From the IMG/VR virus record IMGVR_UViG_3300030037_000034, positions 1 through 35,979 of that record: a stretch of DNA of 35,979 nucleotides. One strand, written 5' to 3'. Source of the DNA: a virus. Lineage: Duplodnaviria > Caudoviricetes. Under the pieces are notes generated by a model. The model was not told where the DNA came from. It saw only the letters and a program-made list of their open reading frames with translations, and ran no database searches. Position numbers and translations under genes: made by a program. Shown in pieces: positions 1 to 35,979 of the stretch (position 1 is its first letter; every line of letters begins with the position of its first letter).

Positions 1-65
1 CTTTTGTACAAATTTAACTATATTAACAACACCAAGGTAAACAACCAAAAAAAGGAATGCACAAC

Positions 66-704
66 ATGGGTAAAATAGTAGCCATAGCAAACCAAAAAGG
101 CGGCGTCGGAAAAACAACAACAGCGACCAACATAGCATGCCAACTAGACAAGGATGGGTATTCAGTATTGCTAGTAGACCTAGACCCGCAGGGAAGCGCC
201 TCCGACTGGTCATATGAGAGAGGTGACGAGGATAATTTTCCAGTTGTAAAAATGGGAAAAAATCTAGCCAAAGACCTGCCAAAAATGGCAAAAAACTATG
301 ACTGGATAATTGTTGATGGAGCCCCACAAGTTACAGAATTAGCTGCAGCAGCAACAAAGGCATCAGACGTAGTATTGATACCATCAACACCATCACCCTT
401 TGACGTATGGGCATGCGCCGACCTTGTGGAAATCATAAAAATAAGACAAGAAGTCACTGGCGGAAAACCCAAAGCCGCATTCCTTGTAACCATGTCAATA
501 AAAAACACAAAACTAAGCCGAGAAGTAAAAGACGCCCTACAAGGATACGAGCTGCCCGTATTCGAATCATGCACAACTCGCAGCGTAGTCTATGCTGAAA
601 CAGCGAAAAGCGGCGGCAGCGTAACCGACCTAGACCTAGACCATCAAGCAGCATTTGAAATAAGAAAAATAACCAAAGAATTAAAGGCTTTTGCAAATGA
701 GTAA
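66..704 (+). CDS. parA: ParA partition ATPase (short, type Ib-like)
   Basis: Deviant Walker A KGGVGKTT, A' motif DLDPQ, Walker B IIVDG; no N-terminal HTH. ATG66 preferred over ATG57 because AGGA at 53-56 abuts ATG57 and is 9 nt from ATG66. Confidence 0.93.
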   Translation: MGKIVAIANQKGGVGKTTTATNIACQLDKDGYSVLLVDLDPQGSASDWSYERGDEDNFPVVKMGKNLAKDLPKMAKNYDWIIVDGAPQVTELAAAATKASDVVLIPSTPSPFDVWACADLVEIIKIRQEVTGGKPKAAFLVTMSIKNTKLSREVKDALQGYELPVFESCTTRSVVYAETAKSGGSVTDLDLDHQAAFEIRKITKELKAFANE

Positions 705-1002
705 AATGTCAATAAGAAAAAGACAAGACAACGACAGCCCCGAAAAAAAAGCTGCAATAAAATCTGTTCTAAAAGAAGATGACTACCTTACAGGACCAAC
801 CACAAATTGCAGAGTAGACCTAGACACAAAAATACATAAGGCACTAAAAAGCCTTGGCGCATCCACATCAACAGATGATAGCAAAGCTGTAAGCATGAGA
901 ATGCTAATAACCGAAGCAATACTTGATATGTTTGATAAATACGAAAACAAGGAAGGAAAATACAATCTAGACGAAAAATGGAGCTGGACAGACAGACAAT
1001 AA
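697..1002 (+). CDS. Putative small centromere-binding partition partner (ParG/RHH-like)
   Basis: Overlaps the parA stop. ~100 aa with a flexible charged N-terminus followed by a strand-helix-helix-like segment (NCRVDLDTKIHKALKS...SMRMLITEAI). Fold inferred only. Confidence 0.65.
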   Translation: MSKMSIRKRQDNDSPEKKAAIKSVLKEDDYLTGPTTNCRVDLDTKIHKALKSLGASTSTDDSKAVSMRMLITEAILDMFDKYENKEGKYNLDEKWSWTDRQ

Positions 1003-1036
1003 AAAAGCCCGAAAGGGCTTTTTTATTGTCTGTCTG
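989..1036. terminator. Bidirectional intrinsic terminator, perfect 22-bp arms with GAAA loop
   Basis: CAGACAGACAATAAAAAAGCCC-GAAA-GGGCTTTTTTATTGTCTGTCTG between the convergent par and late operons; a U-tract follows the GC stem on both strands. Confidence 0.9.
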
Positions 1037-2030
1037 GCTGAGTTGCAACAACAGAACACCTATAACCCGCCGCCCCATCACCCCTAGCCTCAACCTTATC
1101 TATAGACCAATCACCTGACATATAAGACGGAAACGAATCATCCAGCTTAAGCAGCCCCTCAGCAACCAAGTAAGGATCTCCCGGCAAATCCATCCTAACA
1201 ACAACCCCCTCTCTTTCTATTTTTCGCAGCTCGTCCCTACAAGCAGCTAAAGCAGAATCCTCACTAGAATACGACTGACGGAGCCTTTTAAACGGCGCAA
1301 TACCATCCTCAACCTCAAACTCTGACCCTGTACTATTATCCAACCAGGAGGCTTTAACACCTCGCTTTTTTGTCCTACTAGGACTATCCACTTGGCAATT
1401 GATAAACCTACTCAAATCAGAAGGATCATTTTTAGAAACCGAAACAACAACAGGCGGTATATCCAGCCCCGAAACAGTCTTAACCATACCCTTTTTAGCC
1501 AAGACATAAACTCCGTTAACCGGCTTAGCAATCGCATCATAACCCGAGGCAATCCTTGCCAAAAATGAAGAATCTGTTTCATCCACCTGATCAACATGAT
1601 CAATTACCAAACCCTCAAACTCACTAGCAATACGAGGGCTAAAGCCATGATGGCCAACTATCTGCCTAAACATATCTGCAAAAACAACGCTTTCAAAAGT
1701 TCTAGTCCTCCTTTCCTTAAAACCAGTTTTATCATCCACCTGAAAAGGTGCAGCGGTTGCAATAATCGTTATTGTTGGAGGGAACAACCTAGGAACAATC
1801 CTTGTTATCCTAAACTCACCCTTATCAACCAAATCATCATAACCCTCAAACCAAGACAAAACCGCCCCTTCCCTAGGAAGCCCGTTTTTTCCAAACACAT
1901 CAACAACAATTGTCAGTTGATCAGACCTAACCCCCGAAGAATCAACACGACCCCACGAAACCAAACCCTCATTAATAACTGACTCACCCGACCCAGAAAC
2001 CCTAACCCTAGGCTTATAATCTAATCCCAT
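1023..2030 (-). CDS. P2 gpD-like late control/baseplate hub protein
   Basis: 335 aa; SDQLTI and IDHVDQVDETDSSFLARIA...DAIAKP motifs; follows U and X as in P2-like tails. Confidence 0.85.
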   Translation of the reverse strand: MGLDYKPRVRVSGSGESVINEGLVSWGRVDSSGVRSDQLTIVVDVFGKNGLPREGAVLSWFEGYDDLVDKGEFRITRIVPRLFPPTITIIATAAPFQVDDKTGFKERRTRTFESVVFADMFRQIVGHHGFSPRIASEFEGLVIDHVDQVDETDSSFLARIASGYDAIAKPVNGVYVLAKKGMVKTVSGLDIPPVVVSVSKNDPSDLSRFINCQVDSPSRTKKRGVKASWLDNSTGSEFEVEDGIAPFKRLRQSYSSEDSALAACRDELRKIEREGVVVRMDLPGDPYLVAEGLLKLDDSFPSYMSGDWSIDKVEARGDGAAGYRCSVVATQPDRQ

Positions 2031-2230
2031 ACATTAACCACCTTTGCGGGCTCAACCCGAACTGAATCTGGCAACTTAAGCTCTACACCTTTTGGCAACA
2101 CCGGACCGTATGACTCAACCCCAGGATTCAACCTATAAAATTCCTCCTCAACCTCATCATCAGAACGACCTAAAGAAAGCCACAAAACCAATGGCACTGT
2201 ATCACCATCACGACTAAGAACTTTTCGCAC
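2021..2230 (-). CDS. Tail protein X (P2 gpX-like)
   Basis: 69 aa; SRDGDTV, LNPGV...GPVLPKGV.L.LPD, terminal VNVWD. Confidence 0.88.
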   Translation of the reverse strand: MRKVLSRDGDTVPLVLWLSLGRSDDEVEEEFYRLNPGVESYGPVLPKGVELKLPDSVRVEPAKVVNVWD

Positions 2231-2606
2231 CAGAAAACTCCTCCAGCTCCAACGTAAAACTCACAACAAAAGCAGTTCCATCATCAATAATACTTCCCTG
2301 CTTCTCTTGTATCTTCTTGATTGTCCACAAGCCATGATTGCCCCCGTAACCATCAACCAAAACCAAAGGCTCCGCTTTAGCCTGCAAAGCCCTTAAGCCA
2401 TCAACACTAAGCATACCCTCACCGCGAAACCAAGAGCCCGACAAAACAATAACATCCAAAGGGCTACCTGTATGCTGGCTAACCGGCTTCTGACCAAATC
2501 TCGAAACAACAACCCAGCCACCACCGCTAGTCCTCTGCAGGCTTTCGTAAGCCGTCCCATCACCCAGTGAAAAAACAAAACCACCCAGCGATAACATCTG
2601 CCTCAT
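2214..2606 (-). CDS. Tail protein (P2 gpU-like)
   Basis: MLSLGGFVFSL, PLVLVDGYG..HGLWTI, FTLELEEF; follows the tape measure gene. Confidence 0.88.
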   Translation of the reverse strand: MRQMLSLGGFVFSLGDGTAYESLQRTSGGGWVVVSRFGQKPVSQHTGSPLDVIVLSGSWFRGEGMLSVDGLRALQAKAEPLVLVDGYGGNHGLWTIKKIQEKQGSIIDDGTAFVVSFTLELEEFSGAKSS

Positions 2607-5188
2607 ATGTCACCCCTATCAAACAAGCTTGCATCTGAACGAATAGAAACATCTGCCCCACCAACCATCAAGGGGACAAACTCCGCTTTCAACTTGCTAA
2701 CCAAATCATTAGAAAAAGAATCATCATAAGCAGCATTACCAGACGGTGAAACCTGAATTACTGGCGCAAAATTTATTCTATTCTCAATCCCACGCAAAGC
2801 CTCAGACTTTTGAGCAACATCAGCAGACGGGGGCCGATCTGTCTTATTCTCAGAAAACCACCCTGCAACACTTTCCCCCACCCAGCCACCCAGCTCACTA
2901 CCCGCAAACCCACCGATCCCCGCACCAACAATTGTACCAATACCAGGCAAAATAGCAGAACCAAGCGCAGCACCCAGCGCCGCCCCACCAACCCCACCCG
3001 CTATATCACCAGCAGACTCCGCTGCTGCAAGCTTATTTCCCACCGCCAAGGCAGAAACTAAGCCCGCCCCCTGTAGTGCTATATCGACAGGCTTAAACGC
3101 CTTAGCGCCCACACCAGCCCCCGCAAGAGCCAAACCACCAGACCCACCTGAAAGAAAATCACCAAAACTAGACGCCTTACCCTTACGCTTTCGCCCCTTC
3201 TTTCCTTTTTTATCACCAGACTTTGAACCCACCCCTCCTGCAGCACCAAGACCAAGCAACTGACGATTAAGACGACCCAATGAAATATTAGCTTTATTAG
3301 CACTCAAAGCCGTCCTATCAGTCGTTGCCGAAAGCTTAAGCCTACCCAAGCGGACCTTATCAGCACCAGCGCCCGCAGCAAGCCGCGCCAACTTAAACGC
3401 TATCACTCCAGCCTTCACGACCGCCAACGCCCCACCTACAGCCAACAAACCACTAGCCAACTCTGGGCTGGCCTCAGCAAAATTAGACACACCATCAACA
3501 ACAGACATTAATGGCGGCGCAATCGCATCAACTACTGGCAACAATCTATCACCTAAAGTTATTACCATTCGATCAAACTTAGAGCTTAACTGAGAAAGCG
3601 CATGCCCCCTTGTTTTCGACCTATTAAGATACTCATCCGTAACACTGCCAGCCCTATCCGCTTCGTTTGCAACACGAGAGAACGAAGCAACCAACCCATT
3701 TTTATCATCATCAATGTTAGCAACAAGCTTAGACACCGCACCCTTAATCTCTGACCCAAAAAGCTCAGAGATTACTGCACCACGCTCGGCATCAGAAACC
3801 TCCTGCAACGACCTCATCACACTGACCAGCGTTGCCTGAGCATCCTCTTGCATTAACTCAGCAAGCTCATCAGAATCAAAGCCAATCCTATCCAAGGCAT
3901 CCTTCTGCCCGCCAGTTGCAGAGTAACCCGCCGTTAATGCGCTCGATATATTCTTTAACGCTGTCGCTGCAGTATCACCAGTTGCACCACCGGCTATTAA
4001 ACTAGAAGAAAGTGCTGCAACCTCATTCGAGCTAAAGCCCGCACCCATGGCAGTCGAACCCTCACGAACCAACACCGACGCAATCTCACTAGCCTTTGCA
4101 TTCATGTTGTTACTTAAATAATTTGTTGCGTCTGCAAGATCAAGCGCCTTTTCTTGCGTCAAACCCATAGACGCCCGCCAAGTAGCAAGAGTGGCCCCCG
4201 CATCTTCCGACGACACATCCCAGGCAACCGACATCTTTGTAGCTGAGGTTGCAAATTCAAGAAGCTGGCTTTTCTCAATACCCGACTGACCAGCCTGAGA
4301 AACTATCCCAGCTATACCATCCTGACCTACACCCAAATCACCGGCAAGCTTTAACATTTCACTTCTATATTTAGATTCCTCACCCTCACTAGAAAAATCT
4401 ATCTGCTTCTTAACATCAGCAAAAACACCCTCATATTCAATTGAGCGCCTACCCGCCAACGCCAAAGGCGCTACCGAAGCAGCAACACCGACAGCCTCAC
4501 CCGCCAACTCTCCACGCTTAGCCCGTCTAGCGTCAATCCTAGACTGCATGTCCTTAACCTTTTTCAGATTAACAGACTGCCTCTCCAAAGCCTTATTAGC
4601 ACCAGCCGTCCTTTTTGCTAACCTCAATTCCTCCGCACCAAGCGCATTCAAATTAAAACCAGCCGCCGACATATCTCGACGTAAACCACCCAACTCCTTA
4701 GATTGCTTACCATACGACTTGGCCAACTTTTCAGACTGCCGCTCCGCCGTCTTAATTGCGGCCAGCTCTTTCTTTAGCGCCCTTTCTGAACTCTTCTTTT
4801 CTCTAGTAAGTCTAACCACCTGCTTTCTAGCAGAATCAACCTCTGCAGACTCCGCCCCATAAGCAGAAGCAGAAGACAACAATAATCTCTCTGACTCTTT
4901 AAGTGCCTTTGAGTGGTCACGAACAACCTTACTTGCAGAAACCTCTGCAATTCGTAACCTAGACACCTCAAGCCTAGCACTCTCCATCTCCCGCCGAGTT
5001 TCTCCGACCTGATCAGACAACCCTCTATAGCGTGAAATAGATTTTTGCTTTTTCTCCAAATCCTTTAATTCAGAATTAGTCTCAGATATAGCGCGCCCCA
5101 AACCATAAATACTTTTTGCAGCATTATTTGCAGGACCGCCTATATCATTTGCGGCAGACATCTTTAAAGAAATATTAGTATCAACCAC
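2603..5188 (-). CDS. Tail tape measure protein
   Basis: 861 aa, GTG start. N-terminal coiled coil, TP901-type core (FADVKK, AGQSGI, DATNYLSNN), Gly/Ala-rich hydrophobic C-terminal part. Confidence 0.93.
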   Translation of the reverse strand: MVDTNISLKMSAANDIGGPANNAAKSIYGLGRAISETNSELKDLEKKQKSISRYRGLSDQVGETRREMESARLEVSRLRIAEVSASKVVRDHSKALKESERLLLSSASAYGAESAEVDSARKQVVRLTREKKSSERALKKELAAIKTAERQSEKLAKSYGKQSKELGGLRRDMSAAGFNLNALGAEELRLAKRTAGANKALERQSVNLKKVKDMQSRIDARRAKRGELAGEAVGVAASVAPLALAGRRSIEYEGVFADVKKQIDFSSEGEESKYRSEMLKLAGDLGVGQDGIAGIVSQAGQSGIEKSQLLEFATSATKMSVAWDVSSEDAGATLATWRASMGLTQEKALDLADATNYLSNNMNAKASEIASVLVREGSTAMGAGFSSNEVAALSSSLIAGGATGDTAATALKNISSALTAGYSATGGQKDALDRIGFDSDELAELMQEDAQATLVSVMRSLQEVSDAERGAVISELFGSEIKGAVSKLVANIDDDKNGLVASFSRVANEADRAGSVTDEYLNRSKTRGHALSQLSSKFDRMVITLGDRLLPVVDAIAPPLMSVVDGVSNFAEASPELASGLLAVGGALAVVKAGVIAFKLARLAAGAGADKVRLGRLKLSATTDRTALSANKANISLGRLNRQLLGLGAAGGVGSKSGDKKGKKGRKRKGKASSFGDFLSGGSGGLALAGAGVGAKAFKPVDIALQGAGLVSALAVGNKLAAAESAGDIAGGVGGAALGAALGSAILPGIGTIVGAGIGGFAGSELGGWVGESVAGWFSENKTDRPPSADVAQKSEALRGIENRINFAPVIQVSPSGNAAYDDSFSNDLVSKLKAEFVPLMVGGADVSIRSDASLFDRGDI

Positions 5189-5191
5189 ACA

Positions 5192-5359
5192 TCACCTTTT
5201 AATTCCAAGCTTTGCTATTGCCAAATGATAACGGCGCATAGCCTCGTCAACGCGCCATTCCAATACTTCTCTAGGACTAACCCCATAGACCAATGGGATT
5301 ATGTCCGTCAGAGACTCTACGTCTTTAGGGGAAAGTAGTCCGCCGCTTCTTGCAAAAAA
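5192..5359 (-). CDS. -1 frameshift extension of the tail chaperone (gpE+E'-like)
   Basis: T TTT TTG at 5359-5353. The -1 frame stays open (FARSGGLLSPKDVESLTDIIPLVYGVSPREVLEWRVDEAMRRYHLAIAKLGIKR) to TGA at 5194-5192, just before the tape measure start. Confidence 0.85.
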   Translation of the reverse strand, partial: FFARSGGLLSPKDVESLTDIIPLVYGVSPREVLEWRVDEAMRRYHLAIAKLGIKR

Positions 5360-5865
5360 TCAATCAATCTAACCTGCAAATGCGTCCAATCTGGAAGGCT
5401 CATTTCACCAAGCTCCGACACGCTCAACCCCGTACACGTTGAGCATAAATATAATGTCCTTTCCTCCTCCGTCTCATACACATCCATTGCATCAGTGACA
5501 CCCACCGTTGGCGGCTTTATTTTATAAGTCTCTATAACCCCACCATCACCATCAATCGGATTTATCAACTTGGGAGAATCATGATCTCCAACATCAGCAA
5601 AATCAGACGAAGGCTTAGTTAATATCCTCAAAACCTCTTTATGCATACTATTATAATCAGGCTTTACCACTAGCTTAAGATCATCAATTGAAATACCCGT
5701 AACAAAGGAAACACACGCCCTCATAAAATCCTTACTCTCCTGATCATAATCCTTAGCCATACGCTTATGATCTGAAACAGAAATAAGCCCAAACTCAACC
5801 GAATCAATCTTAGAATTAGGCTTATCAATAGGCCACCTAAGATTATGCTTTTTAGCTTTGTACAT
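5317..5865 (-). CDS. Tail assembly chaperone (gpE-like), two tandem domains
   Basis: Lies between tube and tape measure genes. Both halves carry L..PID...TG.S...L......PD[YW]. Confidence 0.85.
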   Translation of the reverse strand: MYKAKKHNLRWPIDKPNSKIDSVEFGLISVSDHKRMAKDYDQESKDFMRACVSFVTGISIDDLKLVVKPDYNSMHKEVLRILTKPSSDFADVGDHDSPKLINPIDGDGGVIETYKIKPPTVGVTDAMDVYETEEERTLYLCSTCTGLSVSELGEMSLPDWTHLQVRLIDFLQEAADYFPLKT

Positions 5866-5878
5866 TTCTTTACTCCAT

Positions 5879-5899
5879 AAAAAAGCCCCATAAAGGGGC
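5879..5899 (-). terminator. Intrinsic terminator-like hairpin after the tube gene
   Basis: Minus strand GCCCC-TTTAT-GGGGC-TTTTTT. Confidence 0.6.
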
Positions 5900-5939
5900 C
5901 TATCTGTAGCTACACAGAGAAAATTTATATTTTATATTT

Positions 5940-6446
5940 TTATGACAAACCAATATTTCTACGATGATCAGCCATAATGTCACCGCCACCCAAATCAATT
6001 ATTTGAGCATTTCGATCAATATCATATATAACTTTACCATTCTCCATTTTCTTGTAAGCCTGTACCGACATCTCAAATTCATGATCGGGCATATCACCCA
6101 TTTTACTAGGCGACTCTGTAACAGATATTACCTCCCCCGTCATAGAATCCGATATGGAAAATTTGTTTCCATCCTCATCCTGATGAGATTCTTTAATATC
6201 AACCTGACACAACTCACCAGCCGAAAGGCCAAACGTAGACAAAAGCTCCTGCCCCGCACCCTTCACCTTAAACTTACAATTAAGCTTTTCCAACCCAACC
6301 ATTATCTCACCAGGAATAAAGGACCCGCCCCGCGTCTCCTGCATCGACTTCTTAACCTCTGGCGGTGTAAACTCCTCCATCTCCTTAATTAAAGCCATCC
6401 CATTAACCATAGCTTGCCTAGCAATTCTAGAACGCTGTCCAGCCAT
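5940..6446 (-). CDS. Major tail tube protein (P2 FII-like)
   Basis: 168 aa; EEFTPPEV, RGG, GLEKL.C.FK, YDID; directly after the sheath gene. Confidence 0.9.
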   Translation of the reverse strand: MAGQRSRIARQAMVNGMALIKEMEEFTPPEVKKSMQETRGGSFIPGEIMVGLEKLNCKFKVKGAGQELLSTFGLSAGELCQVDIKESHQDEDGNKFSISDSMTGEVISVTESPSKMGDMPDHEFEMSVQAYKKMENGKVIYDIDRNAQIIDLGGGDIMADHRRNIGLS

Positions 6447-7616
6447 TTATAACACCTCCTCTAAAAATGTCTCTACAATCCCAGTATCTTCAATCAAGTG
6501 ATAAACCATATGCTCATTTGGCGCAAAACCATGATATTTAATAGCAATATGCCACTCACCATTTTGATAGTTTGCCGAACTATTAAGCGTAGGATGCAGA
6601 TACACCTGAGCACCAATAATTGTCTCATCAGCCTGTAAGGTTTTGAGCCACACATTTAATTTTGTTATCTCTTGCTGCATAAATGACGGGCTCATATTTC
6701 TGGCCATAGCCCTCTGAGACGTCTTTGCAAGCTTTCTAATTATTGCGTATTCCAAGCCGACCTGAGAGACAAAGCGACCCATCACACACCGATTACCTAT
6801 CAGCGAAAAACCACCCATTGAGGTTCTAGCAAAGTAGGAAACACCGTGTTTATTCAACAAACCACCATTTGTTGATTTATCCATGATGTTATAATCAATA
6901 GTCCTTGAGGTACCACTTATAAGCGCACCCATCCCCCCCTTAGCTGGACTTTCCCACGGATCAACCCGAGCGAAACAGGATAACGCAACAGCAGCACCTG
7001 AGAAATAAACATAACCACTAGAAGCCTGACTATAAACCGATACCTGAGGATCAACCAAATAAAACGACTCGTAACCCGTACCCGCACCACCCAAACTAAG
7101 TGAATAATTTACCGCATCAACATCATTGGTATTAGGACCATCAGCGACAGGTATAGAGAACAACCTTTTCCCCATCGATGCCAACGCATCAGCAACCGGC
7201 TTTGTATTAAAACCAGGCGCTGATATATGTGTTGGTATCTCCATACAATCCGCCAGCGCCTCAATACCAGACCTCTGACCCGTTCCCGCGTCAACAGCTC
7301 CAATAACATTATTAATAGTGGCCGCTATATCAACCCCCTCATCAATAATAACAACATAGATAGGAACTGAAACAAGTCTGAATATTTCATAGCATGTACG
7401 CCACAACGTACCCAGTTCATTACCCGCTGTATCAAGCTTCGCTGCATCCGCCAAATTGGATATTCTAATCGGCGTGTTTGAAACATACGATGCATCAGCA
7501 TCTGGCGCAGTACCAACCAAACCCAAAACCACCGCGCCTAATGGCCCCATAGGAGGCGGTGCCGGATGGGTTTCAACACTAATTCCATTATGTACATAAT
7601 TTGGTATTTCTGGCAT
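6447..7616 (-). CDS. Contractile tail sheath protein (P2 FI-like)
   Basis: 389 aa; HNGISV, GLVGTAPDA, SAPGF, WESP, GNR motifs. Confidence 0.92.
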   Translation of the reverse strand: MPEIPNYVHNGISVETHPAPPPMGPLGAVVLGLVGTAPDADASYVSNTPIRISNLADAAKLDTAGNELGTLWRTCYEIFRLVSVPIYVVIIDEGVDIAATINNVIGAVDAGTGQRSGIEALADCMEIPTHISAPGFNTKPVADALASMGKRLFSIPVADGPNTNDVDAVNYSLSLGGAGTGYESFYLVDPQVSVYSQASSGYVYFSGAAVALSCFARVDPWESPAKGGMGALISGTSRTIDYNIMDKSTNGGLLNKHGVSYFARTSMGGFSLIGNRCVMGRFVSQVGLEYAIIRKLAKTSQRAMARNMSPSFMQQEITKLNVWLKTLQADETIIGAQVYLHPTLNSSANYQNGEWHIAIKYHGFAPNEHMVYHLIEDTGIVETFLEEVL

Positions 7617-7620
7617 TTAA

Positions 7621-7812
7621 CTATTCTCCCTCAACCTCGACAGAGGCCACTGCAACACGCGCAACCTTACCGCCTAACAATAAATACTCTGCCTCACAAG
7701 GAAGCAAACTAACAACCTCACCGACCTCATGCCAGCACTTCCTATTAGGACACTGATACTTTGCAATAACATCATAATCATCATCCCCAGACCTACGACT
7801 ACCTAACCCCAC
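7621..7812 (-). CDS. Small hypothetical protein
   Basis: 63 aa, co-oriented, GGGGA upstream of a GTG start, fills the gap before the sheath gene. Confidence 0.6.
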   Translation of the reverse strand: MGLGSRRSGDDDYDVIAKYQCPNRKCWHEVGEVVSLLPCEAEYLLLGGKVARVAVASVEVEGE

Positions 7813-7826
7813 TATAAATCCCCCAC

Positions 7827-7853
7827 AAAAAAAGCCGCCAATAATTAAGCGGC
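7827..7853 (-). terminator. Intrinsic terminator-like hairpin
   Basis: Minus strand GCCGC-loop-GCGGC followed by a T run. Confidence 0.55.
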
Positions 7854-7870
7854 CTTAAATTTTAAACACA

Positions 7871-8263
7871 CTAACAACCAAAATCCTGAGGACCAAACCA
7901 CGAAACCGCAGAAACATAAACACACCTAAGCGGCCAACCAATCTCCGTCAACTGATCATTAAATACTTTTATCACATCATCCTTTGATATAGGTATATCA
8001 TTCCTATATTGGCACAACACATCATGAACTAAACTAGCATAATACGTCCAAGGCTTACCAAAATATAAGTTTCCATCTGGAACACCAAAATATAAAACAC
8101 CAAAAATATATTTTTTAGGACTGCAACCATCCCAGGCATAACCTTTTTTTATACTGATCACACCATCACTAATAGAAACCCATTCATTGGAATAACCAAT
8201 ACCATCAAAAGATTTATGAGCATACGAAAAACAAGACGACAACCTATAACGCCAAGCATTCAT
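7871..8263 (-). CDS. DUF1353-like protein
   Basis: GYAWDGCS...ASLVHDVLCQ...AVSWFG pattern typical of this tail-associated family. Confidence 0.65.
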   Translation of the reverse strand: MNAWRYRLSSCFSYAHKSFDGIGYSNEWVSISDGVISIKKGYAWDGCSPKKYIFGVLYFGVPDGNLYFGKPWTYYASLVHDVLCQYRNDIPISKDDVIKVFNDQLTEIGWPLRCVYVSAVSWFGPQDFGC

Positions 8264-8268
8264 TATAT

Positions 8269-8631
8269 TTACTCACTAGGATCTATAACATCAGCTACAG
8301 CCGTAGCCCTATGCTCTATCTCACCAATTACAGTCTCAAATTCCTTAGATTTATAGGGCAACCTAACCTCACCAGAATCAACCCTAGAATAAAATCCCCC
8401 AATAGCAGAGTTAAGTGATTCCGCTGAATTTCTAACATCATCAATACTTTGAACTGAAGACAAATCCGCCACCAACTTTGACAATTCATATAATAACAAT
8501 TGAACAGCATCCGCTGCAGTACCAAGAATAGAAAGCGTATCACCCGCTTTATCTGAAATATCTTTTCTCAGTATATCCGTAAGCTCAACCTTACTCTTAA
8601 CATCACCACTATAATCATCCATCTTGACCAT
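8269..8631 (-). CDS. Hypothetical protein, possible tail fibre assembly chaperone
   Basis: 120 aa, helical, overlaps the end of the upstream fibre-like gene. Function inferred from position only. Confidence 0.55.
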   Translation of the reverse strand: MVKMDDYSGDVKSKVELTDILRKDISDKAGDTLSILGTAADAVQLLLYELSKLVADLSSVQSIDDVRNSAESLNSAIGGFYSRVDSGEVRLPYKSKEFETVIGEIEHRATAVADVIDPSE

Positions 8632-9328
8632 CTCCTATATATGGGTAATCTCCCCACATTCCACTTTCAAACGGCACCCTCCCAGCAACACAAGCCGGTA
8701 ACGCAAACAACATAGATCCCGTCTCCGACAATCTTTGCGGATGACAATGCACATACCCCAAATTAGATTTTGGAATATACATACCTGACACCTTCCACTC
8801 ACCAACAACAGAACCCGTTGCCCAATAATTACTTATTGATCCACTCAACACTTTCGTTAATGCACAAACCGTAATACCAACAGAGTGATTAACTTTTTGA
8901 TAAAGCGTATGTTCAGGAGCAATAGACGTCCAATCCATCCTCCAGATATTAAAGTTGGACTTAGTATACTGAACTCCAGCGCCACCAAGAATATCAAGCA
9001 ATTCCTTTTCCTCATCCGTTCTATCTCCCCAGGCAACATTATCAAGAACAGTTTGAACCAAAGTATAGGTAACATCAGAAGCAGACGACCAATGATCAGG
9101 AACAGAACCATCAACCCCCTCTAACGACTGATTTTTTGTAAGCCTATAAAAAGGATAATTAGATCTCTCCCCAGAAATAAAATTATCTATATCCTGCCTA
9201 GCACCAGAAACCACGGAATTAATCTCCGCCACCTTTCCAGACACCTCATCACTCAACGCCTGACTTGCCGCCGTTTGATCCTGCGCCGCATTCTTAACCT
9301 CTTGCAAGCTTTCTATAATACTAGACAT
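8615..9328 (-). CDS. Putative distal tail fibre/receptor-binding protein
   Basis: 237 aa; N-terminal coiled coil then a beta- and aromatic-rich domain; follows the collar-fibre gene. Confidence 0.6.
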   Translation of the reverse strand: MSSIIESLQEVKNAAQDQTAASQALSDEVSGKVAEINSVVSGARQDIDNFISGERSNYPFYRLTKNQSLEGVDGSVPDHWSSASDVTYTLVQTVLDNVAWGDRTDEEKELLDILGGAGVQYTKSNFNIWRMDWTSIAPEHTLYQKVNHSVGITVCALTKVLSGSISNYWATGSVVGEWKVSGMYIPKSNLGYVHCHPQRLSETGSMLFALPACVAGRVPFESGMWGDYPYIGDGQDG

Positions 9329-9869
9329 TAACCATCTCCAAAACCCTCAACCTTTCACTCAATTGCATCTGCCTATGAGTCTGTTTAACCTGAACAACCT
9401 GGCTCTTAATAAACACAGCCGCATCCATCATAAACTCATCATCCATCAGAATGTTTAAATTTTCCGTGCCAACAACAACTTGAACAGAATTGCTTGGCAA
9501 AGCACTTAGATCCAAAGTTAAAGGCTGTATACAATGACCATCTTTAACCTTGTAATTAAGCGTCACACCTGGCGTAGAAAAAACACCTAACAACGTCCCC
9601 GATTCCAACCAGAATCCTATCTCCCTAATAGCGTATTCATCTGGCCCGCTAAACTTTCCAACCGCTTGTACCTGCCCTCCAGATAGATCCTTATACTCAC
9701 TAAACTCAACCCTTTGAAGCTCATTAACTAAAGCAGTTTGCTCAGCATTAGGAGTATAAGACTCATCACCAGCCGACACCCATTTAACATTTAACACAAC
9801 ACCCTGACTAGACGCGCTTACACACTCCTCCAGACCAGCGCGAGTTATTACTAAACTAACTCCACTCAT
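9321..9869 (-). CDS. Proximal tail fibre/tail-collar protein (P2 gpH N-terminal-like)
   Basis: ITRAG, QTALVNE, IREIGF.LESGTLL motifs; follows gpI. Confidence 0.75.
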   Translation of the reverse strand: MSGVSLVITRAGLEECVSASSQGVVLNVKWVSAGDESYTPNAEQTALVNELQRVEFSEYKDLSGGQVQAVGKFSGPDEYAIREIGFWLESGTLLGVFSTPGVTLNYKVKDGHCIQPLTLDLSALPSNSVQVVVGTENLNILMDDEFMMDAAVFIKSQVVQVKQTHRQMQLSERLRVLEMVNV

Positions 9870-9895
9870 AAAATCACCAACAGACAGTAATAAAT

Positions 9896-10561
9896 CTAAA
9901 ACTCAGGAACGACAGCAACCACATCCAAGTAACTAACATTAACCGAAACCAAAGCCCCCACCGTCACTGCACAAGAAAAAACAACCTCAGGCATAGGCCA
10001 CAGCTCAGCACTGACATCCAACTCCCTAACATTTGTCACAGGAGCCCTAGCCACAGACAAACCAAAACCAACACTAACACCAAACATCAAGCTAAGCTCA
10101 ACCTGATCGCGCTCAGATTGAGCCTCCTCAATATAAGCCATCAGCTTAAAAACATTATCAACATCAACCGGCTTGTTACCTTGCTCCCAAGCAATCACCT
10201 CCAGACTATAAGGAACCCCTCTAGGGCTCTGCTTATGCCAAGGCACTATCTCACTCAAAAAACCAAGCGAATCTAGCGCCAGACTCAAACCAGCGCTAGT
10301 ACCACTTAGCCGCCTAACCTTCCAAGCGTTGCCTGCAAGCTTACGCTTTACCTCCTCACTATCAGATGCATCCCATATTGGCAATTGACGCTCAGAAGCC
10401 AAATAAGGCACAACACCCAATGATGTATTATCCGCATCAAGCAACGCAGGGTAAGGATTCTCTACCCCATAAACCCTATTACTTAACGACAATTCCAACG
10501 CCCGTTCTAAGGCGCTCCTATTATCAGGTAGAACACTAAAGGCTCTCAGTGATAACGGCAA
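9896..10561 (-). CDS. Tail protein I (P2 gpI-like); start uncertain
   Basis: LPDNRSALERAL, VPYLA, W...D....KR, GT.AGL..AL. No ATG; candidate starts are TTG10561 and GTG10591. Confidence 0.82.
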   Translation of the reverse strand: MPLSLRAFSVLPDNRSALERALELSLSNRVYGVENPYPALLDADNTSLGVVPYLASERQLPIWDASDSEEVKRKLAGNAWKVRRLSGTSAGLSLALDSLGFLSEIVPWHKQSPRGVPYSLEVIAWEQGNKPVDVDNVFKLMAYIEEAQSERDQVELSLMFGVSVGFGLSVARAPVTNVRELDVSAELWPMPEVVFSCAVTVGALVSVNVSYLDVVAVVPEF

Positions 10562-11537
10562 TTTTGACTGATCCAAGGAAAGGTGCCTCACTATAAATAC
10601 AGCGCAAAGGCTGCGCTGGTTGTATCAAATCGCCCCTGTGAGCCCCTGTCGTCTCAAGCAGCACCCTGTATAACATTGACGGTTCAATGCTCCCACCCAG
10701 AACGTGCTGAGCCGCAGCATAATTCTCTATAGCCTTTTCAGCCTCATCCTTTACAACATCCTCATCAGGTCCTGGCCTAATATATAACACAGCCTCACAA
10801 TTCCACCCCTTTGACACCGACGGCTTAACAGTAATCAAATCCGTTTCTTGAGCTATATCATCCCGCTCCAAATATTCCTGAGTTCCATCCACAAGCGATT
10901 GCACTGGAACACCATTCCCCAAATGCGACAGAATATAACAATCAACCTCACCTGGAGAAACCCGCCGCGCCTGAGCGTCCTTTGTTTCCCCTGCCAATTC
11001 ATGATCCTCAAACTCATAAGTGACAACTACTTTATTTTTTTGATAGCTATCAACCTTAACGGTCGGCCTACCCCCTAAAGTCATTGCATGAAAACGATAA
11101 CCCGAACGCGTGCCAGTCGATGCCAACGCATAGGCCGACAAATAATAACGCATCAATAATGAATCATTACTTTCCATCACCGGAGGAACAACAGGGTAAG
11201 CATTAGGATCACCTGGACTAACAACTTGACGCTCAACCGACAACTGACTTGCAATTAAATCAACCATTGCATCATCAGTTGCATACATACCAAACATTTG
11301 CTGAGCATCTGCATTCAATTGCCTAAGCCTACTTTGTAAAATTACAGCAAACGCCTCCACCAACTTTGTTAAAATCTCCGCTTCATTATCAAATGTTTCT
11401 CTAACAGCAGAAACATCATCAGGCGAATTCTCTTCAAGATACGACAAAACATCTGATTTTATATCTGATAATAAAACCTCAAAAACTGGTGTCGTAATAA
11501 TCTCTGACTTTGGCAAAGGATTTCTATGCGGGAACAT
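10536..11537 (-). CDS. Baseplate J-like protein
   Basis: 333 aa; ESNDSL..R, STGT..GY.FHA, SPGEV, TDLITV motifs. Confidence 0.88.
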   Translation of the reverse strand: MFPHRNPLPKSEIITTPVFEVLLSDIKSDVLSYLEENSPDDVSAVRETFDNEAEILTKLVEAFAVILQSRLRQLNADAQQMFGMYATDDAMVDLIASQLSVERQVVSPGDPNAYPVVPPVMESNDSLLMRYYLSAYALASTGTRSGYRFHAMTLGGRPTVKVDSYQKNKVVVTYEFEDHELAGETKDAQARRVSPGEVDCYILSHLGNGVPVQSLVDGTQEYLERDDIAQETDLITVKPSVSKGWNCEAVLYIRPGPDEDVVKDEAEKAIENYAAAQHVLGGSIEPSMLYRVLLETTGAHRGDLIQPAQPLRCIYSEAPFLGSVKIAVITESL

Positions 11538-11868
11538 CTAACACAACCTCGAATTTTATATTACGACCCAACCAAACACCCTCAAAATACAAACTCAGGC
11601 CATTGGCTCCACGCCTCGCTATACAGCTAGTTGGTAGAAAATCACCAATCCCATTCACTGGATTATAAAACGCCTCTATAGCCCTCGACTGCGTAACCAT
11701 CAACATACCATCAGACATGTTAGCAGAAAGGCTTTCACGTACTCTAGATCCAAACCCTGGACGTTTAGCACGAGAGGACAAAGGCGAAGTCATGACTTGG
11801 GTAATTCTAGAAACTAACTGCTTAAAACCATCAATCGTCCGACCCGTTAACCTATCAATTCCTTTCAT
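11524..11868 (-). CDS. Baseplate wedge protein (gpW/gp25-like)
   Basis: MKGIDRLTG, SPLSSR..RPGFGS. Confidence 0.85.
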   Translation of the reverse strand: MKGIDRLTGRTIDGFKQLVSRITQVMTSPLSSRAKRPGFGSRVRESLSANMSDGMLMVTQSRAIEAFYNPVNGIGDFLPTSCIARRGANGLSLYFEGVWLGRNIKFEVVLDVPA

Positions 11869-12068
11869 TATTCAACCTTATAAACACCATTACTTGATCC
11901 AGCCGCAACAGGAACCTCAGCATCCTCCTTAAGATTACTAATAATCCCCTCAGCCAACGCCAACCACCACTTATGCGAAGCTCCATTTTCTGCCAAAGGC
12001 TTAAACCCATAAGCAACCATTGCCGATTCAATTGCAACAGCCATCTTTTCCGCTTCCAACGCCATCAC
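11868..12068 (-). CDS. Small hypothetical protein
   Basis: 66 aa; overlaps both neighbours (translational coupling). Confidence 0.7.
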   Translation of the reverse strand: MMALEAEKMAVAIESAMVAYGFKPLAENGASHKWWLALAEGIISNLKEDAEVPVAAGSSNGVYKVE

Positions 12069-12682
12069 TTACCCGCTGTCACTTGAGTAGAACAATCACC
12101 ATGGGGCAAACCTGTAACCATGCACCTATGCGCACCCGTCACAACACCCACACCACCATTTACATGAACTTTAGAACCTTCAATCTTAACCAGATTCTGA
12201 GCCTTAACCGTTGCATTTTCCTTAACGTTAACCTCAGCATCACCCTCAACATCAATCTTTAGCAAATGCTCACCTGAATGATAGGAAACCCGTGTTCCAT
12301 CTGGGTAAACCCTTAATATTTCCTTAGGATCACTTGTTGGAAAAGGGTAAGCCTCACTATGAACACCTATAAGCGCCATCGTCTGACTACCACCATCACC
12401 CGAACCATAGTTAACCAAAACAACCTGCTCACCGACACTTGGACAACGATAATCTATCGTTTCACCTGCCGCAGACGAAAACCATCGAATAAATGGTGTT
12501 TCCAACTTACCGTGCGCTACCTTTATTTTTGTTCCTGAAGAATCCACTTCTTTAACGTAACCCAAGCGAATAATATTTTGCATCCTTCGCCGCAGATCCT
12601 CCGCCTCCGAACTTATATCCTCCAATCTATCCAACACCGGGGAAATCATTTCCCTAACCATAAGCTCAACAGCTTCACGCAT
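12065..12682 (-). CDS. Baseplate assembly protein V (tail spike)
   Basis: NIIRLG, PSVGEQV, YPDG..VSY; C-terminal HRC..TGLPH possible metal site. ATG12682 overlaps the upstream stop. Confidence 0.9.
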   Translation of the reverse strand: MREAVELMVREMISPVLDRLEDISSEAEDLRRRMQNIIRLGYVKEVDSSGTKIKVAHGKLETPFIRWFSSAAGETIDYRCPSVGEQVVLVNYGSGDGGSQTMALIGVHSEAYPFPTSDPKEILRVYPDGTRVSYHSGEHLLKIDVEGDAEVNVKENATVKAQNLVKIEGSKVHVNGGVGVVTGAHRCMVTGLPHGDCSTQVTAGK

Positions 12683-13208
12683 CAGACCCACCTATCAAGG
12701 AATATGAATCAATATTATCAGCATCACCAGGATCTATTGAAAAACTAATCCCCCCCCTCTCCTCTTCACTATCCAAACAGGATTCACCCAGATATATATT
12801 CTGCAACCAGCTAACCGCCCAGCCTTCAAATCCCCCTGACCCCTTTTGAAACAAGCTAGGCTCACTTCTTATATGTAGCGGCCTATCAATCTGAATGCTA
12901 TCTATTCCCCACCGATTAAAATCAACAATACGCTCAATATCTGCCGACAAATTCAAAGCTGCCAATCCTGGCCTTTTAATGGAATTTGGTACAATACAAT
13001 GAATACTCACATGGTAGCCGTGACAATACCTACCATCACCCCCGCGCACACCTGGCTTACCCATCTCAAACTCAATAAGCAATGTTGGCCCTTTTATACA
13101 AGGCTCACCAGACTCCTCATAACCCTCAACAATAAGATTACCGGAAACCATACCATCCATTGTACTAACTATCTGATCATAGAGTTGACTTGGCCTATTT
13201 ATTTCCAT
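12675..13208 (-). CDS. Putative tail completion/terminator protein
   Basis: 177 aa between the Z-like gene and V; NRWG and W.V.W.Q.IYLG pattern. Confidence 0.6.
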   Translation of the reverse strand: MEINRPSQLYDQIVSTMDGMVSGNLIVEGYEESGEPCIKGPTLLIEFEMGKPGVRGGDGRYCHGYHVSIHCIVPNSIKRPGLAALNLSADIERIVDFNRWGIDSIQIDRPLHIRSEPSLFQKGSGGFEGWAVSWLQNIYLGESCLDSEEERGGISFSIDPGDADNIDSYSLIGGSDA

Positions 13209-13726
13209 TATTTATTAAGCTCGAAATTAATCTCATGCTGCAATATATCAGCAAATTTTTTTGATACCCGACTTTCCCAGCGCTGCAAAGCATCCCTCAC
13301 AGGATCAGAAATATCCTCTGTTACCCTCTCAACCGGAAGACGTTCACGACCCTTGCGACGCCAAACCATTTCCGAACCGCCACCCGCCGAAGCCATAAAA
13401 GCACCACCATAACGACGACGACCCACCCTTACACCATCAGGCGTTTTTTTAACACTCCCCAAATGATGAACAGCAATTGGAAATATTCCAACCCACAATT
13501 TAACCTCTTTATCACCACCAGGATAAACTTTAAATCTTCGCTTAAGTGGCTGCTGTTTTATTTCCAATTCTTTACCAATCTCACGCAAAGAATGAACAGC
13601 AAGCCACTTAGCAACCTTCTTTAATGCACGACCTGAAACAATATCAAGACGACTCTCTAACCCAGATAAATACTTAGCCGCATTATCTACTTGATCACCC
13701 ACATCAATCTCGAACCCATACGCCAT
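13208..13726 (-). CDS. Lambda gpZ-like minor tail/neck protein
   Basis: Basic; GVRVGRRRYGGAF and VWRRKGRERLPV motifs. Confidence 0.72.
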   Translation of the reverse strand: MAYGFEIDVGDQVDNAAKYLSGLESRLDIVSGRALKKVAKWLAVHSLREIGKELEIKQQPLKRRFKVYPGGDKEVKLWVGIFPIAVHHLGSVKKTPDGVRVGRRRYGGAFMASAGGGSEMVWRRKGRERLPVERVTEDISDPVRDALQRWESRVSKKFADILQHEINFELNK

Positions 13727-14054
13727 CACCAACAACCTCAGGCACTAAATATATCAAATACTCAGTCACTGATAATTCCGTATGGGTCGATATAACCCAG
13801 GGATCGCCATCAATAACAACTGAGTACTCACTATAATTATTTGGAAGCGATACCTTTGGAATCCTAGCCGTTTTCCTATCAAACTTAACAGGCTTAGATG
13901 ACGACCTACCATTAGTCCTTGCAGCAGAATCATCTACGCACTTTTCAAATAACACAGTTATTTTTTTATCTGACAAGTCGACATGAGTCAACAACAACTC
14001 ACACCCAAAATCATCAGCACTATAAAAAACAGAAAAGTCATCTGCCCCAATCAC
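13704..14054 (-). CDS. Putative head-tail joining protein
   Basis: D...F...DDFG N-terminus and I.G..W.I; position matches a head-closure gene. Confidence 0.6.
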   Translation of the reverse strand: MIGADDFSVFYSADDFGCELLLTHVDLSDKKITVLFEKCVDDSAARTNGRSSSKPVKFDRKTARIPKVSLPNNYSEYSVVIDGDPWVISTHTELSVTEYLIYLVPEVVGDGVWVRD

Positions 14055-14056
14055 TA

Positions 14057-14317
14057 TTAATCCTCACCGTCCTCTTTTTCCTCATCATCCCCACCAAAAA
14101 ATTCATCAAGCTTATCCATCTCTGGCTTAAGCTTTACCAACTGATAGGTGACTTCAACATTAGATGAAACCCTTTCAGCCTGACTTGATGCTATTAAAGT
14201 TTTAGCTTTGGCCGCACTAATTTCAACAATGGTTTCCACTGTTTTTTTACCATTCTTACGTGTAGGAAAAACAGAATCACCATCAATCATTACACCCTTA
14301 ATAATCTTAACCTTCAC
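14057..14317 (-). CDS. Small hypothetical protein after the capsid gene
   Basis: GGAG then GTG14317 gives MKVKIIKGV...; acidic C-terminal tail. Confidence 0.65.
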   Translation of the reverse strand: MKVKIIKGVMIDGDSVFPTRKNGKKTVETIVEISAAKAKTLIASSQAERVSSNVEVTYQLVKLKPEMDKLDEFFGGDDEEKEDGED

Positions 14318-14340
14318 AACAAACACTCCAATAATGGCAA

Positions 14341-14365
14341 TAGCGAGCACAAAAATAACTCGCTA
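14341..14365. other. Hairpin downstream of the capsid gene
   Basis: TAGCGAG-11 nt-CTCGCTA; no clear U-tract, so possibly mRNA-stabilising. Confidence 0.4.
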
Positions 14366-14397
14366 CTGCAAACAATAAAAAATCAGTACTAGACTTT

Positions 14398-16245
14398 CTA
14401 TGCAGCTACTCGCTTACCATAAGAAAAAGCCGCCGGATGACGAACAGCAACATCCGCATCTTGAAAGACTCGTAATACTGCACCACCACTAGCCGCCTTA
14501 GTAGACTTATCAACCGTAAGATCTAGCGCCCCCCACATACCGACAAGAGCCTGACCAAAATCACCATGCAATATAGCATCAGCCTCCAATTGAGTTGACG
14601 TAACAGCAGGATGCCCATTGACCTCACCATCATCCCAAAGATATTTGGCAGTACCTACTGATTTCTCTGTTGTCTTAAGATCACCACGCAATGATGGACG
14701 CATCGCATATGCCATCCCTTCAACACTAGCATTAGCCTCAGCAACCTCAGTCTCAAAAGCAACAATCGTCTTCCAATCCCACCCCCCAGGAGGAACCGCA
14801 ATGGCGTTAACACCCGTATGATTCTTTATTCCTAGCGGCTGATTACTCAATCCCGTCCCTACAAAAACTGCTTTATCTATTCCTAACCCAATACCACGCA
14901 ATAAATCATTTCGAATCAAAACATCAATATCAGGTGTTGATTGCTGCATCAAACGACGAGTAACAGGAACAGCCCCCGAAATAGTTTTTGGTGACATCTT
15001 TATAACACCAAGGGTTATATTAGAATCCTGACCAGCCTCATCTTCATCAATCCAAAAGAAAGAAGATCCCGCAGTCATCTTTGGAATATCAACATCCCCA
15101 ACCAAACCCGTTGCAAAACGAACACCAACCGCAGCCGCTATCGAATTTGGTCTAAGCAACTCAATAAACTGATCACTCCATAACTCGGTTGCAACCAACT
15201 CACCACCCAACGTTGAGGCTGTAGACTGAGCCGCCCTTCCCATCTGAGAAAGCACCTCATAGTTAACATAGAAACCACGCGCATCCTTTCCCAGCTTATC
15301 AGCAAGAGCAACCGAAACCTCACGCTCTAAACCCGCCTTTTTCCAATTACCCGTAATACTAGATCTAACCGCATTAATCAAACTATAGGATCTAACCTCG
15401 CTATCGGTTAGCCCCAAATCCATATCCGTACCAGTGGTTTTTGCTGAACCCTCCCTAACATTATCTAGAACCAACTGCCTAAATTTATCAACACTTACAT
15501 TTTCAGACACCGCCTTACTTGCGTCATCATCTAAGCCGAACTGCCGACCCATTGCCACAATCTCACTACAGCGCGCTTTCTCATCAGCACGAACCAAAGA
15601 AGCATCAACAGGCTTATTTTCTAAACCCACAACACTCTCAGAACCTGAACGCTCCCCCTTCTTTTCAACAACAACTTCTTTAACTTCTTTAGGCATTTCT
15701 ATTCCCCGTAAATCAACATTAAATACAACAGCTTCCGAACCAACCTCAGAACGACCCACTCCAACCATCCTATCAGCAGGAACTGAAACGGAAGATATTT
15801 CAAAAGGCTCCCACTTGGTCACCCGATACCAATCAAGATCATTCTCATCACGCTTAACATGAACAATCTCTAACACCCTATAACCGACACTAATTTTTGT
15901 GCGGATACCATCCCGAATATCAACTAAAAGCTCTTCACCCCTAGCATTTTTTGACAAACGAACAACAGCCTTACCCTTAGTACCATCCAACCAAACCCTT
16001 TCAATCGCTCCCCTCTGATCACCTCTATCATGATCCATTAAAAACGCGCCGTTATCACTAAGCCCTGAAAGATCACATTCACCAACACCATGGCCCAATG
16101 TCTCCATTCCAAACCAACGCTCAACAGGCTCCTCACTTGAAAAGCTTAACTCAACAGTCCTATCACCATCATTAACAGATTCTCTAACTACATCAAACGA
16201 CCGAAATTGATTACCAATTTCAAGCTTCTTTCTCATCGCCGTCAT
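14398..16245 (-). CDS. Fused prohead protease and HK97-fold major capsid protein
   Basis: N-terminal FSSE.PV, LMDHD, ISVGY, WEPFEIS.VSVPAD (protease); C-terminal GGELV, IPK, P.GI, GDF (capsid). GGAGG 6 nt before ATG16245. Confidence 0.92.
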   Translation of the reverse strand: MTAMRKKLEIGNQFRSFDVVRESVNDGDRTVELSFSSEEPVERWFGMETLGHGVGECDLSGLSDNGAFLMDHDRGDQRGAIERVWLDGTKGKAVVRLSKNARGEELLVDIRDGIRTKISVGYRVLEIVHVKRDENDLDWYRVTKWEPFEISSVSVPADRMVGVGRSEVGSEAVVFNVDLRGIEMPKEVKEVVVEKKGERSGSESVVGLENKPVDASLVRADEKARCSEIVAMGRQFGLDDDASKAVSENVSVDKFRQLVLDNVREGSAKTTGTDMDLGLTDSEVRSYSLINAVRSSITGNWKKAGLEREVSVALADKLGKDARGFYVNYEVLSQMGRAAQSTASTLGGELVATELWSDQFIELLRPNSIAAAVGVRFATGLVGDVDIPKMTAGSSFFWIDEDEAGQDSNITLGVIKMSPKTISGAVPVTRRLMQQSTPDIDVLIRNDLLRGIGLGIDKAVFVGTGLSNQPLGIKNHTGVNAIAVPPGGWDWKTIVAFETEVAEANASVEGMAYAMRPSLRGDLKTTEKSVGTAKYLWDDGEVNGHPAVTSTQLEADAILHGDFGQALVGMWGALDLTVDKSTKAASGGAVLRVFQDADVAVRHPAAFSYGKRVAA

Positions 16246-17683
16246 CACCAACCTCCACACTAACTCCCACCAACTTAGACCTCAACAAACGAACCTCAGA
16301 CATCCGATTTTCAAAATCAAGAATCTCATCCATAACCGTTTCAGGATCATCCCCCCGGTCCCTAATAATCTGGTATTGAGATTTAGTTAAATTTTCTATT
16401 GCCTCAGTATTCGCCTTTTCATCCTTCAACGGATCAAACCAAGACCAGCGCCGCCCCTGAAACAAAGGATTATCTAATCTAGACAAATCCGAAAATCTAA
16501 GTTTTGGAATCGCACCCTTAAGAATACCCATCCTTAAAAATCGTGAAAAAACCTGATCACACAACTCCTCACGAGCCCAACGCTGTTTTTTCTTCCATGA
16601 ATCACGATCATCCAGAACAAACTGCCTTAACGTCCCAAAACTAACCCCCTCACCATCATTAGCCAACGAGTTATAGGAAACATCCAAACCCGACGCCGCA
16701 CCCCGCTTACCCTCTTTCATGTAAGCACTAAAGTTACTTCCAGATGTACTCCAATCTAAAGTCTTAATATCATAACCGTAAGGCGCAACAATACCGGACC
16801 CTGGCTCAAGCTCTTCAACAAAGTCAGCCTCTTCCTCATCCCCCTCAGGCACAACCTCAGAATCAGGAACATAGGCAAACATTTTAGAAGCTGCCCCCCG
16901 AGCACCAACCAACTCCGCCTCTCTATAACCATACATGTGATACATTTCTAACAAAGAAGCATGAGCCCAAGGAACCCCTCTCAACTGCCCCAATCTAAAA
17001 GGAACGAAGGACAACCAAATCTCCTCTACAGGGATACGCTCATACTTAACATTCCCATAGTAATAAACCCTATCACCTGGATGCTGAGTCCGCACATGAT
17101 AAGCAGCAACACGCCCCCAACCATTAACCTCAACCGACATCCTTATCCTATTGCCATCCTTTAGATCACGATTGTAATTAATATCTAAGTGCGAAGAATC
17201 CAGCAACTGAATCGCAAACCCATACTCATTATCAAAACCCTCAACAAACCTAATGAGCACCTCTCCATCCTCAGCCACCGTCCGAATAAATATAGTTTGT
17301 ACATCCTTCCAGCTATACCTACCCGTCACATCACAACAGCCTTTTTTTCCCCACCGTTTAAAATGATGCTCAATAATATCATTAGATATTTTGTCCCTTT
17401 CCTTATTACTCCCGCTAACCATTGCCTGATTTTGAAGAGTAAAACCCTCTGGACCAACAATATGTGTTTCACACATATTCAAATATTTAACTATATAACT
17501 ATCATCATTTCCTGCTTTCCTTGACTGCTTTTTTACAACCGCCAAATCTCGCTGCAATTGCTCATTAATCTCTATTGGATCAGAACCAACCCTAATACCA
17601 CCCCTATTCTTTTTTGCAATTGCAAATCTACAACTACCAGCGCTACCCTTCCGCGTTTTTTGCGAACCTTCCTCTTCACTCAT
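16220..17683 (-). CDS. Lambda-family portal protein
   Basis: 487 aa; DGE, GQLRGVPW, WSWFDPLKD motifs. Confidence 0.92.
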   Translation of the reverse strand: MSEEEGSQKTRKGSAGSCRFAIAKKNRGGIRVGSDPIEINEQLQRDLAVVKKQSRKAGNDDSYIVKYLNMCETHIVGPEGFTLQNQAMVSGSNKERDKISNDIIEHHFKRWGKKGCCDVTGRYSWKDVQTIFIRTVAEDGEVLIRFVEGFDNEYGFAIQLLDSSHLDINYNRDLKDGNRIRMSVEVNGWGRVAAYHVRTQHPGDRVYYYGNVKYERIPVEEIWLSFVPFRLGQLRGVPWAHASLLEMYHMYGYREAELVGARGAASKMFAYVPDSEVVPEGDEEEADFVEELEPGSGIVAPYGYDIKTLDWSTSGSNFSAYMKEGKRGAASGLDVSYNSLANDGEGVSFGTLRQFVLDDRDSWKKKQRWAREELCDQVFSRFLRMGILKGAIPKLRFSDLSRLDNPLFQGRRWSWFDPLKDEKANTEAIENLTKSQYQIIRDRGDDPETVMDEILDFENRMSEVRLLRSKLVGVSVEVGDDGDEKEA

Positions 17684-18207
17684 TCCGAAAACCTCGAGAC
17701 AACACGGCGGACATTAAAATTGCTATCCTTCCGCTCCTTTCTGACTTTTAGGACATAAATCCTTTTTAATCTCTCAAGCTCAAGAATTGGGATTCTATCC
17801 AAAGATCTATCATCAACCGTATAACGCTCACAATCTTTTGGTATCCTACCCTCCAAAACTTCCTTGATAGCAGCGAGCATCTTTTCAGCATGAGTTCTAG
17901 GATCATGGCCCGCCCCAACCTTCGAAAAATCAGGATCTACATACAACCTACCTGAGCTAACCAGATGCTTATCATCACCACTTTCCGCAAACAATCTCCA
18001 CTCATAATCCCCCACCACCCATGAAGATGTCACCGAAGGCAATTCAGAAACTGACACAACACCGCTCACTACCTCAGTAGCAGTAGCAATATCAATCGAA
18101 CCCGAACCGCGCAAAATATACGTAAATTGCCAACCAGACAAAGCCAAATCATGACTAAACGACCAACCAACAGATGTACCTGCAACTATTTTTTTTGGCT
18201 CATTCAT
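17680..18207 (-). CDS. Head completion-like protein (gpW-like C-terminus, extra N-terminal domain)
   Basis: Between terL and portal; L.AI...L...YTVDDRSL....EL..L pattern. Confidence 0.6.
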   Translation of the reverse strand: MNEPKKIVAGTSVGWSFSHDLALSGWQFTYILRGSGSIDIATATEVVSGVVSVSELPSVTSSWVVGDYEWRLFAESGDDKHLVSSGRLYVDPDFSKVGAGHDPRTHAEKMLAAIKEVLEGRIPKDCERYTVDDRSLDRIPILELERLKRIYVLKVRKERKDSNFNVRRVVSRFSE

Positions 18208-20213
18208 TATTTATAACGACTCACAAATCCACTCTTTCGACCTGACGCCCCACGCTTACGAGTTCGCCTATTAGTTTTTCGAGTTTTCTTTTTTATGGAA
18301 TCATCAGAAGAATCCACCTCATCAACAGACCCCGAAACTGAATCCTCACTTTCCACATCACTACCTACAATCACTTTCTTTCTATCAACCCGCAACATTC
18401 TGGCCCCCATATATTGCATGCCCTCACAATCCAAAAAGTGATTATCCTTATGTATCCTATTCCATTTACCCGCACCCGGATCAAACTCCTCTGCCACTAT
18501 CTGCCTACAATAGTCTTCAGATATATCCGATGGTAAAAGCCAATCGCCAATCTCCCCTGCCTTCCAATTGATACGATTATGAACCCATGACTTAGCCTGG
18601 CTCGCATCAAAATCCCACCTCTTGTCACCGTTCTTCCTAACCTTTCCCAGCTTACTAACTTCTAACCGAGTCATCTTAAAAGGCTTAGACATGCTAGAGA
18701 AACCCATCAACGCCCTAGCCATGGACTTATGCCTCCTAACCCAAGCTAAAACCTCGGGCTGTCTATACCCGCAATCGACAGCACACAACGACAAAGACAA
18801 ACCACCCCACTCACCCGACACCAAATCATCAAGCTGAGTCCAAACCTCGGTTTTATCCGTATCACCCCACAACTCACCAAACTCAATAAGCCGCGAACTC
18901 ATGCCAGCCATCCAGCCACGAACAACAAATACAAGGCGATTTTTTTGCACATCCACCGTACAAATAAGAACCTCAACCCCCTCTGGCACTTCCTTGCTCG
19001 CATACCTTGAGCGCAAGGAATAAACCTCCTCCCACTCAGGAGCCTCACCCGCAACAGCGTTAACCTCACCAAAACCTGTATTAAATACTGATAACAACGT
19101 TGACGGGTTGCCACTTCTATGAGCCTCTAATAATTTTCTAGCTAAAAAACCATAACTTTTCTTAGCCGAAAAACTACATAACCCACTAACCCAAATGCTA
19201 AAATGATTATTACCATCATCTGTATGTAAAAAAGAATGAAAAGGAACAACGTGATTAACACCACCCTGACTAATCAAAACACTATCATTATCATTTGGGA
19301 TAATTGACTGACCAGGCGCAACAGCAACGCCCCTAGAATTCATCTCCTTTCGAAAACTATCAGCAATTAAATCACCACAACAAGCACAGATTAACCTAGC
19401 ACCCTTAAGCGCCTCTACCGGCGTACACTCTTTATCTGTACCCTTTCCTGGCCAAGTCAATAAACTACTTCTGGGAATAAAATAATCACCACAATACGGA
19501 CAAGGCACGCTCCACTCATGCCGCGTCCCCTTTTCCCACTGAAGCCAAATGGGACTAGAAATTTTACCCTTATCTGACACCGACCAATGAATCATTCCTG
19601 TATCTGGGTGCTCAAATACAGAAGCCAAACCATGAACGGGGGTACTTGTTAACCCCAACTTAGAATCAGCAAAAGCATCCCCCCGAGCTTCTGCAATTTC
19701 ATCAAGAGTACCCTCACCCGTTGCATTCTCTGGTGGCCTATCCAACTCATCAACCAATGTTATCACTGCAGAATCAGACGCCAGTTCAGTAGATGAACCA
19801 GCCCACGCAAATCTCAGCGAAACACCCGCCACCATTTTTTTGTGCTTACTGCTTCTCTGATTGAACTTTTTCCATAAACTAGGAGATTCCCGAAACATAT
19901 CCAGAATCTTAGGTTCAACAACATTATTTATGTTTGATTCAGTCGGGCCAATATAAATAATCGGCGCAGGATCATCATCTAGCCGCCACCCAATAATATT
20001 TTGGAATGCCGCCGACTTACCCATTTGCGTTCCCATCACGCTAGTGATTTTATTGTACGCAGGGTCCGCAAAAGCCATACACACCGAAATCATATAAGGT
20101 GTAGAACGAGCATTAAAAGGGCCAGGTATAGGTGAACCTGGCGGCATAATTCTACTACTTGTCGCCCACTCCGCCGCATTCCTTATCGGCGGTGAGTCCA
20201 CCATTTCGGCCAT
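18207..20213 (-). CDS. terL: Terminase large subunit (lambda gpA family)
   Basis: GTQMGKS (Walker A), LVDELD (Walker B), STP, CPYC/CACC, TVDVQ nuclease motif. The frame is open to 20318; ATG20213 gives a smaller overlap with terS. Confidence 0.93.
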   Translation of the reverse strand: MAEMVDSPPIRNAAEWATSSRIMPPGSPIPGPFNARSTPYMISVCMAFADPAYNKITSVMGTQMGKSAAFQNIIGWRLDDDPAPIIYIGPTESNINNVVEPKILDMFRESPSLWKKFNQRSSKHKKMVAGVSLRFAWAGSSTELASDSAVITLVDELDRPPENATGEGTLDEIAEARGDAFADSKLGLTSTPVHGLASVFEHPDTGMIHWSVSDKGKISSPIWLQWEKGTRHEWSVPCPYCGDYFIPRSSLLTWPGKGTDKECTPVEALKGARLICACCGDLIADSFRKEMNSRGVAVAPGQSIIPNDNDSVLISQGGVNHVVPFHSFLHTDDGNNHFSIWVSGLCSFSAKKSYGFLARKLLEAHRSGNPSTLLSVFNTGFGEVNAVAGEAPEWEEVYSLRSRYASKEVPEGVEVLICTVDVQKNRLVFVVRGWMAGMSSRLIEFGELWGDTDKTEVWTQLDDLVSGEWGGLSLSLCAVDCGYRQPEVLAWVRRHKSMARALMGFSSMSKPFKMTRLEVSKLGKVRKNGDKRWDFDASQAKSWVHNRINWKAGEIGDWLLPSDISEDYCRQIVAEEFDPGAGKWNRIHKDNHFLDCEGMQYMGARMLRVDRKKVIVGSDVESEDSVSGSVDEVDSSDDSIKKKTRKTNRRTRKRGASGRKSGFVSRYK

Positions 20214-20721
20214 ACTTTCTACGATACTCAGAAACAAATTCTCTGAGGCGATCAGCGGTTGCAATTCTAATCCTTCTGCACTCGACATCGATTTTATTTT
20301 TGCACTTCGCTGGCTCATTTATCCCCAAAACCTCAGGCGCTAAACGCGCACCAAGCCCATTAAGCTCTCTACCAAAGATAGTCCCTATGGAAAACATAAA
20401 CTGGCCAACCTCATCCAAACCTATTACCAATTCCTCCGCCTTATCAGCTTCAACCTCCGCCTTCCTACGCTTAGCTATAGACGTTAATAGCTCCTCACCA
20501 TCCCTAGTACCTGCTTTTGGTGGTCCCATATCATCATCACCAACCTGCCTTTTAACCTCACGCGAAATCATCCAATCGATTGCTTTCATCGTGTCGATCA
20601 TTACAGGCTTACCCCGTCCACCACCACCCTCCGTTGGCATCCCTTCCTTAATCCACTCACCAACCCACTTAGCGGACTTACCCACGATAGACGCAAACTC
20701 ATTACGATTAACTATCGACAT
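20155..20721 (-). CDS. terS: Terminase small subunit (Nu1-like)
   Basis: VNRNEFASIVGKSAKWVGEWIKEGMP winged-HTH followed by a coiled coil. Confidence 0.88.
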   Translation of the reverse strand: MSIVNRNEFASIVGKSAKWVGEWIKEGMPTEGGGGRGKPVMIDTMKAIDWMISREVKRQVGDDDMGPPKAGTRDGEELLTSIAKRRKAEVEADKAEELVIGLDEVGQFMFSIGTIFGRELNGLGARLAPEVLGINEPAKCKNKIDVECRRIRIATADRLREFVSEYRRKYGRNGGLTADKECGGVGDK

Positions 20722-20930
20722 CAAACACACCAATAAATGTACAAATGTAAGAAAGGACAAAATACCAATTTAACAACTAGCAACTTTTTCAGATTGTCCT
20801 TTGTTTTGAACCCTAATTTTAAGATGCAAAACAAAAGAACCCCTTATAACAAGCGGCCCCAGACCCCCCACCCTGAAAAAACCAAAAAGGAAGAAAGGAC
20901 TACTTTTAAAATATTAAAACGACGCAAAGG

Positions 20931-20975
20931 CCGCGAGTCATGTACCCGTAAGGAAAAATACCCAGCAAAGTACCT
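20931..20975 (-). other. Putative cos site (cosQ-like plus cosN-like)
   Basis: Minus strand AGGTACT-17 nt-TTACG-GGTACATGACT-CGCGG compared with lambda GGGTCCT...TTACG-GGGCGGCGACCT-CGCGG; ~210 bp upstream of terS. Confidence 0.75.
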
Positions 20976-20982
20976 ACGCGGT

Positions 20983-21004
20983 GAGGGGGGAGAATCCCCC
21001 CCTC
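20983..21004. other. GC-rich hairpin between lysis genes and cos
   Basis: GAGGGGGG-AGAATC-CCCCCCTC. Confidence 0.45.
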
Positions 21005-21044
21005 TGACGATGGCATAAAACGAAGCTGCAGCACGCCAACGCCA

Positions 21045-21284
21045 CTACCGAACCAACACACACTGACGCAATTGCTCTATGTATACGGCTATCTGAGACA
21101 TCTCAGAGCGAGGTATAAAAAAACCATTTTTGGTTTCAACCATCCCCTCTATTGCCGGTGGAGTTGCTACACACCTTCTGCTCTGAATCGATGGGCTCAG
21201 GCTTTCGCACCCGACCAAGACCGCGAAGATATGCGCCAGGGTCATCACGCGCAACCAACATCCTATCTTGCCTCTTAATCTCAT
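21045..21284 (-). CDS. Putative o-spanin lipoprotein (start uncertain)
   Basis: Lipobox LVGC after a hydrophobic stretch, Pro-rich segment, extra Cys; overlaps the upstream gene in another frame. Confidence 0.6.
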   Translation of the reverse strand: MRLRGKIGCWLRVMTLAHIFAVLVGCESLSPSIQSRRCVATPPAIEGMVETKNGFFIPRSEMSQIAVYIEQLRQCVLVR

Positions 21285-21351
21285 CGTCTCGCCTTTTCAT
21301 CTGAACCAATGACTCAACAAAAACAACAAGTAACCGCATAAATAAAGTCAT
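21136..21351 (-). CDS. Putative i-spanin-like protein
   Basis: Hydrophobic N-terminus, charged helix, single C-terminal Cys. Confidence 0.5.
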   Translation of the reverse strand: MTLFMRLLVVFVESLVQMKRRDDEIKRQDRMLVARDDPGAYLRGLGRVRKPEPIDSEQKVCSNSTGNRGDG

Positions 21352-21629
21352 TAGCCATCTCCACCCGATGGCTTACTGTTTTTTGCGTTACCATAATTCG
21401 CTGCTATAACATCAATCAACACCCTCACCCAAGGGGGCCAAGACCCTGTAACAGATGCAGGCAAGCGCGTCACCATATGCGCTACACCATAAAGAACTGT
21501 TGTAGCAACACCAAAAGCACCCATCAGGTAATCTTCAGACACTGCCAACCCAACCGCCTCATCTGCCATTGCAAATGAGGCCAGCAAGCAGCCAACCAAT
21601 AAAACAAGAACACTAATCAACTTGCGCAT
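21351..21629 (-). CDS. Small membrane protein, holin/antiholin candidate
   Basis: Signal-peptide-like N-terminus (AMA-DE) plus further hydrophobic segments; lies within the lysis cassette. Confidence 0.55.
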   Translation of the reverse strand: MRKLISVLVLLVGCLLASFAMADEAVGLAVSEDYLMGAFGVATTVLYGVAHMVTRLPASVTGSWPPWVRVLIDVIAANYGNAKNSKPSGGDG

Positions 21630-22150
21630 TTAATTTCCTCCATTAACTCATTTTCAAAAATTTCATTAATCCCCGCCTTTTTACATCTATGTAAGTACTC
21701 CTCGGGCGAGCCCTTACCCTTCGTCGAGTTGTAGTGAACTTTCCAATACTTAGCGCGATCTGCCTGCCTTTCTGGAATTTGTTGCAAAACAACCTGATAA
21801 CGAACTCTACAAAAAATGAACGCAAGCAACGGTGACAAAGCTAAATCAGAATACTTAAGCTTAGCAAGATCAATCCCGAACGATTCTTTTAACTTCTCAT
21901 TCAATTCACGGCTTTTATATTTCTCAACCAACCAATCAAACGTTCCCTCATCAACTTGAGTAAGACCTACACCAGCGACATGAGTATGCCTATCAGGATA
22001 AGCGCCAATCATAGTTTCAGCCGCCGCTGTCTCCATAAGCAACTGAACAGCCGTGCCGTTCCTGCCGTGACCAAGGACATCACAAACCGCTTTAGCTATC
22101 TCTAAAGCAATCCGCACACTAACCAATCCATAACCTATAAAATCTCTCAT
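21617..22150 (-). CDS. Putative endolysin (lysozyme-like fold)
   Basis: TAAAET (candidate catalytic Glu), GLTQ, YWKVHYN motifs; lysis-cassette position. Confidence 0.65.
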   Translation of the reverse strand: MRDFIGYGLVSVRIALEIAKAVCDVLGHGRNGTAVQLLMETAAAETMIGAYPDRHTHVAGVGLTQVDEGTFDWLVEKYKSRELNEKLKESFGIDLAKLKYSDLALSPLLAFIFCRVRYQVVLQQIPERQADRAKYWKVHYNSTKGKGSPEEYLHRCKKAGINEIFENELMEEIKCAS

Positions 22151-22419
22151 TACGCTGCATTCCTCGCATTCATCTCAAGCAAACTACTTATATTTTTTTC
22201 AACACGCTCCAGCAACTCTTTAACCGAACCTATCTCCGATTCAAGCCGACTAACAGAAACATACTCAGTTGCAACTTTAAGCTCATGATCTTTTTGGCTC
22301 TCAGAAACCTTAACTATAAAATCGTTATTCTTTCCCATTTGCCGCCACACAACACCAAGCAAACCGCCAATCACTGTTATCATTAGAGCAAAAAAACCAA
22401 AAAGAACATTAACATCCAT
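22150..22419 (-). CDS. Single-TM protein, holin candidate
   Basis: N-terminal TM helix plus coiled coil; first gene of the late operon. Confidence 0.5.
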   Translation of the reverse strand: MDVNVLFGFFALMITVIGGLLGVVWRQMGKNNDFIVKVSESQKDHELKVATEYVSVSRLESEIGSVKELLERVEKNISSLLEMNARNAA

Positions 22420-22436
22420 TACTAAACCCCAGACAC

Positions 22437-22459
22437 AAAAAAACCGGCACTAAGCCGGT
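22437..22459 (-). terminator. Second intrinsic terminator in the late leader
   Basis: Minus strand ACCGGC-TTAGT-GCCGGT-TTTTTT. Confidence 0.7.
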
Positions 22460-22526
22460 ATCAAAACACCACACCACAAGTACAGCACGCTAAATAATTA
22501 CATATCAATCACCAATTAACAGGCAT

Positions 22527-22553
22527 AAAAAAACCGCCTCAAGTGGGCGGTTT
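22527..22553 (-). terminator. tR'-like terminator
   Basis: Minus strand AAACCGCC-loop-GGCGGTTTTTTT, ~20 nt after the predicted start site. Confidence 0.82.
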
Positions 22554-22578
22554 ATATATTTGTGTTCACAATAACAAA

Positions 22579-22607
22579 ATACTACCAAACGGCGTGCCAT
22601 TTGTAAA
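22579..22607 (-). promoter_or_regulatory. Late promoter (pR'-like)
   Basis: TTTACA-17 nt-TAGTAT upstream of two terminators and the lysis, head and tail genes. Confidence 0.78.
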
Positions 22608-22651
22608 CACAATTAATAGTTGTTAAATCTAAATTTCGAAAAATACGCGCC

Positions 22652-22855
22652 TTATAAAATCCAATCAAATAAAATTGCCGCCGAAGCCGCACCCGCTAGG
22701 TACGATACAAACAGCAGTAGTTTGATAGGTTGCTTTATTTGAACGACATTGTTCTTGATCTCGTTCCCGTTTAGAAAGAGCTTCCCATTTCTTGACTCGA
22801 ATCTATTACCGTTTGTTTCTACTATTGAATGACCCATATAGTTATTCCTCGACAT
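22652..22855 (-). CDS. Hypothetical protein with C-terminal TM segment
   Basis: 67 aa; 1-bp overlap with the upstream gene. Confidence 0.65.
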   Translation of the reverse strand: MSRNNYMGHSIVETNGNRFESRNGKLFLNGNEIKNNVVQIKQPIKLLLFVSYLAGAASAAILFDWIL

Positions 22856-23157
22856 TACTTCGCGTTGAATTGGCCTGCTGCTTCACAAACCGCTTTCTTA
22901 TATTCTTCTAGCTTCGATAGCTGAAAGGGGAGGGTTGTATCTATTGTTTTAAATAGACTGGTCAACCCTTTCTCATGCGGCTGGATGTAATGCTGCCCTA
23001 ACATCTTGTGGTAGCCTTTCAAAAACGGCTCAATGCCGTACTTCGTCATCTCATTTAGAGCCGCCGCTTCTTGCTCTGAAAGCTCAAGAGTAATGACTGC
23101 TTTGAATAATAAATTTGCTTTGGCTTTAGCTTGAGCCATAACTATTTCTCCCGACAA
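22855..23157 (-). CDS. Hypothetical protein
   Basis: ~95-100 aa; GGGAG precedes the MAQAK ATG, which is the likelier start. Confidence 0.7.
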   Translation of the reverse strand: MSGEIVMAQAKAKANLLFKAVITLELSEQEAAALNEMTKYGIEPFLKGYHKMLGQHYIQPHEKGLTSLFKTIDTTLPFQLSKLEEYKKAVCEAAGQFNAK

Positions 23158-23241
23158 ATAAGATATTTAGGTGGCAACGGAACAGCCCGACCATGTTAAT
23201 AGGGCAGCTAAAGATACTGCCGGTGTTGCTGCCCGTTGCCA

Positions 23242-23574
23242 TTATTTTCCTATATTAAGTAGTGATTTTTCGACAGTTTTACCACATGAATTTCCATTAA
23301 TCTCTATGTAACCAACCAATGTATTATCCTTTTTCTTTAAATCGCATTTTCTACACTCCCCCTCGCTATCTTTTTTTATCCAGTTATAAACCGCCCACCT
23401 ATTCCAATGAATGGGACTCTCATCTTCAACACCATTCTTTATGTAGAAAAAGTGAGAGTGGTCACTATTCAGCAAAAGCGCGTAACCTTCTGGAGTCGTT
23501 ACTATTCCCAGTCTATTACTGTAATCGACACACCCAGAATCCAAATAATACTGCAATTGCTTCTTAAAACCCAT
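23242..23574 (-). CDS. Hypothetical protein
   Basis: GAGGG upstream of ATG23574 (MGFKKQ...). Confidence 0.6.
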   Translation of the reverse strand: MGFKKQLQYYLDSGCVDYSNRLGIVTTPEGYALLLNSDHSHFFYIKNGVEDESPIHWNRWAVYNWIKKDSEGECRKCDLKKKDNTLVGYIEINGNSCGKTVEKSLLNIGK

Positions 23575-23692
23575 AACCCAAACCCTCGACAATTACGCGT
23601 TTAATTGTTGTCCGCTCAATGCGTGCAGGCCGCCTCTGCTTGCACCCAGAAAGCCCCAGCAAAGGGGCTCATCAAGACAGCTTATTTCAATA

Positions 23693-23944
23693 CTAATATT
23701 CTATGTTTTCCATCCAAGGTCTATTTGCAAATTTATACCAAGAAAATTTATTATGTGACCATATTTCTAGTCCACAAAAAGCAATTTGAAACTGACCCGC
23801 TAATGTCCATATATGAAACCACTTTCGAACAAATGAAAACAGATATAGTTTGTCACCATAAACAAACACAAATATATTTCTTCTAAAATCACTATGCGTC
23901 TGCTGACCCTCATACAACCAAAAAAAGTGCATTCTCTTAAACAT
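23693..23944 (-). CDS. Hypothetical aromatic-rich protein
   Basis: Start overlaps the upstream stop; co-oriented with the operon. Confidence 0.5.
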   Translation of the reverse strand: MFKRMHFFWLYEGQQTHSDFRRNIFVFVYGDKLYLFSFVRKWFHIWTLAGQFQIAFCGLEIWSHNKFSWYKFANRPWMENIEY

Positions 23945-24224
23945 TACCAGCCCTCAATTCAAACAATCTCTCGTTATAATGATCCACAGAGATAACGCCA
24001 TCACCCAACAAACGCAAAAGAGCCGCCTCCTGAAAACCACCCTCCAAAGCAAAATCAACACGACTATTAAATACCTTCATACAACTCTCAGTAAAGGAAT
24101 CACGCCGACCAACAAAAAAACCACCACATGTTATTAAATCCGCAAGCACTGAAAAAGGTAACAACACAAGGCTAAAAACAATCAAAATATAATTTGTTTT
24201 ATTTTTCTCTGTTTTTCCACTCAT
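23937..24224 (-). CDS. Hypothetical membrane protein
   Basis: One hydrophobic segment; GAGGA upstream of the start region. Confidence 0.55.
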   Translation of the reverse strand: MSGKTEKNKTNYILIVFSLVLLPFSVLADLITCGGFFVGRRDSFTESCMKVFNSRVDFALEGGFQEAALLRLLGDGVISVDHYNERLFELRAGNV

Positions 24225-24351
24225 TGAACTCATCCTCACCCATCTCTAGATAATAATTGCTTGACCAAATAAATTGAGCAAATTGATTTCCACTATTCAC
24301 AGCACAAAAATGCCGCCACCTCATCATCTTCAACACATGACCGTTATGCAT
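24199..24351 (-). CDS. Small hypothetical protein
   Basis: ATG24351 overlaps the upstream stop (ATGCATAA). Confidence 0.45.
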   Translation of the reverse strand: MHNGHVLKMMRWRHFCAVNSGNQFAQFIWSSNYYLEMGEDEFNEWKNREK

Positions 24352-24649
24352 GCTCAAGACTCCGAAAAGACTTACCCAACAAACCAACATCTGTAACCGA
24401 CCTTAAGCGCCTAACGTTTCTTGGCAACACTGCCCACGCCACATAGTCAAAGCTATCAGCAAAAAGAGACTCACCCGCCGATATAAAGTGATCAAAATTA
24501 TTTAAAACATCAAATGCCGCTACAGCAATTTTAAAATCACCCGACGATCCAAACAAAATATAACTATCAGGAACACCATCATTCAAAGGCTTTTCATTTG
24601 CTGAAAAAAATTCTATATCAAACAATTGAGAATCTGCTACTCGTGCCAT
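24344..24649 (-). CDS. Hypothetical protein
   Basis: 101 aa overlapping the rdgC end; GGAGG upstream. Confidence 0.65.
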   Translation of the reverse strand: MARVADSQLFDIEFFSANEKPLNDGVPDSYILFGSSGDFKIAVAAFDVLNNFDHFISAGESLFADSFDYVAWAVLPRNVRRLRSVTDVGLLGKSFRSLEHA

Positions 24650-25548
24650 TGCCTATCCACCTCCAAAACAACAAGTAAGTGATCAAGCAACATATCAATC
24701 ATTCCACCCATCAGAACAAAGTCAGTATCAAACCTCACTGCAGGGTCTTCTGATTCACTGCCATTACTGGCTATATATTCCTTATCCCATTTAATGCCCT
24801 TTAGCTTAACCTCATCCGTTAAATTAAATCCAAAAGCACCATTTGCAAACATCTCTAATTCGCGTACCTTTTTTCCTGATTCAATATGCACACAAACCTC
24901 ATCAGAGAAATAATCTACACCCTTAAGCTTTGCAACATTTGAATCATCACCCTCAAGCGTTATATTTGACCCAAATGATATACCCTCTAACGCTTCAATA
25001 TCATAATCAGCATCAATCCAACCCGTCATTAATGTGGAGTATTCCGTCTTTCCTTGAAATGGGATTATTGGAAGACTGCCCAAGCAATGGCGCAACAAAG
25101 CACAAAATTCTATAGCTGATTTTTCAGATGATGTATTAATAACTAGCCACTTCTTATCTGTCGATATATAACCGCTCAAATAAGTATCTTTGGTATGGCT
25201 ACGAGGCAACAAAGACGCAATCACATCATCTTTAATACCAGCCCGCTCCTTTCTAAAAACTTTTCTATCCTGTCTAGCCTCAAGCTCCTCAACTTTCTTA
25301 TCTACTGCTTTATTAATCACCGACGATGGAAGCAGCCTTTCTTGTACTTTTAGAGTAATCAAAACACGACCCTCAGAAGCCAAAATCATATCCTCACCAC
25401 CGCACTCGTGAAGAGGGGGAATCCAGCCCATTTTCTTCTGATCTTGATTCCCACAAGGCACAAAAGAACTATTACCAAGCTTTTCTGAAAAATCACTCAG
25501 ATCCAAATTTTTCGTTATTTCATACGCAAACACATTTTTAAAAAACAT
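24637..25548 (-). CDS. rdgC: Recombination-associated protein RdgC
   Basis: MFFKN...F.PCG.QD....GW.PPL, ERLLP.SVI, LLPR, LGSLP, RFDTDF.LM; 303 aa. Confidence 0.93.
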   Translation of the reverse strand: MFFKNVFAYEITKNLDLSDFSEKLGNSSFVPCGNQDQKKMGWIPPLHECGGEDMILASEGRVLITLKVQERLLPSSVINKAVDKKVEELEARQDRKVFRKERAGIKDDVIASLLPRSHTKDTYLSGYISTDKKWLVINTSSEKSAIEFCALLRHCLGSLPIIPFQGKTEYSTLMTGWIDADYDIEALEGISFGSNITLEGDDSNVAKLKGVDYFSDEVCVHIESGKKVRELEMFANGAFGFNLTDEVKLKGIKWDKEYIASNGSESEDPAVRFDTDFVLMGGMIDMLLDHLLVVLEVDRQWHE

Positions 25549-25914
25549 CTATACCACTCCTCCAATTGCAATACATTGCTCATTCCAAACCCTAACCAAC
25601 TCTTCATAACGCTCCATCCATGAGGCCGACACTGCCGCCTCATTTCTTGCATTGCTTCTATGCCAAGCCGTGACTGCAGCCTGTAAATCTGAATAAGGAA
25701 CTATGCTAAAACCACACTTTGGACAATGAAACGTAAAAGACTCATAACGCCCACCAATCTTTGTACCTGCAGGAGCCTCTGTAATCCCCTTGTAGACACC
25801 TGAGTTATACCCAAGCTTTGGCTCTGTCTCGCAACCCAAACAACCGCGCATAGGAGCATGAACTTTCATAACTGATGTTATCCACGCAATGCGCTCCTTT
25901 TTACTTACACACAT
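25549..25914 (-). CDS. Zn-ribbon protein (CxxC...CxxC, Lar-like layout)
   Basis: CLGC and CPKCG followed by AVTAW. Confidence 0.55.
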   Translation of the reverse strand: MCVSKKERIAWITSVMKVHAPMRGCLGCETEPKLGYNSGVYKGITEAPAGTKIGGRYESFTFHCPKCGFSIVPYSDLQAAVTAWHRSNARNEAAVSASWMERYEELVRVWNEQCIAIGGVV

Positions 25915-26564
25915 TGCTTATACGCCTTCTCACTAGTGCCTTGATAAATGCCATCCAAGCCTGCCCTATCCGCTGTAGACAACAGGCTATGCATCTGACG
26001 CCAAAAAGGTAACCAATCCCGCCGCCACTGGTGCCCACTAATCTCAAGCAGCTCTATAACTCTTGATGGGCCATGTAGATCAGATCCATGTAAATTTGAG
26101 TACTTCCAGTTTTGCATGGCCAGAAAAACCATATTTTTTAGTACCCGCTCTTTCTTAGCTCTAAACTTCTTTTTCTGATCATTTAGAAACGCCTGCCATA
26201 AGCTGCGAGCAACCAACTCCACATACGACCATTCACAATTATCTGCATAGGCAAAACGAAGCAACGCGCCCCTCGCCTCTGGTAACATATTTAAAACCCT
26301 GATTATCTGAACAGAAAAAAATGCATTAGGGGGCAACGGGCAACTACTCCGCTTAACTGATCTTGACGAACTTGCGTGTAAGGGATCGATTGCAAAATTG
26401 ATATTTTCTTCAGAGACAGAATCAACCCAATTGCCGGACCTTCCAAACTTGTCACCGCCAACACTTGCAAGGTCTATGTTCATAGGGCTATTTGTTCGAA
26501 CGTCTACACTTAGCGCTGATACAACATTGCCACGCAACCATTGAGCTGTCCTTTCATCAATCAC
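25905..26564 (-). CDS. Q: Antitermination protein Q (N15-like)
   Basis: Downstream of cro; CPLPP..F, L...Y, W..F, C-terminal HTH with W.RDW...W; a pR'/tR' module lies downstream. Confidence 0.75.
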   Translation of the reverse strand: MIDERTAQWLRGNVVSALSVDVRTNSPMNIDLASVGGDKFGRSGNWVDSVSEENINFAIDPLHASSSRSVKRSSCPLPPNAFFSVQIIRVLNMLPEARGALLRFAYADNCEWSYVELVARSLWQAFLNDQKKKFRAKKERVLKNMVFLAMQNWKYSNLHGSDLHGPSRVIELLEISGHQWRRDWLPFWRQMHSLLSTADRAGLDGIYQGTSEKAYKQCV

Positions 26565-26590
26565 AGTGCTACCCCTAAAATGGTTAAATA

Positions 26591-27208
26591 TTATTTTGTA
26601 CTTTTGGTATTTTGTACATTTGTTGGAATAAACATTTGTACAAATATAGACGCCCTCTCATTAGTTAGATCAACAGCCGCTGAAAGCGCCAACAACTGCT
26701 TAAAAGAAACCTCCACAACATCAACAATTTCATTTGCTAGCGCTAACAATTCCTCAGGGCTATCATCTGAATCATATTTTCCATCAGCAGCCACGCCGGA
26801 ACCGGCGCTCATAACATCCGCAACCTCTCTAAACAGTGACGGCAAATCAGCCTTATACTCAGCCACCTCCATATCAACTGGCGACACATCCATAACCCCA
26901 GCTTGAGCAAAGAAATCTTTACGCGCTTTCGAACCATAAGGCTCGGGCAAAACATCAAGCCATGGCCACAACCAACAAAGAGGGATCTTTGTTTTCCCAT
27001 TCAACACTGAGTTGATTTGTCTAACCTTGGCTGAACGCCACTTCTCATAATCTTCTGCAGTTTTAGGCTCATCATCTTCAACAACCCCGCTCTCTGTCAG
27101 TGCTGGCAATAGCAACTCATGAACAAATTTAGACTGACTACATGAGCTATTTGCAATCATTTGATTAGCGTAATAAAGCAAGATTTCATCAGGCGAGTTA
27201 TGCAACAT
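26591..27208 (-). CDS. YdaT/CII-like protein
   Basis: Overlaps the cro end; QI..VLNG..K.P......W...LPEPY and DG..D..D patterns. Confidence 0.5.
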   Translation of the reverse strand: MLHNSPDEILLYYANQMIANSSCSQSKFVHELLLPALTESGVVEDDEPKTAEDYEKWRSAKVRQINSVLNGKTKIPLCWLWPWLDVLPEPYGSKARKDFFAQAGVMDVSPVDMEVAEYKADLPSLFREVADVMSAGSGVAADGKYDSDDSPEELLALANEIVDVVEVSFKQLLALSAAVDLTNERASIFVQMFIPTNVQNTKSTK

Positions 27209-27452
27209 TCTTACTATTTCCTGTAAAGTGGTCTGGGTATAAGATTTGAGTCTGAGTTAACGCACCCTTAAAATATCCAACCAATGCATCGACAACTGGA
27301 CGCCGTGGCCAAACCTTACCTCGCTCCAACAAGGACAAATATGCAGGTGTACAATTCTCACCTTGCTCCTCCATAACTTCAGACAAGTCAATCAGCCTCA
27401 TCCCCTCTTGCTTTCTCACCCTTCTTAAGGGGCTATTTTCAACACTCTCCAT
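27198..27452 (-). CDS. cro: Cro-like HTH regulator
   Basis: SPLRRVR...LS.LERG..WP XRE HTH; divergent from the repressor gene. Confidence 0.85.
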   Translation of the reverse strand: MESVENSPLRRVRKQEGMRLIDLSEVMEEQGENCTPAYLSLLERGKVWPRRPVVDALVGYFKGALTQTQILYPDHFTGNSKNVA

Positions 27453-27460
27453 ATCTAGTC

Positions 27461-27508
27461 ATTCCCGTATTCGCGATCATATATAAGAATAATAGCGGAT
27501 ACGGGAAT
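27461..27508. promoter_or_regulatory. Repressor operators and cro promoter
   Basis: Inverted 17-mers at 27461-27477 (ATTCCCGTATTCGCGAT) and 27492-27508 match 15/17. Minus strand TTGATT-16 nt-TATTAT spans the second. Confidence 0.75.
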
Positions 27509-27547
27509 TAAATCAAACTTAATATGCTTATTGGGTAAGATGTTGCT

Positions 27548-28189
27548 ATGGATATAGGATCGATAATCAGACAAGCCCGTTTAGATAGCGGCCTAGCGAT
27601 GAAAACAGTGGAAGCGGCAACAGGAATCATTGCTTCAACTCAATCTAAAATTGAGTTAGGTGAGACAGTCCAACCTGCATTTACAGTCATTGCCAGACTA
27701 GCCAAATACTACAATCTAAGTCTTGATGGTATTTACGAAGCTATGAGCACTAGTGAAAACAGCAACTTAGTTGCTGCCAATGCTAGGAAAACAATCCAAC
27801 TACCTGTTATTTCGTGGTCGAGAGCTGGAAAAAAGGGAATTACAAGGGCAGATCATGAAGGACACGTTATACCCTCGCCGTTTAATTGCTCCTCTGACGC
27901 CTACGCTTTAGAGATTAAAGATGAGAGTATGGCCTCGATTTCAGGCCAATCTAATAGCTTTCATGAGCACTCAGTTATCGTTGTGGAACCCAAAGCCAAA
28001 GCCAACCATAAAAGCCTAATTATTGTAAAAACAGAGGGCTCTACAGAGGCTACATTTAGACAGTTAATCATTGATTCTACAGGAAAACACCTTAAGCCCA
28101 TTAACCCCCAATACCCCCTATCAACACTTAACCCTAAAGACATTGTTTGCGGTGTGGTTATTGGTCAAATCCAACGCTCAGGAACATAA
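27548..28189 (+). CDS. cI: CI/CB-like prophage repressor (XRE HTH plus S24-type domain)
   Basis: HTH, PVISW..AG, YALEI..ESM, EATFRQL, LKPINPQYP. Confidence 0.92.
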   Translation: MDIGSIIRQARLDSGLAMKTVEAATGIIASTQSKIELGETVQPAFTVIARLAKYYNLSLDGIYEAMSTSENSNLVAANARKTIQLPVISWSRAGKKGITRADHEGHVIPSPFNCSSDAYALEIKDESMASISGQSNSFHEHSVIVVEPKAKANHKSLIIVKTEGSTEATFRQLIIDSTGKHLKPINPQYPLSTLNPKDIVCGVVIGQIQRSGT

Positions 28190-28194
28190 AAAAA

Positions 28195-28211
28195 CTTCCC
28201 TTATTCGAGAA
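28195..28211. promoter_or_regulatory. Further repressor operator upstream of repA
   Basis: CTTCCCTTATTCGAGAA matches the 27461 operator 13/17. Confidence 0.6.
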
Positions 28212-28256
28212 ATTCCCTATACTCTATAGTGAAGTATTTAAGTTACGCTTAAAAAC

Positions 28257-28286
28257 AAAAAAGCCCCTGCAATGCAGAGGCTTTTT
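28257..28286. terminator. Intrinsic terminator-like hairpin, possibly bidirectional
   Basis: AAAAAAGCCCCTGC-AAT-GCAGAGGCTTTTT. Confidence 0.75.
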
Positions 28287-28508
28287 ATGAATACAAATGT
28301 AAGAACAAATGCACTTAAACAAATCACCAAAAAAAGAATTTGTTTATGAGGAACAGCTATCCTGGCAGATAGTTCTGTACCAAGCAGCTAGGGCAAACAA
28401 AAAAGATTGCAAACAAAACTGCAGCTTCAAATCTATTTTAGCCCTAGCCTCCTCATAAAACAACATTTTTGGTGATTTGTTTAAATGTTGATTCTTACAT
28501 TTGTTCAT
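28287..28508. repeat. Long interrupted inverted repeat (candidate structured RNA or DNA) in the repA leader
   Basis: Nested perfect stems of 13, 19 and 10 bp closing two inner hairpins. Confidence 0.8.
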
Positions 28509-28539
28509 TTGTACAAAATGACATCTGTAAGGATATTGG

Positions 28540-31500
28540 ATGCACAATAATAAATTTAAGAATTTTTATACTGAGCGTTTTGGTTCGGGGCTAGCGGTTG
28601 CAACTTATTTTGATGCAGACATTGCAGATCATGCTGCCCAAATTGGGGTTAACTGGTCTCGTGTTGTTCGTGACTTGTCTTGGAAGAACGGGAAAGAAGG
28701 CAAGGTCAACGCAAGTGGTGGAAAGCTGCTACCAAACTTTAAAGCATCGGTAGGTATTTATGCCTCACTTGAGAAAGATGATCACGGCAATGAGTTTCCT
28801 CTAGTTACTTTCAAATCCAAAGGTGGTGCCGGTGATACCGTTGTCTTCAATGGCCTTGAATACATTTGGGAGCTTTTCAAACGCGAGAAAGACGAATTTA
28901 TCCCACAAGAAAAAAGGGATGAATGGAACAAAAAGAAGGCAGAGCGCTTAGCTAAGGCCACCAAACAGCAAGAAATTGCCCGACGAAAGCAGAAAGAAGA
29001 AAACCAACGACGAGCCGCCAATGTTGCAAAAGAGCTGGCTGAGTTTGATAGGTTACCTTCCGCCGATAGCTTTGTGTACACCGATGAAAAATCCATATCC
29101 TCCATTTTTGAACATGCTAATGTTCGGACCGGATCGGATAAATACGGCAACTACATTGCACTAAAACTGCAATATATTGATGGTAGCCCTGCAGGTATTC
29201 AACGCATCTATGACCAGCACTTTACAAAGGGCAAAGGCAAACCTACAAATAAAGACTTTACATGGGGCATAGATAAAGACACTGCACACATAGTGCTAGG
29301 TGATATTACTTCTGCAGATAGAATCTATGTTGTTGAGGGTTTTGCAACTGGTGCCTCAGTATTGCTTGCCATGCAATCTATCAATATATCCTGCGCCGTG
29401 ATTGTTGCCCTTGATGCTTATAACGCGGTGAAGACTGTTGATGCTTACCAGCGCGAAAAACCATACCTACCATTGATTGCCGCCGTTGATAATGACCTTT
29501 GGAAGCAAAAAGAAGGTAAGGGCAACGCCGGTATGTTGGTTGCATTGGATCTACTTGCAGCACATAACAACGTAAAAGCTTACGCTCCACAGTTTGATTT
29601 GGTCGATCCTAGCTATAAACCAACGGATTTTAATGATCTACACACCAAGGCCGGTCTAAAAGAAGTTGCCCGACAGCTTAAAGGTAACAAGTCACGTATT
29701 AAGCTTGAAAGTGACATTTTTGAGCGGGCCTTGTGCCGGTTACAGTATGTGAATTTTCGTGCCGTACAGTCTGAGGCCGTAAAATGTGTTCAAGCAGGCA
29801 TGCAGGTTGGCCTACCAAAATACCGTCCATCTGACGTTATAGCGTTAATTCGTGACACTGCAGAAAAAGCAGGCATCCCTAAAAACTGTATTGATTTGAG
29901 CAAGTTGGCAGAGAAAGCCACCAAGATTTTCAAAGCAAAAACTCAAGACGCGCAAAACTTCCGTTCTTTCTCTAAGCGTATTACAAAAGATAGCCAGCGC
30001 CCTGAGCATATCACTTACAAGAAGTTCAATAAGGGCGTGGTTGATAACGAAGTGTTGGACTACGTTAAGTCACTCGATGGTATCGTGATTGTTCGTTTTC
30101 CGATGGGATCAGGAAAAACTCAAGGAATCATTAAGCCGGTGATGCTTGAAGCAGAAAGAGCTGCTTTTTTTGCGCATCGAGTATCCTTGATTGGTGGGGC
30201 TCATAGTAAGCTCAACGAGAATATCCCTTGGAATACATCGCCGGTAATTCACTACCAAGAAAGCGGCGTTAGTGACATGCTATCTATGTCTAATAAATTG
30301 GCTTGCTGTATTAACTCCTGTATTAAGTCAGATTTTGGCCCTTTGCTTGATAACCTCAACACCCTATTTATTGACGAAGCCTCACAAACTCTTAGACATA
30401 TAGCCTCAGGTGGCGCTGTTAAATACCCCGTTGCTGTATTCAACCGCATGTTGGGAATGATTTCATCCACTCGGGATCAAGTTATTCTAGCTGATGCGGA
30501 TGCAAACGATACGCTAGTAGAATTTTGTGAGCTGGCACTTAAGCAGCGCAATGCAATGATTGAAAGCCGATATGGTAAAGATGCTGCGAAGCTGCAAAAA
30601 ATCCATGTCATTGATGGGCACACCGATTGCTCAGACACAACTATTCACTACACCGATGCAGACAGCGCTTTTTTTAAAGTGATGGAAGATGTTGGATCCG
30701 GGCATAATGTATTAGTAGCTAACGACTCGGCCAAGGATGGGGAAAAGCTATTTTTGAGCTTGCAAGAGAAATACCCTGAAAAGAAAGGGCTATTTGTTGC
30801 ATTGGACACGAAAGAAAATGCTGATGTTGATGCTTTCACTGATGACCCCGACGGGCAAAGCCTGCAGTATGATTACCTAATTTACTCACCATCGATATCA
30901 TCCGGTGTTTCGTTAGAAAACGGCCACTTTAACAAGCACTATGGCATTTTTTGCGGATCAGTTGCCCCATCTGATGCTATACAAATGATTCGGCGTGACC
31001 GTGGCGCCAGGGAATTTGTCCTAGGCCTCTCTACTATGCATAGTAATCGTGAGGAGTCTGCTAACAATATGTGGCTCGGTTTGATTCTTGCGAACGATAA
31101 AGAGCTAAACGTAAATATTAATAAAGACGCTGGCACGATAGAAATAACGTCGAATGATTTAGATTTTGATCGCTTCCGACTTGACCTTGTAGCACAGGAA
31201 AACAAGGCCAAAAATGATTTTGCTAATAACTTGCTATGCATTCTTTTTGCGGACGGCTACAAGTTGCAAAACTTAGATACTAGCGAAATTGAGCAAGAGA
31301 TGGGCAAATCAATGAAGGACGTTGCTCGCGATATCATGAAAGCCATTGATATGACCAGGCACCTTGATCAGGACACCCCAACCGATGCTGAGCTTGAGAA
31401 CCTACTAAACAAGCCAAATCTAAGCCGCGATGAGAAAGCACAGATTAACCGCTGGAATATTGAAAAATCGTTAATGATGGATGTTAATGAGGGTAGCGTT

Positions 31501-32292
31501 GATTTTCATCATAAAGGTGGCATGGGTAAAGTTCGTCTATTTGAACTTTTGCATATGAGCGAAGAGAAAGCCCGTGATTATGATGCAAAGGAAATTGAGG
31601 CAGAGGTTGAGCCCAGTAGCCGACTGTATTTAACCAAGCAACGCGAAGCGTTGCGGAATTTTTTTGAAATTACGGGCATTGATTATCGCACTGGAAAGGG
31701 TAACGCCAGCCCTGAGTTGCTCCATAGTGCCATTTCTCATCTAATTGAGGGGGATAACATCCACCTTTTCAACAACTGGTATAAGTTCGGCGGCTATATC
31801 AATCCTTTCAGCAGAAAAATAAACACTGTTAACAAGGCTAAAAGCATCCTTGAAGCCCTTGGCCTTAAGATTGACACATTACAGTTACCACGGCTTGTAA
31901 AGGGCTCAGAGAGCCGCACACGCTACAGCATCAAGCTTGATAGCTGGAGCCTGATGATGAGCACACACCAACGCAGAATAGAGGCCGACGTCACCTCATT
32001 TAAGATTGATAACCTGGATGGTGATTTGATCCAAACATTTTCTGATATCTATATAGATACAGAAAAAAGTTTGGATCAACCACAAGCAACACAAACAAAG
32101 GCCTTTGGCTGGATAGACACACTTAAGCAAGCTGTGAAGAACCTGCATATTCCTATTGAATATGCCCCAAAGATAATGACGCGGCTTGGCAAAATGGGCG
32201 TTTTGACTCAACACGCTCCATCTGAGGGGGCGAGCGAATCAATTTCTCGGATTTATTCCGAACTTATCGGTATAGAGCAGCTTAAAAACTAA
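28540..32292 (+). CDS. repA: Replication protein RepA (TOPRIM primase plus helicase)
   Basis: 1250 aa; VVEGFATG, AVDND, TDFND (TOPRIM); PMGSGKT, AHRVSL, FIDE, SPSISSGVS (helicase). Confidence 0.93.
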   Translation: MHNNKFKNFYTERFGSGLAVATYFDADIADHAAQIGVNWSRVVRDLSWKNGKEGKVNASGGKLLPNFKASVGIYASLEKDDHGNEFPLVTFKSKGGAGDTVVFNGLEYIWELFKREKDEFIPQEKRDEWNKKKAERLAKATKQQEIARRKQKEENQRRAANVAKELAEFDRLPSADSFVYTDEKSISSIFEHANVRTGSDKYGNYIALKLQYIDGSPAGIQRIYDQHFTKGKGKPTNKDFTWGIDKDTAHIVLGDITSADRIYVVEGFATGASVLLAMQSINISCAVIVALDAYNAVKTVDAYQREKPYLPLIAAVDNDLWKQKEGKGNAGMLVALDLLAAHNNVKAYAPQFDLVDPSYKPTDFNDLHTKAGLKEVARQLKGNKSRIKLESDIFERALCRLQYVNFRAVQSEAVKCVQAGMQVGLPKYRPSDVIALIRDTAEKAGIPKNCIDLSKLAEKATKIFKAKTQDAQNFRSFSKRITKDSQRPEHITYKKFNKGVVDNEVLDYVKSLDGIVIVRFPMGSGKTQGIIKPVMLEAERAAFFAHRVSLIGGAHSKLNENIPWNTSPVIHYQESGVSDMLSMSNKLACCINSCIKSDFGPLLDNLNTLFIDEASQTLRHIASGGAVKYPVAVFNRMLGMISSTRDQVILADADANDTLVEFCELALKQRNAMIESRYGKDAAKLQKIHVIDGHTDCSDTTIHYTDADSAFFKVMEDVGSGHNVLVANDSAKDGEKLFLSLQEKYPEKKGLFVALDTKENADVDAFTDDPDGQSLQYDYLIYSPSISSGVSLENGHFNKHYGIFCGSVAPSDAIQMIRRDRGAREFVLGLSTMHSNREESANNMWLGLILANDKELNVNINKDAGTIEITSNDLDFDRFRLDLVAQENKAKNDFANNLLCILFADGYKLQNLDTSEIEQEMGKSMKDVARDIMKAIDMTRHLDQDTPTDAELENLLNKPNLSRDEKAQINRWNIEKSLMMDVNEGSVDFHHKGGMGKVRLFELLHMSEEKARDYDAKEIEAEVEPSSRLYLTKQREALRNFFEITGIDYRTGKGNASPELLHSAISHLIEGDNIHLFNNWYKFGGYINPFSRKINTVNKAKSILEALGLKIDTLQLPRLVKGSESRTRYSIKLDSWSLMMSTHQRRIEADVTSFKIDNLDGDLIQTFSDIYIDTEKSLDQPQATQTKAFGWIDTLKQAVKNLHIPIEYAPKIMTRLGKMGVLTQHAPSEGASESISRIYSELIGIEQLKN
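32026..32079. repeat. 54-bp palindrome in the repA 3' end (candidate origin)
   Basis: TTGATCCAAAC/GTTTGGATCAA arms share the axis of the perfect core TATCTATATAGATA. Confidence 0.7.
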
Positions 32293-32348
32293 AGAAAGAA
32301 TGTCTTTGAGTTCGGGTTGTCTTTATCAGTGGTTAAGCTGAGGCTTTG

Positions 32349-32525
32349 TTATACCTGCGATATTCGCAAAAGGTCGGCGGCTTCATGTAATAAAAATAAT
32401 AGTCTCTCTACTGGTATAGGTTTTTCCTGTTCTGCAATTTCCTCTCTGACTTCTAACAATTCATGTATGCAAATATCAGCTTGTTTCTGTCGAGCCTTAC
32501 TACTAGCTCGATGGGTATATCTCAT
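32349..32525 (-). CDS. 58-aa small protein (smORF1), candidate antirepressor; absent from the supplied ORF track
   Basis: AGGGAG RBS; MRYTHRASSKARQKQADICIHELLEVREEIAEQEKPIPVERLLFLLHEAADLLRISQV; paralog of 33997-34200. Confidence 0.85.
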   Translation of the reverse strand: MRYTHRASSKARQKQADICIHELLEVREEIAEQEKPIPVERLLFLLHEAADLLRISQV

Positions 32526-32587
32526 AAAACTCCCTAAAATTCCTTTAATGGATTCACGTTTTCCTAACTAAGTTTGCCCCCATTTGT

Positions 32588-32615
32588 AGAATATGCCCTT
32601 TTAGACCCTTGTGAA
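32588..32615 (-). promoter_or_regulatory. Putative promoter of smORF1
   Basis: TTCACA-16 nt-TATTCT. Confidence 0.5.
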
Positions 32616-32624
32616 AAGGTGGAA

Positions 32625-32669
32625 AGACAAAACAGTCCTATACTTTAGATTAACCGGACAAAAGAGTCT
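32625..32669. promoter_or_regulatory. Two RGAC-N6-GTCY boxes, putative XRE binding sites
   Basis: AGACAAAACAGTCC (32625-32638) and GGACAAAAGAGTCT (32656-32669), 31 bp apart. Confidence 0.65.
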
Positions 32670-32684
32670 TAACGGGGCCAAGCT

Positions 32685-33011
32685 ATGACAAACGAACCAA
32701 TCATGTTGGCATTGATTAAGCGAAGAAAAGCCGCTGGATACTCTCAAGAGCAAGCGGCGGACATGGCTGGCCTTTCGCTTAAAACATATCAAAGGATTGA
32801 AAGCGGGACCGCAGATATACGCCTCAGAAACTATCTAACACTGATTCAAAAGATGAAACTTACAGAGCTGGATTTGGTATTAGATACATTGGATGTTGAT
32901 AATACGACGTGCTGGGATGTTGCAGCGGCTGCACGTGTATTACCAGCCGACGCTAGAGCATCTCTTGTTACTATGATAATGATGATATATAGAGACGTAA
33001 AAGAAAGGTGA
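32685..33011 (+). CDS. XRE-family HTH transcription factor
   Basis: RRKAAGYSQEQAADMAGLSLKTYQRIESG; 108 aa. Confidence 0.9.
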   Translation: MTNEPIMLALIKRRKAAGYSQEQAADMAGLSLKTYQRIESGTADIRLRNYLTLIQKMKLTELDLVLDTLDVDNTTCWDVAAAARVLPADARASLVTMIMMIYRDVKER

Positions 33012-33025
33012 GAATCATAAAATGA

Positions 33026-33388
33026 TTACAGCTTAATGAATTCCATATTTTTTTCTATATTAGTCATGGTTTCAAGCAGGTTCTGAAAATAGATATTATC
33101 AATGCCAGGTGAAAACTCGAGTCCTTCTTGCAGTGATTTAAAATGGATGTTTTTTTGGTGCATTATCTCGAGCATATGCAACAAATCTGCTAGATTGTCG
33201 CTCAGTTTATCTAGCCGCCAGATTATTAGCATATCAAGAGGCTTCAATTGACTAATCAAGGCCTTTCTCTCTGATCTCTGCCCGTAACTGTCATTATAAA
33301 TAACAGAGCAGCCACATTTTTCTAATGCTGCATTTTGGCTGTGATGATCAGGGTTTGGTGAGGTGCTTATGTATCCGTATACGATCAA
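33026..33388 (-). CDS. Degenerate serine-recombinase catalytic domain without HTH
   Basis: YGYISTS, Q..AL...GC..IY.D, L.P.D.LIIWRLDKL, I.F.SL.E; catalytic Arg residues replaced. Confidence 0.75.
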   Translation of the reverse strand: MIVYGYISTSPNPDHHSQNAALEKCGCSVIYNDSYGQRSERKALISQLKPLDMLIIWRLDKLSDNLADLLHMLEIMHQKNIHFKSLQEGLEFSPGIDNIYFQNLLETMTNIEKNMEFIKL

Positions 33389-33486
33389 AAGACATCCATT
33401 GTTTTTTGTTGGTGGTTTGTTTTAAGTATAGAGGGATATTTTTGATAAAAGGCAAACATCAGCAAGGGGATTGTTGACGATTTTAA

Positions 33487-33538
33487 AAAGTAACAATTGT
33501 TATTATGTACATTTGTACAAAATAACAATTGTTACTTT
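33487..33538. repeat. 52-bp near-perfect palindrome built from octamer units
   Basis: 24 of 26 positions pair; contains ACAATTGT-TATTATGT-ACATTTGT-ACAAAATA-ACAATTGT. Confidence 0.85.
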
Positions 33539-33567
33539 GTTTGTTTATAAGAGTAAAACCCTGTTTT

Positions 33568-33948
33568 TTAGCTTACTAACTCTTTGGTATATCTAAAGCG
33601 TGTACCATTTAATATATCTGACTGGCACATTGAGGGCGTGACTTGGGTGGCGTCACTTTTTAGCAAAAGTATGGCGGCGCGAACTTCGTTCTCTTTGTAA
33701 GCAAAGGTTTTCATTTCGTGACCGACTTCTGCAGTGTGTAGATAGTCGAAGGTGGATACGCCGCAAGTAAACATGGTTAATCTAAATACCTTCTCAGATA
33801 GCCCTAGTCCGTATATAAAGTGAGCGTCTTTTTTTGAGAGATACCCATCAGGTATTTCAGCCTTATTTCTAAGCTCAATTTTATTATTTATAACCGAATA
33901 TGTACTATTAAACATTTGTACAAATGTACTTTTTAACAAATCAATCAT
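33568..33948 (-). CDS. Hypothetical protein
   Basis: 126 aa, GGAG upstream; directly downstream of smORF2. Confidence 0.65.
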   Translation of the reverse strand: MIDLLKSTFVQMFNSTYSVINNKIELRNKAEIPDGYLSKKDAHFIYGLGLSEKVFRLTMFTCGVSTFDYLHTAEVGHEMKTFAYKENEVRAAILLLKSDATQVTPSMCQSDILNGTRFRYTKELVS

Positions 33949-33996
33949 TCAATAAGCTCCGCAATAATTGGGAAATTTGTTTCTTCTTTTCGGTCG

Positions 33997-34200
33997 TTAT
34001 GACTTTTGGCCGTTCATTTGTATATGCAAAAGGTCAGCGGCCTCATGTAGTAAAAATAGAATTTTTTCGGTGGGAACCTCTTGTTTTGAGTTTAGAGCGG
34101 TAATGGTATCGAGCCTGGTTTTCAGTAGTTCATTGATACAGGTTTTTGCCTGCTTTTTCAAAGCAGTGCCATCCTCATTTTGTAACGTGATATAGAGCAT
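33997..34200 (-). CDS. 67-aa small protein (smORF2), candidate SOS-controlled antirepressor
   Basis: GAGG 6 nt before ATG34200; shares KQA..CI.ELL..R and P.E..LFLLHEAADLL.I with smORF1. Confidence 0.85.
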   Translation of the reverse strand: MLYITLQNEDGTALKKQAKTCINELLKTRLDTITALNSKQEVPTEKILFLLHEAADLLHIQMNGQKS

Positions 34201-34354
34201 AGTTAGCCTCATTCCATAAGCGCTAAAAATTGAAAAGACAAAATACGTTTGAATGTATGGGGATCTTGCGGGGGAGCTATGATCACCTGATATACAAAAA
34301 CATACTGGTTAACGTGGTTTGGCGGGGGGCCAATAGGTGATCACGTATGTGGTT

Positions 34355-34388
34355 ATTATACCAAGGAGAGCACTGTAAATACAACCAG
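34355..34388 (-). promoter_or_regulatory. Sigma70 promoter with a LexA (SOS) box over the -35
   Basis: TTGTAT-18 nt-TATAAT with TGn extension; CTGTAAATACAACCAG (34373-34388) is CTG-N10-CAG. Confidence 0.85.
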
Positions 34389-34440
34389 TACTCTCCTATA
34401 TTACCGCATAGTAAACATGCCTAACTATGCTTGCTTTCTC

Positions 34441-35925
34441 TTACTCCTCGGCGTCAATGTTAGCCTGAAAGTTAGATATTTCAACGAATTCATCAAGGTA
34501 TTTTTTTACGGTGTTGTGGTTTAGCTGCTTGCCATCAATTAAGCAGTGACGACGAATGTATGAGGCGGTAATTTCATTGTGTGGCAGTCCGTTATCAGAA
34601 ACCTCTGTTTTTAGCCAGTTGTGAACAATCTGCATTTTGGGGGCTCGCGTGTAGTCCATAATCTTACTATCGGCTTTTTCTAAGTACTCGATAAGATCAT
34701 TACTAACTACCGGTTTAGCATTTCCTTTTGGTTCTTCTTGGTCAGCTGATAATTCTATAGTCTTAACGGATTCACTTATCTGAAAGGCCTCATAGTGTAG
34801 CTGAGTTTCAATCATAGAGTGGCCCAAAACACGGTGTCTGTAAGCTGACCTGGCTTCGCCTGGAAGCTTATGATTTTCATAAGTGATTTCTGTATATAGC
34901 GCTCTACAGTCTTTTAGCGAAAAATTGCCGTTTTGGAGATTCATTCTTACAGCAGAGTTCATTGTTCGTTCGTATTTTCGGTGTACAGCCTTATTGTGGT
35001 CATAGTCTTTAATATCGCCATCCTTTACCATGCTCTCTACTTCATTTCCCTGTACATCAGTAAATTTTAGCTTATCCTTTCTTGTGGCCTTTCTCAGTGT
35101 TTTAAAGGCCTGCAGGACGATTTTGGCGTCTATTAGGGTTGGTATGTTGTAAGGTTTTACAGATTCGAATAGGTGTCTATTTTTCGTCTTGAGCTGGCCG
35201 CTGAACAAAAGCGTTCTATCATCAACCATTTTAACTTTTGCGGTTTTCATTATCTCCGTAAGCCTGCGACCAGTTGATAGCGCTAAGCCAACACATAGAT
35301 CACTATCTGATGGGCTTTCTTTTGTTAAAAGGATTAATGATAAATCCTTGATCCACTTAGGATTAACAACTATTTGATTGTGTAATTTTTTGCTTAGCTG
35401 CTTTGAATCGTCGTCTTTTATCCAGTCCTTAACAGCTCCTTTTGGTTCAAAAAGATAGTATGAATGATGTTCTACATTCAGCGATAAAAGATCTTTTTTA
35501 TATTCTGATCCTGTTATTGAGTCTGCTCTTAATAAAATAATGTTATCCCTAAGCTTTTCTATTGGTAGCGAGGGATCTAGCATCTTTACAATCTCTGGCT
35601 TTTTATCCTTATATTTGCGTATGAAAACGTTAATATGATAATCGATTGAATGGTGCTTAAGGTTTAGTGACTTTATTGCATTTCTATAGGTTTCCATGAG
35701 ATGGGAGTAATATCTATAGGAACATGCTGGCTCACTTTTAAGATCTCCCGTCTTTTTATCAACTATAACACCCAATGATTTGTGCTCTCTTCTGGCAATA
35801 GCATTGCATCTGTCTGTTATATATTTACCTGACCCTTTCTCCTTATCATTAGCTATTTTTTGAATGTGGCGAATATCATTTACAATTTCTTTTACTCTAT
35901 TTTTTGATGACTTTGAACCATTCAT
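34441..35925 (-). CDS. telN: Protelomerase (telomere resolvase)
   Basis: TGRR..EI, FSGQLK, KDCRA.Y, LGH....TQ.HY catalytic motifs; GGAGG 8 nt before ATG35925. Confidence 0.95.
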   Translation of the reverse strand: MNGSKSSKNRVKEIVNDIRHIQKIANDKEKGSGKYITDRCNAIARREHKSLGVIVDKKTGDLKSEPACSYRYYSHLMETYRNAIKSLNLKHHSIDYHINVFIRKYKDKKPEIVKMLDPSLPIEKLRDNIILLRADSITGSEYKKDLLSLNVEHHSYYLFEPKGAVKDWIKDDDSKQLSKKLHNQIVVNPKWIKDLSLILLTKESPSDSDLCVGLALSTGRRLTEIMKTAKVKMVDDRTLLFSGQLKTKNRHLFESVKPYNIPTLIDAKIVLQAFKTLRKATRKDKLKFTDVQGNEVESMVKDGDIKDYDHNKAVHRKYERTMNSAVRMNLQNGNFSLKDCRALYTEITYENHKLPGEARSAYRHRVLGHSMIETQLHYEAFQISESVKTIELSADQEEPKGNAKPVVSNDLIEYLEKADSKIMDYTRAPKMQIVHNWLKTEVSDNGLPHNEITASYIRRHCLIDGKQLNHNTVKKYLDEFVEISNFQANIDAEE

Positions 35926-35979
35926 AGCAACAACCTCCAAACTGTTTAACTGTACACGCATCCTAGCACTGGATTTCTA

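What the first reader, a model, noticed from the sequence alone, without database searches (positions are those of the whole stretch)
32349..34388. Duplicated small antirepressor candidates wired to two different inputs (XRE regulator and LexA)
Seen: smORF1 (32349-32525) and smORF2 (33997-34200) share KQA..CI.ELL..R and an identical LFLLHEAADLL block. Its 11 codons differ at 4 positions, all synonymous, which points to selection on the protein. smORF1 is divergent from an XRE gene; smORF2 is behind a LexA-box promoter. Established: VP882 carries VqmA-phage and the small antirepressor Qtip between repA and telN, related linear phages carry regulator/small-ORF modules there, and N15 uses the LexA-controlled antirepressor AntC. 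Inference: one antirepressor family has been duplicated to give an OR gate (SOS or an unknown second signal) acting on a repressor that may not self-cleave. I do not know of this combination being described, but cannot search.
Basis: partly seen in the sequence, partly recalled or inferred. Interest (0 to 1): 0.92.

Follow-up and report, generated by a model that had tools for sequence, protein, structure and literature searches.

The report
Twin phage antirepressors, one LexA-boxed
A marine linear-plasmid phage carries two old copies of a small gene related to a proven repressor-blocking protein, one facing its own regulator and one behind a host DNA-damage (LexA) site, while its repressor lacks the lysine needed to cut itself, so either signal would likely wake the phage.

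Summary
Observation confirmed. The window is a telomere (linear plasmid) phage. smORF1 and smORF2 are old sister paralogues under purifying selection, in a 41-protein helical-hairpin family that includes, distantly, smORF72, the tested antirepressor of Vibrio phage 72. smORF1 faces a TF72-like XRE gene across a conserved operator pair: a known TF-smORF module. smORF2 sits behind the window's only good LexA box. The same pairing occurs in 3 of 7 relatives with a complete locus, including phage 72 itself, whose unremarked 165-nt ORF is a LexA-boxed family member (boxes: 4 of 4 extra copies, 0 of 7 TF-facing). The window's CI alone (1 of 20) has Arg for the catalytic Lys and a decayed cleavage loop. 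Best reading (0.5): an OR gate in which smORF2 has taken over SOS induction. Against: the other three two-copy phages have intact CIs, so the predicted link to Arg-type CI fails, and the phage 72 paper says the 165-nt ORF did not cause lysis, though its figure legend names a phage 63 gene. Binding is untested. Earlier scan notes found single LexA-boxed small ORFs in this slot on other DNA, not this pair. New variant of a known kind.

The parts
27198..27452 (-). cro-like gene, first gene of the lytic operon that CI would repress
   Evidence: HTH; 38-54% identical to the gene in the same place in 7 relatives
27548..28189 (+). CI repressor, HTH + S24 domain. Ser127 and Ala93-Gly94 kept; catalytic Lys replaced by Arg171 (28058-28060); cleavage loop and Ser motif decayed
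   Evidence: 13 of 48 conserved C-terminal columns broken against 1 of 29 N-terminal; Fisher p 0.013
28540..32292 (+). repA (primase-helicase) of a linear plasmid phage
   Evidence: phrog_4913; 34% to VP882 RepA
32349..32525 (-). smORF1, TF-facing copy of the smORF72-related family; likely antirepressor
32626..32673 (+). two GAC-N6-GTC-type sites 31 nt apart between smORF1 and the XRE gene; likely XRE operators
   Evidence: aligned in 6 of 6 intergenic regions; direct repeat D17; (pattern taken from this alignment, so partly circular)
32685..33011 (+). XRE transcription factor of the TF72/TF63 kind
   Evidence: 35.5% to TF72 over 107 aa; 66-69% to the XREs of L015 and L018
33026..33388 (-). 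stand-alone resolvase-N-like protein, convergent on the XRE gene; no DNA-binding domain, catalytic motif not conserved
   Evidence: PF00239 E 3e-12; alignment of 6 such neighbours
33568..33948 (-). orf126, directly downstream of smORF2, possibly co-transcribed; absent from relatives; weak model likeness to C-terminal parts of Rha/KilA-N/Bro-N proteins
   Evidence: no family hit; TM 0.55-0.64, under the tool's bar
33997..34200 (-). smORF2, LexA-boxed copy; predicted two-helix hairpin (12-37, 44-63); likely SOS-induced antirepressor
   Evidence: (pLDDT 83.6)
34355..34363 (-). extended -10 element (TGG-TATAAT) of the likely smORF2 promoter
   Evidence: sequence
34373..34388 (.). LexA box over the expected -35 position of the smORF2 promoter
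   Evidence: only site within 7 mismatches of consensus in the window; same position class in L016, phage 72 and L152
34441..35961 (-). telN protelomerase
   Evidence: PF16684

Best explanation
The phage carries two paralogous small helical-hairpin genes of the smORF72 family that likely both encode antirepressors of its CI, one likely switched on by the neighbouring XRE protein and one likely held off by host LexA, and because the CI has Arg in place of its catalytic Lys and is predicted not to cut itself, DNA damage would induce the phage through smORF2. Shown by sequence and calls: paralogy, purifying selection, family membership, gene layout, the LexA-type box over a promoter, and the CI lesions. 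Inferred from phage 72: the XRE activates smORF1 and the protein inactivates CI without cleaving it. Inferred from VP882 Qtip by analogy only: it binds the N-terminal DNA-binding domain. Inferred here: smORF2 has the same target, either copy suffices (OR logic), and a LexA-boxed copy made self-cleavage dispensable. In relatives with a cleavable CI the LexA copy would be a booster or backup. The signal for the XRE is unknown; the convergent resolvase-like protein is my candidate for its regulator (speculative).
For: (1) Family: 41 proteins at E <= 0.01 among 6525 candidates. smORF72 scores 13.3 bits against a profile built without it, 0 of 1000 shuffles reach this (max 8.3). With both phage 72 copies left out it ranks 2nd of 223 segments tested, behind the 165-nt ORF. 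L143 is phage 72. smORF72 relieves cI72 repression without cleavage and TF72 activates it 28-fold (PMC10432266, sections read). (2) Wiring: of 8 complete repA-telN intervals (window, L011, L015, L016, L018, L143, L152, L153), 7 hold the family and 4 hold two copies. A box within 5 mismatches lies before 4 of 4 extra copies and 0 of 7 TF-facing copies; chance per region <= 5e-4. The box is kept between phage 72 and L152 while the spacer downstream of it diverges. (3) CI: Arg at the Lys column in 1 of 20 aligned CIs; K172A at that column abolishes cleavage of cI-VP882 (bioRxiv 2019.12.16.877910, passages; column match). Decay is confined to the C-terminal domain, 13 of 48 against 1 of 29, p 0.013. 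(4) smORF1 and smORF2 are each other's best match among 45 sequences and sisters at 96/97 support, as expected if both track one target. In L152 both copies carry Thr at the same otherwise-Ala motif position, a single weak hint of a shared partner.
Against: (1) PMC10432266 states in the text that the 165-nt ORF of the repA-telN interval did not drive lysis. The cited figure legend and source data name a phage 63 gene instead, and I found no such construct in the oligo and plasmid tables, so whether the phage 72 paralogue was tested is open. If it was, this is direct evidence against. (2) 3 of 4 two-copy phages have canonical CIs, so the LexA copy did not arise because of a dead CI. (3) L011's CI has lost the Ala-Gly site yet its locus has one copy and no box (record only 27% complete). 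(4) smORF72 is the most distant family member (30% to smORF1, 23% to smORF2), so function is transferred over a long distance. (5) Ser127 and Ala93-Gly94 are kept, and the Lys-to-Arg change was not tested; that such a change cripples LexA is recalled, my paper search did not retrieve it. (6) Phage 72 and L152 are relatives (CI 82%), so the four cases are about three independent ones; the Arg CI is one genome.
Confidence: 0.5

Rival explanations
1. The CI still cleaves itself, slowly, and smORF2 is only a booster or backup of SOS induction, as it would be in phage 72 and L016.
For: Ser127 and Ala93-Gly94 kept; 3 of 4 two-copy phages have canonical CIs.
Against: Lys lost plus 12 further changes at conserved C-terminal columns, clustered at the cleavage loop and Ser motif, against 1 in the N-terminal domain.
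Confidence: 0.15
2. The LexA-boxed copy acts in trans on repressors of other, co-resident prophages, like the Salmonella Gifsy and Fels-1 antirepressors, and not on its own CI.
For: In phage 72 the LexA copy keeps the family motif while smORF72 has drifted (23% identical); the paper's text reports no lysis by the 165-nt ORF; non-cognate antirepression is known (PMC3121763, abstract and passages).
Against: The window's two copies are sisters with an identical core; smORF72 and smORF63 are strictly cognate-specific; a phage with a dead CI protease would then have no evident SOS route.
Confidence: 0.15
3. The LexA-boxed copy is a damper: it binds CI or pairs with the TF-driven copy without releasing repression, or blocks cleavage, and so tunes rather than triggers induction.
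For: Qtip binding blocks cI-VP882 autoproteolysis; the reported negative result for the 165-nt ORF.
Against: LexA-controlled small phage proteins beside repressors (Tum, AntC, GfoA, Sar, AimX) promote induction; with a dead CI protease there is no cleavage to damp.
Confidence: 0.1
4. The SOS effector is orf126, downstream of smORF2 in the same LexA-controlled unit, with smORF2 a passenger.
For: 49 nt behind smORF2 on the same strand; weak model likeness to C-terminal parts of Rha/KilA-N/Bro-N proteins.
Against: All scores under the tool's bar; orf126 is absent from the three other LexA-boxed loci, where the smORF alone follows the box.
Confidence: 0.07

Closest known systems
TF72-smORF72 module of Vibrio 1F-97 phage 72 (Silpe et al. 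2023, PMC10432266)
   Same: XRE-type TF divergent from a small ORF between repA and telN; TF 35.5% and CI 38% identical; smORF1 and smORF2 are distant relatives of smORF72. Phage 72 has the same order: telN, LexA box, paralogue, TF, smORF, repA.
   Different: cI72 is cleavable; the window's CI has lost its Lys. The paper does not describe the second ORF as a paralogue or mention its LexA box, and it excluded phages with non-proteolytic CIs.
VqmA-phage/Qtip of VP882
   Same: Same genomic slot and logic: TF drives a small antirepressor; CI of the same broad family (32%).
   Different: No sequence similarity to Qtip; XRE instead of a quorum-sensing receptor; VP882 has one antirepressor, a cleavable CI and no box in the stretch examined.
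N15 CB repressor with AntC (SOS) and AntA (immA)
   Same: Telomere phage with a non-proteolytic repressor and two antirepressor loci under different control (PMC4488713 passages; PMC10432266).
   Different: AntA and AntC are unrelated proteins far apart (recalled); here two paralogues of one family lie 1.5 kb apart and the second input is an XRE activator.
LexA-controlled antirepressors Tum (186), GfoA/GftA (Gifsy), Sar (SPbeta-like)
   Same: Small protein behind a LexA box beside a repressor that does not cleave.
   Different: Single SOS input, no TF-driven twin; Gifsy repressors are short and lack the protease domain, whereas this CI keeps a decayed one.
AimX of extended arbitrium systems (bioRxiv 2025.11.23.689978)
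   Same: An activator and LexA both feed a small antirepressor.
   Different: One gene with both inputs on one transcript (both required); here two genes with one input each, which predicts either-or logic.

Membership tests
TF-smORF modules of linear plasmid phages (smORF1 + XRE) | Linear plasmid-like phage with convergent repA and telN | tested here: met
TF-smORF modules of linear plasmid phages (smORF1 + XRE) | TF gene divergent from a small ORF | tested here: met
   32685-33011 (+) against 32349-32525 (-); same in 6 relatives
TF-smORF modules of linear plasmid phages (smORF1 + XRE) | TF activates the smORF promoter | not testable with these tools
   conserved operator-like pair only
TF-smORF modules of linear plasmid phages (smORF1 + XRE) | smORF inactivates the cognate CI without proteolysis | not testable with these tools
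   shown for smORF72 only
TF-smORF modules of linear plasmid phages (smORF1 + XRE) | Autoproteolytic CI (the filter used in the defining paper) | tested here: not met
   Arg171 for Lys, decayed loop; a search filter rather than a property of the module
smORF72 protein family | Sequence homology to smORF72 | tested here: met
   weak but above all controls: 13.3 bits, 0 of 1000 shuffles; 2nd of 223 segments; shared L, LH.A.D columns
Qtip family | Sequence homology to Qtip | tested here: not met
   -1.4 bits; hhalign probability 0.1
LexA-controlled antirepressors (AntC/Tum/GfoA type; smORF2) | LexA box at the promoter | tested here: met
   (sequence only)
LexA-controlled antirepressors (AntC/Tum/GfoA type; smORF2) | Partner repressor unable to self-cleave | tested here: inconclusive
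   Lys lost, Ser and Ala-Gly kept; no assay
LexA-controlled antirepressors (AntC/Tum/GfoA type; smORF2) | SOS-induced transcription and binding to the repressor | not testable with these tools
   needs reporter and pull-down assays

The most novel reading that the evidence does not exclude
Linear phages of this group have more than once duplicated their 'SOS-independent' antirepressor and put the copy under LexA. The model phage 72 carries such an overlooked SOS copy, and this genome shows the next step: the repressor's self-cleavage has decayed and both routes to lysis now run through twin antirepressors. It is a snapshot of how a lambda-type cleavable switch turns into an N15-type antirepressor switch.
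Probability: 0.4. Interest if true: 0.8.

Novelty: new variant of a known kind. Interest (0 to 1): 0.64.

Why it matters
If true it shows a route from cleavable to antirepressor-controlled prophage switches, with intermediates at hand: one copy and a cleavable CI, two copies and a cleavable CI, two copies and a dead protease. It also makes a sharp prediction in a published system: the 165-nt ORF of phage 72, set aside as inactive, is a LexA-boxed paralogue of smORF72, and existing reporter plasmids can test it. The smORFs were described as lacking homologues; this gives smORF72 a family of about 40 proteins with a conserved core to mutate.

Tried and rejected
Single-sequence searches with smORF2 found only itself, itself plus smORF1 and a repetitive false hit, and a chance plasmid hit; no Pfam, PHROG or NCBIfam family. 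Foldseek of the hairpin model: no match at E <= 0.001. Complex prediction of CI with smORF2: no answer, score 0.09 against a mark of 0.32, controls not folded; no evidence either way. No RNA holder listed; the one DNA run matches the window but may be its source, as may L060 (1 difference in 17432 nt). The genome-contig scan returned only 41 unrelated HTH loci; of 80 metagenome loci only L060-L062 were close. XRE scan of viral contigs found nothing; no close CI in plasmids. Of 8 back-translation hits, 4 were family loci, L010 a chance hit in a 228-aa frame and 3 showed no in-frame motif. L017 was left out of the tally (record ends inside repA). Rejected: the 4-of-4 synonymous count as proof of selection (circular; replaced); Qtip homology; the link between two copies and Arg-type CI; the palindrome at 33487-33538 as the telomere site (centre not symmetric; it belongs to a dispersed motif); one common origin of all LexA copies (AU p 0.006 on 25 of 45 rows, but 3 of the 6 rows were assigned by similarity only and after I had seen a first tree, and alignments are short). 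Small ORFs beside related XREs in H905, K303, MAR and ARM81ld do not match the family.

Full report
Setting. The window is a nearly complete virus record of 35,979 bases (94% by CheckV) with parA, head and tail genes, Q, a cII-like gene, cro, cI, repA and telN: a linear plasmid (telomere) phage. CI relatives with names come from Vibrio, Photobacterium and Shewanella. Between repA and telN lie smORF1 (-), an XRE gene (+), a resolvase-N-like gene (-), orf126 (-), smORF2 (-) and a LexA-type box.

Observation. All stated features are present. The two ORFs align far above chance (score 109, 0 of 2000 shuffles). The four synonymous changes in the shared block are real but circular as evidence. Over all 45 aligned codons synonymous sites are saturated (pS 0.83) while pN is 0.30, so both copies are old and under selection. 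A profile finds exactly two copies in the genome. The box at 34373-34388 is the only site within 7 mismatches of a recalled consensus and covers the expected -35 position of a promoter with an extended -10 at 34355-34363; the generic promoter scan missed it.

The family. Scans with TelN, CI, RepA and a back-translated motif gave eight related records. A nine-sequence profile found 41 proteins among 6525 candidates; invariant columns are a Leu in helix 1 and L-H-x-A-x-D in helix 2. AlphaFold gives smORF2 a two-helix hairpin at pLDDT 83.6, with no solved match. A qPCR primer from the supplement of Silpe et al. 2023 retrieved phage 72 (L143). Its smORF agrees by eye with the published gene block and is filed under Vibrio sp. 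1F_97. smORF72 is a distant member: 13.3 bits against a profile built without it, above all 1000 shuffles, and second of 223 segments when both phage 72 copies are left out; Qtip and the small ORFs of K303, H905, ARM81ld and MAR score at most 0.1 bits. smORF72 is shown to relieve cI72 repression without cleavage, to be activated by TF72 and not by ciprofloxacin. The window's XRE is 35.5% identical to TF72, and a pair of operator-like sites lies before it in 6 of 6 aligned regions. smORF1 plus XRE is therefore an ordinary TF-smORF module.

The second copy recurs. Of 8 complete repA-telN intervals, L153 lacks the family, three (L011, L015, L018) have one TF-facing copy, and four (window, L016, phage 72, L152) have two. 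A LexA-type box lies 74-172 nt before 4 of 4 extra copies and before 0 of 7 TF-facing copies; resampling gives at most 5 in 10,000 per region. In phage 72 the extra copy is a 165-nt ORF, and its box is the only exact CTGT-N8-ACAG site in 36.6 kb. The paper's text says an additional 165-nt ORF did not drive lysis, but the cited legend and source data name a phage 63 gene, and the oligo and plasmid tables list no such construct. I cannot tell which gene was tested. LexA appears in that paper's main text only in a reference title. Phage 72 and L152 are close (CI 82%), so there are about three independent cases, in two layouts (tandem in L016; extra copy on the telN side of the TF in the others). 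The window's two copies are sisters (96/97 on 25 of 45 rows; in the 45-row tree the long smORF72 branch falls inside that group), and one clade of all LexA copies is rejected (p 0.006, with the caveats under Tried and rejected). Repeated duplication, or co-evolution of both copies with one CI, fits.

The repressor. Among 20 aligned CIs (some near-duplicates) only the window's has Arg at the catalytic Lys column, the column of VP882 K172, whose Ala mutant does not cleave. It breaks 13 of 48 conserved C-terminal columns, clustered at the cleavage loop (V91S, Q92R, loss of Trp, E96K) and the Ser motif (G125D, D126E), but 1 of 29 N-terminal columns (p 0.013). Ser127 and Ala93-Gly94 remain. A second record and one run's contig carry the same letters but may share the window's source. 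Two more distant CIs (P0011, L011) have lost the Ala-Gly site, and L011 shows no LexA copy in a 27%-complete record.

Mechanism. Most likely (0.5) both proteins inactivate this CI, smORF1 on an unknown signal through the XRE and smORF2 on DNA damage through LexA, and the LexA copy let self-cleavage decay. The order of events is inferred, not shown. Rivals: residual cleavage with a booster (0.15), action on other prophages' repressors (0.15), a damper (0.1), orf126 as the SOS effector (0.07).

What is known. TF-smORF modules, LexA-controlled antirepressors, two unrelated antirepressors in N15, and dual control of one antirepressor gene (AimX) are all in print. I found no description of paralogous antirepressors split between an activator and LexA, or of the phage 72 box, in searches of an open-licence library that lacks most subscription papers. 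Papers seen: PMC10432266 (parts 1-3 of 10, extended-data legends part 1, keyword passages, supplementary files 21 whole and 1-12, 16, 17, 20, 22 by keyword; figures not visible, and they may bear on the 165-nt question); its preprint (keyword passages; supplements closed); bioRxiv 2019.12.16.877910 (abstract, passages); PMC4488713, PMC3121763, PMC11323111, PMC12802170 (passages); bioRxiv 2025.11.23.689978 (abstract, passages); 2025.11.27.690993 (abstract); 2026.07.27.740977 (keyword search, no hits). Mardanov and Ravin 2007 was seen only as cited. Five earlier scan notes describe single LexA-boxed small ORFs in this slot beside non-cleaving repressors in Pseudomonas and Halomonas-type phages; I did not test them, and none reports a TF-driven twin (one search found nothing).

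Verdict. Interest 0.64.

Noticed in passing
L143:2172-2460 (phage 72): The 165-nt ORF of phage 72 is a paralogue of smORF72 behind a LexA box. The paper's text and its figure legend disagree on which gene was the negative control. The published PsmORF72-lux gene block includes this box and ORF.
   Followed up: yes
window 33026-33388; L015, L018, L011, L003, L004: A stand-alone resolvase-N-like protein with a variable catalytic motif sits convergent on one subfamily of the XRE in 6 loci, including two unrelated phages, and is absent beside TF72-type XREs (L016, L143, L152) and in MAR. Candidate regulator or sensor of the TF.
   Followed up: partly
L140:9671-10586 (Vibrio phage vB_VpaM_MAR): An unannotated 74-aa ORF of another family, divergent from a related XRE, has a near-consensus LexA box (9942, 3 mismatches) about 47 nt before its start, with a canonical CI: one small ORF with both inputs. 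The same ORF is in VHML, where my pattern found no box.
   Followed up: partly
window 5-17, 20738-20751, 26613-26650, 28495-28515, 33487-33538, 33909-33930: A dispersed TGTACA-based motif, 18 strand matches against 2.5 expected, mostly near gene starts (parA, terminase region, Q, repA) with a 52-bp palindrome at 33487-33538; a similar run precedes VP882 parA. Likely partition (centromere-like) or operator sites.
   Followed up: partly
window 34363-34397: The LexA box is flanked by longer inverted arms (about 12 bp each), so it could also fold as a hairpin just downstream of telN.
   Followed up: no
window 27462-27510: An inverted pair of TTCCCGTAT-type sites between cro and cI, likely CI operators.
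   Followed up: no
window 34441-35961: TelN is 506 aa and lacks the acidic C-terminal extension (about 130 aa) of its relatives (631-677 aa); the smORF2-orf126 block sits where that tail would be.
   Followed up: no
L011:3127-3744 and P0011: Two other CIs of this group have lost the Ala-Gly cleavage site while keeping Ser and Lys: separate losses of cleavability. P0011 shares its longest-contig length (40105) with family member P0050.
   Followed up: partly
L003:10207, 11874; L004:11772: Near-consensus LexA boxes in Aliivibrio phage H905 and Vibrio phage K303, a few kb from their XRE-smORF modules, beside small unannotated-function ORFs.
   Followed up: no
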